DNA of 64,000 bases from Coraliomargaritaceae bacterium (GTDB lineage: Bacteria > Verrucomicrobiota > Verrucomicrobiia > Opitutales > Coraliomargaritaceae), in assembly GCA_965656495.1 (NCBI GenBank), contig CBFHKU010000003.1, positions 1 through 64,000 on the forward strand. The letters are read 5' to 3'. A model generated the notes under the pieces. That model did not search any database. It was not told the DNA's origin and was given only the letters and a program-made list of their open reading frames with translations. Below, piece by piece: positions 1 to 64,000 of this stretch (its first letter is position 1; each line of letters begins with the position of its first letter). A program made the translations under genes and the position numbers.

Positions 1-127
1 CCCGGCTCTGCCGGGTTCGTGGTTCCCTTTCCCAACCTTCCTGTTCCCTTCGCGTACCTTCGCGGGCAATGCTTTATCCGCGTGATCGGTGTGATTCGTA
101 GTTTTCCTCATTCGTGGTTTCTCAGTT

Positions 128-261
128 TTTGACCCTAAGTGTTACCCATGTCCTGAACCTGTACCAAGAGTCGGGAGTTCGATGTTCGATGTTGGATGTT
201 CGAAGTTCGATGTTCGCTGGGATTAAGAGTAAGATTAAGATTAAGATTAAGAGATAGGAGG
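128..261. repeat. Composite intergenic repeat: conserved ~39-nt block, then (GTTCGAT)x5-6, then a GATTAA/GAGTAA hexamer run
   Basis: Heptamers at 177-216 and hexamers at ~219-261. Block 128-166 is nearly identical to segments of 45196-45259. Confidence 0.85.
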
Positions 262-309
262 GATTTGCGGTCTTGCTTTTGTGGGCGCAGTGGGTAAATC
301 AGCGAGGAG

Positions 310-1509
310 ATGTCGGCTGAGTTTCCATGGCGCCGTTATATGATGGCGGTGGTAATGTGTCTCATGTTCCTGCCGCCGGGGATGTGGGTACCGTCTTTGC
401 CGAATGTCTTGGAGGCGCACGGGGCGCGTTGGGCCTTGCCGTATTTCATGACGCTGACGCCCTTCATGTCGATTTTCTCGGCGCTGATTTTTGGGTCGCT
501 TTCGGACCGGCGGATGGATGCGCGTTATTTGCTGGGGATTCTGGGGCTTTCGGGGGCAGGGTTTTTATGGTTGTCTTTTGCCTCGTTGGAATGGGGCTGG
601 CACGCGAGCTGGTTCCTTTTTTTCCAGAGCTGCAACGCCTTGATTTCGGCGCCGATGATTGCGCTGATCACCAAGGTGAAACTCGCGAATTTGCTGAATC
701 CGGCGAAGCATTTCCCGCTGTATTCCATCGGTGGCACGGTGGGCTGGCTCTTCGGGAGCGTCTGGGTGAGTTTTCTGGCGTTGGATCATTCCGCGCAAAC
801 GGGTCAAATAGGGGCGATGATTCGGGTGGGGATGAGCCTCTTGTGTTTTCTGGCGCTCCCCGCGACGCCGCCGACGGATCGTGAGAGTAAGGGTTGGCAG
901 GCGGCTCTGGGCTTGAGGGCTTTTGGTTTATTGCGGGATCGGGAATTGCGGCGGTTTTATGTGGCGTCCACTTTATTGGCGATTCCCGGGGCGGCGCATT
1001 TCATGATCACTCCGAGCTTGCTCGCGGACCTCGGCAGTCTGCGCCCGACCGCAGAGATGGGATTGGGTCAGGCGATGGAAGTGGGGGCGATGGTGCTTTT
1101 GAGCGCGGTGGCGGGGCGATTCCGGATTCGGTGGTTTTTGATTTGGGGGATGTCGCTGGCGGTGTTGCGCTTCGGGCTCTTTGCGCTGGGAGCGGAGCTG
1201 GGGACTTTGGCGATTGTGTGGCTGGGGATCGCGCTGCATGGCCCGGTTTATACTTTCATGACGGTGGCGGGACGGCTGTATTTGGATAAGCGCGTGCCGG
1301 ACACCATGCGCGGACAGGCGCAGGCTTTATTTGGCTTGCTGGTATTCAACCTTGCCGCCATTGCGGGGGCTTTGGTGTGCGAGGGCTTGTATCGCGGACA
1401 GGTGCAGGACGGTTCGGGTTGGTCGATTTTCTGGCTGAGCCTCAGCGCCCTCGCGGCAGTGCCGCTCGGGTATTTCGCGCTGGGGGTGTTTCGGGAATCG
1501 CCACGATAA
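310..1509 (+). CDS. MFS transporter, nucleoside:H+ symporter-like
   Basis: 399 aa with ~12 hydrophobic segments; motifs GSLSDRR, GTVGW, GQAMEV and ALHG. Confidence 0.85.
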   Translation: MSAEFPWRRYMMAVVMCLMFLPPGMWVPSLPNVLEAHGARWALPYFMTLTPFMSIFSALIFGSLSDRRMDARYLLGILGLSGAGFLWLSFASLEWGWHASWFLFFQSCNALISAPMIALITKVKLANLLNPAKHFPLYSIGGTVGWLFGSVWVSFLALDHSAQTGQIGAMIRVGMSLLCFLALPATPPTDRESKGWQAALGLRAFGLLRDRELRRFYVASTLLAIPGAAHFMITPSLLADLGSLRPTAEMGLGQAMEVGAMVLLSAVAGRFRIRWFLIWGMSLAVLRFGLFALGAELGTLAIVWLGIALHGPVYTFMTVAGRLYLDKRVPDTMRGQAQALFGLLVFNLAAIAGALVCEGLYRGQVQDGSGWSIFWLSLSALAAVPLGYFALGVFRESPR

Positions 1510-1540
1510 CATCGGTGATCCGGCTCGCCGCAACGCCGCT

Positions 1541-1798
1541 TTAGTAAACCTTGCTTCGATGTCCAACTTTGACGACGTGGACGATTAATTCATTGCGAAT
1601 TACCTGATAGAGAATTCTGTAATTTCCCTGACGGATGCGGAATTTCTCTTGTCCTGAAAGCTTCTTGCTGCCCGGTGGGTAGGGATCCTTTGCCAAGCTT
1701 CTTATTTTTTCAATGATGCGAATCCGGTCCTTCTTTTCAATGCGTTCAATTTCCCTCGCCGCTGATTTTTTAATGAGGATTCTATAGCTTTCCATCAT
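1541..1798 (-). CDS. relE: Type II toxin, RelE/ParE family
   Basis: 85 aa, basic; PYPPGSKKLSG..FRIRQGNYRILY..VVKVGHR; overlaps the antitoxin stop. Confidence 0.9.
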   Translation of the reverse strand: MMESYRILIKKSAAREIERIEKKDRIRIIEKIRSLAKDPYPPGSKKLSGQEKFRIRQGNYRILYQVIRNELIVHVVKVGHRSKVY

Positions 1799-2003
1799 CT
1801 TTAAGGGACTTTACGAAAGCTTCAAAGTCGATGACCGGTTCGCGCGCCCTTTCCTCGAAGGCCTCCAAATCCTCCGCGTCTTCCAATAGGGCTGCGCGGA
1901 TCGCGTCGTTCACCAATTCAGACACCGGTTTCGAGATTTCCGCAGCTTTCATTTTCAGAGCCCGGTGAAGTTCTTCTTCAAAATAAACGGTCGCGCGTTT
2001 CAT
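1782..2003 (-). CDS. Antitoxin, CopG/ribbon-helix-helix family
   Basis: 73 aa; MKRATVYF..LHRALKMKAA..VSELVNDA plus acidic C-terminus; lies upstream of relE. Confidence 0.85.
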   Translation of the reverse strand: MKRATVYFEEELHRALKMKAAEISKPVSELVNDAIRAALLEDAEDLEAFEERAREPVIDFEAFVKSLKDDGKL

Positions 2004-2005
2004 TC

Positions 2006-2041
2006 TTTGACACTAAAACGTTATAACGTTAAAGTGTCAAA
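2006..2041 (-). promoter_or_regulatory. Palindromic operator/promoter of the relBE-type operon
   Basis: TTTGACACT-aa-AACGTTATAACGTT-aa-AGTGTCAAA; contains TTGACA on both strands and abuts the antitoxin ATG. Confidence 0.75.
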
Positions 2042-2066
2042 TCTTTTGAAGCGAAGCAACTGGGCT

Positions 2067-4634
2067 TCAAAATAAACCGAGCTGGTCGTCCTCTGCGGCG
2101 GGGGATTCTCCGGAGCGGGTTTTTTTCATGCGTTTGCGGAGGAGGTTGTGGGAGGAATCATCGGCCTCGAGGCGTTCAAGGATGGTTTTGGCGCGGTCGA
2201 TGACGGTATTGGGGAGTCCGGCGAGGCGGGCGACCTGAATGCCGTAGGAGCGGTCGGCGGCGCCTTTGGTGACCTGACGGACAAAGATGATTTCATCATT
2301 CCATTCTTTGACAACGACGGTGTAGTTCTGGAGGCGTGAAAGGGTTTTGGCGAGCTGGGTGAGTTCGTGGTAATGGGTGGCAAAGAGGGTACGGGGGCCG
2401 GGGCCTTCGGCGGGGTGGAGGTGTTCAATGACGGCCCAGGCGATGGAGAGGCCGTCGTAGGTGCTGGTGCCGCGCCCGATTTCGTCGAGGATGATGAGGC
2501 TTTTGGGGCTGGCGTTGTTGAGGATGTTGGCGGTCTCGTTCATCTCGACCATGAAGGTGGAGTTCCCCCGGGCGAGTTCGTCACTGGCACCGACGCGCGA
2601 GAAGATGCGATCGACAAGGCCGAGGCGGCAACTGTTGGCGGGGACCCATGCGCCGCTCTGCGCCATCAGGACAAGGAGGGCGACCTGCCGGATATAAGTG
2701 GATTTACCCGCCATATTGGGGCCGGTGATCAGCGCGATTTGGGGGTGGTCGGGGTCGGGGCCGTTGCTGTGGAGGTGGCTGTCATTCGGGACAAAGGCGT
2801 GGGTGCCGGCGAGACCGAGGCGTTCCTCGCGCATCATTTGTTCGACGACGGGATGGCGGCCCTGCTCGATTTCAAGGGCGTCGGAATCGTCGAGCTCGGG
2901 CTGGCAGTAGCCCCATTCGCGGGCGAGGCGACCCCAGCCGGTAAGGACGTCGATTTCCGCGAGGGCAGTCGCGGTTTCGCGGAGGGGGTCGGCTTGTGTG
3001 AGGATTGCCTCGATGAGTTCAAGGAAGAGGGTTTCTTCGCGTGCGAGGGCTTTTTCATCGGCCTGCAGGATTTCGCGTTCGCGTTCCTTGAGGACTTGGG
3101 TGGTGAAACGCTCGGCGTTCTTCATGGTCTGCCGGCGGGTGTAGTCCTCCGGGACGCGCTCGAGGTTGCTTTTGGTGACTTCGATGTAGTAACCGAAAGC
3201 GCCGGTATAACGGATGCGGAGATTTTTGATCCCGGTGCGTTCCTGTTCCTGTTGCTCGAATTCAGTGAGCCACTGTTGGCTGTCGCGGGTGAGGCTGCGG
3301 CAATGGTCGAGCTCGTCGTCGTAGCCGTCGCGGATCGCGCCGCCTTCGTCGATTTTGGCAGGGAGTTCTTCGGCGAGGGCGCGTTCGAGTTGCTCGTAGA
3401 GGGGGGAGAAATCGTGGATGCGTGCCGCCAGTGCCGCGACGGGGGTTCCGGGGAATTCGAGGAGGGTGGTGGCGATGGCGGGGAGGGCCTGGAGGGTTTC
3501 GCGGATCCCGCCCAGTTCGCGGGGGCTGCGCAGGCGGTTTTGGAGTCGCCCGAGAATGCGCTCGAGGTCGCGGATGCCCCGGAGTTGGGTTTGGATCTCG
3601 GAATTAAGTCCCTGGCTGGTGACAAATTCTGCAACGCATTGTTGACGGCGTTGTATTTCCGGGAGGCTGCGCTGGGGTGCGGAGAGCCAGCGTTCGAGGC
3701 AACGGGCACCGGGGGCGGTCACGGTGGCGTCCATCGCGGCGAGGAGTGAACCTTTGCGTGAATTGGCGGCGGACTTGAAGATTTCGAGGCTGCGAAGGGT
3801 GGCGGGGTCGAGGAGAAGGGTTTGTTCGGTGCGAAATTCGCGGAGCTGGCGCAGGTTTTTAGGTTGGGCGCAGAGGGTTTCGGTGGCGTAATGGATGAGT
3901 GCACCGGCGGCGCCGAGGGCGGGGTGTTCGCGGGCGATGCCAAAGCCGTCGAGGTTGAGGACGCCGAGGGCGTTCATTACGGATTGAACCCCGGCTTCGG
4001 GTTCAAAATGATAATCCGGGAGGGTGGTGCAGGCGCGGTCGCGGCAGAAATCCTGAAAGCGTTGGGCGGCGGGGCGGGGGTCGTCGTGCCAAGCGGCGCT
4101 GGATTTTTCAGGCAGCAAAATTTCGCGCGGGTCGACGCTTTCGAGGGCGGCAAAGAGATCTTCGGGGTCGGTTTCGGCGGCGAGGAGGAATTCGCCGGTG
4201 GTGAGGTCGAGCCAGGCGGCCTGGAGGTTATTTTTGCGGAGGTGAAGGGCGAGGAGGAAATGGTTGCGCTGCGCTTCGATTTGGCTGTCGGCGAGGCGGG
4301 TCCCGGGGGTGATGATGCGGGTGAGTTCGCGTTTGACGAGTTTGCCGGGGGTGGGCGTTTCGACTTGGTCGCAGATCGCGATTTTGATGCCCTGGTCGAG
4401 GAGTTTTTGAATATAATTATCGGCGGCGTGGTAGGGGATGCCTGCCATGGGCATTCCGTGGCGGTAGGTCAGGGTGATGCCAAGGTATTGGGCGCCGCGT
4501 TCGGCGTCCTGATTAAAGACTTCATAGAAATCCCCAAGGCGAAACAGAAGGAGGGTATCGTCCGAGAGCCTGGCACGTATTTCGTGCCATTGCTGCATCA
4601 TGGGTGTGATTTTCTTCGTCTTTTGCGCGGGCAT
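2067..4634 (-). CDS. mutS: DNA mismatch repair protein MutS
   Basis: FRLGDFYE, GPNMAGKST, STFMVEM, DEIGRGTST, FATHYHEL, SYGIQVARLAG. Confidence 0.98.
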   Translation of the reverse strand: MPAQKTKKITPMMQQWHEIRARLSDDTLLLFRLGDFYEVFNQDAERGAQYLGITLTYRHGMPMAGIPYHAADNYIQKLLDQGIKIAICDQVETPTPGKLVKRELTRIITPGTRLADSQIEAQRNHFLLALHLRKNNLQAAWLDLTTGEFLLAAETDPEDLFAALESVDPREILLPEKSSAAWHDDPRPAAQRFQDFCRDRACTTLPDYHFEPEAGVQSVMNALGVLNLDGFGIAREHPALGAAGALIHYATETLCAQPKNLRQLREFRTEQTLLLDPATLRSLEIFKSAANSRKGSLLAAMDATVTAPGARCLERWLSAPQRSLPEIQRRQQCVAEFVTSQGLNSEIQTQLRGIRDLERILGRLQNRLRSPRELGGIRETLQALPAIATTLLEFPGTPVAALAARIHDFSPLYEQLERALAEELPAKIDEGGAIRDGYDDELDHCRSLTRDSQQWLTEFEQQEQERTGIKNLRIRYTGAFGYYIEVTKSNLERVPEDYTRRQTMKNAERFTTQVLKEREREILQADEKALAREETLFLELIEAILTQADPLRETATALAEIDVLTGWGRLAREWGYCQPELDDSDALEIEQGRHPVVEQMMREERLGLAGTHAFVPNDSHLHSNGPDPDHPQIALITGPNMAGKSTYIRQVALLVLMAQSGAWVPANSCRLGLVDRIFSRVGASDELARGNSTFMVEMNETANILNNASPKSLIILDEIGRGTSTYDGLSIAWAVIEHLHPAEGPGPRTLFATHYHELTQLAKTLSRLQNYTVVVKEWNDEIIFVRQVTKGAADRSYGIQVARLAGLPNTVIDRAKTILERLEADDSSHNLLRKRMKKTRSGESPAAEDDQLGLF

Positions 4635-4763
4635 GCTTTAAATGAGGGAACAGTTATCAATGACATTAATTCTAATGAATCAAAAGCGAATTTTCTTTTA
4701 ATTCAGCAGGGCGGGGTTCTTTTTGTGGAGGTGTATAAAAATGAGTGTAATTTTATTTAGAAA

Positions 4764-5552
4764 ATGAGTGTTGCCTTACATGGGGAGGTTTTTGGATCGG
4801 AATCGTTGCCGGGAGTGGTGATGCTGCATGGGCTGCTGGGAAGCGGGCGTAATTGGAGCACCATCGCACGTTCGCTGGAGGGGGACTTCGCGGTGCATGT
4901 GGTGCATTTGCGTAATCACGGGCAGTCGCCGCACGCGGAATCGATGCGCTGGGCGGAACTGGTGGCGGATTTGGAAGCCTACCGCGAGCGGGCGGGGTTG
5001 GAGTCGATGGTGTTGTTGGGGCACAGTTTGGGCGGCAAGATCGCGATGCGCTACGCCTGCGAATACGGGGAGCGGGTGAAGGCCTTGGCAGTGGTGGACA
5101 TTGCGGCGAAGGCGTACCCGCCGTATCACGAGGCGGAGTTTCGCGCCATGAAGCGTTTGGCGGTCGGAGATTTATTGAATCGCAAGGAGGCGGAGGAATT
5201 GTTGAGCGGGGAGGTGCCGGATTGGGCGCTGCGGCAGTTTTTGCTGACCAATCTGGTGCGGGACGAGGCGAGGGGAACCTTCAAATGGCAGATTAATTTG
5301 GAGGCGCTACACGCCAGCCTGCCGCACATTCGGCAAAATTCCTTGCGGGAGGAGGATTCTTACGTTGGGCCGAGTCTCCTGGTGCGCGGCGGACGCTCGG
5401 ACTTTGTGGGAGAGGGGGATGTGGCTGCGATGCGGGCTTGGTTTCCAAACCTGGAGGAAGCGGTGCTGCCGGAGGCGGGGCACAATGTGCACGTCGAAGA
5501 TCGAGCCGGGTTCCTCCATGTATTGCAGGGCTGGCTCCGCAGGGTTCAATAA
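4764..5552 (+). CDS. Alpha/beta hydrolase, YbfF/ABHD11-like esterase
   Basis: HGLLGS, LRNHGQSPH, nucleophile motif GHSLGGK, AGHNVHVE. Confidence 0.9.
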   Translation: MSVALHGEVFGSESLPGVVMLHGLLGSGRNWSTIARSLEGDFAVHVVHLRNHGQSPHAESMRWAELVADLEAYRERAGLESMVLLGHSLGGKIAMRYACEYGERVKALAVVDIAAKAYPPYHEAEFRAMKRLAVGDLLNRKEAEELLSGEVPDWALRQFLLTNLVRDEARGTFKWQINLEALHASLPHIRQNSLREEDSYVGPSLLVRGGRSDFVGEGDVAAMRAWFPNLEEAVLPEAGHNVHVEDRAGFLHVLQGWLRRVQ

Positions 5553-5601
5553 AAGATGCTTTGGTTTTGCACCCCGAGGCATTTTTTATTTATTTAGGAG
5601 C

Positions 5602-6627
5602 ATGTTGCAAAGCACCCAATCAGAAGCCGAGGCGGTAGCGTCCGCTGGCTTTGCGGAAGTCTATGACCCGGTTAAGCCCTATTTGGCGGAATTGGACGCG
5701 TTTCTGCAGGCGCAGATTGAAGAGCTGGAACCCGAGGTGCAGGATCAAGTGCGCTATATTTTGGGTCACAGCGGAAAGCGCTTGCGCCCGATGCTGGTGG
5801 CTTACAGCGGATGGAAAGGGGCGGCTCCCGAATGCGCGGCGCAACTGGTGAAACTGGGTGCGGTCATCGAATTGGTGCACCTCGCAACGTTGGTGCACGA
5901 TGATATTCTGGATGAAGCCGAGACCCGCCATCGGCAGGAAACCGCCGCCAAGAAATTCGGGCCGGCTGCTGCGGTGCTGATCGGAGACGTTCTTTTTGCG
6001 CATGCCCTCAAACTTGCGGCGGAATTTCCCACCACTGAAATATGCCGAACCGTCGCGCAGGCGACGGCCCGTGTGTGTGCCGGGGAAATCGCGCAGACTT
6101 ACCAACGCGGCGAGGTCAATTACGACCGTGCGTTCTACTTCCGTGTGATTCAGCTCAAGACCGCGGAACTCTTCGAGGCCTCCTGTCGTTTGGGTGCCAA
6201 GGTGGCGGGCTATTCTGCGGAGTTCAGTGAAGCGGCGGGCGACTTCGGTCGTCATCTTGGAATTGCCTACCAAATCTTTGATGATCTGGTCGATCTCTAC
6301 GCCGATGAATCCATGATTGGGAAAACCCTCGGGACCGACCTCGAGAAGGGCAAATTTACCCTGCCGCTACTGTTGCTTCTTGAGCAGCTTTCCGGCGAGG
6401 ACCGGGATGCGCTCCTGGCGCGATACAAAGCGGGCGATCCCACCGTGGCGGCGGAATTCATGCAACGGCTCCACGAGTTTCCCATATTTGAGGCGGTGGT
6501 CGCGACCTTTGAGGAACACCTCGGGCAAGCGGCGGCAGCGATCGCGCCCCACGCCGAGCTCCCGCCGGTTCCCGCGCTGCAACAAATCGCCGAACTCGTC
6601 CGCGCCCAGCTCGGGCGTATTAGCTAG
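5602..6627 (+). CDS. Polyprenyl diphosphate synthase, IspB/HepT-like
   Basis: GKRLRP, LVHDDILD, KTAELF, YQIFDDLVD. Start placed at ATG 5602. Confidence 0.92.
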   Translation: MLQSTQSEAEAVASAGFAEVYDPVKPYLAELDAFLQAQIEELEPEVQDQVRYILGHSGKRLRPMLVAYSGWKGAAPECAAQLVKLGAVIELVHLATLVHDDILDEAETRHRQETAAKKFGPAAAVLIGDVLFAHALKLAAEFPTTEICRTVAQATARVCAGEIAQTYQRGEVNYDRAFYFRVIQLKTAELFEASCRLGAKVAGYSAEFSEAAGDFGRHLGIAYQIFDDLVDLYADESMIGKTLGTDLEKGKFTLPLLLLLEQLSGEDRDALLARYKAGDPTVAAEFMQRLHEFPIFEAVVATFEEHLGQAAAAIAPHAELPPVPALQQIAELVRAQLGRIS

Positions 6628-6670
6628 AAAATGTGTTGAGTTATAACTTACGCCATCATATTTTTAAAAA

Positions 6671-7360
6671 ATGGCAATAAAGCACCCATTTTTTAAAGGA
6701 ATATACCGGCTACCGGATGCGGCACATATATTAGGCATACCGCTTTCAACACTTAGAAGGTGGTTAAAGACAGACTTTAGTGATATGAGTTCTGTTTGCG
6801 AAGGCGCTAATCCCTACGGAGTGGGCATCAGCGGTATTTGCGGGGAAAGCCATGATACGTATATAAATTTTTTCTCATTGATCGAGCTTTTTACCGTATT
6901 TCAGTTACGTAATGGAGGCGTCTCTTTTGTAGCAATCAGAGCGGTAAGAGAGGGACTGAAACAAGACCACAACACAAATCACCCGTTTGCCATGAAGGGC
7001 TTGCTTTCAGATGGTAAAAAGATGACGCGACAGCAAAGTGATGGGGAGTCCTTGCTGCTTAATGAACCGGGGCAGAGGGCATTTTATGGATTCTTGAAAG
7101 CGTTCTATGAACGACTCGATTTTAGTGAAGCTTCAGACTTAGCGATACGCTATTATCCGCTTGGTAAAGATTCCTCGATAGTAATAGATCCCCGGGTTTC
7201 TTTTGGGCGTCCTGTTATCAAGGGCACGGCAATTACCACAGAAACAATACGAACACACTTCACCGGCGGTGATCAACCCAAGTCAATCGCAGTAGAGTTT
7301 GAGATAAGCGAAATTCAAGTAGATGATGCGCTTGAATTTGAAAACAGTCTTGCGGCATGA
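6671..7360 (+). CDS. HTH + DUF433-domain putative antitoxin (VapB45-like)
   Basis: N-terminal HTH (DAAHILGIPLSTLRRW); C-terminal IVIDPRVSFGRPVIKGT..QVDDALEFE; AT-rich. Confidence 0.8.
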   Translation: MAIKHPFFKGIYRLPDAAHILGIPLSTLRRWLKTDFSDMSSVCEGANPYGVGISGICGESHDTYINFFSLIELFTVFQLRNGGVSFVAIRAVREGLKQDHNTNHPFAMKGLLSDGKKMTRQQSDGESLLLNEPGQRAFYGFLKAFYERLDFSEASDLAIRYYPLGKDSSIVIDPRVSFGRPVIKGTAITTETIRTHFTGGDQPKSIAVEFEISEIQVDDALEFENSLAA

Positions 7361-7767
7361 AAATCTATTTTGATGAAAATTTTTCGCCGCATTTTATCAG
7401 AGGCCTCAGTCATATACAAAGGGCGCAACCCAACCATGGAATAGAAGTAAAATCTATTAAGGAGGTTTTTGGGGGTGGTACGCCTGACGAGGAATGGATT
7501 CCGAAGATTGCTCAACAACATGGGGTAGTGGTTACGCAGGATTTAAAGATCAGGCGTTTGCGGCACCAATGGGAATTGTGTAGCAAGTACAAATTGGGGC
7601 TTTTCTTTATCAAGCCTCCTAAAAATGGATGGAGTTACTGGGCCATCGTGAAGCGCATTATTAACTTTTGGCAACAAATTCAAAGCATCAGCATGAGGGA
7701 ACGTAAGCCCTTTGCTTATATCCTCTCGGCGACTAAATCTAAGCTGGAAAAACTTGATAACAAATAA
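7357..7767 (+). CDS. PIN-like domain putative toxin (VapC45-like)
   Basis: MKIYFDEN..GTPDEEWI..VVTQDLKIR; ATGA overlap with the DUF433 gene. Confidence 0.8.
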   Translation: MKIYFDENFSPHFIRGLSHIQRAQPNHGIEVKSIKEVFGGGTPDEEWIPKIAQQHGVVVTQDLKIRRLRHQWELCSKYKLGLFFIKPPKNGWSYWAIVKRIINFWQQIQSISMRERKPFAYILSATKSKLEKLDNK

Positions 7768-8277
7768 TTACAACAACCGCTTTTGAGTCGCTTCCCATTC
7801 CTTGCGCCGTTCGTCCGAAAAGCCGGGAATGCGCCCCTCGTCGAAATCCATCATATCCATCACCGATAGAATTTCGCCGATTTTTTCAGGGGTGCCCATG
7901 TTGGTAAGGGATTCCGCGAGGAACTCGCGCCCCGCTTCGGTTTGTCCCTTGTGGACCACTTCGCGGTTCCAGTCATCGGCCCGCAGATCTTCGGGAAAGA
8001 GCTCCTTTAGCTGCGAATCAAGGGCGGCGGCATCCTCACCGGTATCTTCAACCGCCTTTAAAACATCCTTCGGGTCGACCCCGAGGTGCATGCAGAGAAA
8101 ACGATCAAAGCCGCGACAAAAATTCTTCTGATAGGATTTGGGTAATTCCCCGCGCAGGTGCTTGCGGCATTTTGCGATAAAACGCGGCAGGTGCAAGAGG
8201 CCGCAGGAATGCGCCGCATAGGGGGAGGGTAGGTCGAAGCAGATTGCTCCGGTGGGACCGAGTTCTTCGTCGCTCAT
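7768..8277 (-). CDS. DUF5069-like protein
   Basis: DLPSPY..GLLHLPRFIAKCR..GFDRFLC..DFDEGR. Start placed at ATG 8277. Confidence 0.65.
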   Translation of the reverse strand: MSDEELGPTGAICFDLPSPYAAHSCGLLHLPRFIAKCRKHLRGELPKSYQKNFCRGFDRFLCMHLGVDPKDVLKAVEDTGEDAAALDSQLKELFPEDLRADDWNREVVHKGQTEAGREFLAESLTNMGTPEKIGEILSVMDMMDFDEGRIPGFSDERRKEWEATQKRLL

Positions 8278-8353
8278 GACAAAGAGGAAAGAGGGGAACG
8301 GGCAAAGGTCAAGCGGGCGATACGCCGCCCGGACCTCCGCCCGTTCCTCCGTT

Positions 8354-10402
8354 TTAGAATTCCATGCGCAGGCCAACCGCGATATTGCGTCCCGGCAATG
8401 GCGCTTCTTCTTTTAAATAAGAAGTATGATGCACGATTTTGCGATCGAGCAAATTATTGGCGTTTGCAAAGAGGCTCAAGGAACGGCCTCCGGGCAGAGC
8501 AAAACTTTTGCTCAGGTAGGCGTCCAGTTGCGAATAGCCCGAGGTCTCGCTTTCGTAGGTCGCGGTATCTTTTTGACGCAGAGCCTGTGTAAGATCCAGA
8601 CCCGCTTCCCAATCGGAGCTCTCGTAATCGAGACCGATGCCGAGGCGTACCGGCGGAATGCGCGGTAAGGATTCTCCGGAACCGCGTTTCTCGGCTTGAA
8701 TCCAGTCTGCCATGAGGCTCAGGCTCAAGGCATCTTCACCCTTACGATAGAGGACGCGCTCGTAGCTCGCCTCAATCCCGAAGAAGTTCGCATCCACTGC
8801 CCCGTATCGGTAGGTGTCATAAGCGTGATCATCCTCGAAGTTGGGATCTGTTTCCGGACGTCCTTCATCATCGGTTTCATACCCGAGATTCTCACTATTA
8901 ATATAGTCATCAAAACGGGTATAAAAAACGGTCACACTCGCGGAATCCTCTGCTCGTGCAAACTCATAGGTCAGGTCCAGACCAAGGGCGGTTTCGACCT
9001 CAAGTGAGGGGTCCCCGATTTCATAGCGCTGGGCCGCGATGTGGGCTCCCTCGCTATAAAGTTCGGTGGTGCTGGGATGACGCTGGGAACGCTGCAGGCT
9101 CAGTTTGAGGGTTTGCTGCGCATCGATATTCCAGATGGCGCTGGCGGCAGCGCTAATCGCCTCATCGGAGTAATCATTTGCAATGCCATCCGCTTGGATG
9201 CGTTTGTGCTCGAGGCGACCCCCGAGTTCATAGTGCAAGTGCTCGCCATGCCAGTGTTCGTTAAAGAAGAGGGCTCCGTTACGGACTTCCGAGCTGGGAA
9301 TGAAGGCCTCATCGCCGACGATGGAAGTATCGGTATTCGAAATTTGAATACCGACGGTGCCGGTATCAATACCAGCCCAGGGCTTATGGGCGATTTCACC
9401 ACGCAGCTCCCATCCGGTGCGCTCGTAGCGGATCTCAGAGGCTCCGTCTACGAGTTCCTGGTGATGGTAATCGGTATGTCCGGCACGCAGACGCAAGGCC
9501 TCCGCCCAGGCAAAGGGCTCGGAGATTTGGTATTCCGCATTGATGCGACGCGTTTCCATTTCGATAGCAACGCCTTCTTCTTCATCGGCGGGAGCACCGC
9601 CTCCGCCATGATCACCATGCTCGTGACCGGGCACGCCGTAGTCGGAGTCCAGATCGGTGTAGGCGATGCCGAAGTAATGATCATCCCCGAAGAAGCGAGT
9701 CGCACCGAGGGAATAATAACGGGACTGCTGGAAGCTATTATCCAGCTTGGGCTCCTCAAACTTGGGGACGCGATAGTTTTCGTTTTTGCGTTCCAGTGCG
9801 GTGGCTCGCAGCACCCAGTCTTGGTTGCCGGTGCTGAAGTGCCCCGCACTTGTTCTCCCGTTTGAGACGGAGTCAAAGCGGGTCTCGGTGGCACCACCAA
9901 AGCCCGAAGCCGGGGCGCGTTCCCGGGGGAGGGATTTATCGACCACGTTAATGGTACCCCCGATTGCGGAACCACCGTAGAGGAGGGTGCTGGGGCCGCG
10001 CAGCACTTCGACCCGGTCGATCAGTAGCGGCTCGAGAGCCACCGCGTGATCCGCACTGGTTTCAGAAACGTCGAAGGCCTGAATACCGGAATCGAGAATC
10101 CGAACCCGGGGGCCGTCGAAGCCGCGCAGGATCGGGCGACTTGCGCCTGCCGTGAAGGAGGTGGCGGCAACTCCGGGCATGCCCTCGAGCAAGGCACCGA
10201 GATTACTCGCATTTTTTCTATTCAGCGCCTCGGCGGTCAATACTTCCACGGGGGCGGCAAAATCCTGAATGGCACGCAGACCGGGGCCCGCGGAAACGAT
10301 GTAATCCTCTAGGAGGTAAATTTCCTCTTTGGATTCAGCGTGTGTAAAAAGTGTAGTGAGCAAACTGCCTGCAAGGGCAGCGCCCAGAAAATAATAATTC
10401 AT
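8354..10402 (-). CDS. TonB-dependent receptor, ZnuD-like (probably metal uptake)
   Basis: Signal peptide; plug GASRPILRGFDGPRVRIL..SADHAV; VEVLRGPSTLLYG; His loop GHEHGDH; C-terminal PGRN..F. Confidence 0.9.
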   Translation of the reverse strand: MNYYFLGAALAGSLLTTLFTHAESKEEIYLLEDYIVSAGPGLRAIQDFAAPVEVLTAEALNRKNASNLGALLEGMPGVAATSFTAGASRPILRGFDGPRVRILDSGIQAFDVSETSADHAVALEPLLIDRVEVLRGPSTLLYGGSAIGGTINVVDKSLPRERAPASGFGGATETRFDSVSNGRTSAGHFSTGNQDWVLRATALERKNENYRVPKFEEPKLDNSFQQSRYYSLGATRFFGDDHYFGIAYTDLDSDYGVPGHEHGDHGGGGAPADEEEGVAIEMETRRINAEYQISEPFAWAEALRLRAGHTDYHHQELVDGASEIRYERTGWELRGEIAHKPWAGIDTGTVGIQISNTDTSIVGDEAFIPSSEVRNGALFFNEHWHGEHLHYELGGRLEHKRIQADGIANDYSDEAISAAASAIWNIDAQQTLKLSLQRSQRHPSTTELYSEGAHIAAQRYEIGDPSLEVETALGLDLTYEFARAEDSASVTVFYTRFDDYINSENLGYETDDEGRPETDPNFEDDHAYDTYRYGAVDANFFGIEASYERVLYRKGEDALSLSLMADWIQAEKRGSGESLPRIPPVRLGIGLDYESSDWEAGLDLTQALRQKDTATYESETSGYSQLDAYLSKSFALPGGRSLSLFANANNLLDRKIVHHTSYLKEEAPLPGRNIAVGLRMEF

Positions 10403-10430
10403 ATCTGTGACGGTTAAGAGTTGTTTGCGA

Positions 10431-10452
10431 AAAGGGGCCACCTCGGTGGCCT
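10431..10452 (-). promoter_or_regulatory. GC hairpin plus short U-run between the RAPP ORF and the receptor (possible attenuator)
   Basis: Minus strand reads GGCCAC-CGAG-GTGGCC-CCTTTT. Confidence 0.45.
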
Positions 10453-10459
10453 GTTTGAT

Positions 10460-10831
10460 CTATGCGAACAACACCGTCGGGGGAGCCCGGCTGCGCTGGC
10501 TCAATGGCGCGCGGGCAAATTGGGAAGCGAGCTCCGGAAATTCAGGAGACTCGCGGGAAAAGACCGCTCGCGAGGGCAAGACCGCCGCCGCACCGATGAC
10601 CAGCCCGTCGCTGTATAAAACGACGGCACAGCCTGCCCCGGATGGAGCGCTTTCTTCGGGTTCCTCGTCGTGTGAGGAGCCGCAGCTATGATGCGGGCAT
10701 CCCTCTCCCGCATGCAGGGCTTGGTGTACCTCGGGATTGACCGAGGCAAGTCCCAACACAAACACCATACTCGCCTGCAAAACGGCGAGCAGGCAGTAGC
10801 GAGTGGTTTGGAACTTTTTGGAGCGGGACAT
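10460..10831 (-). CDS. DUF2946/CruR-like His/Cys-rich upstream ORF with C-terminal RAPP motif
   Basis: Hydrophobic N-terminal segment, HQALH..CPHHSC..H..C, C-terminus SRAPPTVLFA; directly upstream of the TonB receptor on the same strand. Confidence 0.7.
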   Translation of the reverse strand: MSRSKKFQTTRYCLLAVLQASMVFVLGLASVNPEVHQALHAGEGCPHHSCGSSHDEEPEESAPSGAGCAVVLYSDGLVIGAAAVLPSRAVFSRESPEFPELASQFARAPLSQRSRAPPTVLFA

Positions 10832-10913
10832 TGGACGTAAAAAAGAGTTTATTATACCAAAAGCTGTCAAGTAGGCAATTGCCATGCGTGGAAAAGGCGC
10901 CAACAGTTCTTAA

Positions 10914-12200
10914 ATGGAAATTTTAATGGCATTGGTGGCAGGCGTTTTTGCCGGTGGGGGTCTGGTTTACTTCGTGATGCGCGGCGCTTCGAGTGGAACC
11001 GGGGCTGAGCAGAATACATTACAGCGCGAACTGGCGGAGGCACGCGAGGCCCTTGCCCGGATGGAGGCCCGCCGCGAGGCGGAGAACAAGGCCGCGGAGG
11101 AAAAACTCGCCCTCCTGGAGGCCACCCGCGAGAAGCTCATGGAGAGTTTTCAAGCGCTTTCGTCCGAGGCGCTGAATAAAAACAACCGTTCTTTTCTGGA
11201 ACTCGCCAAGGCGTCACTTGAAAAATATCAGGAGGGCGCGAGGGGCGACCTCGAGAAACGTCAGCAGGCCATCCAGAAGACCGTCGAGCCCGTTGGCAAA
11301 GCGCTCGAGAAATTTGAAGAGCGGGTCAATAATCTTGAAGAGCGCCGCACCCAGACCGATGCCGGACTCAAGGAACAACTGGAACTGCTCGCTCAGTCTC
11401 AGCACCGCCTCAGCCAAACCACCACCGGCCTCATGAATGCCCTCCGCAAACCCGAGGGCCGCGGACGCTGGGGGGAGCTGCAACTGCGCCGCACCGTCGA
11501 ATTGGCAGGCATGATCAATTACTGCGATTTTGAGGAACAAACCAGCGTTGAAAATGATGCGGGGGAACGCCTTCGTCCCGACATGCTGATTCGCTTGCCC
11601 AACGAACGACAGGTAGTCGTGGATTCAAAAGTGCCGCTGGCAGCCTACCTGGAAGCATTGGAAGAGGGCGATGCCGCCGCAAAATCCGCCCAATTGGAGC
11701 GCCATGCCCGACACATCCGTGAACACATCAAGGGCCTCTCGCAGAAGAAGTATTGGAGTCAGTTTGAAAACACCCCGGAATTTGTGGTCCTGTTTGTCCC
11801 CAACGAGGCGGTCTTCAGCGCGGCGCTCGAGGTCGATCCCCAACTGATTGAATTGGGCGTCGAGAACCGCGTCATTCTCGCGACTCCGACCACCCTGATC
11901 GCGCTCCTCAAGGCAATTGCCTACGGTTGGCAACAGGACGCGGTCGCGCGCGAGGCACGGGAAATCAGCGCGCTTGGCAAGGAACTCTACGAGCGCATTG
12001 GCGTGGTGGTCGGACACTTCTCAAGCGTCGGCAAAAGCCTCGGGCAGGCCGTCAATCATTACAACAAGGCGATCAGTTCTGCCGAGAGCCGCCTCCTCGT
12101 CACCGCACGCAAATTCGAGGCACTCGAAAGCGTCAGCGCCGAGGCACTCCCGGAAACAAAAAGCATCGAGACGATCCCAACTCTGCCGAGGGACGAATAA
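10914..12200 (+). CDS. rmuC: DNA recombination protein RmuC
   Basis: N-terminal TM plus coiled coil; GRWGELQL, RPDMLIRLP, VVDSKVPL, FVVLFVPNE, LATPTTLIALL. Confidence 0.93.
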   Translation: MEILMALVAGVFAGGGLVYFVMRGASSGTGAEQNTLQRELAEAREALARMEARREAENKAAEEKLALLEATREKLMESFQALSSEALNKNNRSFLELAKASLEKYQEGARGDLEKRQQAIQKTVEPVGKALEKFEERVNNLEERRTQTDAGLKEQLELLAQSQHRLSQTTTGLMNALRKPEGRGRWGELQLRRTVELAGMINYCDFEEQTSVENDAGERLRPDMLIRLPNERQVVVDSKVPLAAYLEALEEGDAAAKSAQLERHARHIREHIKGLSQKKYWSQFENTPEFVVLFVPNEAVFSAALEVDPQLIELGVENRVILATPTTLIALLKAIAYGWQQDAVAREAREISALGKELYERIGVVVGHFSSVGKSLGQAVNHYNKAISSAESRLLVTARKFEALESVSAEALPETKSIETIPTLPRDE

Positions 12201-12298
12201 CTATCTTTAAATGCAGGTATTTCGTTCAAATAAAGTTTTGACATTTATATTATAATATTCATTTAAAATTTATTAAACCTACAATTATAAAGATTAAT

Positions 12299-12788
12299 AT
12301 GATTCAATATATACAAAAAACATTGGCAGTAGTGTTGGCTTTAAGCCTGACGGGCTGTGCGAGCATAATCAGTAAATCAGAGTATTCAGTTTCTCTTCAA
12401 AGCTCACCATCAGGGGCACAAATCACAATTATTGATGAGCGTGGTTCAATTGTACACAAGGGAACGACGCCAACAATGGTTACCTTAAAGGCGAGCACTG
12501 GCTTCTTTAACGGGGCAGATTATACTGTGAATGCCAAACTCGCGAACGGTGAAACGACCACAACTAGCATCAGAAGCGAAATTGATGGCTGGTATATCGC
12601 TAATTTGCTTTTTGGCGGTAATTGGACTTCTAATCGTCGATCCAGCGACTGGCGCAATGTATAAGCTGCCGGAAAGTGCAGTCCTGAGCTTCAGCGAATC
12701 CGCCAACATTGGTAAAGGTCTCCATATCCTGAGCGTCGAAGCACTGGATTCAGAACTGAAAAAACAACTTATTCCTGTTAAGGGCTAA
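12299..12788 (+). pseudogene. Putative lipoprotein (PEGA-like), frameshifted near 12618
   Basis: Lipobox LTGC. Frame A ends GWYIANLLFGG and frame B continues IGLLIVDPATGAMYKL. AT-rich. Confidence 0.7.
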
Positions 12789-12802
12789 GCATAGAATTTT
12801 AC

Positions 12803-12839
12803 AAGCCTGCGCATAAGTCATTCATGCGCAGGCTTTTTT
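12803..12839 (+). terminator. Intrinsic terminator
   Basis: AAGCCTGCGCAT-N9-ATGCGCAGGCTT followed by a T-run. Confidence 0.85.
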
Positions 12840-12962
12840 GTAGGCGGATTCCGAGAAAATCCAAATACCTTGACGTCAAGGCATCTGCTGCGGGGGAATT
12901 TTAAAGATGTGATTTTCCTTTGATTATCTGGCTATTTCTGGTTTTCCCAGTAGATCTTTTTT

Positions 12963-13244
12963 ATGCAATCAGACCCTGAACCAGTGGAATTCCCTATTAA
13001 TGGGGAGTTGGATTTACACACCTTTCGGCCTCAGGAGGTGGGTGAATTGGTGCCGGACTATTTGGAGCTTTGTCATGAAAAGGGTTTGCGGCGGGTACGC
13101 ATTATTCACGGAAAGGGTATTGGGACGCTGCGGGAAACGGTGCATGCGATCTTGAAACGGGAACCGCGGGTGGCGCGTTTTGAATTGGCGGGTTCAGGAG
13201 AAGGAGGTTGGGGTGCGACCATTGCCTGGTTGAAGGATGATTGA
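12963..13244 (+). CDS. Smr domain protein
   Basis: ELDLHTF..RIIHGKGIGTLR..GGWGAT. Confidence 0.92.
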   Translation: MQSDPEPVEFPINGELDLHTFRPQEVGELVPDYLELCHEKGLRRVRIIHGKGIGTLRETVHAILKREPRVARFELAGSGEGGWGATIAWLKDD

Positions 13245-13381
13245 ATCGCATCTGCGGGCTTGGAAACGCGCTTGCCAGCATCCAGTGCCCCTGCCAAGAT
13301 GCGCGTTTTTTCAACAGGGTTGATTTTCCAAAGCGATCCTTGCGGAAATTCTGACCCGCCGCTTAAAACGGCTTTGTTCCA

Positions 13382-16300
13382 ATGATCACCACCATCTTAA
13401 AGAAATTTTCCGGCAATCACTACAAGAAGTATTTCAAGAAGTGCCAGCCCATCATCGCGCAGATCAATGCGCACGAAACCGCGTATCAGTCCTTGAGTGA
13501 CGCGGACTTGCGCGCCAAGACGGCGGAGTTCATGGGGCGTTTTGAGGCGGGGGAGAGCTTGGATGATCTTTTACCGGAGGCGTTTGCGGCGGTAAAGAAT
13601 GCCGCCCGCCGCATGTGCGGCCAGAGCTACGAGGTTTGCGACCACGAATTGCCCTGGAACATGGTGCATTATGATGTGCAGTTACTCGGCGGTATTGCGC
13701 TGCACGAGAAGCGCATTGCGGAAATGGCAACGGGCGAAGGCAAGACCCTTGTTTCGACTTGCCCGCTTTACTTGAACGCCTTGAGCGGGCGCAACTGCCA
13801 ACTTGTCACCGTTAATGATTACCTAGCCCGCCGTGACTCGGAGTGGATGGGGCACCTCTTTCAATTTCTCGGGCTTACGGTTGGCTGCATCCAGAACAGC
13901 ATGGACCCCGCCACCCGCCGCGAAATGTATGGCCGCAATATCACCTACGGCACCGCTTCGGAATTCGGCTTTGATTACCTCCGCGACAATGGCATGGCTT
14001 CGCGCAAGGAGGATCAGGTTCAGCGCGACCATTTCTTTTGTATCATCGACGAGGTCGATTCCATTCTGGTGGACGAGGCCCGCACCCCGCTAATCATTTC
14101 GGGGCCGATGCAGGACGACAATCCGCTGCCCTTTAACGAGCACCGCCCGGTGGTGCAAAAGCTGGTTTCCAAACAGCAGAGCTACTGCAACAAACTCGCG
14201 ACCGATGCGAAGATTCGGCTCGAGGATGAGGGGATTGATGCCGACAAACAACAGGAGGCGATCTCGGATTTGTATCAGGTCAAGTTGGGGATGCCGAAGA
14301 ACAAACAGTTGCTCCGCTTGATGGAGGTGCCCGCAGTGCGCCGCCTGCTCGACAAATTCGACCTCGAAATGAACAGCGACTTTAACAAGGAGCTGCGCTA
14401 CGCCCTCAAGGAGTCGCTTTATTACGTCATCGACGAAAAACAGCAACAGGCGGACCTTACCGAAAAAGGCCGAAGCTTGATCAATCCCACCGATCCGGAT
14501 GCCTTCATGCTGCCGGATCTGCCTTCGCAATTCATCGAGATCGACAAGCAGACGGAACTCGATCTGAAGGCCAAGCAAGTTGCCAAACAAGCCGTCGAAC
14601 AAACTTTCCAGCAAACCAGTGAGCGCATTCACTGCATCAGTCAGCTCCTGCGCGCATACAGTCTTTACGAGCGCGACAAGGAATACGTCGTGCAAAACGG
14701 CAAGGTCAACATCGTGGACCAAAACACCGGGCGCGTCATGCCGGGCCGCCGTTGGTCGGACGGCTTGCACCAAGCGGTGGAGGCAAAAGAAAATTGCACG
14801 ATTGAAAAAGAGACGAAGACCTACGCCACCGTCACGATCCAGAATTACTTCCGCATGTATGAAAAGATTGCGGGGATGACCGGCACCGCCGAGACCGAGG
14901 CTGCCGAATTCAATGAGATCTATGGCCTTTCGGTGATGATCATTCCCACGAACCGACCCTGCATCCGCGCCGACCGAAACGACGTTGTTTACAAGACGCG
15001 CCGCGAGAAATACGCCGCAGTGGTACGGGAAATCCAGGAAGCCAATCAGTCCGGGCAACCCGTCCTCGTGGGCACCGCCTCGGTGGAGGCCTCCGAGGTG
15101 CTCAGCCGGATGCTCAAGCGCGCCAACATTGTCCACAGTGTTCTCAATGCGAAATTCCACGCGCAGGAGGCCGACATTGTGGCACGCGCCGGGCAAAAGG
15201 GCGCCGTCACCATCGCCACCAATATGGCCGGACGCGGGACGGATATCAAACTCGGCGAAGGGGTGCACGCGCTCGGCGGGCTGTATGTCATTGGCACGGA
15301 ACGACACGAGTCCCGCCGCATTGACCGCCAGCTCCGGGGACGTTGTGCCCGTCAGGGGGATCCCGGCACTTCCAAGTTTTTCGTTTCCCTCGAGGACGAC
15401 TTGATGCGACTCTTTGCGAGCGCAGGTCCGATTTCCCGCATTCTGGAGAAATCCTTCAGTGAAGGGGAGGAGTTGGAGCACGCCGCCCTCAATTGGTCGA
15501 TTGAAAACGCTCAGAAAAAAGTGGAGCAGCAGAACTTTTCCATCCGCAAACGCCTCCTCCAGTTTGACGACGTCCTCAACATGCAACGGGAGGTCATCTA
15601 CGGCATTCGCAACGAGGCCATTCAGTCGGAAACTCCCCGCGACATCATTAACGAGATGATCGAGGAAGAGGTGGAGCTTCGTCTGGAAACGCTGGAAGCC
15701 GAGAACAATGAAGAGGGAATGGAAACCTTTCTCGGTTGGCTGAACGCATATTTCCCGCTCGCGTTGAAGCCCGAAGATCTTGAATCATTAAAGACCGAGG
15801 CCCGCCAAAGCCTCATACTTGAACGCATTGGGGAGGCCTATGCGCAACGGGAAGCGATTGAGGAAAAGGAGGCGCTGGTCGGGCTGGAGCGCTACGTCAT
15901 TATTCGTTCCCTCGACCGCCGCTGGCAGGATCACCTCACCGAAATGGAGGAACTGCGCCGCAGTGTGAATCTCCGGGGCTACGGTCAAAAGGATCCGCTT
16001 AACGAATACAAGAGCGAGGCGTATGTCTTCTTTGAGGAACTGATGCAAAATGCCCGGTCTGAGATTTGTAATTCGATTTTCCGTTCTGCGACGAGCGCGG
16101 AGGCTTTCGAGAAAATGCTCTCCCGCATGGCGACTCCGGTGCAACAGGCCGGACCGGCGCAGGGACAACCCAGTGCCCTCGCGGTTGCGGCGGGCCAGCA
16201 GGCCGCCGCCCCCGATGCGGGTGCCGGCAAGGAAATAAGCCTGCCGAAAGTGGAGCCGGTCCGCCGTGAACTTCCGAAGATCGGGCGCAATGAGACCGTT

Positions 16301-16393
16301 ACGATCCGCAAGGGCGCGGAAGAGAAGGCAATGAAGTTTAAAAAGGCGGAGGCCTTGATTGAGAACGAAGGCTGGGAACTGGTAAGCAAGTAG
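13382..16393 (+). CDS. secA: Preprotein translocase ATPase SecA
   Basis: [63 protein letters not shown]. Confidence 0.98.
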
Positions 16394-16427
16394 CGTATCG
16401 GTTTTTCCACTACAAACAGGACAGGCC

Positions 16428-17999
16428 ATGCGTCGAAAAAAAGAACTTCTATGGGGGCTCTTCGCATGTTTCCTAAGTTCTTTTTTATGGGTGCTCTCGC
16501 TTCCGCCCTTTGAATTTCCCGAGGCCGCCTACATTGCTTTTGTCCCGCTCTTGCTTTGGCTTAAAACCGCGCCCGGGTGGCGCACTTGTTTGGTGGTGGG
16601 TTTCTTCAGTGGGTCAGCGGCATGGTTCGCGATTCTGGTATGGTTGCGTCATGTGACCCTGGGGGGAACGCTCGTGCTGGCATTGATCCTGGGGTTTTTC
16701 TTTTTGGGATGGGTGGTATTTGCCCGAGCCTTGTTGCCCCGCATTGGGGCACGTGCTTTTCCGCTGCGCCTCGTGGGATGGGGGGCGCTTGCGGGCGGCT
16801 GGGTGGTTCTCGAATGGGTGCGCGAGTGGATTTTTTATGGCTTTCCTTGGGCGCCTCTAGCGTTGAGCCAATGGGAACGGCCGGTGGTTTTGCAAATCGC
16901 GGCATGGTCCGGCGCTTATGGGGTTTCCTTCCTCCTTATACTTTTCAACGCATGCGTGGCGCATACCCTCTGGCTCCGCGCCACTGTGAAAGAGCGCAAA
17001 TTTTGGTCGGGATGGTTCAGTCCGGATCTTTACGCCGGGATGCTGCTTCTTGTTTTTTGCATCGTGTTATTTTTCAAGACCCTGCCCGCGCCGGGTAGTT
17101 TTGAAACCCTCTTCCGCGCGGGGGTGGTGCAGCCCTACATTTTACCGGAATTGAAATGGGACGAGGGACGGGAACGGGAAAACATGGCGATTTTGGAACG
17201 GCAAACGGAGTTTGTGGGGGCGATGGAAAATGACCTCATCCTTTGGCCGGAATCCGCGACCCCTTGGCCGGTGATCGGCAATGGGGCGATGCGGACGCGC
17301 CTTGAGATGCTCGCGGATCGCATGGAGCGTCCCTTATTGATGGGCAATTTGGCGTATAATGCGGAAGGCAGAACCTGGGAAAACGGGGTCTTTTTGATTG
17401 AGCCTGAGAAGGGGCTGTATCGCGATTATTACGCCAAGCGGGAGTTGGTTCCCTTTGGCGAGTATGTACCGGCGCCCTTTGATTGGGTGGTCGAAAAATT
17501 TGTGCCAACGATGGGGACCTTTGTGCCCGGTCATGCCGCGACGCTGCTGCCTCTTGAGGTGAACGAGCGGGTCATTCGTTGCGCTCCGTTGGTTTGTTAT
17601 GAGGATATTTTTCCTGCGCTGGCGCGGTCCAGTGTCCTTGCCGGTGCCGAGGTGCTTTTTGTGGCGACGAACAACGCCTGGTATGGGGAGGAGGGCGGGG
17701 CATCGCAACACGCCGCCCACTCGGTGCTGCGCGCGGTGGAAAACCGGCGGCCGGTGATGCGTTGCGGGAACGGCGGTTGGAGCGGTTGGATTGATGCGTA
17801 TGGGACGGTGCGGGAGGTGCTGCGCGACGATCGGGACAGTATTTATTTTCGCGGCGGGGGTACTTTAACGGTGATGCAGGATCGCCGTTGGTTGCGGCGG
17901 CAGAGCTATTATACCCGGCACGGGAATTGGTTTATCGGCGTAAGCGGAGGCTTTGCCGCCGTCGGCATGCTTCTGATTCCCTTCGGGCGGCGTCAATAA
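16428..17999 (+). CDS. lnt: Apolipoprotein N-acyltransferase
   Basis: GFPW, LWPESA, KRELVPFGEYVP, CYEDIFP, TNNAWYG, RAVENRR. Confidence 0.95.
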   Translation: MRRKKELLWGLFACFLSSFLWVLSLPPFEFPEAAYIAFVPLLLWLKTAPGWRTCLVVGFFSGSAAWFAILVWLRHVTLGGTLVLALILGFFFLGWVVFARALLPRIGARAFPLRLVGWGALAGGWVVLEWVREWIFYGFPWAPLALSQWERPVVLQIAAWSGAYGVSFLLILFNACVAHTLWLRATVKERKFWSGWFSPDLYAGMLLLVFCIVLFFKTLPAPGSFETLFRAGVVQPYILPELKWDEGRERENMAILERQTEFVGAMENDLILWPESATPWPVIGNGAMRTRLEMLADRMERPLLMGNLAYNAEGRTWENGVFLIEPEKGLYRDYYAKRELVPFGEYVPAPFDWVVEKFVPTMGTFVPGHAATLLPLEVNERVIRCAPLVCYEDIFPALARSSVLAGAEVLFVATNNAWYGEEGGASQHAAHSVLRAVENRRPVMRCGNGGWSGWIDAYGTVREVLRDDRDSIYFRGGGTLTVMQDRRWLRRQSYYTRHGNWFIGVSGGFAAVGMLLIPFGRRQ

Positions 18000-18823
18000 A
18001 CGAAACCAACCCCGATGCTGAGGCGATCCCCGTTGCCATACTTGGGGCGAGCCTTGCTGACGTGAGAGACGAAATCATGCTTCCATTCGAGGCGGGTGTG
18101 AACGCGGTCGCTGTATCGCCAATAGATTGCGGGCCCTGCCGCGAGCCTGAAGGCGTCCTCATCATTCCACTTGAAGTCGCTTTCCCAGAGGACTTGCATA
18201 TCATCGCGGGCATTCCAGCCGAGGTCGACGGAGGCACTCCATTCGGCAGGCTCGGGGGCTTCAAAGATCCAAGCCGTCACACCCGTTGCAAAGAACCATT
18301 GATACGCTTCTGTTTCGTAGCCCAGAGAGAGTCCGCCGCCCCAGACCCGATCCGCCACCGAGTAGCCCGAGGGTTTTTTCCCAAGCGGGACGCGAACTTG
18401 CGGTGTTATGGACCAGTTGCCGGTGCGTTGATTGAGATTGAAGTAATTTTTCAAGGGCAAGGCGAGGGTCAGGTCACCCCATCCTTTGTCGTGTTCGATT
18501 GTTTTGCTTGAGCCGGAACCCGGGCGTTCCCGGCGGGCTTCGGTCACATAGGGCAATTTGAAGGTGAGGCGAATGGAGCGATCCCAGGTATAGACACCCT
18601 GCAAATGCAACTGCTGGATGTCCTCGCGATGCCCGCGGGCAAGGACCTCCTTGCCTTGCTTTAAATCGCTGCGATGGATGGTTTCGGCGAGCACCTGAAA
18701 ACCATAGCCGCCATCCCAGCGTGGCATCATATTCATGATGGGTTGGTCTGCCCAAGCATTCAGGGCGAACCCCATCAAAAGCAACAATCCAAGTCCCCCT
18801 TTTCCTGTCAGCATCGGTAACAT
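17993..18823 (-). CDS. Putative outer-membrane beta-barrel protein
   Basis: Signal peptide, alternating aromatic beta-strand pattern, GWGDLTL, C-terminal aromatic residue. Confidence 0.6.
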   Translation of the reverse strand: MLPMLTGKGGLGLLLLMGFALNAWADQPIMNMMPRWDGGYGFQVLAETIHRSDLKQGKEVLARGHREDIQQLHLQGVYTWDRSIRLTFKLPYVTEARRERPGSGSSKTIEHDKGWGDLTLALPLKNYFNLNQRTGNWSITPQVRVPLGKKPSGYSVADRVWGGGLSLGYETEAYQWFFATGVTAWIFEAPEPAEWSASVDLGWNARDDMQVLWESDFKWNDEDAFRLAAGPAIYWRYSDRVHTRLEWKHDFVSHVSKARPKYGNGDRLSIGVGFVY

Positions 18824-18827
18824 GGGT

Positions 18828-19247
18828 TTACTGATTTATCTGGAAAGTGTTGGAGACCACTCTTTCTTCCGTCCATTGATAGTAAAGGCCTAGTTCGTAC
18901 CCCGCCCGGTCGATGGCGTCATGAACTGCTTCAAGGTCAATGCGGAAGCCCGGCTGGAAAGCTATAACCAGGAGTTGTTTGGAAGGATCCATCCAAATAC
19001 CTTTTTCAAAAGTGGCTTTGTCGATGCCTGCTAGTTTTGAGAGGTGGATGCGGAGGCCGATGCCGCAGGAATTACAAACGAAACCCTTTACGTGGACTCC
19101 GAGGAAATCCGGCTTACCGGCAAGGTAGTCCGTCGCGGCCTCCAGTCTGAGTTCAGGCGTAACGGGCTTGAACCGCGTCATGCCATACAGGCCCGGAACC
19201 GCACATAAAAAAAAGATAAGTCCGAAAAAAGCAGATAAAGTTTTCAC
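18828..19247 (-). CDS. Exported heavy-metal-associated (HMA-like) protein
   Basis: Signal peptide; VKGFVCNSC (GxxCxxC) and AIDRAGY; GTG start. Confidence 0.65.
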   Translation of the reverse strand: MKTLSAFFGLIFFLCAVPGLYGMTRFKPVTPELRLEAATDYLAGKPDFLGVHVKGFVCNSCGIGLRIHLSKLAGIDKATFEKGIWMDPSKQLLVIAFQPGFRIDLEAVHDAIDRAGYELGLYYQWTEERVVSNTFQINQ

Positions 19248-19480
19248 TAGGATTAGGAATAGTAATGGAAAAGTAGAGCGCCTAAGATACAGACTGGTTC
19301 CACTTCACAGCCATCCCATAGGGCATAACTAATGAGATCAAGCAAAAAAAAGATAAGTCCGAAAAAAGCAGATAAAGTTTTCACTAGGATTAGGAATAGT
19401 AATGGAAAAGTAGAGCGCCTAAGATACAGACGGGTTCCACTTCACAGCCATCCCATAGGGCATAACTAATGAGATCAAGC
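19207..19480. repeat. 137-bp tandem direct duplication
   Basis: 19207-19343 and 19344-19480 differ at one base. The unit includes the HMA gene start and the IS end. Confidence 0.95.
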
Positions 19481-19559
19481 CTGAGTGTTAAAGCGGACTG
19501 GATGACTTAATCGTTCGGTTGTCAGAATTGAAAAGTGGGTATTTTGAGCATTTCAGACC

Positions 19560-20226
19560 CTATGCTGTCCCATAGATTTTCCAGTCGAGCCCCGGCAAGA
19601 ATGCGGCTTGGGCTTGCACGCGCATCCTCCACTGAGCGCCTGCTGTCCCATAGAATGCAAGGGTGTCTGCGAGATTGAAGCGATCCCAGACCAGAGCTCG
19701 GATCATTGTAAACAAGCGAGCAAAACTATGTGGCCAATCTGAGCACCATGCATGGAAGCGCAAAAGTAGATACATAAGAAGCGCCGACCAGAGCTGCCAA
19801 CGGATGGCTTGTTTTGAGTGGCCGAGGAAGTCGCAGACCTGCAAGGTCTGCTTGATCTGTTTAAAGAAAACTTCGATTGCCCAACGGCTTTGGTAAAGTC
19901 CGCAGATACTAGAGGCTGCCCAGTCCATATTGTTGGTAATGAAAACCATCTCAGTGAGTTTACCGTCCACTTCAACCCGAGCGAGGAACGGCGAACAACT
20001 TTGCGTTATGGTGGCGTAGGGCGTCACACAAGTCGTTCAATCCGATGCAATGGGTAAGCTGGCAATACAGCAGACTGACCACATGGCTCCACGGCGAAAA
20101 TGTTCGGCTCTTTTTATCGACGCCATACTCGATCGCTAAATTGCGAACCATCCCAACGGGGATGAGCTTGCAAAGCTGATTGAAGACGACAGAATTGTGT
20201 TTGGTTGGTTTTGGTTGGTTTTTCAT
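19560..20226 (-). pseudogene. IS4-family transposase with an internal deletion
   Basis: DUF4372-like N-terminus (RTFSPWSHVVSLLYCQL..LNDLCD) joined out of frame near 19985 to the C-terminus (FITNN..LYQSRWAIEVFFKQIKQ). The central region is missing. Confidence 0.88.
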
Positions 20227-20392
20227 ACTGGCTTCCTAGGTCGGAAGCCGCCCAGAGCCAACCACTTTTTAACTTTTTAGATCATTCACATGGGATGGAT
20301 GTAGATTATCATTTATTTTTTGATTGACTTGTGGGCTGTGAGCGAAATGATCTGAGTTTAGATCAAACTTCCACACTAACTTCTAACGATTG

Positions 20393-21317
20393 ATGAAGTA
20401 TCAGTTCATTTGTTCCCTGACGGTTGGTCTATTGACTGCCTCTTTCACTCACGCGACGATCAGCATCGACACGGTTTTCGTGGGCGATGCGGGCAATGCC
20501 AACGACCCGTTGACTGGAAACGCCTACGGCGGCGTGGATTACGGTTACCACATCGGCACCTATGAGGTGACGAACAGCCAATACACGGCCTTCCTGAACG
20601 CGACAGCAACAACGGACACGCATGGGCTCTACTACGTATGGCGGCATCACCCGCGCCGGCAATAGCGGGAGCTACACTTACAGCGTGAAGAGCGGCTTTG
20701 GCGATAAGCCGGTGAACTACGTGACCTTCTGGGATGCGGCTCGCTTCACGAATTGGCTGACCAGTGGAAACACCGAAGTGGGTGTCTATAATCTGGGCGG
20801 CACGACAAGCCCGGGGAACGCCGCGATCACGCGCGACACGGCGGCCTGGGCCGATGGCGGCGTAGCGGTGGCCAGCGAGAACGAGTGGTATAAGGCGGCG
20901 TATTACGATGGCGATACGGACAGCTACTGGCTGTATGCGCACCAGAGCGACAGCATTACCACAACGGATGCGAACTATAACGGAACTGAAGGCACGATGA
21001 TGACCGACGTGGGTACGTATAGCAACGCCGGCAGCTACTACGGAACCTTCGATCAGGGCGGAAACGTCTGGGAGTGGAATGATACAATTGTGGACACCAC
21101 TGACCGCGTGCTGCGTGGGGGCTCGTTCCCCGACGACGATAACTTCCTGCAGTCCTCGGAACGCAACATCGGCGATCCGACCGGCGAGGTCAACGCCATC
21201 GGCTTCCGCGTCACCAGCCTCGCGCCCATTCCTGAACCTTCCGCTTACGCTGCGATCATTGGATGTCTAGCACTGGCGATTGTAACCGTGCGCCGCAAAG
21301 GGCGCCGCACCCTTTAG
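20393..21317 (+). pseudogene. SUMF1/FGE-domain PEP-CTERM protein, frameshifted near 20630
   Basis: Signal peptide; VGDAGN, IGTYEVTNSQY; second frame KPVNYV..ENEWYKAAYY..DQGGNVWEW..IGFRV, ending IPEPSAYA-TM-RRK. Confidence 0.85.
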
Positions 21318-21340
21318 GCTTTAGCCCTTTTACCCTTTAT

Positions 21341-21376
21341 CGTGGCGCTTTAGCGCCGCGTTCTTTTTCTTTTTTT
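21341..21376 (+). terminator. Putative intrinsic terminator
   Basis: CGTGGCGCT-TT-AGCGCCGCG followed by a long T-rich run. Confidence 0.65.
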
Positions 21377-21473
21377 AACTTTTTAGATCATTCCTATGGG
21401 ATGGCTGTAGTTCCATTTTAAAAAACAAAGCAAGTTCACAATCTCCGTCTTGCCCGTGTTGCATTGGGCGTTC

Positions 21474-22487
21474 TCAGCTTCCGTGCGCTTCAAAAAATTC
21501 GCGAAAGACGTCCAGTCGGCCCGCGGCAAGTCGTTCTTCCTGAATTTCCTCGCGCGAGCGCTGACGCTCTTTGTCTGTCAAAATACGGCGCATTTTTTGT
21601 AGGGCGAGATTCTGTATTTGCCGCACCCGCTCGCGGGTAACTTTGAAATGCTCGCCCACCTCTTCAAGGGTCATGGCGGTTGATTTGTTGAGGCCGAAGC
21701 GCAGGCGTATGATATCGGCTTCGCGGGGTTCCAAATGGCTGAGAATCGTTTCAACGTCCTTAAAAGTGGATTTTTCCTGAAGCTGCTCCAGGGGGTCGTC
21801 CTGCGAATCATCGCCCACCAATTCCCCGAAACTGGTGGTGCTGTCGTCTGCCACCGGGGCATCGAGCGATGCAGGCCGCACGCTGACGGACTTCAGATGG
21901 GCGACCTTGTTGACCGGAATACCCATCACGTGGGCGATTTCTTCATCGCTGGGTTCGCGGTCGAGTTCTTCCGCGAGTTGCGCGGTAATTTTACGCATCG
22001 CAGCAATACGATCTACGAGATGAACCGGCAGGCGGATGGTTTTGCTTTGGTTGGCAAGGGCGCGCTTGATGGACTGCTTAATCCACCATGCAGCATAGGT
22101 GCTTAGTTTGCCGCCCTTGCCGGGATCAAAGCGTTCGACTGCTTTGATGAGGCCGATGTTGCCTTCGCTTATGAGGTCAAGCAACTGCAGCCCAAAGTTG
22201 TTGTATTGGTAGGCGATTTTGACGACCAAGCGCAGGTTGGCGGCAATCATTTTGTCACGGGCTTCGATATCGCCTTTTTTGATGCGCTTGGCTAATGCGA
22301 CTTCTTCCTCCGGTTTGAGCAAGGGGGTCTTGCCGATTGCCTGCATGTAAACCTGGAGGCTGTCGCGCTCACTGAGCGGCATGACCCGGACGTCATCCTC
22401 GGGGGAAGCATCCTGTACCGCAGAGCGCGGCACACCGCCATTTGAAGCGGCGAGCCGGCTGCGGGATGTTCCGTTAATGCGAGTCAT
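21474..22487 (-). CDS. Sigma-70 family factor, RpoD/RpoS-like (regions 1.2-4)
   Basis: ANLRLVVKIA, DLISEGNIGLIKAVERFD, STYAAWWIKQ, TLEEVG..VTRERVRQI. Confidence 0.95.
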   Translation of the reverse strand: MTRINGTSRSRLAASNGGVPRSAVQDASPEDDVRVMPLSERDSLQVYMQAIGKTPLLKPEEEVALAKRIKKGDIEARDKMIAANLRLVVKIAYQYNNFGLQLLDLISEGNIGLIKAVERFDPGKGGKLSTYAAWWIKQSIKRALANQSKTIRLPVHLVDRIAAMRKITAQLAEELDREPSDEEIAHVMGIPVNKVAHLKSVSVRPASLDAPVADDSTTSFGELVGDDSQDDPLEQLQEKSTFKDVETILSHLEPREADIIRLRFGLNKSTAMTLEEVGEHFKVTRERVRQIQNLALQKMRRILTDKERQRSREEIQEERLAAGRLDVFREFFEAHGS

Positions 22488-22610
22488 AGTATAGGAATGG
22501 AGTAAGCGGGTGATGAATCTTACTTATAAGAAACGCACAAACCGTTACTAACTTACAACAGCCCGTAAACTCTGAGGGGTCGCCCTGGTGGCGCGGCGCT
22601 GGGGTAGAGT

Positions 22611-24104
22611 TCAGGAAAAGCTCGCTTCTGCAAGGGCGACGGCTTTGAGCATGCCCTTGGCTTTGTTGACCGTTTCCATGAATTCACTCTCCGGCACGGA
22701 GTCCGCCACCAATCCGGCCCCGGACTGGATAAAGATGCGTTGGTTTTTGATAACGGCGGTGCGGATTCCGATACAGGAATCGTGGTTGCCGCCATAGGCA
22801 AAATAACCGAGCGCGCCGCCGTAGAGGCCGCGTTGGGATTGTTCCAGTTCCGCCATGATTTGCAGCGCCCGCACTTTTGGGGCGCCGCTCAGGGTCCCGG
22901 CGGGGAAGGTCGCCCGCATGAGATCGTAGGCGTTTTTCTCGGGCTGGATGCGTCCGGTGACCTGTGAAACGATGTGCATAACGTGTGAATAACGTTCCAC
23001 AATCATGTAATCCGGCACTTCAACCGTGCCGTATTGACACACCCGTCCGATATCGTTGCGCGCAAGGTCGACCAGCATCAAGTGCTCCGCTTTTTCCTTT
23101 GCGTCATTGAGCAAATCGGCTTCGAGGGCGAGGTCTTCGGCTTCGGACTTTCCTCGATGACGGGTTCCGGCGATGGGGCGGATTTCAACCTGTTCCCCGG
23201 TAAGGCGAACATGCACCTCGGGTGAAGCGCCCACGACTGCGAACTCAGGGTCTTCAATCAGGAACATATAGGGGGAAGGGTTTACGGTGCGCAGGGCGCG
23301 GTACAGGTCGAGGGGCGCGGGTGTAAAATCTTTTTCAAAACGTTGTGAAAGAACGGTTTGTATAACATCTCCTGCGCGGATGTAGTCCTTGACGGTTTCA
23401 ACGGCCGCTTCGAATTGCGGACGGGTAAAATTACCCTCCGGCACCTCGACCGCTCCGGGTTCAGCTAGGGGACGATGCGAAAGCGGCCCCGGTGCCTCGA
23501 GCAGATGGTAGATGCGTTGAATTTCCTCGACGGCAGCGGAGTGGGCTGCCGCAGGCGTGGTTGCTTCAGTGTGTGCCTGCACGCAGATGCGCAATACCTG
23601 TCGGGCGTGGTCAAAAATAAGGACCGAATCGGTCAGCAAGTAGTAGAGCACCGGCATTTCTAAGGGGTTTTCTGCAGGCTTTGGGACGCTGGGTTCTACA
23701 CTGTGAACAAATTCGTGACCGACAAAGCCAACTGCACCGCCTGAGAAGGGGGGCATACCCTCAATTTCCACCGGCTGGTAGCGTGCCATTTCGTTTTCGA
23801 TCAAACTCAGGGGGTCAAGCGGGGTCGGGATTTGCTCGGTGGAGCCATCCTGATGGGTTATGAGCGTTTCATCTTCAAAGATGCGGAAAATTTTACGGGG
23901 ATTGGCACCGACAAAGGAATACCGACTGATGCGCTCACCGCCGACGATGGATTCAAACAGGAACGCGGGGCCGCCTTCTCGAATTTTAGCGTAGGCGCCA
24001 AGCGGGGTTTCACAGTCGGCGGTTAAATCCAGATAAACGGGAATGGTGTTGCCTTGTTGTGCCAACACTTCGAATTCTTCGCGACTGGGATGAATCTCCA
24101 TCAA
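22611..24104 (-). CDS. trpE: Anthranilate synthase component I
   Basis: NPSPYMF, GASPE, PIAGTR, EHLMLVDLARND, FPAGTLSGAPK. Confidence 0.95.
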   Translation of the reverse strand: MMEIHPSREEFEVLAQQGNTIPVYLDLTADCETPLGAYAKIREGGPAFLFESIVGGERISRYSFVGANPRKIFRIFEDETLITHQDGSTEQIPTPLDPLSLIENEMARYQPVEIEGMPPFSGGAVGFVGHEFVHSVEPSVPKPAENPLEMPVLYYLLTDSVLIFDHARQVLRICVQAHTEATTPAAAHSAAVEEIQRIYHLLEAPGPLSHRPLAEPGAVEVPEGNFTRPQFEAAVETVKDYIRAGDVIQTVLSQRFEKDFTPAPLDLYRALRTVNPSPYMFLIEDPEFAVVGASPEVHVRLTGEQVEIRPIAGTRHRGKSEAEDLALEADLLNDAKEKAEHLMLVDLARNDIGRVCQYGTVEVPDYMIVERYSHVMHIVSQVTGRIQPEKNAYDLMRATFPAGTLSGAPKVRALQIMAELEQSQRGLYGGALGYFAYGGNHDSCIGIRTAVIKNQRIFIQSGAGLVADSVPESEFMETVNKAKGMLKAVALAEASFS

Positions 24105-24160
24105 GGCAGAAAATTGAATATCCCGCGCGTAAGGTCGAATCTTTTATTTCAACGCAGAGG

Positions 24161-24863
24161 AGTATGGAAATGAAACACAGAGCCGCAAAGGAGCGGAGCA
24201 CATTTAAAAGGTTAAGGTGGCGGACCGTGGAAGCGGCAATCCTGCCGCTTTTTGGGGATTAGTATGGAAATGAAACGCAGAGCCGCAAAGGAGCGGAGCA
24301 CAGTTAAAAGGTTAAGGTGGCGGACCGTGGAAGCGGTAATCCTGCCACTTTTTGGGATTTAGTATGGAAATGAAACGCAGAGCCGCAAAGGAGCGGAGCA
24401 CATTTAAAAGGTTAAGGTGGCGGACCGTGGAAGCGGTAATCCTGCCGCTTTTTTGGGATTTAGTATGGAAATGAAACGCAGAGCCGCAAAGGAGCGGAGC
24501 ACATTTAAAAGGTTAAGGTGGCGGACCGTGGAAGCGGTAATCCTGCCGCTTTTTTGGGATTTAGTATGGAAATGAAACGCAGAGCCGCAAAGGAGCGGAG
24601 CACATTTAAAAGGTTAAGATGGCGGACCGTGGAAGCGGTAATCCTGCCGCTTTTTGGGATTTAGTATGGAAATGAAACACAGAGCCGCAAAGGAGCGGAG
24701 CACATTTAAAAGGTTAAGGTGGCGGACCGTGGAAGCGGCAATCCTGCCGCTTTTTAGAATTTAGTATGGAAATGAAACGCATAGCCGCAAAGGAGCGGAG
24801 TACATTTAAAAGGTTAAGGTGACGGACCGTGGAAGCGGCAATCCTGCCGCTTTTTTGGGATTT
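24161..24863. repeat. Tandem array of 7 near-identical 100-101 bp units with REP-like hairpins
   Basis: Units start with AGTATGGAAATG at 24161, 24261, 24361, 24462, 24563, 24663 and 24763. Confidence 0.95.
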
Positions 24864-24948
24864 AAAAAGCGACAAGCGTGTCGCTTCCACGGTATGAGGC
24901 ATGATGAGTGGCTCGCGACTTGTCCGCCGTAGCCTTGGCGAAGGCGGA
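24826..24948. repeat. Inverted REP-like pair (BIME-like) plus a further palindrome
   Basis: ACCGTGGAAGCG (24826) is inverted to CGCTTCCACGGT (ending 24893); then TCCGCC-gtagccttggcgaa-GGCGGA at 24923-24948. Confidence 0.7.
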
Positions 24949-25154
24949 AGCGGGAAGTTCTTTTGACGATCAACAACCAACTATCAAGGTACAACCCATG
25001 TATTCGTGGGCATTAGCGAGGATTAGCGGTTTCCGGCTATGCCGGACTGACAGGTATGCTTGGTGCCTGGGTGTGGAAAAATGGATCATTTTATTAAAAA
25101 CCGCTTGCGATATTAAAGTGCGGGGGATTACTCTACGGGGTTAGATTTACCCTA

Positions 25155-27752
25155 ATGTCCACTCGCGCTTGCAGTCGTATTTATAATGAGGTCACCCTTG
25201 AACGATGGTTTGAGTATGTGGTGCTTGATTGGGAGGGTCATTTTACGGAAGCGGAATTGGAGCGCGGGCGTGAGATTTATCGCCTTGGTCAGATAACGGG
25301 TTTGGAGTTGGGGGCGGAGGATGCGGTCATCCATTGTGCCTTTGCGCGGAAGGACACCTGTTACGCGGTGGCGGAATGGGCGAATGAAACCATCACGGTG
25401 CGCGCCTCGACGGAGGACGTTGCGAGGGGACGCTCGGTGGCGGTGGCGGGTTTATACGAGATTGAGGAATTGATCGCCGATGAGATCGCGCCGCTTCCTT
25501 ATGTGCCAAAGAAAAAGCAGGCGGGGGCGGTTCCGGCGGAGGCCGTTGAGAAGCGGGAAGCGCCCGGCAAGGAGACTCTAAAAGCAAAAAAAGAACCCAG
25601 GGCGAGTGTGCCGGAGCGAGCCCTGCGGGTTTGTCTTGAGGGGCAGGGTACCGGTTTGCGGATGAAGGCTTTTTGGGAAACGGGATCGGGAAAACGGATT
25701 TCTGCGATGACAGAAAAAGGTGCGGCAAGGAGCAGTGAAGAGCGTGAACTGTTGGTGCGTTTGACGGTTTTGGCGAAAGAGGCGGGGTTTAGCTACCGGC
25801 GTTCGCAGCGTGATTTCATGATGAACGACGCGGACCGAATCATGGGTTTTTTCAAGCGTGGCTTGGGTCGTTTGAAGCAACGTTTTGGCGAGGTGGAATT
25901 GGATGTCGAAGCGGAACGGATGTCGGAGGGCGTGCACTCGGTGGAGGTCTTGGGTCGGGTTAGCTCGGCGGGGGTTTCAAAGATTGCGCTGGATTGGGAG
26001 ATGCGGCTGGGGGAAGATTTATTGACGGAGGGGGTGATGCAGCGATTGGCGCGGGCGGGGCGGGGCACGCACGTAGTCAAGGGCTTGGGATTGGTGCGTA
26101 TTGAAGCGGAGCAATCGGCGGCACTTGCGGAATGGAAAGTGGGTTCTGGAGTACAGGGGCAACTCTGGCCGCGCTACATGATATTTTCGCTTTTTGGTGA
26201 GCAGGGAGCGCACTTGGAATTAGGCGGTGTGTTGGAAAAATGGCGGAAGCGGATGGACCCGGAGCAAAGCAAAGCGGTGGGGGAAGTCGATCTACCTGAT
26301 TTTCTGCGGGACTATCAGGGGCACGGGGTGCGTTGGCTCGCCAATTTACAGCGGCATGGATGCCACGGCCTCTTGGCAGATGAGATGGGTTTGGGAAAAA
26401 CGCTGCAGGTTTTGACCTTGCTGAAGTATTTCCCGATTGCGGGGAAGCAGAATTTAATCGTGTGCCCGGCGAGCGTGGTGCCGGTCTGGGAAATCGAGGC
26501 TGCGCGTTGGTATCCGGAATTAAAGGTCTCGGTGCTGCGCACCGGGGAGGATTTTAAGGTTCCGGAGGGCGAGGTGGCGGACGAGCATCGCCTCTGGATT
26601 GCGAGTTACACGCAACTGCGCCGACACAAACATTTGCTGGAGAATTCGGAGTTTGGTTATTCGGTTTTGGACGAAGCGCAGCAGATCAAGAACCCGGAGG
26701 CGAAGGTGACGCATGCCTGTTGTGCGATCGAGGCGGAATGCCGTATTGCACTGACCGGTACCCCGCTGGAAAACCGCATGTTGGATTTATGGACCATTTT
26801 CCGCTACCTGATGCCCGGTTTATTGGGGACGCGGAGTAAATTTGAGGCGGCGCTGCAAGAAAAGGATGCAGGGCGCCTTGCTGCTTTTGAGAAACGTTTG
26901 CGCCAACAAATCTCGCCCTTCATTTTACGCCGCTTGAAGGATGCGGTGGGTAAGGATTTGCCGCCTAAAGTGGAGATGGATTTGATTTGCCCGATCACGG
27001 ATTTACAGCGGAGCACTTATCAGGGCTTGTTGGCGGAGGGTTTGGATACACTGGGCGGGGATTTGCAGGTGGCGATGCAAACCCATTCGATGCATTTCTT
27101 TTCGCTGCTGACGCGCTTGCGTCAGGCTTGTTGTGATCCGGGGCTGATTCCCGGAGTGGAGGCAGACCTGATGCAAAGCGGAAAGGTTCAAACGCTGCTG
27201 GTGCATTTGGAGGAGGCGCTGAATGGAAACGGTTCGCGGAAGGTGGTGGTCTTCAGTCAATTTGTGCAACTCCTGCGGCGTTTGAAGCCGGTCTTGAAAA
27301 AGAGTTTCCCGAAGGTGGCTTTGCTGGAGTTGACTGGAAATACAAAGGATCGCGAAAAGCCGGTGCGGGAATTTCAAGAATCAGAGGGGCCGTCGGTCAT
27401 TCTGGTGAGCCTGCGGGCGGGGGGAACGGGTATAACTTTAAACGCTGCCGACTATTGTTTCCTGTTGGATCCTTGGTGGAATCCGGCAGTGGAAAATCAG
27501 GCAGTGGACCGGATTCACCGGATTGGTCAGACGCGTCGGGTTTTTGTTTATCGAATGATCACGCAGGGCACGGTGGAAGCGCGTATCCAGCAATTGAAGA
27601 GTGAAAAACGGATGCTCTTCGAGAATACGCTGGGTGGTTTGAAGGGGGCGAGTGACCTGAAGGAGCACTTCTCCGATTTGGAGGATTTGGCGCGGCTCTT
27701 ACCTGCGAATGGAACGCAAGGGGTCGCGGCTCAGTCCAACGCGGCGAGATAG
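25155..27752 (+). CDS. SNF2/DEAH-family helicase
   Basis: LADEMGLGKT, LDEAQQIKN, LTGTPLEN, VVFSQF, DPWWNPAVENQAVDRIHRIGQ. Confidence 0.95.
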   Translation: MSTRACSRIYNEVTLERWFEYVVLDWEGHFTEAELERGREIYRLGQITGLELGAEDAVIHCAFARKDTCYAVAEWANETITVRASTEDVARGRSVAVAGLYEIEELIADEIAPLPYVPKKKQAGAVPAEAVEKREAPGKETLKAKKEPRASVPERALRVCLEGQGTGLRMKAFWETGSGKRISAMTEKGAARSSEERELLVRLTVLAKEAGFSYRRSQRDFMMNDADRIMGFFKRGLGRLKQRFGEVELDVEAERMSEGVHSVEVLGRVSSAGVSKIALDWEMRLGEDLLTEGVMQRLARAGRGTHVVKGLGLVRIEAEQSAALAEWKVGSGVQGQLWPRYMIFSLFGEQGAHLELGGVLEKWRKRMDPEQSKAVGEVDLPDFLRDYQGHGVRWLANLQRHGCHGLLADEMGLGKTLQVLTLLKYFPIAGKQNLIVCPASVVPVWEIEAARWYPELKVSVLRTGEDFKVPEGEVADEHRLWIASYTQLRRHKHLLENSEFGYSVLDEAQQIKNPEAKVTHACCAIEAECRIALTGTPLENRMLDLWTIFRYLMPGLLGTRSKFEAALQEKDAGRLAAFEKRLRQQISPFILRRLKDAVGKDLPPKVEMDLICPITDLQRSTYQGLLAEGLDTLGGDLQVAMQTHSMHFFSLLTRLRQACCDPGLIPGVEADLMQSGKVQTLLVHLEEALNGNGSRKVVVFSQFVQLLRRLKPVLKKSFPKVALLELTGNTKDREKPVREFQESEGPSVILVSLRAGGTGITLNAADYCFLLDPWWNPAVENQAVDRIHRIGQTRRVFVYRMITQGTVEARIQQLKSEKRMLFENTLGGLKGASDLKEHFSDLEDLARLLPANGTQGVAAQSNAAR

Positions 27753-28168
27753 CGAAGGGCGGCAAGGTAGCCATCGAACCCGAGGCCCGAGACGACCGCA
27801 AGGCAGGCTTCTGCTGTCATGGAGTGTTGGCGGATTTCTTCGCGCCGGTAAATATTACTGATGTGGACCTCAATGGCGGGGATTTCAGCACCGGCGAGGG
27901 CATCGCGGAGGGCGAGGCTGGTATGGGTGAGGGCGCCGGGGTTAATGATGATGCCGTGCACCTCACCGTCGGCGTAAACGGTATTGATTTCATCGATGAT
28001 GAAACCTTCGTGGTTCGACTGGTAAAATTGGACGGCGACGCCGAGGGCTTCGGCTTCTTTGGTGAGTTGGTTTTGAAGATCGGTAAGGGTTTCGCTCCCG
28101 TAGATTTCGGGCTCGCGAACGCCGAGGCGATCGAGGTTGGGGCCGTTGATGATAGCAATGCGTTTCAT
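27731..28168 (-). CDS. aroQ: Type II 3-dehydroquinate dehydratase
   Basis: NGPNLDRLGVREPEIYG, QSNHEG, INPGALTHTS, EVHISN. Confidence 0.96.
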   Translation of the reverse strand: MKRIAIINGPNLDRLGVREPEIYGSETLTDLQNQLTKEAEALGVAVQFYQSNHEGFIIDEINTVYADGEVHGIIINPGALTHTSLALRDALAGAEIPAIEVHISNIYRREEIRQHSMTAEACLAVVSGLGFDGYLAALRYLAALD

Positions 28169-28211
28169 TTGAGCGCTACTTTGACAGGTGGGTAGTGTAA
28201 TTGGCAATCGC

Positions 28212-28970
28212 TTAAAGTGGGCAGGGTTGGTCGAGGAAAACCCAGTCGAGCTTGAAATGCTTGGCGGCCTCCGCGGCGAGGGCCTGCACGCCGAAGACTT
28301 CGGTCGCGTAGTGACCGCAGGGATAGAGGTTGAGTCCTAACTCCTGCGCCATGGAGAAATGATGTTGGCGCAACTCTCCGGTGATGAGGGTGTCGGTTCC
28401 GTTTGCGATGAGGTGCGGAACGGCGCTTTGTCCGCTTCCGGTAAGAATGGCGACGCGTTGCGGGCGCTCGCTTCCATATTCAATGGCTTGGTAGGTTTCC
28501 GGGAAACAGGCCTGAAGTTTTTGGGCGAGCTCGTGGCGTCCGCCCTCCGGGGCGCTGGTGAGGACGGCGATATCCTGACCCTCGTAGGGTAAAAAGGTAT
28601 CGACGGGGTTGAGACCGAGGGTTTTGGCAAGGAGGGCGTTGTTGCCGATTTCCGGGTGGCAATCGAGCGGGAGGTGTGAGCCGTAAACTGCGAGGTTATG
28701 ATCGAGTGCGAGCTTGATTTTTGCGTGGGCGGGACCGGTCAGCGGAACGGGGGGATTCCAGTAGACACCGTGATGGCAAATGAGGAAATCGGCTCCGGCA
28801 TCAATCGCGGCCTGAAAAGAGGCGTGGCTCCCGTCAACGCTCGCGGCAATTTTTTTGACAGAGCCGTCATTTTCAATCTGGAGCCCGTTGTGGGCGCCTT
28901 CGAAATCGCGGATTTCGGTGCGCCGGGTGCGGGCATCACAGAAAGCGATGATTTCTTGGAGGGTGGACAT
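28212..28970 (-). CDS. Nif3-like dinuclear metal-centre protein
   Basis: NGLQIE, ICHHG, SHLPLDCHPEIGNN, GHYATE. Confidence 0.93.
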   Translation of the reverse strand: MSTLQEIIAFCDARTRRTEIRDFEGAHNGLQIENDGSVKKIAASVDGSHASFQAAIDAGADFLICHHGVYWNPPVPLTGPAHAKIKLALDHNLAVYGSHLPLDCHPEIGNNALLAKTLGLNPVDTFLPYEGQDIAVLTSAPEGGRHELAQKLQACFPETYQAIEYGSERPQRVAILTGSGQSAVPHLIANGTDTLITGELRQHHFSMAQELGLNLYPCGHYATEVFGVQALAAEAAKHFKLDWVFLDQPCPL

Positions 28971-29056
28971 AATTCGAAGAGTGAGGATAGCGGGGCCGGT
29001 TGTGAAGTGTTTTTTGGCTTCAAAATTTTGTCGGGAGCGGGCTAACTGCATGAGGG

Positions 29057-29845
29057 ATGTCGGATTACGAAACACGTTTTGGGGCCTTGGGGCGTTTGTA
29101 TGGAGTGCCGGGTTTGTCGCGCCTACGGGCTGCGCGGGTCGCGGTGATTGGATTGGGCGGGGTCGGTTCCTGGGCGGTGGAAGCGCTGGCGCGTTCGGGG
29201 ATTGGAGCGTTGACCTTGGTGGACATGGACGAAGTGTGCCTGAGCAATGTGAACCGGCAACTGCATGCGCTGGATGAAACGGTGGGTCGTTCCAAGGCGG
29301 CGGTGCTGGCGCAACGCGTGGCGGGGATCGCGCCGGAATGTGCGGTGACGGTGGAGGAGCGTTTTTTTACGGAGGGGACGGCGGAGGCTCTTTTGGAGCC
29401 GGGTTACGATTGGGTGGTGGATGCCATTGATGTGACGAAGCATAAATGTTTGTTGATTGCGCGGGCGCGGGAACGGGGGCAAGCCTTGTTGACCTGCGGT
29501 GGTGGGGGTGGACGAGTCGACCCGACGCGGGTGAAGGTCGCGGATTTGTCGCGCTCCATCAACGACCCGCTTTTATTGCAGGTGCGCAAGCGTTTGCGGC
29601 GGGAGTATGGCTTCCCGCGCCTGAGTCGAATGAAGTTCGGGATTGATTGTGTTTACACGGACGAGTTCCCGGTTTTTCCGCAAAGCGATGGCACGGTGTC
29701 GACGGAGCGGGAGGCGGGGGAGGATTACCGTCTGAATTGTGACGCGGGTTTTGGCTCGGCAACTTTTGTGACGGGCACAATGGGTTTTCTCTTGGCGTCG
29801 GAGGTGGTGCGCCGAGTCGCCACCGCTAGCGGCGGAGGAGGGTAA
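29057..29845 (+). CDS. tcdA: tRNA threonylcarbamoyladenosine dehydratase (ThiF family)
   Basis: GLGGVGSWAVEALARSG, NVNRQLHA, GGRVDPT, DPLL, NCDAGFGSATFVTGTMG. Confidence 0.9.
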   Translation: MSDYETRFGALGRLYGVPGLSRLRAARVAVIGLGGVGSWAVEALARSGIGALTLVDMDEVCLSNVNRQLHALDETVGRSKAAVLAQRVAGIAPECAVTVEERFFTEGTAEALLEPGYDWVVDAIDVTKHKCLLIARARERGQALLTCGGGGGRVDPTRVKVADLSRSINDPLLLQVRKRLRREYGFPRLSRMKFGIDCVYTDEFPVFPQSDGTVSTEREAGEDYRLNCDAGFGSATFVTGTMGFLLASEVVRRVATASGGGG

Positions 29846-29987
29846 AGACGATTGCCAGGGTGGTAAAGACAGCCATCGCGATGGCCATGCCCGGTCGTTC
29901 GGTGTGAAGATTGACGCGAATCAAGAGATAACCGAGGGCGGCGTAAGCGAGAACGCGCCCATAGGGGAGGAAAGTTTGCAATCTCAT
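29826..29987 (-). CDS. Small 53-aa two-TM membrane protein (below the ORF-track cutoff)
   Basis: Hand-translated: MRLQTFLPYGRVLAYAALGYLLIRVNLHTERPGMAIAMAVFTTLAIVFTLLRR. Starts 3 nt after the recD2 stop. Confidence 0.6.
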   Translation of the reverse strand: MRLQTFLPYGRVLAYAALGYLLIRVNLHTERPGMAIAMAVFTTLAIVFTLLRR

Positions 29988-29990
29988 AGA

Positions 29991-32306
<2,316 letters not shown>

Positions 32307-32443
32307 CGTTTAGGATGTTGATTCAGAGAAGGTTAAGAATGAATCCTACTTGGAGTGGGAAAATTAGGGTTCGATGCCTAGTATTATATAACTGACATAA
32401 GGCGCAAATTAAACTTATATGATTTTTAAAAATATTTCATACG

Positions 32444-34939
32444 ATGAATCAAGGATATCCTAGAGACGGTGGCAATGGTGGTGGACGAAGACGTAAGTCG
32501 TCTCGCCAGCGAGCGGGAAGAAGGGGCTCAAAGCCGCAGCGCCAATCTGCGGCGGGAAAATCCCCGATTAAGCGATCTGTTTTTGCGAAGCCAGCTTTGT
32601 CAAAGGCTCCTGTGCGAATCACGAGCAAATTAAAGAAAGAACCCATGGTGGGTATGGAGTTCATTTATGCGCTGGTGGGAATCGTGGTCTTGATCCTACT
32701 TGGAGGAGGGGGTTATGTCTTAGCACAGGGCTTTGCGTTATTGCTTACGGGTGTTCTTTTGCTGAAGTGCCCGCCACAGACCAGCTTGGGTCGATGGTTT
32801 AATGTGGGAGCTTTGGTTTTTCTGCTGGGTGGATTAATGGGATTTCTGCCGGGAGGTTTGGGTTTCCAGTCAGGATGGCGTGAAATTGGCACTGGGGTGC
32901 ATCAACTGGACTTGCCTTTTAGTTCAACGATCCGGCCGATGCAAAGCCTGGAAGCCTTTCTTATGTTAGCGGCTTGTTTATGCTGGTTTTACAGTTTGAG
33001 CCAGATCCGGCTTAACACAAGCAGCCGCAAGTGGATCCTGTTTTGGGTTTCGGTTTTTTGTTTATGCATAGGTGCGGCAGCATGCTTTGGTTTTAAGTAT
33101 GGATGGAATTATCCGGGCAGTAGCTTAGGAGGACCTTTTAGTTTCTTTAGCGAACCGGGGCAGATGGGATTTTTGCTGCTGCTGTGCGGGGTCTTTGCCT
33201 TCGGGTTTGGTTTTGAGAGTCTAACGCATCGCAGCGCGCTCTACTTGATCGGATTACCCGGAGCGGTGGCATGTTTTATTGCGCTGATTCAGGAACAACA
33301 TTTTGTCGCGCTACTTTTGTTTTTTGTAGGAATGGGGCTTTACTGCGGGCTTAGGATTTTTGGGGCGCAACTCAAGATAGGGCTGAGGCTCCTCGCGGTC
33401 ATTTCATTATACAGTATTATAATTCTCACCTTCAGTCTTGAAGGGGGACTGTTCGACCTAATCAAGCAAGTACGGTTACCGGTTAAGGCATGGCAAATGT
33501 TTTTTGAAATGCCACTCACGGGTATTGGATTGGGGAATTTTCCGATCGTAATGGTGCATTATTACGAGACCTGGCAATCCGGAATAGAGGCAGTGAATTA
33601 TCCGAATGATTTCATATGGATTGCCTGCACAATGGGAATTGTTGGCTTACTGGGCTTTTTGGCGATGCTGGTGGGTGTCGTGCGGGGGATTGAGCTTTCC
33701 AAAATTGCACGGGTGGGGTCACTGCGTTTGGCCACAATGCTCGTCTGCTTCATTTATCTTTTGGTTGGGTTTACCGGAGAAGAGCGCCACGCGCTGGCAT
33801 TGGTCTATTTTGTCTTACTCATGCTGGCGCTCTCTTACCCTTTGGGGAATCGCTTCAAGGGTCGTGTACCATCATGGTTGTGGCGTGGATGTAGCTTTAT
33901 TTTTCTTATTACAGGGAGCGTATGGATGCTGGGAAGCCTTGCCCGGATGCCGGTACACAGCCAACTGATTTCAGAATCAGGGGAGCTTCAATACGGGAAA
34001 GCACAGCTAGAAGAGGATTTGTATCAATCGCTCAATTCGCTTAACCGATTGATCAAGATGGAGCCAACTTATTGGTATTGGTATCATGAACGCGCGAAAC
34101 TAATGTTGGAGATGCGTGAAAATGCCAAAGCGGAACTCGACTTTAATCGCGCTCGTTTCTTGGAGCCGCATCTAACGGGGCCGGCATTCTTGGAAGGGGA
34201 GGCCTGGTTTGGTCATAAGGGTATTAAGGCGGAGAATGCCTGGCGTGAGGCACTCAAACGGGCGGGAAAAGAGGCTCCGGGATTATTTGAACGGATGGTT
34301 CGGGGTGGTAAAAGTAGTCCTTATAAAGCACCGGTTTTATTGAAGCTTTCGCGGGAAGATCCGCGATATGGGGTCATTTACCTGGAGCAGCTTGAGAAGG
34401 TCGTCTTTTTGCAGGAACTGAACCAATATTTAGCGGCGGATCCAGCGCTGGGGCAATTTAATCGCGAGCAACGCACTCGGATTGTCCTGAGCTGGGCGCA
34501 ACTTGGTGAATACGAGGAACCAGCACGTTATATGGATCAATATGCAAGCAGCTTAAATTATGCTTGGTATTTGCAGTCGTATATTTACCAAAATGGGGCG
34601 CGATTTGAGGAAGCGCTGGGTTTACTGCGCTCAGGATTAACGGTGCCGGACTTGCCTGAGCCGGAAGTTGACCCTGCTAAGATCGCACTTTTAGAAAGGG
34701 AGATTGCGAGTAAGCCGCGCAATTATGAAGTGGGATTGCAGTTAATCAGTATTCGTTTGGCGGAGGAGGCTAACGAAGACGGAATTATCTTAACACAACG
34801 ACTGCTTGAGTATTCGGATGCGCCGCCGGAAATTCTCTATTGGCAAGCAGAGTTTTACTTCCGGAAAGGAAATACAGTGGAAAGCTTTTTGTCCTTGGAT
34901 GCGTATGCTCAGGCGGTGCTTAGTCTACAAATACAATAA
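32444..34939 (+). CDS. O-antigen-ligase-like membrane protein with TPR-like C-terminus
   Basis: ~12 TM segments, W.MF.E.PLTGIGLGNF motif, helical C-terminal half, Arg-rich N-terminus. Confidence 0.65.
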   Translation: MNQGYPRDGGNGGGRRRKSSRQRAGRRGSKPQRQSAAGKSPIKRSVFAKPALSKAPVRITSKLKKEPMVGMEFIYALVGIVVLILLGGGGYVLAQGFALLLTGVLLLKCPPQTSLGRWFNVGALVFLLGGLMGFLPGGLGFQSGWREIGTGVHQLDLPFSSTIRPMQSLEAFLMLAACLCWFYSLSQIRLNTSSRKWILFWVSVFCLCIGAAACFGFKYGWNYPGSSLGGPFSFFSEPGQMGFLLLLCGVFAFGFGFESLTHRSALYLIGLPGAVACFIALIQEQHFVALLLFFVGMGLYCGLRIFGAQLKIGLRLLAVISLYSIIILTFSLEGGLFDLIKQVRLPVKAWQMFFEMPLTGIGLGNFPIVMVHYYETWQSGIEAVNYPNDFIWIACTMGIVGLLGFLAMLVGVVRGIELSKIARVGSLRLATMLVCFIYLLVGFTGEERHALALVYFVLLMLALSYPLGNRFKGRVPSWLWRGCSFIFLITGSVWMLGSLARMPVHSQLISESGELQYGKAQLEEDLYQSLNSLNRLIKMEPTYWYWYHERAKLMLEMRENAKAELDFNRARFLEPHLTGPAFLEGEAWFGHKGIKAENAWREALKRAGKEAPGLFERMVRGGKSSPYKAPVLLKLSREDPRYGVIYLEQLEKVVFLQELNQYLAADPALGQFNREQRTRIVLSWAQLGEYEEPARYMDQYASSLNYAWYLQSYIYQNGARFEEALGLLRSGLTVPDLPEPEVDPAKIALLEREIASKPRNYEVGLQLISIRLAEEANEDGIILTQRLLEYSDAPPEILYWQAEFYFRKGNTVESFLSLDAYAQAVLSLQIQ

Positions 34940-35192
34940 GGGCGAGGGTACTTTGGTAAACCATCCAACCGAGTAAAATAAGTACGCCGAGAAAGGCGAT
35001 ACGACGAAGCCAGAGAAGCATTTGCGCGGGGAGTTGTTGCGTTTTTGGCCTTCCACGAACGGATGTTTGGGAAAGATAACTGGAGAAATTGATGCGCGCC
35101 TGACCGACCTCACGGTCGCGCTCTCCGGGCAAGCGGAAGGCGGCGATTCGATGGGCGCGTCGGTGCTTCCACCGGTAATAAAATTTAAACAT
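34920..35192 (-). CDS. Small hypothetical membrane protein
   Basis: 90 aa, basic N-terminus, C-terminal TM; fills the intergenic gap. Confidence 0.5.
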   Translation of the reverse strand: MFKFYYRWKHRRAHRIAAFRLPGERDREVGQARINFSSYLSQTSVRGRPKTQQLPAQMLLWLRRIAFLGVLILLGWMVYQSTLALIVFVD

Positions 35193-35332
35193 TTAAGTCT
35201 TAATGCGGTAAGGCTGAAATTTTAAGGAAAGAATACCCTAAACCGTAATAGGGTTGGCATTGAACTGCCAGAAAAATATCATAGGGCTGAAATTTTTATC
35301 GCACGCGCGGCCTTAGTGGCAAAGCTGAGGGC

Positions 35333-36331
35333 ATGAACATTTGTATTCTGGGCGCAGGCGGTTGGGGAACCGCGATGGCTTTGCACCTCCATCGTTGCGG
35401 GCATACCGTAACCCTCGTGCCGCGACGCTATGAAGTGGCATTAAGCCTTGCCAGTTCCCGGGAAAACTTGGCTTACCTGCCGGGATATGATCTGCCGGGA
35501 AGTATACAAATCGCCGCAGAAAGGGCCCCGGCGCTCATGGAGGCGGAGGTCGTGTGTCTTGCATGTCCATCCAAAGGCCTGCGGAAACTGTGCCAGCAAT
35601 TAGCCGGAGAATTGGGTGAAGCAAGGCAGTTTCGGTTGTTCATAGTTTTGTGCAAGGGCTTGGAATTAGAAAGTTTTAAGACGCCAACCGAGATCGTGAG
35701 GGAATATTTCCCGGATTATCCGTGCGGGGTTTTGTCCGGGCCGACTTTTGCGGGGGATGTCGCTGCCGGTTTGCCCGGAGCGATCACGCTTGCAATGGAG
35801 GAAGGTGTGCCGGATGCGGGGCGCTATCAGGCGGCGTTTAGCTCGGATGCGATGCGGGTGTATCGCTCGCTGGATGTTCGAGGGACCGAGCTTGGCGGGA
35901 CCTTAAAGAATATATACGCGATTGGGGCGGGCTTATGCGACGGCCTGCGCTTGGGCGACAACGCCAAGGCGGCCTTGTTGACGCGTAGTGTCCATGAGAT
36001 GATTCAACTGGGGGTATCGCTCGGCGGTCAACCTGCAACGTTCAACGGCTTGAGTGGTTTTGGGGATTTGATTGCGACCTGCACGGGAAGCTGGAGTCGT
36101 AACCGGAGATTTGGCCAACTGATTGGGGAAGGCAAGGATCCGGAGGTCATATTGGAAGAACAGAGCACGGTGGTTGAGGGTTATCGTGCGACGCGTTGCT
36201 TGTTTGGAATGGCGGCGGAAAAAGGACTGCAAGCTCCGATTTTAAGCGAGGTGTATGCGATTCTTTTTGAGGGAAAGTCACCGAAGGATGCCTTGCAGTC
36301 CTTGATGGCGCGTGAATTAAAAGCGGAATAA
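35333..36331 (+). CDS. gpsA: NAD(P)H-dependent glycerol-3-phosphate dehydrogenase
   Basis: [37 protein letters not shown]. Confidence 0.96.
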
Positions 36332-36371
36332 GAGCTTGCTCCCGAGCGTCGGCATTACTGAATGTCGAGCT

Positions 36372-36884
36372 ATGCCCAAACTTTGCAAAGTCGCATCTTC
36401 TTCCATTCATGCACGTGGACTGTTTGCCACTTGTGATATCGAGCCCGATACGAAAGTGATTCAATACGTTGGGGAGAAAATCTCGAAGAAGGAATCGCAA
36501 CGCCGGGCTTTGGAATGGGAGGAGAAGGCGCGTAAAAAAGGTGAGGGCCTGGTTTATATTTTTGAGCTGAATAAAAAATGGGATATCGATGGGCGGGTTG
36601 GAAAAAACCCTGCGCGCTATATCAATCATTCCTGTGATGGGAATTGCGAGGCGGTCAATGAGGACGATGAAATTTGGATTGTGGCGCGCAAGGCAATCGT
36701 GAAGGGGGAGGAACTCACCTATGATTATGGCTACGACATGGAGCACTTCATGGATCACCCATGTGAATGCGGCTCGGAAAACTGCGTGGGGTACATTGTG
36801 CGCGAGGATCAGCGCAAGAAAGTTAAAAAACTCCTAAAACGAAAGAAGCAGGGCAAAGCCAAGAAGGCTTCCAAAAAGAAATAA
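36372..36884 (+). CDS. SET domain protein with post-SET Cys cluster
   Basis: [32 protein letters not shown], Lys-rich tail. Confidence 0.92.
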
Positions 36885-36905
36885 ATCCGCCGCAGGGCAG
36901 CGGGT

Positions 36906-38171
36906 TTAAATCAGCATGAGGGCGGGATTTTCAAGGATCACCTTGAGGGCCTGTAGGTATTGTGCTCCGACCGCGCCGTCAATGGTGCGGTGATCCCCCG
37001 AAAGGCCAACCTTCATTGTTTGCCCTATGACGATTTGGTCATGCTCATTGACCACCGGTTTCTTGAGGGTGGCTCCAATGCTGAGAATTGCGGCATTGTT
37101 GGGATTTATAATCCCATAGAAATCCGAGATGCCAAACATCCCTAAATTGGTAACGGTGAGGGTCGAGCCGCTCATTTCCTCGGGGGTGAGTTTTTTATCG
37201 CGGGCTTTTTTAATAAGGGATTTGGCTTCACCGCTGATTTGGTGGAGTGACTTGTTTTCGGCCTCGCGAATGACGGGGGTCAGGAGACCGTCGTCGATTG
37301 CGACTCCAAAGGCGAGGTGGACATTGCCGTGTTGCGTGATGGTTTCGCCTTCCCAGGAGCGGTTCATGGCGGGCACTTGGCGGATTGCTTCAGCGGCGGC
37401 TTTGAGGGTGAGGTCATTGACCGAGAATTTCATGCCCCCCTGCTCGGCGGGTAGGTCGGCGTATTTCGCATTGAGTGCTTTGCGAAAAGCGGCGAGTGGT
37501 GCACCATCGACTTCAATTTGAAGATAGAAATGGGGCGCTTGGGTTTTGGAACCGACCAGTGCGCGGGCGATGCTCTTGCGCATATTGGTGACCGGGATGC
37601 TGAGGGCCTCAAGGCTCGGTGCGGCTGGAGCGGTGCTGCGGCTGCCGGGCTTGGCGTTGAGGACATCGGCTTTCACGATGCGTCCCCCGGGGCCGGATCC
37701 TTGAATCGTGGCTAGGTCGAGGCCTTTGTCGGCGGCAATTTTTTTAGCGAGGGGGGAGGCTTTGATTTTTGCGCCCGGTGTGGTCGGTGCGGGTGCGGGT
37801 GCGGGCGAAACCGGTGCTGGGGCAACTACGGCGGGGGTGGGCGTAACCGGAGTGGGCTCAGGCGCGGCCTCTGCTTTGGGCGCGGGGGCTTCCGTGGCGG
37901 CTTCGGCGGGTGCGACCTCGGGGGCTGCTTCGCCCGCTTCGCCGATTGCAGCGATCGCACCACCGACCGGAACTTCGTCACCGGCTCCGCAGTATTGTTT
38001 GAGCAGCACCCCATCCTCAAAGCATTCGACTTCCATCGTAGCTTTGTCGGTTTCGACCTCGGCGATCATGTCACCGTTCGCAACGGCGTCGCCTTCTTTT
38101 TTCAACCATTTGACAAGCGTACCAACGGTCATGGTATCGCTGAGTTTGGGCATGTCGATAAGGGTGGCCAT
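36906..38171 (-). CDS. pdhC: Pyruvate dehydrogenase E2
   Basis: Lipoyl motif EVETDKA, ASPLAKK..GSGPGGRI, DHRTIDGA. Confidence 0.95.
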   Translation of the reverse strand: MATLIDMPKLSDTMTVGTLVKWLKKEGDAVANGDMIAEVETDKATMEVECFEDGVLLKQYCGAGDEVPVGGAIAAIGEAGEAAPEVAPAEAATEAPAPKAEAAPEPTPVTPTPAVVAPAPVSPAPAPAPTTPGAKIKASPLAKKIAADKGLDLATIQGSGPGGRIVKADVLNAKPGSRSTAPAAPSLEALSIPVTNMRKSIARALVGSKTQAPHFYLQIEVDGAPLAAFRKALNAKYADLPAEQGGMKFSVNDLTLKAAAEAIRQVPAMNRSWEGETITQHGNVHLAFGVAIDDGLLTPVIREAENKSLHQISGEAKSLIKKARDKKLTPEEMSGSTLTVTNLGMFGISDFYGIINPNNAAILSIGATLKKPVVNEHDQIVIGQTMKVGLSGDHRTIDGAVGAQYLQALKVILENPALMLI

Positions 38172-38215
38172 AGCTGTTAGGGTCGTCTAGGTTGTCTTGT
38201 TTTTAGAGAGTTAAA

Positions 38216-39193
38216 TTAAGCGAGGCACTTGAGGGCCCCTTCAATGATGCGTTCTTCGTTGGGGATTTGCCAATCCTCCAGCGGTTTGGCGTAAATTTGC
38301 GGGGCATCGATGGCGGAGACGCGGTGAACGGGGGCGTCGAGGTAGTCGAAAGCCTTGAGCTGGATCAGGTGGGAAATCTGTGCGTCGACGCCGCAGAAGG
38401 GTTTATTTTCCTCAACGAGGAGGGCGCGTCCGGTCTTTTTGACGGAATTGAGAATGGTCTCCTCGTCAAGGGGACGGATAGAGCGGAGGTCCACGAGTTC
38501 GACATTGATGCCGTGTTGCGCTTGGAGCGTTTCTGCGGCCTTAAGGGCGATCATGGCGCAGCGTCCGTGAGCAACAATCGTGAGGTCGCTCCCTTCGCGG
38601 AGGATGTTGGCGACGCCGAGTTCGATGAGGTATTCCTCTTCGGGCACTTCCCATTTTTCGCCGTAAAGGAGAGTGTTTTCCATTACGAAGACCGGGTCGT
38701 TGTCGCGGATAGCGGTTTTCATAAGCCCCTTGACGTCGTAGGCGTTGGAGGGGCAGACAACCTTGAGCCCGGGGTGGTTTGCCACCATGTTCTCGGGGGT
38801 GTGGGAATGGGTGGCGCCGACATTGGTGCCGCCGTTTGCCGGACCACGAACCACAATGGGAACGTTCATGAGCCCGCCGGACATGTAACGGCAGAAAGAG
38901 GCGTTATTAAAGAGCTGGTCAATCGCAACGTAACTGAAAGACATGAACATCATTTCCACGACGGGGCGGATGCCAAGACAGGAGGCTCCAATTGCGAGAC
39001 CGGAAAAGGCAGCCTCGGAAATAGGAGTGTCGATGACGCGCTTGTCGCCGTATTTCTCCCAGAGGCCTTCGGTGACTTTGTAGGCGCCGTTATACTGCGC
39101 GACCTCTTCGCCCATAATGCAGACGTTTTCGTCGTGTTCGATTTCCTCGGCGAGTGCTTGCTTGATGGCTTCGCGGTAAGTGATGAGTGGCAT
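38216..39193 (-). CDS. pdhB: Pyruvate dehydrogenase E1 beta
   Basis: GEEVAQYNGAYKVT, DTPISE, DLRSIRPLD. Confidence 0.95.
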   Translation of the reverse strand: MPLITYREAIKQALAEEIEHDENVCIMGEEVAQYNGAYKVTEGLWEKYGDKRVIDTPISEAAFSGLAIGASCLGIRPVVEMMFMSFSYVAIDQLFNNASFCRYMSGGLMNVPIVVRGPANGGTNVGATHSHTPENMVANHPGLKVVCPSNAYDVKGLMKTAIRDNDPVFVMENTLLYGEKWEVPEEEYLIELGVANILREGSDLTIVAHGRCAMIALKAAETLQAQHGINVELVDLRSIRPLDEETILNSVKKTGRALLVEENKPFCGVDAQISHLIQLKAFDYLDAPVHRVSAIDAPQIYAKPLEDWQIPNEERIIEGALKCLA

Positions 39194-39211
39194 ATCGGAA
39201 AAGGTTTAAAG

Positions 39212-40306
39212 CTAGTCGTTAAAGAAGTAGGTGCCTTTGAGGGAATTGGAGGTGTCGTTGTCGACCTCCCAATAGACATCGGTCTGAATTTCGGAGCGGG
39301 GGGCAACGGGGCTTTGTTCCGCGAATTTAGCGGCGGCATCGGCCTCGCTTTTAACCTCCAGGTTGATTTTTCCAGCTTCTTCTTCTGTGAGGCTACCGTC
39401 GGCAAGGAGTTGTGCCTTAAGGACGTTGATGGGGTCCTTATTTTTCTTGTATTCCTCGATTTCCTCTTTGGTGCGGTATTTCTCGTGGTTGGCGTCTGCG
39501 ACGGAGTGTCCGCGGTAACGGTAGGTGCGAATTTCGAGGAGGAAGGGTTTCATTTCCTCGCGGGCGCGGGTCATGGCGCGGTTGGCGTATTCGCGGACTT
39601 CAAAAACATCGTGGCCTTCGCAGACGTCCCATTCGATGTCAAAACCGTCGGCGCGGTGTGCGAGGTTTTCTTCGGCGGAAGAACGGGCGAGGCTGGTACC
39701 CATGGAGTAGCCGTTGTTCTCGATGACAAAGACAACCGGGATGCCCCAGAGCGAGACGAGGTTGAGGGTTTCCATAAAGGAACCCTGATTGACGGCGCCA
39801 TCCCCCAGGAAACAGACACAGCAACCTTTGAGTCCTTTATACTTGAGCGCAAAGGCGAGTCCGGCGCCGAGTGGGGTCTGGCCCGCAACGATCCCGTGGC
39901 CGCCCCAATAATTTTTTTCAGGCGCAAAGAAGTGCATTGAACCACCCTTGCCCTTGGAACAACCGGTGTGCTTGCCAAACATTTCAGCCATGCATTCGTT
40001 CATCGACATTCCGACGGCGAGGGCATGACCGTGGTCGCGATAGGCGGTGATGATGTGGTCGTTTTCCTCCATGAGGGAAACGACGCCCGCGGCAACGGCT
40101 TCCTGCCCAATGTAGAGGTGAAGAAAGCCGCCTATTTTTCCCTGATTGTAAGCCTGGAGGGAGCGTTCCTCAAAGCGGCGAATCCCCAGAATGGTGCGGT
40201 AGAGGTCGCATTTCTCCTCGCTGGAAAGGTTGGCGTTGATCGGCGCCTGCAGAAAATTTTCGGCAGTGCTTCCTTTAGTGGTAGATTTTTTCTTGGCGGC
40301 TGGCAT
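39212..40306 (-). CDS. pdhA: Pyruvate dehydrogenase E1 alpha
   Basis: GGFLHLYIGQEA, GKGGSMH, GDGAVNQG, TYRYRGHS. Confidence 0.95.
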   Translation of the reverse strand: MPAAKKKSTTKGSTAENFLQAPINANLSSEEKCDLYRTILGIRRFEERSLQAYNQGKIGGFLHLYIGQEAVAAGVVSLMEENDHIITAYRDHGHALAVGMSMNECMAEMFGKHTGCSKGKGGSMHFFAPEKNYWGGHGIVAGQTPLGAGLAFALKYKGLKGCCVCFLGDGAVNQGSFMETLNLVSLWGIPVVFVIENNGYSMGTSLARSSAEENLAHRADGFDIEWDVCEGHDVFEVREYANRAMTRAREEMKPFLLEIRTYRYRGHSVADANHEKYRTKEEIEEYKKNKDPINVLKAQLLADGSLTEEEAGKINLEVKSEADAAAKFAEQSPVAPRSEIQTDVYWEVDNDTSNSLKGTYFFND

Positions 40307-40421
40307 AGGTTGGAAAGGTCTTAAATTTGCGGATTTCCGCACAATGACAAGTAAATACCTGAACTGTCTGCCGGGTGGTCCGGCAAACCCAAGGCACCGG
40401 CTGCGGGAGAATTACCTCATC

Positions 40422-41159
40422 TTAGCGCGGTTTTGGCAGGATGGCGGAGAGGCCGCCGTCGCTGACAAAGGTTTGTCCGGTTACCATTTTGGCTTCGTCG
40501 CTGAGGAGCCAAGCCGCCAAGCTGGCGATTTCGTCGGGATTCCCGATACTGCCCAGAGGATGCATTTTTTCGGACATTTGGCGGGCTTGCTCGCTGGCAA
40601 GGAGTGGTTGGGCGAGGGGAGTGTCAGTAAGGGAGGGGGCGATTGCGTTAATACGGAGTCCGCGGCTGGCATAGGTTGCGGCGGCGGAGCGAACCATTGC
40701 TTCGATTCCTCCCTTGGCGGCGGCGATGGCTTCGTGGTTGGCGATGCCCACTTGAGCGGCGGCCGAGCTAAAGAAGAGGAGGTTACCATAACTGTTGCCC
40801 TGCATCCGTTTCGCGCAGGCACGGAGGGCGTAGAAGGCGGAACCCAAATTCTGCAAGAGGGTGGCGTTCCAGTCTTCTGGCGGGGTCAGGTGCGCGGGCT
40901 TTAAGTAGATGGAACCCAGAGCATGTGCGTAGGCATCGATTTTACCGTGTGTGGCAATGATTGAATCGAAGTAGGCGTCGAGTTGCGCGGGATCGGTGGC
41001 GTCGCATGCTGCAACTTCACCGAAGTCTCCGGTTCCGCCGCTGCGGGAGAATCCGGTCACGGTGGCACCTGCCGCTTGGAGGCGCGCGGCGAGTTTGGAA
41101 CCGATGCCCCCGGTTATTCCGCCAATGATGATTAATTTTCCTTCTAGAGTAGTTGTCAT
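40422..41159 (-). CDS. SDR family oxidoreductase
   Basis: GITGGIG, HEAIAAAK, INAIAP, TGQTFVSDGG. Confidence 0.9.
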   Translation of the reverse strand: MTTTLEGKLIIIGGITGGIGSKLAARLQAAGATVTGFSRSGGTGDFGEVAACDATDPAQLDAYFDSIIATHGKIDAYAHALGSIYLKPAHLTPPEDWNATLLQNLGSAFYALRACAKRMQGNSYGNLLFFSSAAAQVGIANHEAIAAAKGGIEAMVRSAAATYASRGLRINAIAPSLTDTPLAQPLLASEQARQMSEKMHPLGSIGNPDEIASLAAWLLSDEAKMVTGQTFVSDGGLSAILPKPR

Positions 41160-41247
41160 AGTATAGTATCGTAAAAGTGGGGCATTCATTACCCGCAAAG
41201 CGATGAATGGCTTGCCATGATGCGCTGTGCCTCTATGCATAGCCGAG

Positions 41248-43986
41248 ATGTCTGAAATCGCAAAAGCTTATGAGCCTCAAGAGGTGGAAGCCCGCTGGTA
41301 CTCCAAATGGTTGGAGTCCGGTTGCTTTAAAGCGTCCGTCCAAGCGGAGCGTGAACCTTACGCAATCATGATTCCACCGCCCAATGTGACCGGGATGCTG
41401 CATATGGGGCACGTGCTGGACAACACCTTGCAGGATATTTTTGTCAGGCGGGCACGTCTGGAGGGAAAGTCGGTACTCTGGCAACCGGGGACGGACCACG
41501 CGGGTATTGCGACGCAAACGAAGGTGGAGCGTCAATTGCGCGAGGACACTGGGGAGAGCAAATATGACCTCGGGCGCGAGGCTTTCTTGGAAAAAGTTTG
41601 GGCCTTCCGCGAAGAATCGGGTGGGGTGATCTTGAAACAGTTACAAAAGCTGGGGGCTTCCTGTGATTGGGATCGAACCAGTTTCACGCTGGATGAACAC
41701 TATTCAAACGCGGTGCTGGAAGCGTTTGTGCGCTTGTATGATCGCGGTTATGTTTATCGGGGCAAACGCATGGTCAACTGGTGCCCGGCGACGCACACCG
41801 CTATTTCGGACGAAGAGGTCAACATGAAGCCGCAACAGGGCTTTTTCTACAAGATGCGCTACGAATTGGTGGAAGCGGACGGGGAGCGCACCCATCTGGA
41901 AATCTCGACGACGCGACCGGAGACCTTGATGGGCGATACGGCGGTAGCGGTACACCCGGAGGACGAACGGTATAAGCATTTGATTGGGAAGACGGTTTGG
42001 CGACCTTTCCCGCGCGCCGCGATTCCAATCATTGGAGATGCCTATGTGGATCGCGAATTTGGGACGGGTTGCCTGAAGGTGACGCCGGCGCACGACAAGA
42101 ACGACTTTGAGATTGGGCAGCGTCACGATCTGGAGGTGATCGAGGTGATCGACCATGATGGTTGTATGAATGCCTTGGCAGGCGAGGAATTTACGGGGAT
42201 GGAGCGTTTTGCCGCACGAAAAGTGGCAGCGGACAAGCTGGAGGCGATGGGGCTTTTAATCGAGCGCGAGCCGTATGAAAACGTGGTGGGGTTCTCGGAA
42301 CGCGGGGATGTACCGATTGAGCCGAGGCTTTCGGAGCAATGGTTTTTGAAATATCCCAAAGTGGATGCGGCGAAGCGGGCAGTGGAAGCCGGCATTATAA
42401 AATTTCATCCGGATCGCTGGAAGAAGACCTACTTGCATTGGCTCAACGGGATTCAGGATTGGTGCATCAGTCGCCAGTTGTGGTGGGGGCATCGCATTCC
42501 GGTTTGGTACAAGAAGGGGATTCCGCGCACGGACTTGGATTTTAGCGATCCTGCGCAGGTGCATGTCTCGGTCGCGGGGCCGTCGGATCCCGAGAATTGG
42601 GAACAGGAAGAGGATGTGCTGGATACCTGGGCTTCGTCTTATCTTTGGCCAATGGCGAATTTAGGTTGGCCGGAACCGGACGCCGCCGCGCAAAAAGAAT
42701 TGGCGCATTGGTACCCCACTTCCACCTTGGTGACCGGTTTTGATATTATTTTCTTCTGGGTGGCGCGTATGATTATGGCGGGCCTTGAGCTTTACGGGGA
42801 GGATAAGGCGGAATTGAGCGATGATGAAATCGCAGCCCGTATTCCCTTTAAGAACATTTTCATTCACGGCCTGATTCGCGATGAAAAGGGTCGCAAGATG
42901 TCCAAGTCCTTGGGCAATTCGCCGGATCCTTTGGATTTAATTGAAAAATTCGGGGCAGACGGTCTCCGTTTCGGGATTTGCAATATCGCGCCGACGGGGT
43001 CGGACATTTTGTTCTCGGAGGAACGGATCCAAATCGGACGGAATTTCTGCAATAAATTATGGAATGCCGCACGCTTTCGCCAGATGTCAGGACCGATGTC
43101 GGACAACACCAGTTTGGAGCAGATTCTTTCACGGATTCAGGTGGAACTTTTTGATGATTATGACCACTGGATTTTGGCACGCTTGGGAGCGGTTACGACT
43201 GAGGTGGAAGGGTGTTTTACGGAATATGACTTGGCACCCTATACGCACAAGCTGTACGCCTTTTTCTGGAGTGACTTCTGTGACTGGTATGTCGAGGCGT
43301 CTAAGGGCAAGCTCAAGGGCGACGCTGGAGTGCAGCACAATTGTCTGGCGATTCAGGATTTGGTCTTGCGACAGGTCTTGCAGTTGGCGCACCCGGTGAT
43401 GCCGCACATCACGGAGGAGTTGTGGTCAGGCTTGGGTTATGCCGGCGCAGCGCCGTTCATTCACGAGAGCCCTATCCCCGATGCCGGTACCCTTATGGCG
43501 GCGATTTCGATTGATCGCGGTGCGACGGAGCGGGTTGCGCAGCTTCAGGGTTTAATTTCAGAGGCGAGGGCGCTGAAGGCGAAATACAACCTTGCAAGTA
43601 AGCGGGATGTCTCGGTCTTTTTCGGAGCGGAGGGTTCGGCGGCGGCGGTCATCGCTGATAATGCTGGTTTAATCGCTTCGCTTGCGGGTCTCGGAAGCTT
43701 GGAAAGTTTGGGGGACAAGAGCCCCGAGGGTTTGCCCGCTGCAGTAACGCCGCTTGGGAGCCTTTATCTGGACTTAAGCAGCAGTATTGATGTGGCAGCC
43801 GAAAAAGCCCGTCTTGAGAAAGAATTGGCGCGGCTGGATAAACTGGTCGCCCTTGGGGAAAACAAATTGAAGAACCCGAAGTTTGTCGAAAGCGCGCCGG
43901 AGCAGGTTGTTGCTGGGGCACGCAAACAATTGGCGGAGACCTGTGCGCAGCGCGATGAGACGCGGCAGATTCTGGATAGTCTTTAG
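41248..43986 (+). CDS. valS: Valine--tRNA ligase
   Basis: PPPNVTGMLHMGH, DHAGIATQ, DWCISRQLWWGHRIP, KMSKS, C-terminal coiled coil. Confidence 0.98.
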   Translation: MSEIAKAYEPQEVEARWYSKWLESGCFKASVQAEREPYAIMIPPPNVTGMLHMGHVLDNTLQDIFVRRARLEGKSVLWQPGTDHAGIATQTKVERQLREDTGESKYDLGREAFLEKVWAFREESGGVILKQLQKLGASCDWDRTSFTLDEHYSNAVLEAFVRLYDRGYVYRGKRMVNWCPATHTAISDEEVNMKPQQGFFYKMRYELVEADGERTHLEISTTRPETLMGDTAVAVHPEDERYKHLIGKTVWRPFPRAAIPIIGDAYVDREFGTGCLKVTPAHDKNDFEIGQRHDLEVIEVIDHDGCMNALAGEEFTGMERFAARKVAADKLEAMGLLIEREPYENVVGFSERGDVPIEPRLSEQWFLKYPKVDAAKRAVEAGIIKFHPDRWKKTYLHWLNGIQDWCISRQLWWGHRIPVWYKKGIPRTDLDFSDPAQVHVSVAGPSDPENWEQEEDVLDTWASSYLWPMANLGWPEPDAAAQKELAHWYPTSTLVTGFDIIFFWVARMIMAGLELYGEDKAELSDDEIAARIPFKNIFIHGLIRDEKGRKMSKSLGNSPDPLDLIEKFGADGLRFGICNIAPTGSDILFSEERIQIGRNFCNKLWNAARFRQMSGPMSDNTSLEQILSRIQVELFDDYDHWILARLGAVTTEVEGCFTEYDLAPYTHKLYAFFWSDFCDWYVEASKGKLKGDAGVQHNCLAIQDLVLRQVLQLAHPVMPHITEELWSGLGYAGAAPFIHESPIPDAGTLMAAISIDRGATERVAQLQGLISEARALKAKYNLASKRDVSVFFGAEGSAAAVIADNAGLIASLAGLGSLESLGDKSPEGLPAAVTPLGSLYLDLSSSIDVAAEKARLEKELARLDKLVALGENKLKNPKFVESAPEQVVAGARKQLAETCAQRDETRQILDSL

Positions 43987-43997
43987 AATTAGATAAG

Positions 43998-44031
43998 AAA
44001 AACCCCGGGCGGCGAACCGCTCCGGGGTTTT
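43998..44031. terminator. Bidirectional intrinsic terminator
   Basis: AAAACCCCGG GCGG-CGAA-CCGC T CCGGGGTTTT between convergent genes. Confidence 0.85.
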
Positions 44032-44051
44032 GGGAATTTTAGTGGGGATGC

Positions 44052-44873
44052 TTAATTTTGAGAAGCAGGGCTTGCTATCTCGCTGTCATCCGGGTTTGTG
44101 GTAGTAGGCGGTGCTGGGGTCATAATCACGAAGTTACTCCCTGGGGCGAGGTTCTTATCAAAGTCGATATATTCATCGGACTTCGGGTCATTCGACGAAA
44201 GGACAACGGAGATTACGTGGGCGGGGGGAACCGCAATCACCTTCATCGCTACGTAATCTGCCGTTGAGAGTTCTACTTCGGCACTACTTTGCATGCCATA
44301 ATCAATGTCATCTACTTCGGGTACGGTAACCACATCGACAATACCATCGATGTTATTGGTTACAAAGCGGAAGTAATTTGAGATGGTGTCGTAGCTGAAG
44401 CCGACACGGAAGCGAGTGCCTTTCACGACGGCGACCCCGAGGGGTGTTTTGACGTTGAATTTGGATGTTTTAGTAAGCTTCTTAACATTACCTAAGAGAG
44501 AACCGTAATTTATATTCAAGAGCGTGATGGATTGACTCGGGTCGCGGTCCAAGTTCTGGTAGGTTTTTTGCCCCATAAAAGGTTTTTGCTGCAGAACTTC
44601 GACCTTTACTTGCGAATTGGGGTCGAGATCAATGACCGAGCCGTTTGAGAGGGCAAATTTGACAGTGCTTTGGGAGCCGGTACTGACAACGTCGCCTTGT
44701 TTGATGATGTCACCTACTTTCAGCGCCGTTGCAGAGGCGATGTCCTCGCCCTGATGAACTGTGACAGTACCACCTAGATTAAGAATCTTCGCATTGGCAA
44801 GGGGCATCGCTTGAACTGCCTGAGCGAACATTGCGAGGATCCCCGAAAAAACGAGAACAATTGATATTTTCAT
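44052..44873 (-). CDS. Secreted FecR-domain protein
   Basis: Signal peptide; GDVVSTG..S.V..LSNGS; FNVKTPLGVAVVKGTRF; Pro/Thr/Asp tail. Confidence 0.8.
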   Translation of the reverse strand: MKISIVLVFSGILAMFAQAVQAMPLANAKILNLGGTVTVHQGEDIASATALKVGDIIKQGDVVSTGSQSTVKFALSNGSVIDLDPNSQVKVEVLQQKPFMGQKTYQNLDRDPSQSITLLNINYGSLLGNVKKLTKTSKFNVKTPLGVAVVKGTRFRVGFSYDTISNYFRFVTNNIDGIVDVVTVPEVDDIDYGMQSSAEVELSTADYVAMKVIAVPPAHVISVVLSSNDPKSDEYIDFDKNLAPGSNFVIMTPAPPTTTNPDDSEIASPASQN

Positions 44874-45195
44874 GATTTATTGCTTGGTTGAATTACCTAG
44901 TTATAAAAGCATCTAAATTTACAAAAAGAGAATATGCAACACTTAAATGGGCTTAATTTCGTATAAAATTAATTTAAAATAGACTTAAATAGGCGTATAA
45001 ACCTTTGTTTAAATTGATACGGCAGGATTGCTTGGGTTGCCTGAAGCTTGAGGGGTGCATCGGAGTAAGGATGCGAATTAAAGCCAACAGGATTGCTTCA
45101 GTATGGCGTAGTGACTTGGTGTGCCACTGCAGGCGCTTTAAGGTAAACTTTATATGTTCATCTATCGATTCGTTTCTTTCCTTGGCATCACCTTT

Positions 45196-45360
45196 TTTGA
45201 ACCTAAGTTTTACCAATGTCCTGAACCTGCTTTGTTACTCATGTCTTGAACCTGTACCATGTTTGATGGGATTAGGGGTAAGATTAAGAGTAAGAGTAAG
45301 ATTAAGATTAAGAGTAAGATTAAGATTAAGATTAGGAGTAGGAGTAGGAGTAGGAGTAGG
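45196..45360. repeat. Composite repeat: ~24-nt unit x2.5 plus (GATTAA/GAGTAA/GAGTAG)n
   Basis: ATGTC(C/T)TGAACCTG is repeated; hexamer run at 45268-45360; related to 128-261. Confidence 0.85.
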
Positions 45361-45655
45361 GGGGGTGTGTTTGTTGCTCTGTCTGAACAAATCTATTCTG
45401 GCTTCTCGAACCTGCTAAAGCCGCTTTGCCTTTCTTTGCGGGCTATTTTCTTATTTGTACGATCCGCGTGATTCGCAGTTAATCACTCTTTGTGCTGCAC
45501 TGAGACCAGCCTTGCTGGCGACCGCCAATAGGTACTTATTTTCGGCTCTGCCGGATTGCCCAACACAGAGTGGTTTTAGCACAGCGGGGAAACCTAATAG
45601 GAAGGGAATCGCCGAAATACCCTTGTCCTCGGGTTTGAATCATGAAAGCGGGTAC

Positions 45656-45686
45656 AAAAAAACCCTGAAATCAAGTTTCAGGGTTT
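45656..45686 (-). terminator. Intrinsic terminator
   Basis: AAACCCTGAAA-TCAAG-TTTCAGGGTTT; the adjacent A-run is a U-tract on the minus strand. Confidence 0.8.
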
Positions 45687-45732
45687 CTAGCTTGTTGTTG
45701 GTAAAAAATTAGCGGTCCAACAGTCTTAGCTG

Positions 45733-46722
45733 TTAAGCGCCAGTTGAGGGACTTGCTTCAACTTCGCTATCATCTTCTGGGTCCGAGATGACCGGATCCG
45801 GAACATCGCTATCTCCGCTGTCGCTGTCATTAGAAGCGGCATCATCGGCAGCCGCTTGTGCTTCTCCAGCAAGGTCATTGGCGGCTTCGCCAGTGATGCC
45901 AGCCTCATTCGCACCAGCCAAGGTACCTTGTTGGACGCCGGAACTCACCGCCTCGTTTAAAACAACATTGATGCCGTTATCATCAGAAATACTATCAGCA
46001 CCTGTTTCAACACTGGCAGCAACTGCAGTCACGATCGTGGCGGGATCCGCGTTAACAGCAACTGCGGTTGCCACTGCCGCTTGAGATGCACCTACTGCTG
46101 CTGCCTGTACGGCGTCAACAACCACAGATAGGGGTTTGTCGTCTTCGACCAATGCCGATAGGGCAACCATGGAGCCTTCGGTGGCGGCTTTAGCGGCCTC
46201 TGCAACCGATACGGTAGAAACTGTGGAATCTTGCTGAGCTGCACTCGCCGCAAGCATTGCGCCGGAAGTCGCACCCTTGGAAGAAGCTGCTACGGCAGCG
46301 GAGAGATTTGCTTCCGATACGGCTGGTGCTTTTACAACTGCAGTGACTGCGCCCTGCGCAGTTGCCTCAACTGCGGTAGTAGTTTCTTCCGGGCTCAATT
46401 TAGCCTCGGTGGCGAGTTCAAAGACAGCTCGTGTCATGGAGGCTACCGCAGTTTCAATAGTGGATTGAATCGTCACACTTTCGCTAGACATTAATACCAA
46501 TTGCAGAATTTGTTGGGTTACGTTGCTGACACTTGCCTCATCTTCAACGTTGATACCTGCAGTCAAAAGTAATTTTTTTGCTGCTTCGACATCGCCATTA
46601 GAGACTTGCGAAACAAGCACCGGATCCATGTCTTCCGCGACGATGGACTGTGCCGGCACAACAGCGATGACCAAAGCTAGAGTAAATTTAATTAGAGAGC
46701 TTTTCAGTTTGAAATTTTTCAT
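45733..46722 (-). CDS. Secreted Ala/Val/Ser-rich protein of unknown function
   Basis: Signal peptide, repeated A..AA.GA helices, acidic tail. Confidence 0.75.
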   Translation of the reverse strand: MKNFKLKSSLIKFTLALVIAVVPAQSIVAEDMDPVLVSQVSNGDVEAAKKLLLTAGINVEDEASVSNVTQQILQLVLMSSESVTIQSTIETAVASMTRAVFELATEAKLSPEETTTAVEATAQGAVTAVVKAPAVSEANLSAAVAASSKGATSGAMLAASAAQQDSTVSTVSVAEAAKAATEGSMVALSALVEDDKPLSVVVDAVQAAAVGASQAAVATAVAVNADPATIVTAVAASVETGADSISDDNGINVVLNEAVSSGVQQGTLAGANEAGITGEAANDLAGEAQAAADDAASNDSDSGDSDVPDPVISDPEDDSEVEASPSTGA

Positions 46723-46984
46723 AGAGAGTAAGTTTGAGTTAAGGCGAACCAGAAAACTGGGATGTGAAAAAATACAATTATGCCGTTATACGTAAGTAAA
46801 TATGTATAATTGTTCCCATGTGACAAGCTTATATACAGTTTTTATGCTCACGGCTCTGTTCCAGTGACTTTGATTGCAATGCTGCTAATAAAATGGAAAA
46901 GGATTGCCAGTGGTGTAGCGGGGCGTGTTTTTATGGAATCATGATTCAGCGCGTTGCGCTTACTGTAAGTTAAATGGGCAATTT

Positions 46985-47767
46985 ATGACACAATTCAGAC
47001 CTTGTATCGACCTGCACGAGGGTAAGGTGAAGCAGATTGTAGGCGGAAGTTTACGGGATAATGGTGCGGGTCTGGAGACAAATTTCGTCAGTGATGCTTC
47101 ATCGGCGAGCTACGCGGCTCGTTACGCGGCGGATGGGTTGCGTGGGGGGCACGTCATCCAATTGGGCTTAGGTAATAAGGAAGCGGCAAGGGCCGCTTTG
47201 GGGCAATATCCCGGGGGATTGCAAATTGGCGGTGGGATTACACGTGAGAATGCGGCGGAATGGCTTTCAGCAGGGGCGAGTCATGTGATTGTAACGAGTG
47301 GGTTGTTTAATGCGGAGGGGGTTTTTGAGATTGCAAGATTGGAGGCGCTTAGGCGCGAGGTTGGGCGGGAGCGTTTGGTGGTGGATTTGAGTTGCCGCGG
47401 GGCAGAGGGAAATTGGGTCGTTGCGATGAACCGCTGGCAGATGGTGACGGATCTCAAGATTGAGGTGCGGGTTTTGGGGGAATTGGCTGGATACTGCTCG
47501 GAATTTTTAGTGCATGCCGCCGACGTGGAGGGCAAGTGTGGCGGGATCGATGCGGCTTTAGTGCGCTTTTTGGGGGCGCACGCAACGCAACCGGTAACCT
47601 ATGCCGGGGGAGCACAGAGTTTGAGAGACTTGGATTTAGTGGAGCAATTGAGTGGGGGTGCGGTGGATTTGTGTATTGGGAGTGCTTTGGATATCTTTGG
47701 CGGTACCGGGGTGCGTTATGCAGACTGTATCGATTGGAACAAGCGGCACTCACAAGGTGAAATCTAG
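46985..47767 (+). CDS. hisA: ProFAR isomerase, eukaryote (HIS6)-type
   Basis: FRPCIDLHEGKVKQIVG, GGHVIQLG, HAADVEG, TYAGG, GSALDIFGG. Confidence 0.92.
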   Translation: MTQFRPCIDLHEGKVKQIVGGSLRDNGAGLETNFVSDASSASYAARYAADGLRGGHVIQLGLGNKEAARAALGQYPGGLQIGGGITRENAAEWLSAGASHVIVTSGLFNAEGVFEIARLEALRREVGRERLVVDLSCRGAEGNWVVAMNRWQMVTDLKIEVRVLGELAGYCSEFLVHAADVEGKCGGIDAALVRFLGAHATQPVTYAGGAQSLRDLDLVEQLSGGAVDLCIGSALDIFGGTGVRYADCIDWNKRHSQGEI

Positions 47768-47850
47768 GTTTAGAAGTACGACAGCAATGCCGGAAAGCGG
47801 GGGTTTTATAGCTTGCATATTTTAATAAAAGGGTTGTTAGGTAATGAAAA

Positions 47851-48117
47851 ATGGAACTCCTAAACCTATCCTTTGCTACTTTGATTCTCAAGCTGTCGTT
47901 CAGCGTGCTGCCAATCGTTTTGGGCTGCTATCTACTGTTGTCTTCTGAAGAGGCTAAACGCGAAATGAGAAGCTTCATTTGCCGTTCTTTGTTTAATGTT
48001 AATAACGCGATACCGATGCGTGATTTTAATCGCATCCTTTATTGGGTTGGCGGCTTGGGGGTGCTTTTTGGTCTCGTAGTTGGCTGGATTTTGGTGCTGA
48101 AGCCCTTTTTCGAATAA
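47851..48117 (+). CDS. Small membrane protein
   Basis: 88 aa with two hydrophobic segments. Confidence 0.6.
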   Translation: MELLNLSFATLILKLSFSVLPIVLGCYLLLSSEEAKREMRSFICRSLFNVNNAIPMRDFNRILYWVGGLGVLFGLVVGWILVLKPFFE

Positions 48118-48226
48118 AGCTTAGCGCCAAACGCTGGCGACAATCCGGGATTGCTTGCTTGTTTAGGTTTCAACTATTCTTGAACGGATTAAACAAAAGA
48201 TCATTCTAAAGGAGTGAAAAATTAAA

Positions 48227-48772
48227 ATGTCGGAGCCTAAACCAGATATTACTGCAATGCCCGCTTGGGAGGCGGGTGTGGTTGAGTTATTTGTGCGTGG
48301 CGCGAATCTGGTGGGTTTGCCGCGTTCGGTGGGTGAAATTTATGGCAGTCTTTTTTGTGCAGATAGACCATTGACCTTTGATGTTCTGGTGGAACGTCTG
48401 CAAATCAGTCGCGGATCGGTCAGTCAGGGCTTGAAGGTTTTACGTCAACTGGGTGCGGTTAAGGTGCACTACATTGCGGGTAGTCGAAAAGATCACTATA
48501 TTGCGGAACTTTCCATGCTTCAACTCGTTCAGGGCTTTGTCCGTGACCAGCTCGGGCCGCATCTTGAATCAGGTAGTGCACGCCTTAAAGAGGTGGAGTC
48601 TTTGATTCAGGACGAAGTGGATATCGCCAAACGGAAGCATGCCGAGCAACGATTTCAAACCCTGCTCTCCTGGCAGCAAAGGGGGCAGAAATTACTGCCC
48701 TTGGTCATGACCGTACTTGGCGGTCACAAACTCCTGGATGACAGAGGTGAGTCGTCGCAAAAAATAATCTGA
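48227..48772 (+). CDS. GbsR/MarR-family transcriptional regulator
   Basis: GLPRSVGEIYG.L..PLT....ERLQISRGSVSQGL..RKDHY. Confidence 0.85.
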   Translation: MSEPKPDITAMPAWEAGVVELFVRGANLVGLPRSVGEIYGSLFCADRPLTFDVLVERLQISRGSVSQGLKVLRQLGAVKVHYIAGSRKDHYIAELSMLQLVQGFVRDQLGPHLESGSARLKEVESLIQDEVDIAKRKHAEQRFQTLLSWQQRGQKLLPLVMTVLGGHKLLDDRGESSQKII

Positions 48773-48877
48773 TCGGACTGCTCTTTACGCACCTTCACTC
48801 GATGATCTATGAGCAGATGGTTGACCTTGCTTTTTGATTACAGTGAAGCAATCTGAAGAAAGAAAATAAAGTAATCT

Positions 48878-50389
48878 ATGGGTTTATCTCTCGTATTTTT
48901 CATTTTGTTGGGGTGCTTTGTATCATGGCTTGTGACACACCTGCTCCTTGCTGCGCGTTTTAAAGAGAGTGAAGCTCGCGAAACCCAACACCACCACACA
49001 CACAGCGGTACGATTCCACGAATTGGGGGAGTTGGTATTGTGACGGCTTTCGGGCTGGTGTACCTCCTCTGCTTCATTTTTCTGGATTATCGCGACAATA
49101 CTTCACTCATCAATTACGCCGTAGCGGCGGGGGCGGTGGGCGCATTCTTGCTGGGGTTCATCGATGATTTTAGGCCGCTCAGTGCAAAAACAAAGTTTGC
49201 GGCCCAGATTATACTGGCAGCACTTGCCTACTACTGCGGCTTATCGATTGAGGTGGTTCGCATTCCTTTCACAGAATCCCAGCTAGACTTGGGTTACTTG
49301 GGTTTATTCGTAACCGTTTTCTGGTTTGTGGCGATTATGAATATCATGAACCTGATCGACGGTCTGGATGGCTTGGCGGGCGGAATTGGTTTAATGCTCA
49401 TGCTCCTTTTGGTGTATCTGAGTTTCCAGAAGGGCACCCTGATCTCAGGCATCCTTGCTTTGGGTATGACCGGAGCCCTGCTTGGTTTTCTGTTCCACAA
49501 CTTTCCGCCTGCCAAGGTCTATATGGGGGATTCAGGTGCGTATTTGATTGGGTATGTTATTGCGGCACTTTCCCTGATGAATGCCGAAAAAGGAACGGTG
49601 CTGGCGGCTTTACTGGCGCCGACGCTGGCGCTGGCGCTGCCGATTTTGGATGTTGGTTTCGCGGTTCTGCGGCGTGCGGTGCAGGGATTGCCCTTATTCC
49701 GTCCGGATCGCGGGCACATCCACCATCGCATGGTACAAGCGGGGCTCTCGCGCCGAGGCACGGTGCTGGTTCTTTATGGGTTCTCTCTACTGGCATTTTT
49801 CGGCGGCATTCTGATGTTCACTTGGCAGGGGCGGTACCTGCCGCTCTTCTTAGGCTTTGCCTTTGCGCTCTTATTATTAGTGTTGCGGGGCCAGAAAATT
49901 TCGGTGGCGGATCTACGTTCTGCGATTGGGCATTCCTTGCAAAGTCGTCAGGAGACACGCAATGCCATCAGTTTGCAGAACTGGTTCATCCTCGAGATCG
50001 AGCGTGTGGATACTGGTCAGAGCGTTTGGTCGGACTACCACTTCTTTCTTAAAAAGCTCGGGTTTTGCCGTGCCGAAATGACCGTGAACAACGAGTCGCG
50101 GTCATTTTTTATTCCCGGAACCCCTTACGACAATGAGGCAGTGTTGTGGGTGGCAAAAATAGATTTGGGTACGGACGAAGAAAACTCCCTTATTTTGTTC
50201 GGGGAAAAGGATAATTTTTCGCAGGCGCAATTTGATTTACTCTCTGATATTGCACAAGAAGCATGGAGTAAAGCTTCGGCTCGATGGCGAGCGTTGTATG
50301 GCAGTAAACTTACCTTTGAAGCGGAGGCTTCCAGGCCTGAGAACTACCGGGTTCAGCGTGCACGCAACCTTTACCGGCCTACGTATTAG
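48878..50389 (+). CDS. WecA/MraY-family polyprenyl-phosphate GlcNAc-1-P transferase with C-terminal extension
   Basis: PRIGG, GFIDD, NLIDGLDGL, YMGDSG, DRGHIHHR. Confidence 0.92.
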   Translation: MGLSLVFFILLGCFVSWLVTHLLLAARFKESEARETQHHHTHSGTIPRIGGVGIVTAFGLVYLLCFIFLDYRDNTSLINYAVAAGAVGAFLLGFIDDFRPLSAKTKFAAQIILAALAYYCGLSIEVVRIPFTESQLDLGYLGLFVTVFWFVAIMNIMNLIDGLDGLAGGIGLMLMLLLVYLSFQKGTLISGILALGMTGALLGFLFHNFPPAKVYMGDSGAYLIGYVIAALSLMNAEKGTVLAALLAPTLALALPILDVGFAVLRRAVQGLPLFRPDRGHIHHRMVQAGLSRRGTVLVLYGFSLLAFFGGILMFTWQGRYLPLFLGFAFALLLLVLRGQKISVADLRSAIGHSLQSRQETRNAISLQNWFILEIERVDTGQSVWSDYHFFLKKLGFCRAEMTVNNESRSFFIPGTPYDNEAVLWVAKIDLGTDEENSLILFGEKDNFSQAQFDLLSDIAQEAWSKASARWRALYGSKLTFEAEASRPENYRVQRARNLYRPTY

Positions 50390-50469
50390 GTGCTTATAGG
50401 TCTTCAATTTCTTGTTTCATAGAAATTAGACATTGCTCTGAATCAATCCTGCCCACTAATTGGCGATGT

Positions 50470-51456
50470 ATGAATATTATTCTTACTGGCTGCGCAGGTT
50501 TTATCGGTTCACACACTTGTGAGCGCCTCCTGGCGGACGGGCATTCTGTTGTGGGTGTGGATAATTTGGATCCGTTCTATGCGCGCGCGCTCAAGAGCAC
50601 AAATCTCGATGCGATCGCACGGCAAGCCGAATCTTGTAATGCCCCTTTTGAATTAATTGAGGGGGATTTGTCGGATCCAACAACCTTCCAAAAAATTAAA
50701 TTTCAGCTGGGAGCAAGTAAGGCGGATGCCATTATACATTTAGCCGCCAAAGCGGGGGTACGCCCGTCCATTCAGGATCCGGTTGGTTATCAACAAGCCA
50801 ACGTAATCGCTACCCAAAACCTCCTCGAATTTGCCCGCGAGGAAGCAATCCAACAATTTATATTTGCATCATCATCTTCGGTCTATGGCGTCAATCCCCG
50901 GGTTCCCTGGCGCGAGGACGATGCGGTGCTGCAACCGATCAGTCCTTATGCGAGCACGAAGGTGAGTGGCGAGTTGATGGGTCATGTTTATAGTAAACTT
51001 TTCGGGATCCGCTTCCTCGCACTGCGGTTTTTTACGGTGTACGGACCACGTCAGCGCCCGGATCTGGCGATCAATAAATTTGTGCGCCGGATTGAGGCGG
51101 GGGAGCCCATTCCTGTTTTTGGTGATGGCTCTACGCGCCGGGACTACACCTATGTGGGGGATACGGTTGGGGGTATTTTGGCTGCTTTGAATTACCGTAA
51201 CTCTGATTATGAAGTTATCAATCTAGGTAATGACCAAACCATTACGCTAGCTGAGATGATCGCCACCATTGAGACCGTCGTTGGAAAACAGGCCTGCATT
51301 GACCGACAGCCCGAACAACCCGGTGATGTTCCGCAAACATGGGCCGACATCAGCAAAGCCCGTGATTTACTGGGATATGACCCCAAAACGAAATTTTCAG
51401 ATGGGGTAGCGGCGTTTCATCGCTGGTATGGGCAATCGCTCTTGGATGGCGGCTAA
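50470..51456 (+). CDS. NAD-dependent sugar epimerase (UDP-glucuronate 4-epimerase-like)
   Basis: TGCAGFIG, HLAAKAGVR, YASTK, RFFTVYGPRQRPD. Confidence 0.9.
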   Translation: MNIILTGCAGFIGSHTCERLLADGHSVVGVDNLDPFYARALKSTNLDAIARQAESCNAPFELIEGDLSDPTTFQKIKFQLGASKADAIIHLAAKAGVRPSIQDPVGYQQANVIATQNLLEFAREEAIQQFIFASSSSVYGVNPRVPWREDDAVLQPISPYASTKVSGELMGHVYSKLFGIRFLALRFFTVYGPRQRPDLAINKFVRRIEAGEPIPVFGDGSTRRDYTYVGDTVGGILAALNYRNSDYEVINLGNDQTITLAEMIATIETVVGKQACIDRQPEQPGDVPQTWADISKARDLLGYDPKTKFSDGVAAFHRWYGQSLLDGG

Positions 51457-51570
51457 TCATGAGGGATTGAACGCTCTGTCAATTTGTTCATTTTTTCTTG
51501 AACAAAGTGGAGCCATGCGCTTACTGAAGGCTGTTCAATCGAGATGACACTTGCTCTCACAGGAACAAAA

Positions 51571-51607
51571 CACGCGCTCCGGTCCTCAGGACCAAGGGCG
51601 GCAGCGT
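51571..51607 (+). promoter_or_regulatory. JUMPstart/ops-like element
   Basis: GGTCC-TCA-GGACC hairpin, then AAGGGCGGCAGCGT (canonical ops is GGCGGTAGCGT), in the leader of a polysaccharide operon. Confidence 0.65.
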
Positions 51608-51691
51608 CTCAAAACCCAAGACCCCGGAATTAAAAAGATCGGACAGCTTTCACTGTCGAAATCCTTACGCTAATCCCAATAAATTAAAATC

Positions 51692-52621
51692 ATGCGTATT
51701 CTTATCACCGGTGGTGCCGGATTTCTTGGCAGTCATTTATGCGAACGCCTCCTCCATGAAGGCCACGAGGTTGTCTGCATGGACAATTTCTTTACGGGGC
51801 GAAAGGTGAACGTCGCCCATTTGCTGGACAATCCCTACTTCGAGCTGATGCGGCACGATGTCGTGGATCCCTTTAAGCTGGAAGTCGACCAGATTTACAA
51901 TCTAGCCTGTCCCGCCTCTCCGGTTCATTACCAATTCAATCCAATCAAGACGACCAAGACCTCCGTCATGGGCGCGATCAACTGCCTCGGTCTCGCCAAG
52001 CGGGTGAATGCCCGCGTTTTCCAAGCCTCGACCTCCGAGGTCTACGGCGATCCCTCGGTCCACCCTCAGCCCGAAGCCTATTGGGGCAACGTCAACCCGA
52101 TCGGGATCCGCTCCTGTTACGACGAGGGCAAACGCTGCGCCGAGACCCTTTTCTTTGACTACTATCGCCAGAACGGCGTCGATATCCGGGTGGTGCGCAT
52201 CTTCAATACCTACGGGCCGCGCATGCTGGCGGATGACGGTCGCGTGGTTTCCAATTTTATTGTACAGGCGCTCCAAGGAAAAGACCTTACGGTTTACGGC
52301 GAAGGCCAGCAGACCCGCTCCTTCTGTTACGTCGATGACCTCATCGAGGGTTTTGTTCGCCTCATGAATCAGGATCAGGTCGTGGGCCCCATGAACATTG
52401 GCAACCCCATTGAATTCACCATCCTCGAACTCGCTGAAACAGTCCTTCAAATAACCGGCAGTAGCTCAAAAATCATCTATGAGCCCATGCCGCAGGACGA
52501 CCCCAAGCAACGCCAGCCCGATATTACTCAGGCAAAGGAAATTCTCGGCTGGGAGCCCACTGTTCCCCTTGAGGAGGGCCTTAAAAAGACCGTCGCGTAT
52601 TTCAAGGAGCAGATTGCCTAG
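51692..52621 (+). CDS. UDP-glucuronate decarboxylase (UDP-xylose synthase)
   Basis: [37 protein letters not shown]. Confidence 0.93.
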
Positions 52622-52631
52622 GCTGTAGCAC

Positions 52632-52665
52632 TTGACAGAGTATTACATTTATCAAAAAGTAATAC
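52632..52665 (+). promoter_or_regulatory. vapBC promoter/operator
   Basis: TTGACA at 52632; inverted repeat GTATTAC-N12-GTAATAC. Confidence 0.7.
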
Positions 52666-52666
52666 C

Positions 52667-52894
52667 ATGAAAATGAACCAAAAAGGGCAGGTGACGATAC
52701 CGCAAGACCTGCGCAAGCGTTTTGGAATGACTCGTGATACCGAAATCGTTTTTGAGGCGGTTCCTGAAGGTTTGCTACTGCGCACTGAAAATAAGGGGCG
52801 GGCGGGTCGCCTCCGTCGGGGCATTGCGAAAGCGCGGGGATGCGCCGATGCCGAATTGACAACCGAAGCGGTGATGGAATTGACCCGAGGCTAA
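52667..52894 (+). CDS. vapB: AbrB/MazE-type antitoxin
   Basis: KGQVTIPQDLRKRFG. Confidence 0.88.
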   Translation: MKMNQKGQVTIPQDLRKRFGMTRDTEIVFEAVPEGLLLRTENKGRAGRLRRGIAKARGCADAELTTEAVMELTRG

Positions 52895-53293
52895 ATGGTT
52901 CTGGTAGATTCCAATGTTCTGATTGATCTTTTTACGAATGACCCCAACTGGGCCGAATGGTCAGAAAACGCCTTACTTGAAGCCGCTCGGTATGATGCGC
53001 TTGCCATCAATCCGGTCATCTACGCAGAAATTTCTATTGCTTTTTCAGATGCCGCCAAACTGGATGCCGTTCTCGAACCTCTGGAAATCATGCGACTGCA
53101 GTTGCCCTACCGTGCTGCCTTTCTTGCAGGTAAAGCCTTTCTAAAATACCGTCGGCAAGGCGGCGACAGATCCTCGCCGCTCCCTGATTTCTTTATTGGA
53201 GCCCACGCTGTAAGCGAAAAAATGAAACTCATTACACGGGACACAAAACGCTTCCGGAGTTATTTCCCAGGCATTAATTGCGTAACACCTTAA
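52895..53293 (+). CDS. vapC: PIN-domain toxin
   Basis: LVDSNVLID, IYAEIS, PLPDFFIGAHA, ITRD. Confidence 0.9.
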   Translation: MVLVDSNVLIDLFTNDPNWAEWSENALLEAARYDALAINPVIYAEISIAFSDAAKLDAVLEPLEIMRLQLPYRAAFLAGKAFLKYRRQGGDRSSPLPDFFIGAHAVSEKMKLITRDTKRFRSYFPGINCVTP

Positions 53294-53313
53294 ACACAAA
53301 GCATCGATTCAAT

Positions 53314-54303
53314 ATGAAAGTTCTCGTCGTAGGAGGAGCCGGCTACATTGGTAGCCATTGCGTGCGTCAATTGCAGGCTGCGGGTCACGAACCCGTGGTA
53401 CTCGACAACCTGGTCTTCGGGCATCGAGCCGCCGTGCATCCATCCATTCCCTTCTATGATAGCGATCTTGGCGATTCCGAAGCGGTTGGCGAAATTCTCC
53501 GCAAGGAACAAATCGAGTTGGTCATGCATTTCGCAGCCTTCGCCTACGTGGGCGAATCGGTCACCGAACCCCGCAAGTACTACGAGAACAACTTCGTCGC
53601 GACCCTCCGCCTTCTCGAGACCATGCTCGATAACGGCGTTTCCAAATTCGTCTTTTCCTCTACCTGCGCGACTTACGGCGAGCCTGAGACCCTGCCCATG
53701 GTGGAGACCCTCCCGCAGGCACCCATCAACCCCTACGGGCAAACCAAGCTCGACGTCGAGAACTGCCTCAAGGCATTCGCGCACGCCTACGGACTCAGCT
53801 TCGCGGCCTTCCGCTATTTCAATGCCGCCGGAGCGGCGGAGGACGGCTCGATCGGCGAAGACCACAACCCCGAGACCCATCTCATCCCCCTCGTGATCGA
53901 CGCCGCCACCGGACGTCGCGAAAACATCCAAATCTTCGGCACCGATTATCCGACCCCCGATGGCACCTGCCTGCGTGACTACGTGCATGTGGACGACCTT
54001 TCCCGTGCCCACATTGCGGTCTTTGATAAACTCAACGAACCCGGCGCCGCCTATTTCTACAACCTCGGCACCGGCACCCCCAACTCCGTCCGCGAAATTA
54101 TCACGGCGGTCGAAACAGTCACCGGCTTGAAAGTTCCCGTAGTGGAATCCGAACGCCGCGCCGGCGACCCCCCCGCGCTTTACGCCGATTCCACCAAGGC
54201 ACAGCAAGAACTCGGCTGGGAAATTCAATACTCCAAAATCGAAGATATTATCGCCACCGCCTGGAAATGGCATCAGGCGAATCCCGAGGGTTTTGGGGTG
54301 TAA
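53314..54303 (+). CDS. galE: UDP-glucose 4-epimerase
   Basis: GGAGYIGSH, VGESV, RYFNAAGA, DYPTPDGTCLRDYVHV. Confidence 0.95.
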   Translation: MKVLVVGGAGYIGSHCVRQLQAAGHEPVVLDNLVFGHRAAVHPSIPFYDSDLGDSEAVGEILRKEQIELVMHFAAFAYVGESVTEPRKYYENNFVATLRLLETMLDNGVSKFVFSSTCATYGEPETLPMVETLPQAPINPYGQTKLDVENCLKAFAHAYGLSFAAFRYFNAAGAAEDGSIGEDHNPETHLIPLVIDAATGRRENIQIFGTDYPTPDGTCLRDYVHVDDLSRAHIAVFDKLNEPGAAYFYNLGTGTPNSVREIITAVETVTGLKVPVVESERRAGDPPALYADSTKAQQELGWEIQYSKIEDIIATAWKWHQANPEGFGV

Positions 54304-54312
54304 GTAACCGCC

Positions 54313-54507
54313 GTGAAGAACGCTGATTCAAAAAATTGGGACAGTGTCACCTGGGCGGGCGCGGAAAAGAGCCGCCGGATACAGGATGCCCGTTTGAGCT
54401 TCCGCCAAAAACTCGAGTGGAACGCGCAGGCTCTGGAACTCACAAAACGCTTCGAGGCAGGCTGCTCTAAGGCACCGAGCACCCGCCCGCGTCCAATTAA
54501 AAATTAA
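54313..54507 (+). CDS. Small hypothetical protein
   Basis: 64 aa, GTG start; fills the galE-rfbB gap. Confidence 0.55.
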   Translation: MKNADSKNWDSVTWAGAEKSRRIQDARLSFRQKLEWNAQALELTKRFEAGCSKAPSTRPRPIKN

Positions 54508-54510
54508 GCC

Positions 54511-55716
54511 ATGAAAATTCTCGTAACCGGAGGAGCCGGATTTATCGGTTCCAATCTCGTACGACTGCTCATCAAAGAGAAGGGCGCTACCGTCATAAAT
54601 CTCGACAAGCTCACTTACGCGGGCAACCCCGAATCCCTTGCCGATCTCGCGGACGACCCCAACTACCACTTCGAATACGGAGACCTCGCCGCCCCGATTG
54701 ATACGCCTGAGACACCACCTTCACACCGTGATCAAAAATCGCTCGTCGAGATTTTTGATCACTACCAACCCGACGCGGTCATGCACCTCGCTGCCGAGAG
54801 CCATGTGGACCGTTCCATCGATGGCCCCGGCGAGTTCATTCAAACCAACATCGTCGGCACCTACAATCTGCTTCAAGCGAGTCTGCAATATTGGCGTGGC
54901 CTGCCGGAGCCAGAAAGTGAAAAAGTGAGAACGTGTGAAGGTGGAAATGTTCAATCAGAGTCCGGTGACCTTCCCACTGTCAAACCTTCCCACCTTCCCA
55001 CCCAGAAATCCTTCCGATTTCTGCACGTTTCGACTGATGAAGTCTACGGCTCCCTTGCGCCCGATGCTCTTGGGTTTTCTGAAACGACTCCTTACGATCC
55101 GCACTCCCCGTACTCTGCCTCCAAAGCCGCTTCCGACCATCTCGCCCGTGCCTGGGCCGACACCTACGGTCTGCCGGTGCTTGTCACGAACTGCTCCAAC
55201 AACTACGGACCCTACCAATTTCCCGAAAAACTCATCCCGGTGGTCATCCTCAAATGCCTGCGCGGGGAACCCATTCCCGTTTACGGAAAGGGCGAAAATA
55301 TCCGCGATTGGCTCTACGTGGGGGATCATGCCGAAGCCCTCTACGCCGTCCTAACCAAGGGTCGGGTAGGAGAGACCTACAACATCGGCGGCAACAACGA
55401 ACAGACGAACCTCAATTTGGTTAAATTAATTTGTAAGATTTTGGATCAACAGCATCCACCTTCCCACCTTCCCACTTTCACACCTTCAAACCCTGTCAGC
55501 TATGAAAGCCTAATCGGCTTTGTAGCTGACAGACCCGGCCACGACCTGCGCTACGCCATCGACGCCCGCAAGATCCGCGACGAACTCGGCTGGGAACCCA
55601 AAGAAGATTTCGAATCCGGTTTTCGCAAAACCGTACACTGGTATTTGGAAAACCAAGAGTGGTGGCAGCATATCCTTTCCGGCGACTACCAACTGGAGCG
55701 CCTGGGTAAAACTTGA
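54511..55716 (+). CDS. rfbB: dTDP-glucose 4,6-dehydratase with in-frame insertions
   Basis: [47 protein letters not shown]. Confidence 0.95.
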
Positions 55717-55734
55717 AACATTACAAATAACATC

Positions 55735-57089
55735 ATGGAAAAATAGCAATAATTGGACTGGGATACGTCGGGTTACCTCTGGGTCTTCACTTTGCGGATT
55801 CGGGTGTTTCGGTATTGGGGCTGGATGTCGATGCGGCTAAAGTAGATGCCATCAATTCCGGCAAAAGCTACATCAAGCATATTGATGCGGCAGAGATTGC
55901 GGCACAACAAGCCAGTGGAAAACTGGAGGCTTCGACGGATTTTTCGCGGGTGAGCGAAGTCGATGCGGTGCTCATCTGCGTTCCCACTCCGTTGAACAAA
56001 TACCGCGAACCGGACATTTCCTACGTGCTGAAATCAGGCGAGGCCATTGCGCCTTACCTTGCGCAGCAAGGTGTGCAAAGTTCGAGTTCAGAGTTCGAGT
56101 CAGAAACTAGCCACTCGAACACTGCCAAAGGCAGTCCACTCGAACAGTCGCGTCCAAAACTCATCGTTTTGGAGTCGACGACGTACCCCGGCACGACCGA
56201 CACGGATTTACGCAAAGTGCTCGAAGCGGGTTCGGGCCTGAAGGCGGGAGAGGATTTCTACTTGGCCTTTTCTCCGGAACGCGAGGATCCGGGTCGCAAG
56301 GACCACTCTGTGAAAACCATCCCGAAGGTCATGGGCGGTTACACCGAAGCCTGTCTAAAGCGTTGTATAGAACTCTACTCCAAGGCGCTTGATAAAGTGC
56401 ATCCGGTCAGTTCTTGCCGTTTGGCGGAAGCAACAAAGTTAACTGAAAATATCTTCCGCTCTGTTAACATTGCATTGGTCAATGAACTGAAGGTGGTCTT
56501 TCAAAAGATGGATATCGACGTGTGGGATGTCGTCGACGCTGCGGCAACCAAGCCCTTTGGCTACATGCCCTTTTATCCCGGCCCCGGCCTCGGCGGACAC
56601 TGCATTCCGATTGATCCCTTTTACATGACCTGGAAGGCCCGCGAATACGAGCAACACACCCGTTTCATTGAACTGGCAGGCGAGATCAATACCGCCATGC
56701 CGGACTATGTGATTTCCCGCGTTGCCGACGCGCTCAATGACGACGGCAAGGCGATCAAGGGCTCCAAAATTCTCCTCCTCGGCATGGCTTACAAACCGAA
56801 CGTCGATGACGACCGCGAGTCCCCCAGTTACGTCCTTATGAAGAAACTTGAGGACAAGGGCGCCATTGTTAGCTACAACGACCCGCACGTCCCCGAGATC
56901 AAGCTCACCCGCGAACATCCGGAATTTGCGGGTAGGAAGTCCGTTGCGATCACTGACGACTTCGATTGTATCCTAGTCGCCACCCATCATGCCGAATATG
57001 GTGAATATGACTTTTCAAACTTCACTGCCCCAATCGTGGATACGCGAAATTGTGTAGGCAAACGTCCTGCTAAATATTATAAAGCGTGA
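55735..57089 (+). CDS. Nucleotide-sugar dehydrogenase (WbpA/WecC-like); apparent frameshift at codon 2-3
   Basis: KIAIIGLGYVGLP, ICVPTP, ESTTYPGTT, GLGGHCIPIDP. ATG 55735 is out of frame across an A5 run. Confidence 0.88.
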
Positions 57090-57231
57090 CGCTATCAGTC
57101 ATCCTTCATCGCCCAAAGGGCCAACCAGCCAAGTATCATGTAGCCTAGGCCGATGACATGTCTCGTCTCCTCCTCCCCATCTCTAACCCGCAAGGCGGGC
57201 GGTTGTCCGAATGATTTTTTCAGGCGTTGAC

Positions 57232-57265
57232 TTGACAATTCACCCTTAAAGTAAGACGTTCTTAC
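57232..57265 (+). promoter_or_regulatory. Second vapBC promoter/operator
   Basis: TTGACA at 57232; inverted repeat GTAAGA-CGT-TCTTAC. Confidence 0.6.
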
Positions 57266-57268
57266 GAT

Positions 57269-57505
57269 ATGCATACAGTTGTTTCCAGCAAAGGTCAGAT
57301 CGTGATTCCAGCCAAGATGCGCAAGGCCCTGAATTTGCATTCAGGGCAGCGGATCAATCTCGACCGTCGCGGTCGATCAATCATTTTGTCCACGGAGGAG
57401 CCTAAATTCGATAGATGGCTGGAGGAACGTCGCGGGAAGGGCGTGTTAAAGGAACCGTTAAAGGTTGACCGCACGGCAAGTATGCCTGAGGCAAAAAAAC
57501 TTTAG
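57269..57505 (+). CDS. vapB: AbrB/MazE-type antitoxin
   Basis: VSSKGQIVIPAKMRKALNL. Confidence 0.88.
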   Translation: MHTVVSSKGQIVIPAKMRKALNLHSGQRINLDRRGRSIILSTEEPKFDRWLEERRGKGVLKEPLKVDRTASMPEAKKL

Positions 57506-57508
57506 ACA

Positions 57509-57898
57509 GTGGGAACCTATCTCTTAGACTCTGATGTCGCGATCGCTTTGATTAATGGGCATGAGGAATGGATCGATCTTTTAATCGGTCAGGCGAACGC
57601 AATTTCCAGCGTGACTGCATATGAATTGGCAGTAGGCATAGAAAAATGCCGCTCCAAAAAGACAATCAGAGAGACCCGTGATTTCCTGTCTGCGATTGAA
57701 GTGATCGATTTCGATGTCGAAGCGGCATTTGAGAGTGCGCGTGTTCGCGCCGAACTCGAAAGTGTCGGGCAGGGCATCGGACCTTACGATACCTTAATTG
57801 CTGGGCACTGTCGCCTGCTTGGACGTTCCTTGGTGACCAATAATCTGCGTGAATTTGAACGGGTGTCGAACCTGGAGGTGGTCTCCATTCGGAAATAA
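57509..57898 (+). CDS. vapC: PIN-domain toxin
   Basis: YLLDSD, ISSVTAYEL, IGPYDTLIAGH, LVTNNLREF. Confidence 0.92.
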   Translation: MGTYLLDSDVAIALINGHEEWIDLLIGQANAISSVTAYELAVGIEKCRSKKTIRETRDFLSAIEVIDFDVEAAFESARVRAELESVGQGIGPYDTLIAGHCRLLGRSLVTNNLREFERVSNLEVVSIRK

Positions 57899-58170
57899 AG
57901 GTTTTTTTTCGCAAACACAGTAAACCAGTGCTGGAGCTCCCATTCGCCCTACATCTAGTGCAGCGGTTGTAAAAAATCATCCTTCAATTCTATCCCAATA
58001 TGTCAGAAGACTTGATAAAGTTCTTATACTTGAATGTTTTACTCGAGCTGGCAATGGTGCACAATCCACTCTGGAGTCTATGCCACGGCTTCTCTTAAGA
58101 CTTCTCAATTGATTGCTTTACACTATTATCCAGTTGCTGCCTAGTCGAGTTGCGTCGGGTGGGTTCAGAT

Positions 58171-58491
58171 ATCCTCCTCCTCGGCATGGCATACAAACCG
58201 AACGTCGATGACGACCGCGAGTCCCCCAGTTACGTGCTCATGAAAAAACTTGAGCAACGGGGTGCAATCGTGGATTACAACGATCCTTATGTGCCTGAGA
58301 TCAAAACAAGTCGAGAGCACGCAGATCTTGCGGGTCGCCGCTCTGTTGAGATAAATGACGACTATGACTGTATATTGCTGGCCACCCACCATGACGAATA
58401 TAGGGAGTTCGACTTTTCGGACTTTGCCAGCCCTGTGGTGGATACGCGAAATTGTATTACTAAACGCCCGATGAAATTTTTTCGAGCATAG
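58171..58491 (+). pseudogene. Duplicated 3' fragment of the nucleotide-sugar dehydrogenase
   Basis: 321 nt colinear with 56769-57089 (ILLLGMAYKPNVDDDRESPS..VDTRNC); no 5' part. Confidence 0.92.
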
Positions 58492-58522
58492 AGCGTAAAT
58501 TTAAGATCAACCTCTCAATATC

Positions 58523-59575
58523 ATGGCTAAATATCTCGTAACCGGCGTTGCCGGATTTATCGCATCACGCACGGCCCAGTTTCTTTTGGAACAAGGGCAC
58601 GAAGTTGTCGGCGTCGACAATCTGAATGATTATTATGACGTCAGGTTGAAATACTACCGTCTTTTCGAACTCGCGAAGGCATCGGGAGGGGCAGCTGGCA
58701 TTGTTGCAGATTTGGATAAGTCGTTTCGTGAATCGACACAGCCGTCTGGCGTATGGGAGGCGGGCAACTTTCGCTTCTTGCAACTCGATATCGAAGATAA
58801 GGGGGCGGTTCTCGACTTGTTCAAAGCGCATCAGTTTGATGCAGTCTTAAATCTAGCTGCCCGTGCTGGTGTTCGCTACAGTATGGAAAATCCCGATGTC
58901 TATATGACGACAAATGCCATGGGCACTCTGCACCTCATGGACGGAATGAAAGCAACGGGGGTGAAGAAACTTGTATTGGCATCCACTTCTTCCCTCTACG
59001 CGGGCCAGCCGATGCCCTTCACAGAGACCTTGCCGGTGAATTCGCCCATATCGCCTTATGCCGCTTCAAAGAAAGCGGCTGAGATGATGGCTTACAGCTA
59101 CAGTTACCTCTACGATCTGGATGTGTCGGTGGTGCGCTATTTTACGGTTTTTGGTCCCTGTGGGCGCCCGGATATGTGTATCTTCCGCTTCACGAATTGG
59201 ATCGATGCCGGTGTGCCAATCGAACTGTTTGGCGATGGCAGTCAAAGTCGTGATTTCACCTATGTCGATGATATCGCTCGTGGCACAATTGCAGCACTCA
59301 AGCCCGTGGGGTATGAAGTCTTTAATCTCGGCGGTGGCAATAACCCGATCTCACTAAAACAGATCATAGAATGGATCGAAGAGGGGCTGGGCAAAAAAGC
59401 CAACTACGACCATAAACCCTTTCATAAAGCGGACATAAAGGAGACTTGGGCCGATATTTCAAAAGCGGAGCGGATGCTCGGCTGGAAGCCCCAGGTTGGT
59501 GTAAAGGAAGGGCTGGATCAAACAACAGAGTGGTATTTTGCAAATAGAGAGTGGCTGCAGGGTGTGTCTCTGTAG
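58523..59575 (+). CDS. NAD-dependent sugar epimerase (UDP-glucuronate 4-epimerase-like)
   Basis: TGVAGFI, NLAARAGVRYS, YAASKK, RYFTVFGPCGRPDM. Confidence 0.9.
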   Translation: MAKYLVTGVAGFIASRTAQFLLEQGHEVVGVDNLNDYYDVRLKYYRLFELAKASGGAAGIVADLDKSFRESTQPSGVWEAGNFRFLQLDIEDKGAVLDLFKAHQFDAVLNLAARAGVRYSMENPDVYMTTNAMGTLHLMDGMKATGVKKLVLASTSSLYAGQPMPFTETLPVNSPISPYAASKKAAEMMAYSYSYLYDLDVSVVRYFTVFGPCGRPDMCIFRFTNWIDAGVPIELFGDGSQSRDFTYVDDIARGTIAALKPVGYEVFNLGGGNNPISLKQIIEWIEEGLGKKANYDHKPFHKADIKETWADISKAERMLGWKPQVGVKEGLDQTTEWYFANREWLQGVSL

Positions 59576-59608
59576 CTTTATTCTGAATAATTCCCAATAA
59601 TATTACCC

Positions 59609-59866
59609 ATGAAAGGAATCATACTTGCAGGCGGTGCTGGCACCCGACTACACCCGATCACACTGGCTGTTTCTAAACAGTTGATGCCGATCTATGACAA
59701 GCCGATGATCTATTATCCGCTGTCCGTGCTTATGCTGGCAGGGATTAACGAAATCCTGATTATCACGACACCGGAAGATCAGCCGGCTTTCCAGCGCTTG
59801 CTGGGCGATGGCTCCGAGCTGGAGCGGTTGGGGACGAGCGAAGCTCGTGATGGTGAACAATACTGA
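59609..59866 (+). pseudogene. Truncated rfbA (codons ~1-70) fused to an rfbB-like C-terminus
   Basis: [16 protein letters not shown] followed by ERLG; rfbB ends QLERLGKT. Confidence 0.88.
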
Positions 59867-59880
59867 ATGGGTGATACTGG

Positions 59881-60237
59881 ATGGGTGACGGACTTAAAGA
59901 TTTTGAGGAGATGGAGGTGTGGCAAGATGCTCGGCAGTTGGCAGTTGGTGTCTACTCCGATTTCTCACAAGTAAAAGACTTCTCCTTCTGCGATCAGATT
60001 AAGCGGGCGGTCATATCCATATCTAATAATATTGCCGAGGGGTGCGGCCGGACTACCAAAACTGAATTTGCTCGATTTCTAGATATTGCGAAAGGTTCAA
60101 GTGCAGAGGTTCGGAGTATGTATAGGGTTGCCGAAGCACTTGAATTTATTTCTACATGCACAGCACAAAGGCGCTGTGAATCTTGCGTGAGTATTTCTAA
60201 ACAGTTAAGTGGCTTTGCAAAGCACCTTCGAAAGTAG
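59881..60237 (+). CDS. Four-helix-bundle protein (23S IVP/TIGR02436-like)
   Basis: FEEMEVWQDA..DQIKRA..ISNNIAEG..FLDIAKGS..EVRS. Confidence 0.92.
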   Translation: MGDGLKDFEEMEVWQDARQLAVGVYSDFSQVKDFSFCDQIKRAVISISNNIAEGCGRTTKTEFARFLDIAKGSSAEVRSMYRVAEALEFISTCTAQRRCESCVSISKQLSGFAKHLRK

Positions 60238-60412
60238 GTTTCCAATCGAGCATTGAGCATCAAATATTAACTATCAAAAATCTCTGATTTTTTCCATAAA
60301 AGGAATCATACTCGCCGATGGCGCCGGCTCCCTTCAGCATTCCAGACTTGGGCACCTAATGAGTGTTCGTAAAAGAAATTGATTCAGAGCCGTAATCTGC
60401 TAACTTTACCAA

Positions 60413-60628
60413 ATGACCGCTCTTGAAAAAGAAATACTCAGTTTACCTAAACTGCAGAAAATCAGCATTATGGAAAAAATTTGGGTCGATCTTCTAAAAG
60501 AAGAGGAGGCGATTGAACTGCCTGAATGGCATCTTGAGGAACTCGCAAAAACAGAAAAAAGCATTCAAAAGGGCAGGGAACATTTTCAGGATTGGGAAGT
60601 AGCCAAAAAAGCGATTCGTGAGGCATGA
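60413..60628 (+). CDS. Addiction-module antitoxin (TIGR02574-like)
   Basis: LSLP..KI.IME.IW..L, PEWH.EEL, DWEVAK. Confidence 0.85.
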   Translation: MTALEKEILSLPKLQKISIMEKIWVDLLKEEEAIELPEWHLEELAKTEKSIQKGREHFQDWEVAKKAIREA

Positions 60629-60915
60629 ATCTGAGGATTCTAACTGCAGCCTCCCGAGATTTAGTGAAAGGAAAGAAGCTCTATGAGCGTCAATAAGTAG
60701 GCTTGGGAGGATATTTCTTAGACACCCTCTATTCTGACATTGACTCTTTGATTTTGTATGCGGGCATCCATCGAAAAATACGCGGTTATCACTGCATGTT
60801 TTCGAGGCGCTTTCCTTATGCGGTTTATTACAAAACAGAATCGAATGAGATTCGAGTGTATCGAGTGATGGACTGCAGACAAGATCCTCGAAAAACATTG
60901 AAAGCACTGAAGTAG
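60625..60915 (+). pseudogene. RelE/ParE toxin with an in-frame stop
   Basis: ATGA-coupled to the antitoxin: MNLRIL..YERQ*VGLGGYF..RFPYAVYY..DCRQDP; TAA at 60694-60696. Confidence 0.85.
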
Positions 60916-61263
60916 TGCGAACTAAAAATTCAAAGAATTTTTCCATGAAAGAAAGCATAAACCTCATCTGCGTGCATAGCGATTATGATTTAGTGCTACT
61001 TTTGCCGGATGACTGCGATCAATGGCTTGAGAAAGTCGCTACGCGACAGTTCTAGTTTATAGTTCGAGAGCTGGAACTCCAAACTGAACACTCAAACTAA
61101 AAATTAAGGAATTTTTCCATGGCGGCCATACGCTTCCCCCCATCCAGCATCGCCGTAAGGCCCATCGCTTCTGACTCCTTTACGCCTTTATGAGTCTATT
61201 AACTTACCTTTAGACCGCAAAGTTACGTTGACCTACCTTTCAAGTCTGTTGAGATTTCATACT

Positions 61264-61572
61264 ATGAAAAACGTGTCGATTCGCTCTCTCGCTAAAACAG
61301 CCGGGTTGGCGTCGGGGGCTGATGCAGTTTATTTATTTGGTTCTCGAGCAACCGGACGCAACCGCTCGGACAGCGATTATGATTTAGCGCTACTTTTGCC
61401 GGATGAGTGCGATCAATGGCAAGCGACTCGCGATGCACAGCGTTCACTCTGGCCGCGCCCTGTGCCAATCGACCTGGTTCCAATTACCAAGAAAAGTTGG
61501 GAAGATGGAAGCAACGCCTTCATCAGAGAAGTACGCAAAACCGGTAAACTTCTTTTTTCAAGAGATGGATAA
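61264..61572 (+). CDS. Minimal nucleotidyltransferase (MNT) antitoxin
   Basis: YLFGSRATGRNRSDSDYDL (GS-x10-DxD), IDLV. Confidence 0.9.
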   Translation: MKNVSIRSLAKTAGLASGADAVYLFGSRATGRNRSDSDYDLALLLPDECDQWQATRDAQRSLWPRPVPIDLVPITKKSWEDGSNAFIREVRKTGKLLFSRDG

Positions 61573-61948
61573 TCTCGAAACTGGCAAATGGTTTGCTCAA
61601 GCTGAAGATGACTTCGCTTATGGCTGCGACGGAGTCGCTTCGCATCCGCGTGGAGCCACATGGAATTTTCACCAAGCCGCAGAAAAAGCGATTAAGGCGA
61701 TCCTTATTTCTCAGGAGAAAGATTTTCCACGGACACATGATCTGCCGCGACTATTGACGATACTTCAGTTGGAACCATCGGCCAGCGACACGGTGGCTCA
61801 AGCGGCATTCATTCTTTCCAGTTTTCTGCCGCTCACTCGTTATCCGGGCGATTGGCCCGAAATCAATGAAGCTAGGGCCAAAGAGGCCAAAGAAGCTTCG
61901 AAGATTATTCTGAGTTGGGCACGCAAACACTTTCAGCAGAAATTGTAA
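61565..61948 (+). CDS. HEPN-domain protein
   Basis: W..QAEDD, FHQAAEKAIKA, RTHDL, TRYP; overlaps the MNT stop. Confidence 0.9.
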   Translation: MDNLETGKWFAQAEDDFAYGCDGVASHPRGATWNFHQAAEKAIKAILISQEKDFPRTHDLPRLLTILQLEPSASDTVAQAAFILSSFLPLTRYPGDWPEINEARAKEAKEASKIILSWARKHFQQKL

Positions 61949-61977
61949 GATTTACGAAGCGATCTCTTTTACTTACT

Positions 61978-62115
61978 AGTTCGAGTTATTAGTTCGAGTT
62001 GATAGTTTAAGAGCTCGAACTCCAAACTGAACACTCGAACTAAAGCAATGCGACCACTCGAACACCAGCAACGCTGTAAAAGTGTTCTACTATAACTAAA
62101 AACTCGAACTAAAAT
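61978..62115. repeat. AGTTCGAGT / ACTCGAAC(T) inverted short-repeat cluster
   Basis: Forward copies at 61978 and 61991; reverse copies at ~62033, 62056 and 62102. A partial copy lies at 61049-61100. Confidence 0.8.
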
Positions 62116-62131
62116 TTCGGAGAAATTTTCT

Positions 62132-62992
62132 ATGAAAGGAATCATACTAGCCGGTGGTGCCGGCTCCCGTTTACATCCCATCACGCTGGCAGTCTCCAAG
62201 CAGCTCATGCCAGTTTACGATAAGCCGATGATCTACTATCCGCTATCGGTCTTGATGCTGGCAGGGATCAACGAGATCCTGATCATTACGACTCCCGAGG
62301 ATCAGCCGGCTTTTAAGCGCCTGCTGGGGGATGGCTCCGAGCTCGGCTGCCGTTTTCAATACGCGATCCAGGAGGTGCCTAACGGTTTGGCACAGGCCTT
62401 TGTGATCGGTAAAGACTTTATCGGGGATGATAAGGTCGCCTTGGTCCTCGGGGATAATATTTTTTATGGTTCTGGTTTTGGGGAGCTGGTTCGCCGCCAC
62501 ACCGATCCCGATGGCGCGGTTATCTTTGCCGCCAGCGTCCACGATCCAGAGCGCTACGGCGTGGTGGAGTTCGACGAGCAGGAGAACGCTATCTCCATCG
62601 AGGAAAAGCCTGCGCAGCCAAAATCCAATTACGCCGTTCCGGGGCTCTACTTTTACGATAACGATGTGGTCGAAATCGCTGAAACCATCGAGCCCTCCGC
62701 TCGGGGCGAATACGAGATTACCACCGTCAATCAGGTTTACCTGGAGCGGAAAAAGCTCAAAGTTGGCGTATTCAACCGAGGCATCGCATGGCTGGATACT
62801 GGCACTTTCGCTTCACTCAACGAGGCTTCGACCTTCGTCCGCGTCATCGAACAACGGCAGGACACCAAGATCGGCTGTATCGAGGAAGTTGCCTTTTATT
62901 CAAAGTTCATTGATTGTGAACAATTGTTAAAATTGGCTCAGAAATTAGAGAAGTCCGGCTACGGTGATTATCTCTTAAGAATAGCTAAGTGA
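62132..62992 (+). CDS. rfbA: Glucose-1-phosphate thymidylyltransferase
   Basis: [45 protein letters not shown]. Confidence 0.97.
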
Positions 62993-63002
62993 TCGTCGCA
63001 TC

Positions 63003-63736
63003 ATGCCGCAATCAACCAGTCGAGAGCTTTTCATGCGAAAAGTCTCTGATGCATTAGAGCAATATCCCGCACTTTACTGCTGTGTCATGGTACGTCGCTT
63101 AGGTCCGCAACGCGCCTACAATCGTGTGGTGCATCCTTTGACCGATATCACGATTGAGGGCTTCCCTCGCTGTGCCAATAGTTTTGCCGTGCAGGCTTTT
63201 CGATCCGCGAATGATGTAAACCGACCTCTTAGAATTGCGACACATTTGCACTCTACTGCAAATGTGGTGCAATCCATTCGTTTAAAAATTCCCACTGTGG
63301 TTTTGATCCGCAACCCTGGGGATGCCTTGGTTTCATGGCTTTCTTTAGCGATTCAATTGAATAAAATATCTGAAACTTCGCGCACCGACCAAAATCAACT
63401 TCGCAGGATGACTTATTGGAAAAAATCGCTATGCGTCTTTTTACGAGCGTTTGATGTCCTACCGCCCAGCCATGGTCTGTCTTGATTTTAATGAAGTCGT
63501 TACTGATTTCGGTGCCTGCATCGAGCGTATTAACCAACACTTCAGCACAGAATTTCATTTATTTCGGCATACGGAGACACAAGTGGACGAAATCTTTAAA
63601 CGCTCCAAGGTGCATTTGTCACCATCAGTCGAGCGAGAGCAAATTAAAGAAGAAATTAAAGAATTGTATGCTTCAAAAAACCAATTCGGCCAATCGGGAG
63701 CGTGCCCAGTCCGCCTATAACTTATTTTTGAGCTAA
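63003..63736 (+). pseudogene. Sulfotransferase-like protein with two apparent frameshifts
   Basis: IEGFPRCANSF and LIRNPGDALVS resemble PAPS-binding motifs. The frame changes at A6 runs 63420-63425 and 63675-63680. Confidence 0.6.
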
Positions 63737-63739
63737 TTT

Positions 63740-64000
63740 ATGAGTGCGATACGATATAGGCCGGAAGTCGATGGCCTGCGTGCGGTTGCTGTGATTCCAG
63801 TTGTCCTGTTCCACTTGGGAGCGACATGGATTCCCGGTGGCTTTGTTGGGGTCGATGTCTTCTTCGTGATTTCCGGATTCTTGATTTCCTCGATCATCCT
63901 CAAAGAGCAAGCAGCAGGCACCTTTACGTTCTCAGGGTTCTGGATGCGTCGGGTTCGACGTATCATGCCTGCGATGTTAGCAATGTTGATTGTAACATCG
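63740..64000 (+). CDS. Acyltransferase-3 (OafA/YrhL) O-acetyltransferase, truncated by the window end
   Basis: Hand-translated: MSAIRYRPEVDGLRAVAV..HL..GGFVGVDVFFVISGFLI..FWMRRVRRIMPA. Confidence 0.92.
   Translation, partial: MSAIRYRPEVDGLRAVAVIPVVLFHLGATWIPGGFVGVDVFFVISGFLISSIILKEQAAGTFTFSGFWMRRVRRIMPAMLAMLIVTS

Follow-up and report, generated by a model that had tools for sequence, protein, structure and literature searches.

Leftover rfbA starts among small toxin-antitoxin genes as likely scars of repeated gene swaps at a variable cell-surface sugar locus of a Coraliomargaritaceae bacterium

We analysed 64,000 nucleotides of the genome of a Coraliomargaritaceae bacterium (assembly GCA_965656495.1, contig CBFHKU010000003.1, positions 1 to 64,000; hereafter the window), in which three clear leftover rfbA starts and a doubtful fourth divide small toxin-antitoxin (TA) and four-helix-bundle genes upstream of the working rfbA (Table 1). 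The working gene opens a variable polysaccharide cluster that extends to about 85 kb, and the leftover starts, here called copies 1 to 4 from the outermost inwards, are likely scars of repeated gene swaps in this cell-surface sugar locus, which is highly variable. The rfbA 5' stubs stacked in the array come from at least three alleles and are separated by small passenger genes. Most of it is a relic now; only the four-helix-bundle gene, the antitoxin gene and the MNT-HEPN pair are intact.

Table 1. Features of the array and its surroundings, in window positions.
Feature	Position	Strand	Basis
ugd 3' stub from a second allele, following a VapBC pair	58161..58491	+	74% nt identity to 56759-57058
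NAD-dependent epimerase, between ugd stub and copy 1	58523..59575	+	
Copy 1: rfbA 5' stub, 71 codons, undecayed, a foreign allele	59609..59821	+	82% nt identity to real gene
rfbB 3' tip (LERLG...) fused in frame to copy 1, to the stop of an 85-aa chimeric ORF	59819..59866	+	
Four-helix-bundle gene, short-repeat arms on either side	59881..60237	+	PF05635, TIGR02436
Copy 2: foreign-type rfbA leader and about 16 decayed codons, start now ATA	60269..60344	+	
Addiction-module upstream region and antitoxin gene (ORF 60413-60628)	60349..60628	+	PF09720
RelE/ParE-like toxin gene, broken	60625..60915	+	in-frame stop at codon 24, 60694-60696
Copy 3: resident-type leader and about 5 decayed rfbA codons	60918..60959	+	83% over 42 nt to real junction
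Fragment from inside an MNT gene, left from a second MNT-HEPN unit	60963..61026	+	55/64 nt (96% over 49) to 61357-61420
Copy 4: repeat arm (as before the real gene), copy-3-type leader and ATG	61048..61121	+	
MNT antitoxin (minimal nucleotidyltransferase)	61264..61572	+	PF18765/PF01909; NF047752 below cut-off
HEPN toxin	61565..61948	+	PF05168, E 1e-15
Inverted short-repeat arms without a gene, and hairpin leader of the real rfbA	61975..62131	+	
rfbA (rmlA), intact, opening the variable polysaccharide cluster	62132..62992	+	TIGR01207, over cut-off

A BLAST search of the window at 52-64 kb with the junction of the real gene (-45 to +60) returned matches at 59609 (E 2e-13), 60290 (E 2e-11), 60918 (E 4e-8) and approximately 61082-61121 (E 1e-3). 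The sequence-only reading that preceded this study had counted the rfbA start or leader five times, and all five places are indeed there, but the copies are not equal: the stubs end at codon 71 in copy 1 (not 70, as first read), at about codon 16 in copy 2, at about codon 5 in copy 3 and at codon 1 in copy 4. The idea that each module ends in a decaying rfbA start does not describe copy 1, which is undecayed; copies 2 and 3 keep decayed codons. There was no Rfam match at E <= 0.1 between 54.0 and 63.5 kb, and promoter and terminator scans gave results at chance level.

Copy 1 differs from the real rfbA by 33 silent and 3 conservative codon differences. This distance lies within the range that separates the real gene from the alleles of the family (26-44 silent codon differences; 29-44 for copy 1) and is comparable to that of alleles from other genera, and a single amino-acid difference separates copy 1 from the allele of the relative G012. 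In a weak tree of 213 nt (81/75, without a starred branch) copy 1 is not sister to the real 5' end; 17 nt of exact identity are shared by the two starts. The leader of copy 1 is unrelated to the other leaders (scores 9-14), its best family score being reached by 473 of 500 shuffles. Copy 2 was matched by a hidden Markov model of 21 rfbA 5' ends (nhmmer, E 5e-8, 49 nt at 60296-60344), and its leader scores 30 against foreign leaders, which are its best fit, and 14 against the resident leader; none of 500 shuffles fitted as well. Copies 1 and 2 are foreign alleles, of a different lineage from the real gene.

The 12 nt beyond the break of copy 1 fit a matrix of the rfbB C-terminus, a score reached at 27 of 4,124,026 positions in a test that was designed after the match had been noticed; in an unanchored test, 22 of 300 reached it. 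Copy 1 and the rfbB tip meet in frame in an illegitimate joint, with an inferred 5-6 nt of microhomology near 59817-59822, the one joint of this kind that can be read. It may have been made at capture, and a later deletion would fit equally well. The left borders after copies 2, 3 and 4 showed no match to gene ends (equalled by 287, 243 and 66 of 300 shuffles, respectively). Accordingly ruled out were another rfbB tip 3' of copy 2 (287/300), where the sequence is a TA upstream region common to the relative G090, and a ugd downstream region 3' of copy 4 (66/300), as were decayed rfbA codons 9-23 at the latter place (461/1000).

Copies 3 and 4 gave no rfbA coding match with the model of 21 rfbA 5' ends. 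The start of copy 3 retains 13 of 15 bases, and copy 4 retains the leader and ATG only. One leader is common to copies 3, 4 and the real gene (scores 32-38); with foreign leaders, copies 3 and 4 score 27 at best. The arm of copy 4 matches 61991-62043 at 47 of 53 nt, and its last 23 nt agree with copy 3 at 20 positions and with the real gene at 15, a mosaic suggesting that copy 4 is probably the hybrid joint of a local tandem duplication of the MNT-HEPN unit. Against capture with duplication, the sequences after copy 3 and after copy 4 differ more than a recent duplication predicts. The earlier proposal that every module brought a fresh rfbA start agrees with copies 1 and 2, which are different alleles from the real gene; simple serial addition finds no support, the outermost copy being the least decayed and copy 4 probably a duplication joint.

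Among the passengers, the four-helix-bundle, antitoxin, MNT and HEPN genes named from sequence alone were confirmed by domain models (Table 1). The ParE label is weak: the fragment in the window has no Pfam ParE match, and its intact, 91%-identical homologue, found in G101, matches PF05016 with E 0.009, below the cut-off. The whole addiction module is conserved at 91% nucleotide identity in G090 and G101, and here its toxin gene is broken by an in-frame stop that the sequence-only reading had overlooked. In a PADLOC search, the MNT alone, one of five proteins, matched (candidate PDC-S09 models). Passengers are frequently found directly upstream of rfbA in relatives: a four-helix gene lies immediately 5' of rfbA at 4 of 26 rfbA starts, G096 and G102 have an intact rfbB-four-helix bundle-rfbA layout, and the G096 gene between rfbB and rfbA shares 73% of its amino acids with the four-helix gene of the array (residues 6-90). 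The arm words preceding the real rfbA also lie between ugd and rfbA in G084 and G090.

A truncated rfbA coding copy upstream of rfbA was seen at none of 79 rfbA loci from other groups (L014-L092) and at none of the 26 rfbA starts of relatives, four of which have less than 2 kb of upstream sequence, so that repeated use of the site is seen in one genome only. Related scars do occur: G069 carries a gae stub (1-22) followed by MNT-HEPN, and G113 an rfbA remnant (210-286) after TA genes; a short rfbA match at a contig end (G035) and a short rfbB match at the edge of the examined stretch (G103) were left out of this list. The accretion site of the sequence-only reading is not special to rfbA: TA pairs come and go across the genus at several junctions of the operon. 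The uxs-galE junction, for example, shows a clean TA-pair swap with homology on both sides, being filled in this genome (G000), G005 and G006 and empty in G001, G002 and G004. Within the window, 1.4 kb upstream of the array, the ugd 3' stub is the same kind of scar at another gene, with 33 silent codon differences and one exact tract of 44 nt. The epimerase next to it sits in a 1.66-kb block with both ends cut, and its best relatives, with 64-66% amino-acid identity, occur in three of the 100 family genomes (E <= 1e-110).

Recombinase-free capture, in which one-sided, homology-facilitated illegitimate joints fell within the 5' end of rfbA and duplication and erosion came in addition, has about an even chance of being how the array grew. 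DNA from the sugar locus of another strain would pair with rfbA or beyond, while its other side would join the resident rfbA at a few matching bases within the first codons, which would leave the old start in place behind the newly arrived passenger and rfbA. A joint farther upstream would remove the epimerase or a TA pair and may be counterselected, so that survivors would be cut between passenger and anchor. The inner block (59.8-62.1 kb) may have been assembled earlier in a donor lineage and have come last, in a single step at copy 1, which would make the outermost stub the freshest. Copy 4 and the MNT fragment could have arisen when copy 3 and the arm preceding the real gene crossed over unequally, with deletions afterwards. 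The different-lineage origin of remnant and incoming gene that capture supposes holds, on sequence comparison, for copies 1 and 2. Along the real rfbA the nearest allele did not switch as a crossover within the gene might leave it, in a test without power. ComEC and DprA genes are present in this genome, as in 10 and 11 of 14 control genomes, respectively, and neither gene demonstrates competence.

Some findings count against capture and would fit a history in which rfb segments of different strains, each with a complete rfbA, were stacked and then eroded by microhomology deletions that halted before the addictive TA pairs and left 5' stubs. G084 holds two whole rfbA alleles in one locus, two rfbB genes lie in G012 and G106, and deletion products are common in the locus, being clear in G106 (rfbB 1-61 fused to 330-401) and also found in G113 and in module 3. 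Moreover, the 64-aa gene at 54313 has a nucleotidyltransferase partner in G005 that is absent from G000 and G006, and remnants of serial deletions are described in the parts of a study of Salmonella O-antigen clusters used here (PMC3715488). We nevertheless consider this history possible rather than probable: it requires three or four stacked rfbA-bearing segments and a separate entry mechanism, copy 1 shows no decay before its cut, and in a class-wide search (360 match rows, second copies counted regardless of adjacency) two rfbA-start matches occurred in 30 of 330 genomes with a match and more than two in none. It is improbable that modules entered the resident rfbA start while copying 30-200 bp of it, as in restriction-modification units, for which the portions of Furuta et al. 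drawn on here describe near-identical repeats of 45-47 bp without mobile genes (PMC2853133). The leader common to copies 3, 4 and the real gene speaks for such a long target duplication, as does a foreign gene elsewhere in G000 that is flanked by a near-identical decayed duplicate of the lepA start; it is refuted for copies 1 and 2, which are not duplicates of the resident start, and copy 1 adjoins an rfbB tip. No empty-site strain was found, none of six same-genus genomes having rfbA by the query used. Long target duplication may account for copy 3 only, where 83% over 42 nt is compatible only with an old event.

The integron-like site of the sequence-only reading, or more generally a recombinase acting in trans and guided by repeat arms, that would place TA modules at the rfbA hairpin leader, is very unlikely. 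An A/T hairpin stands directly before the ATG in four of the five copies, in G012 six TA pairs lie between the two rfbB genes, where a 22-nt word recurs in 12 near-exact copies within 10.5 kb, integron integrases passing TIGR02249 exist in all five relatives tested, and G000 contains two Y1 transposases and attC relics. However, no protein of this genome, which is 99.4% complete and was covered except for 8,000 bases, exceeds the TIGR02249 cut-off (best score 80.8 against 265 bits), and the array has no recombinase gene next to it, in agreement with the earlier observation; G000 has four matches to PF00589 and one to PF00239, all on other contigs. A family attC model built from 17 sites beside relatives' integrases had no match at E <= 1 in the window at 50-64 kb and none in the G012 array, while finding five sites elsewhere in G000 and recovering six in a leave-out control. 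The textbook attC consensus had no match in the window either, a weak test because it matched only one of six stretches beside relatives' integrases. Break points are variable, and homologous modules in three of three relatives (G090, G101 and G069, the last with an N gap 20 nt past its HEPN gene) lack an rfbA start in the adjoining DNA examined. The G012 word recurs elsewhere as the arm of a GxxExxY gene, and the leaders of G090 and G084 are found 5' of ugd and gae too, so that the leader is the end of a dispersed arm rather than a site specific to rfbA. An assembly artefact or strain chimera in this metagenome-assembled genome can be given hardly any weight: the contig of the closest relative (G006) does stop at rfbB, but exact repeats that touch the array reach 20 nt at most, 54-64 kb contains no N, the copies are diverged alleles, and genome contamination is 0%.

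The array resembles several known systems in part. Integrons and CALINs contain TA pairs among their small genes, and they share with this array the co-orientation of such genes; here there is no IntI, no family-type attC and no fixed crossover. For the Vibrio cholerae T6SS orphan immunity arrays, homology-facilitated illegitimate recombination has been proposed, and Rhs/CDI orphan modules are cited as similar (Kirchberger et al. 2017, PMC5361080). As far as the parts of that paper used here describe them, the T6SS arrays show the same serial one-sided capture of foreign small genes at a conserved-gene anchor, with displaced-allele remnants and no integrase, but they are anchored on the upstream side and displace the old 3' parts backwards, whereas here 5' stubs of a sugar-nucleotide gene remain and the cargo consists of intracellular TA pairs and a four-helix-bundle cassette. 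In the Gal-initiated O-antigen clusters of Salmonella, rml genes are recombination sites with remnants and serial deletions at the junctions (PMC3715488); here too, exchange takes place at rmlB/rmlA, on the margin of a variable cluster, and remnants mark junctions, but, unlike in the parts of that study used here, three to four remnants of one gene start lie within 2.5 kb, each behind a TA-type passenger. Restriction-modification units, as treated in the sections consulted, are also selfish gene pairs with direct repeats of more than 30 bp and no mobility gene (PMC2853133), but their repeats are near-identical and stem from one target, whereas copies 1 and 2 are foreign alleles. Finally, module 1, with its rfbB tip, intergenic passenger and rfbA start, recalls the 3'-ORF / intergenic / 5'-ORF evolution unit of the Staphylococcus aureus lpl cluster (Tsuru and Kobayashi 2008, PMC2568036), where, by the account excerpted from that paper, both ends recombine homologously between tandem paralogues; here one end is illegitimate.

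In a wider and doubtful extension of this reading, the surface-polysaccharide operons of the family would be an integrase-free platform for TA accretion, on which the arms of four-helix-bundle and GxxExxY cassettes and a conserved sugar-gene start serve as portable recombination sites through which addiction modules are gained, duplicated and lost, the six-pair array of G012 being an example, and on which TA pairs steer where new O-antigen clusters join.

The ingredients of the proposed history are already known. The array preserves, in readable form, a fossil record of TA pairs accumulating without a mobility gene of their own, and one of its joints can be followed to the exact base and to a donor layout still present in relatives. 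In a family with true integrons elsewhere, an array of this sort can be taken for one of them. If it is true that addiction modules confine new joints to the interval between themselves and rfbA, they would bias the swapping of surface-sugar clusters, which are likely phage receptors.

The repeats of the rfbA start in front of rfbA are real and lie above chance. With the real rfbA junction as query, a search of window 52-64 kb returned, at E values from 2e-13 to 1e-3, four further places: 59609, 60290, 60918 and about 61082-61121. The leaders of copy 3 and of the real gene, i.e. the DNA just before the ATG, had no further occurrence in the genome when up to 6 substitutions were allowed. The claim of the sequence-only reading that the start of rfbA is repeated before the gene thus holds, also against 79 rfbA loci of other groups: none is preceded by a truncated coding copy, a second complete rfbA occurs in one, and a few have 14-29-nt matches (E 0.004-0.016). 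Across the class, the rfbA start was matched in 330 of 401 genomes, twice in 30 and more than twice in none. The same reading had proposed comparing the rfbB-rfbA intervals of relatives. Their toxin-antitoxin (TA) content is variable, and no truncated rfbA coding copy precedes any of 26 rfbA starts from relatives (four of them with <2 kb of upstream DNA).

Copy 1 differs from the real rfbA by 33 silent and 3 conservative changes over 71 codons, which does not agree with the earlier view of every copy as a decaying start junction. Because codon changes are mostly silent, because the rfbA 5' ends of 23 relatives are equally distant (29-44 silent codon differences to copy 1, 24-39 to the real gene), and because the allele of the relative G012 is one amino acid away, copy 1 is the working allele of another lineage, recently cut, rather than a duplicate in decay. 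In a 213-nt tree, copy 1 and the real gene do not group together, with weak support, and the copy-1 leader is unrelated to those of the other copies.

Past codon 71, the frame of copy 1 continues as LERLG, the usual RfbB C-terminus in Coraliomargaritaceae relatives. On a matrix built from 17 relatives' rfbB ends, in a test devised after the match was noticed, the 12 bases beyond the break equal the score of the window's own rfbB terminus, a value reached at 27 of 4,124,026 genome positions; when the post-break sequence was aligned to 74 gene ends with no anchor, 22 of 300 shuffles did as well. The fusion to the rfbB tip is in frame, with its stop 14 nt ahead of the four-helix start, and the joint would have used 5-6 bases of microhomology. 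A four-helix gene stands immediately before rfbA at 4 of 26 relatives' starts (G096, G102, G084, G052). G096 keeps the whole arrangement unbroken and collinear with module 1: rfbB, then the four-helix-bundle gene (residues 6-90 at 73% amino-acid identity to that of module 1), then an rfbA whose leader resembles that of copy 2. The order recurs in G102, where the four-helix gene is more distant. Since the rfbB-tip match is independently supported by the intact G096 layout, module 1 is part of a foreign interval reaching from rfbB to rfbA that was joined into a different rfbA.

Copy 2 retains some 16 decayed rfbA codons, and its leader, which scores 14 against the resident leader, reaches 30 against the G084 and G012 leaders, a level attained by 0 of 500 shuffles. 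Copies 3 and 4 and the real gene have one leader type in common (scores 32-38), and an HMM of 21 rfbA 5' ends found no rfbA coding match in copies 3 and 4. As the rfbA leader of G090 and G084 is found also before ugd or epimerase genes, the shared 'leader' is best interpreted as the tip of a short-repeat arm. The antitoxin/ParE-like pair, whose toxin gene in the window is interrupted by a stop at codon 24, recurs at 91% identity in G090 (between rfbB and epimerase) and G101 (beside an ABC-type gene); there, homology ends <=5 nt from the toxin stop codon, and no rfbA start lies beside it. G069 has the MNT-HEPN pair at 79% identity, within a TA cluster; the sequence available there shows no rfbA, and an N gap lies 20 nt past HEPN. 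Module 3 maps collinearly onto module 4 (MNT 55/64 nt, arm 47/53 nt), and over its last 23 nt it is closer to copy 3 (20/23) than to the leader of the real gene (15/23). Such a hybrid would result if copy 3 had crossed over unequally with the arm that precedes the real gene, which would also account for the 69 nt of the real leader that are absent from copy 4. Against this step, the bases behind the ATG differ considerably between copies 3 and 4; its odds are about even. GNA-loop mini-hairpins number 4 in 2.7 kb here versus 0.07 per kb genome-wide.

The array lies where a conserved block meets a cluster that is exchanged, because synteny with five same-genus genomes runs to the rfbB end (about 55,660), with zero matches beyond it (E <= 1e-5), and because the window's rfbA query found the gene in 0 of 6 same-genus genomes. 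Downstream of rfbA, the variable cluster extends as far as ~85 kb. Labels wecA, uxs, gae and ugd were assigned from Pfam families. The uxs-galE slot holds a TA pair in G000 (the present genome), G005 and G006 and is empty in G001, G002 and G004; TA pairs exchange scar-free at slots with conserved sequence on either side. G012 carries a larger form of this hotspot, with six TA pairs and mosaic spacers between two rfbB copies; a 22-nt spacer word occurs there 12 times with <=1 mismatch inside 10.5 kb, and 10 looser occurrences lie elsewhere, one of which forms a GxxExxY gene's arm. Duplicated gene ends also surround TA or defence genes at other places in G000.

Features of the array, its surroundings and comparable loci (window coordinates unless a genome or contig is named)
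Feature	Position	Observation
rfbA-start copies 1-4	59609; 60269..60344; 60918..60959; 61048..61121
rfbA	62132..62992
Cell-surface sugar operon		wecA-like, epimerase, uxs, VapBC, galE, rfbB, ugd, VapBC, ugd stub, epimerase, array, rfbA
Mini-hairpins	59834-59848; 61035-61047; 62112-62130	perfect, with GNA loops of three bases; on or close to joints of modules
64-aa orphan	54313-54507	nucleotidyltransferase partner missing in G000 and G006, present in G005, G012, G083
rfbB	54511-55716	in-frame low-complexity insertions at about 54935-55030 and 55450-55490, lacking in shorter relatives; likely repeat-arm insertions within coding sequence
ugd after rfbB	55734-55760	frameshift directly behind ATG; conserved N-terminal motif in another frame
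same ugd	about 56079-56120	in-frame repeat-arm insertion
ugd/ugd stub	56790-56833 = 58192-58235	44-nt exact tract, genes 74% identical; perhaps a conversion or crossover tract
ugd stub	window	33 silent codon differences
Sulfotransferase-like gene behind rfbA	63003-63720	seems split, two overlapping frames
G012 locus (L001/L093)	G012:C1:1538000-1551000	more TA pairs upstream, GTAG-type hairpins, no attC; single-contig genome
Epimerase-start stub	G069	followed by MNT-HEPN, then rfbA 3' part
rfbA 210-286 stub	G113	behind TA genes
rfbB 1-61	G106	fused to 330-401
3' pieces	G102; G084; G103	uxs; epimerase; ugd
rfbA 1-31	G023	lone
rfbB end	G002	cut
lepA start and leader	G000:C4:90753-90960 (minus strand)	decayed but near-identical second copy, 780 bp before lepA; it flanks a foreign gene encoded on the opposite strand; clean long target duplication
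Defence-looking island; TA cluster	G000:C7:9500-19000; C5:32350-34620	bounded by duplicated host-gene 3' ends (identities by eye)
Five attC-like sites	G000:C7:19422-28802; C1:310759-315661	probable CALIN relics, no integron integrase in genome

One-sided capture, our preferred explanation at about even odds, would have built the array. Donor DNA would pair in rfbA or beyond, and its other end would join the resident rfbA illegitimately within the first codons. Joints farther upstream would delete a TA pair or the epimerase, so that the surviving joints would leave, behind the last passenger, a stub of the rfbA 5' end. The inner block had probably formed before that and arrived last, at copy 1. 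The observed basis consists of foreign alleles, one joint, the donor layout and variable TA slots. We infer the timing of capture, selection by addiction and uptake by transformation; of competence-type genes, ComEC and DprA were found in G000. Stacking of whole segments followed by deletion, the main rival and a rather less probable one, likewise has foreign DNA as its source and departs from capture solely in the timing of the cut; the present data fit both alike. Local target duplication is improbable, and an integrase-free TA platform using the repeat arms is unlikely, if slightly less so. Misassembly is very improbable, as the longest exact repeat touching the array is 20 nt and there is no N between 54 and 64 kb. 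The genome measures 2.06 Mb and is 99.4% complete.

A dedicated recombinase is about as improbable as local target duplication. The sequence-only reading had stated that the window has no integrase or adjacent transposase, and no recombinase adjoins the array: all tyrosine and serine recombinase matches of G000 are on contigs other than C3, the contig of the window. Its further proposal of an integron-like accretion site finds no backing, since no integron integrase exceeds the cut-off in G000, no attC lies in 50-64 kb, and the rfbA stubs stop at four different positions. All five relatives tested carry integron integrases with their own arrays, and an HMM from 17 of their attC-like sites picked up 6 in a leave-out control and, outside the 50-64 kb interval, another 5 in G000, but none in that interval or in the G012 TA array. 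The integrases of G012, G096 and G106 (L174-L179) are 460-480 aa long, and the attC-like sites of their arrays mostly escape the textbook end consensus. The array is somewhat integron-like in outcome.

In the literature, homology-facilitated illegitimate recombination (HFIR) is put forward for T6SS immunity arrays, which are likened to integrons with integrase evidence absent (PMC5361080), and is described as rare and RecA-dependent (PMC6382021); long target duplication (PMC2853133) and rml genes as recombination sites with remnants (PMC3715488) are also reported there, and PMC2568036 served as a further comparison. A search for rml/rfb genes accompanied by TA arrays or by four-helix cassettes, covering few subscription papers, brought up no published account of the present arrangement. 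The arrangement is a variant of both known kinds, displacement arrays of the T6SS immunity type and O-antigen remnants. It is no integron but a genuine and well-preserved scar of a junction, at a sugar locus that is hypervariable.
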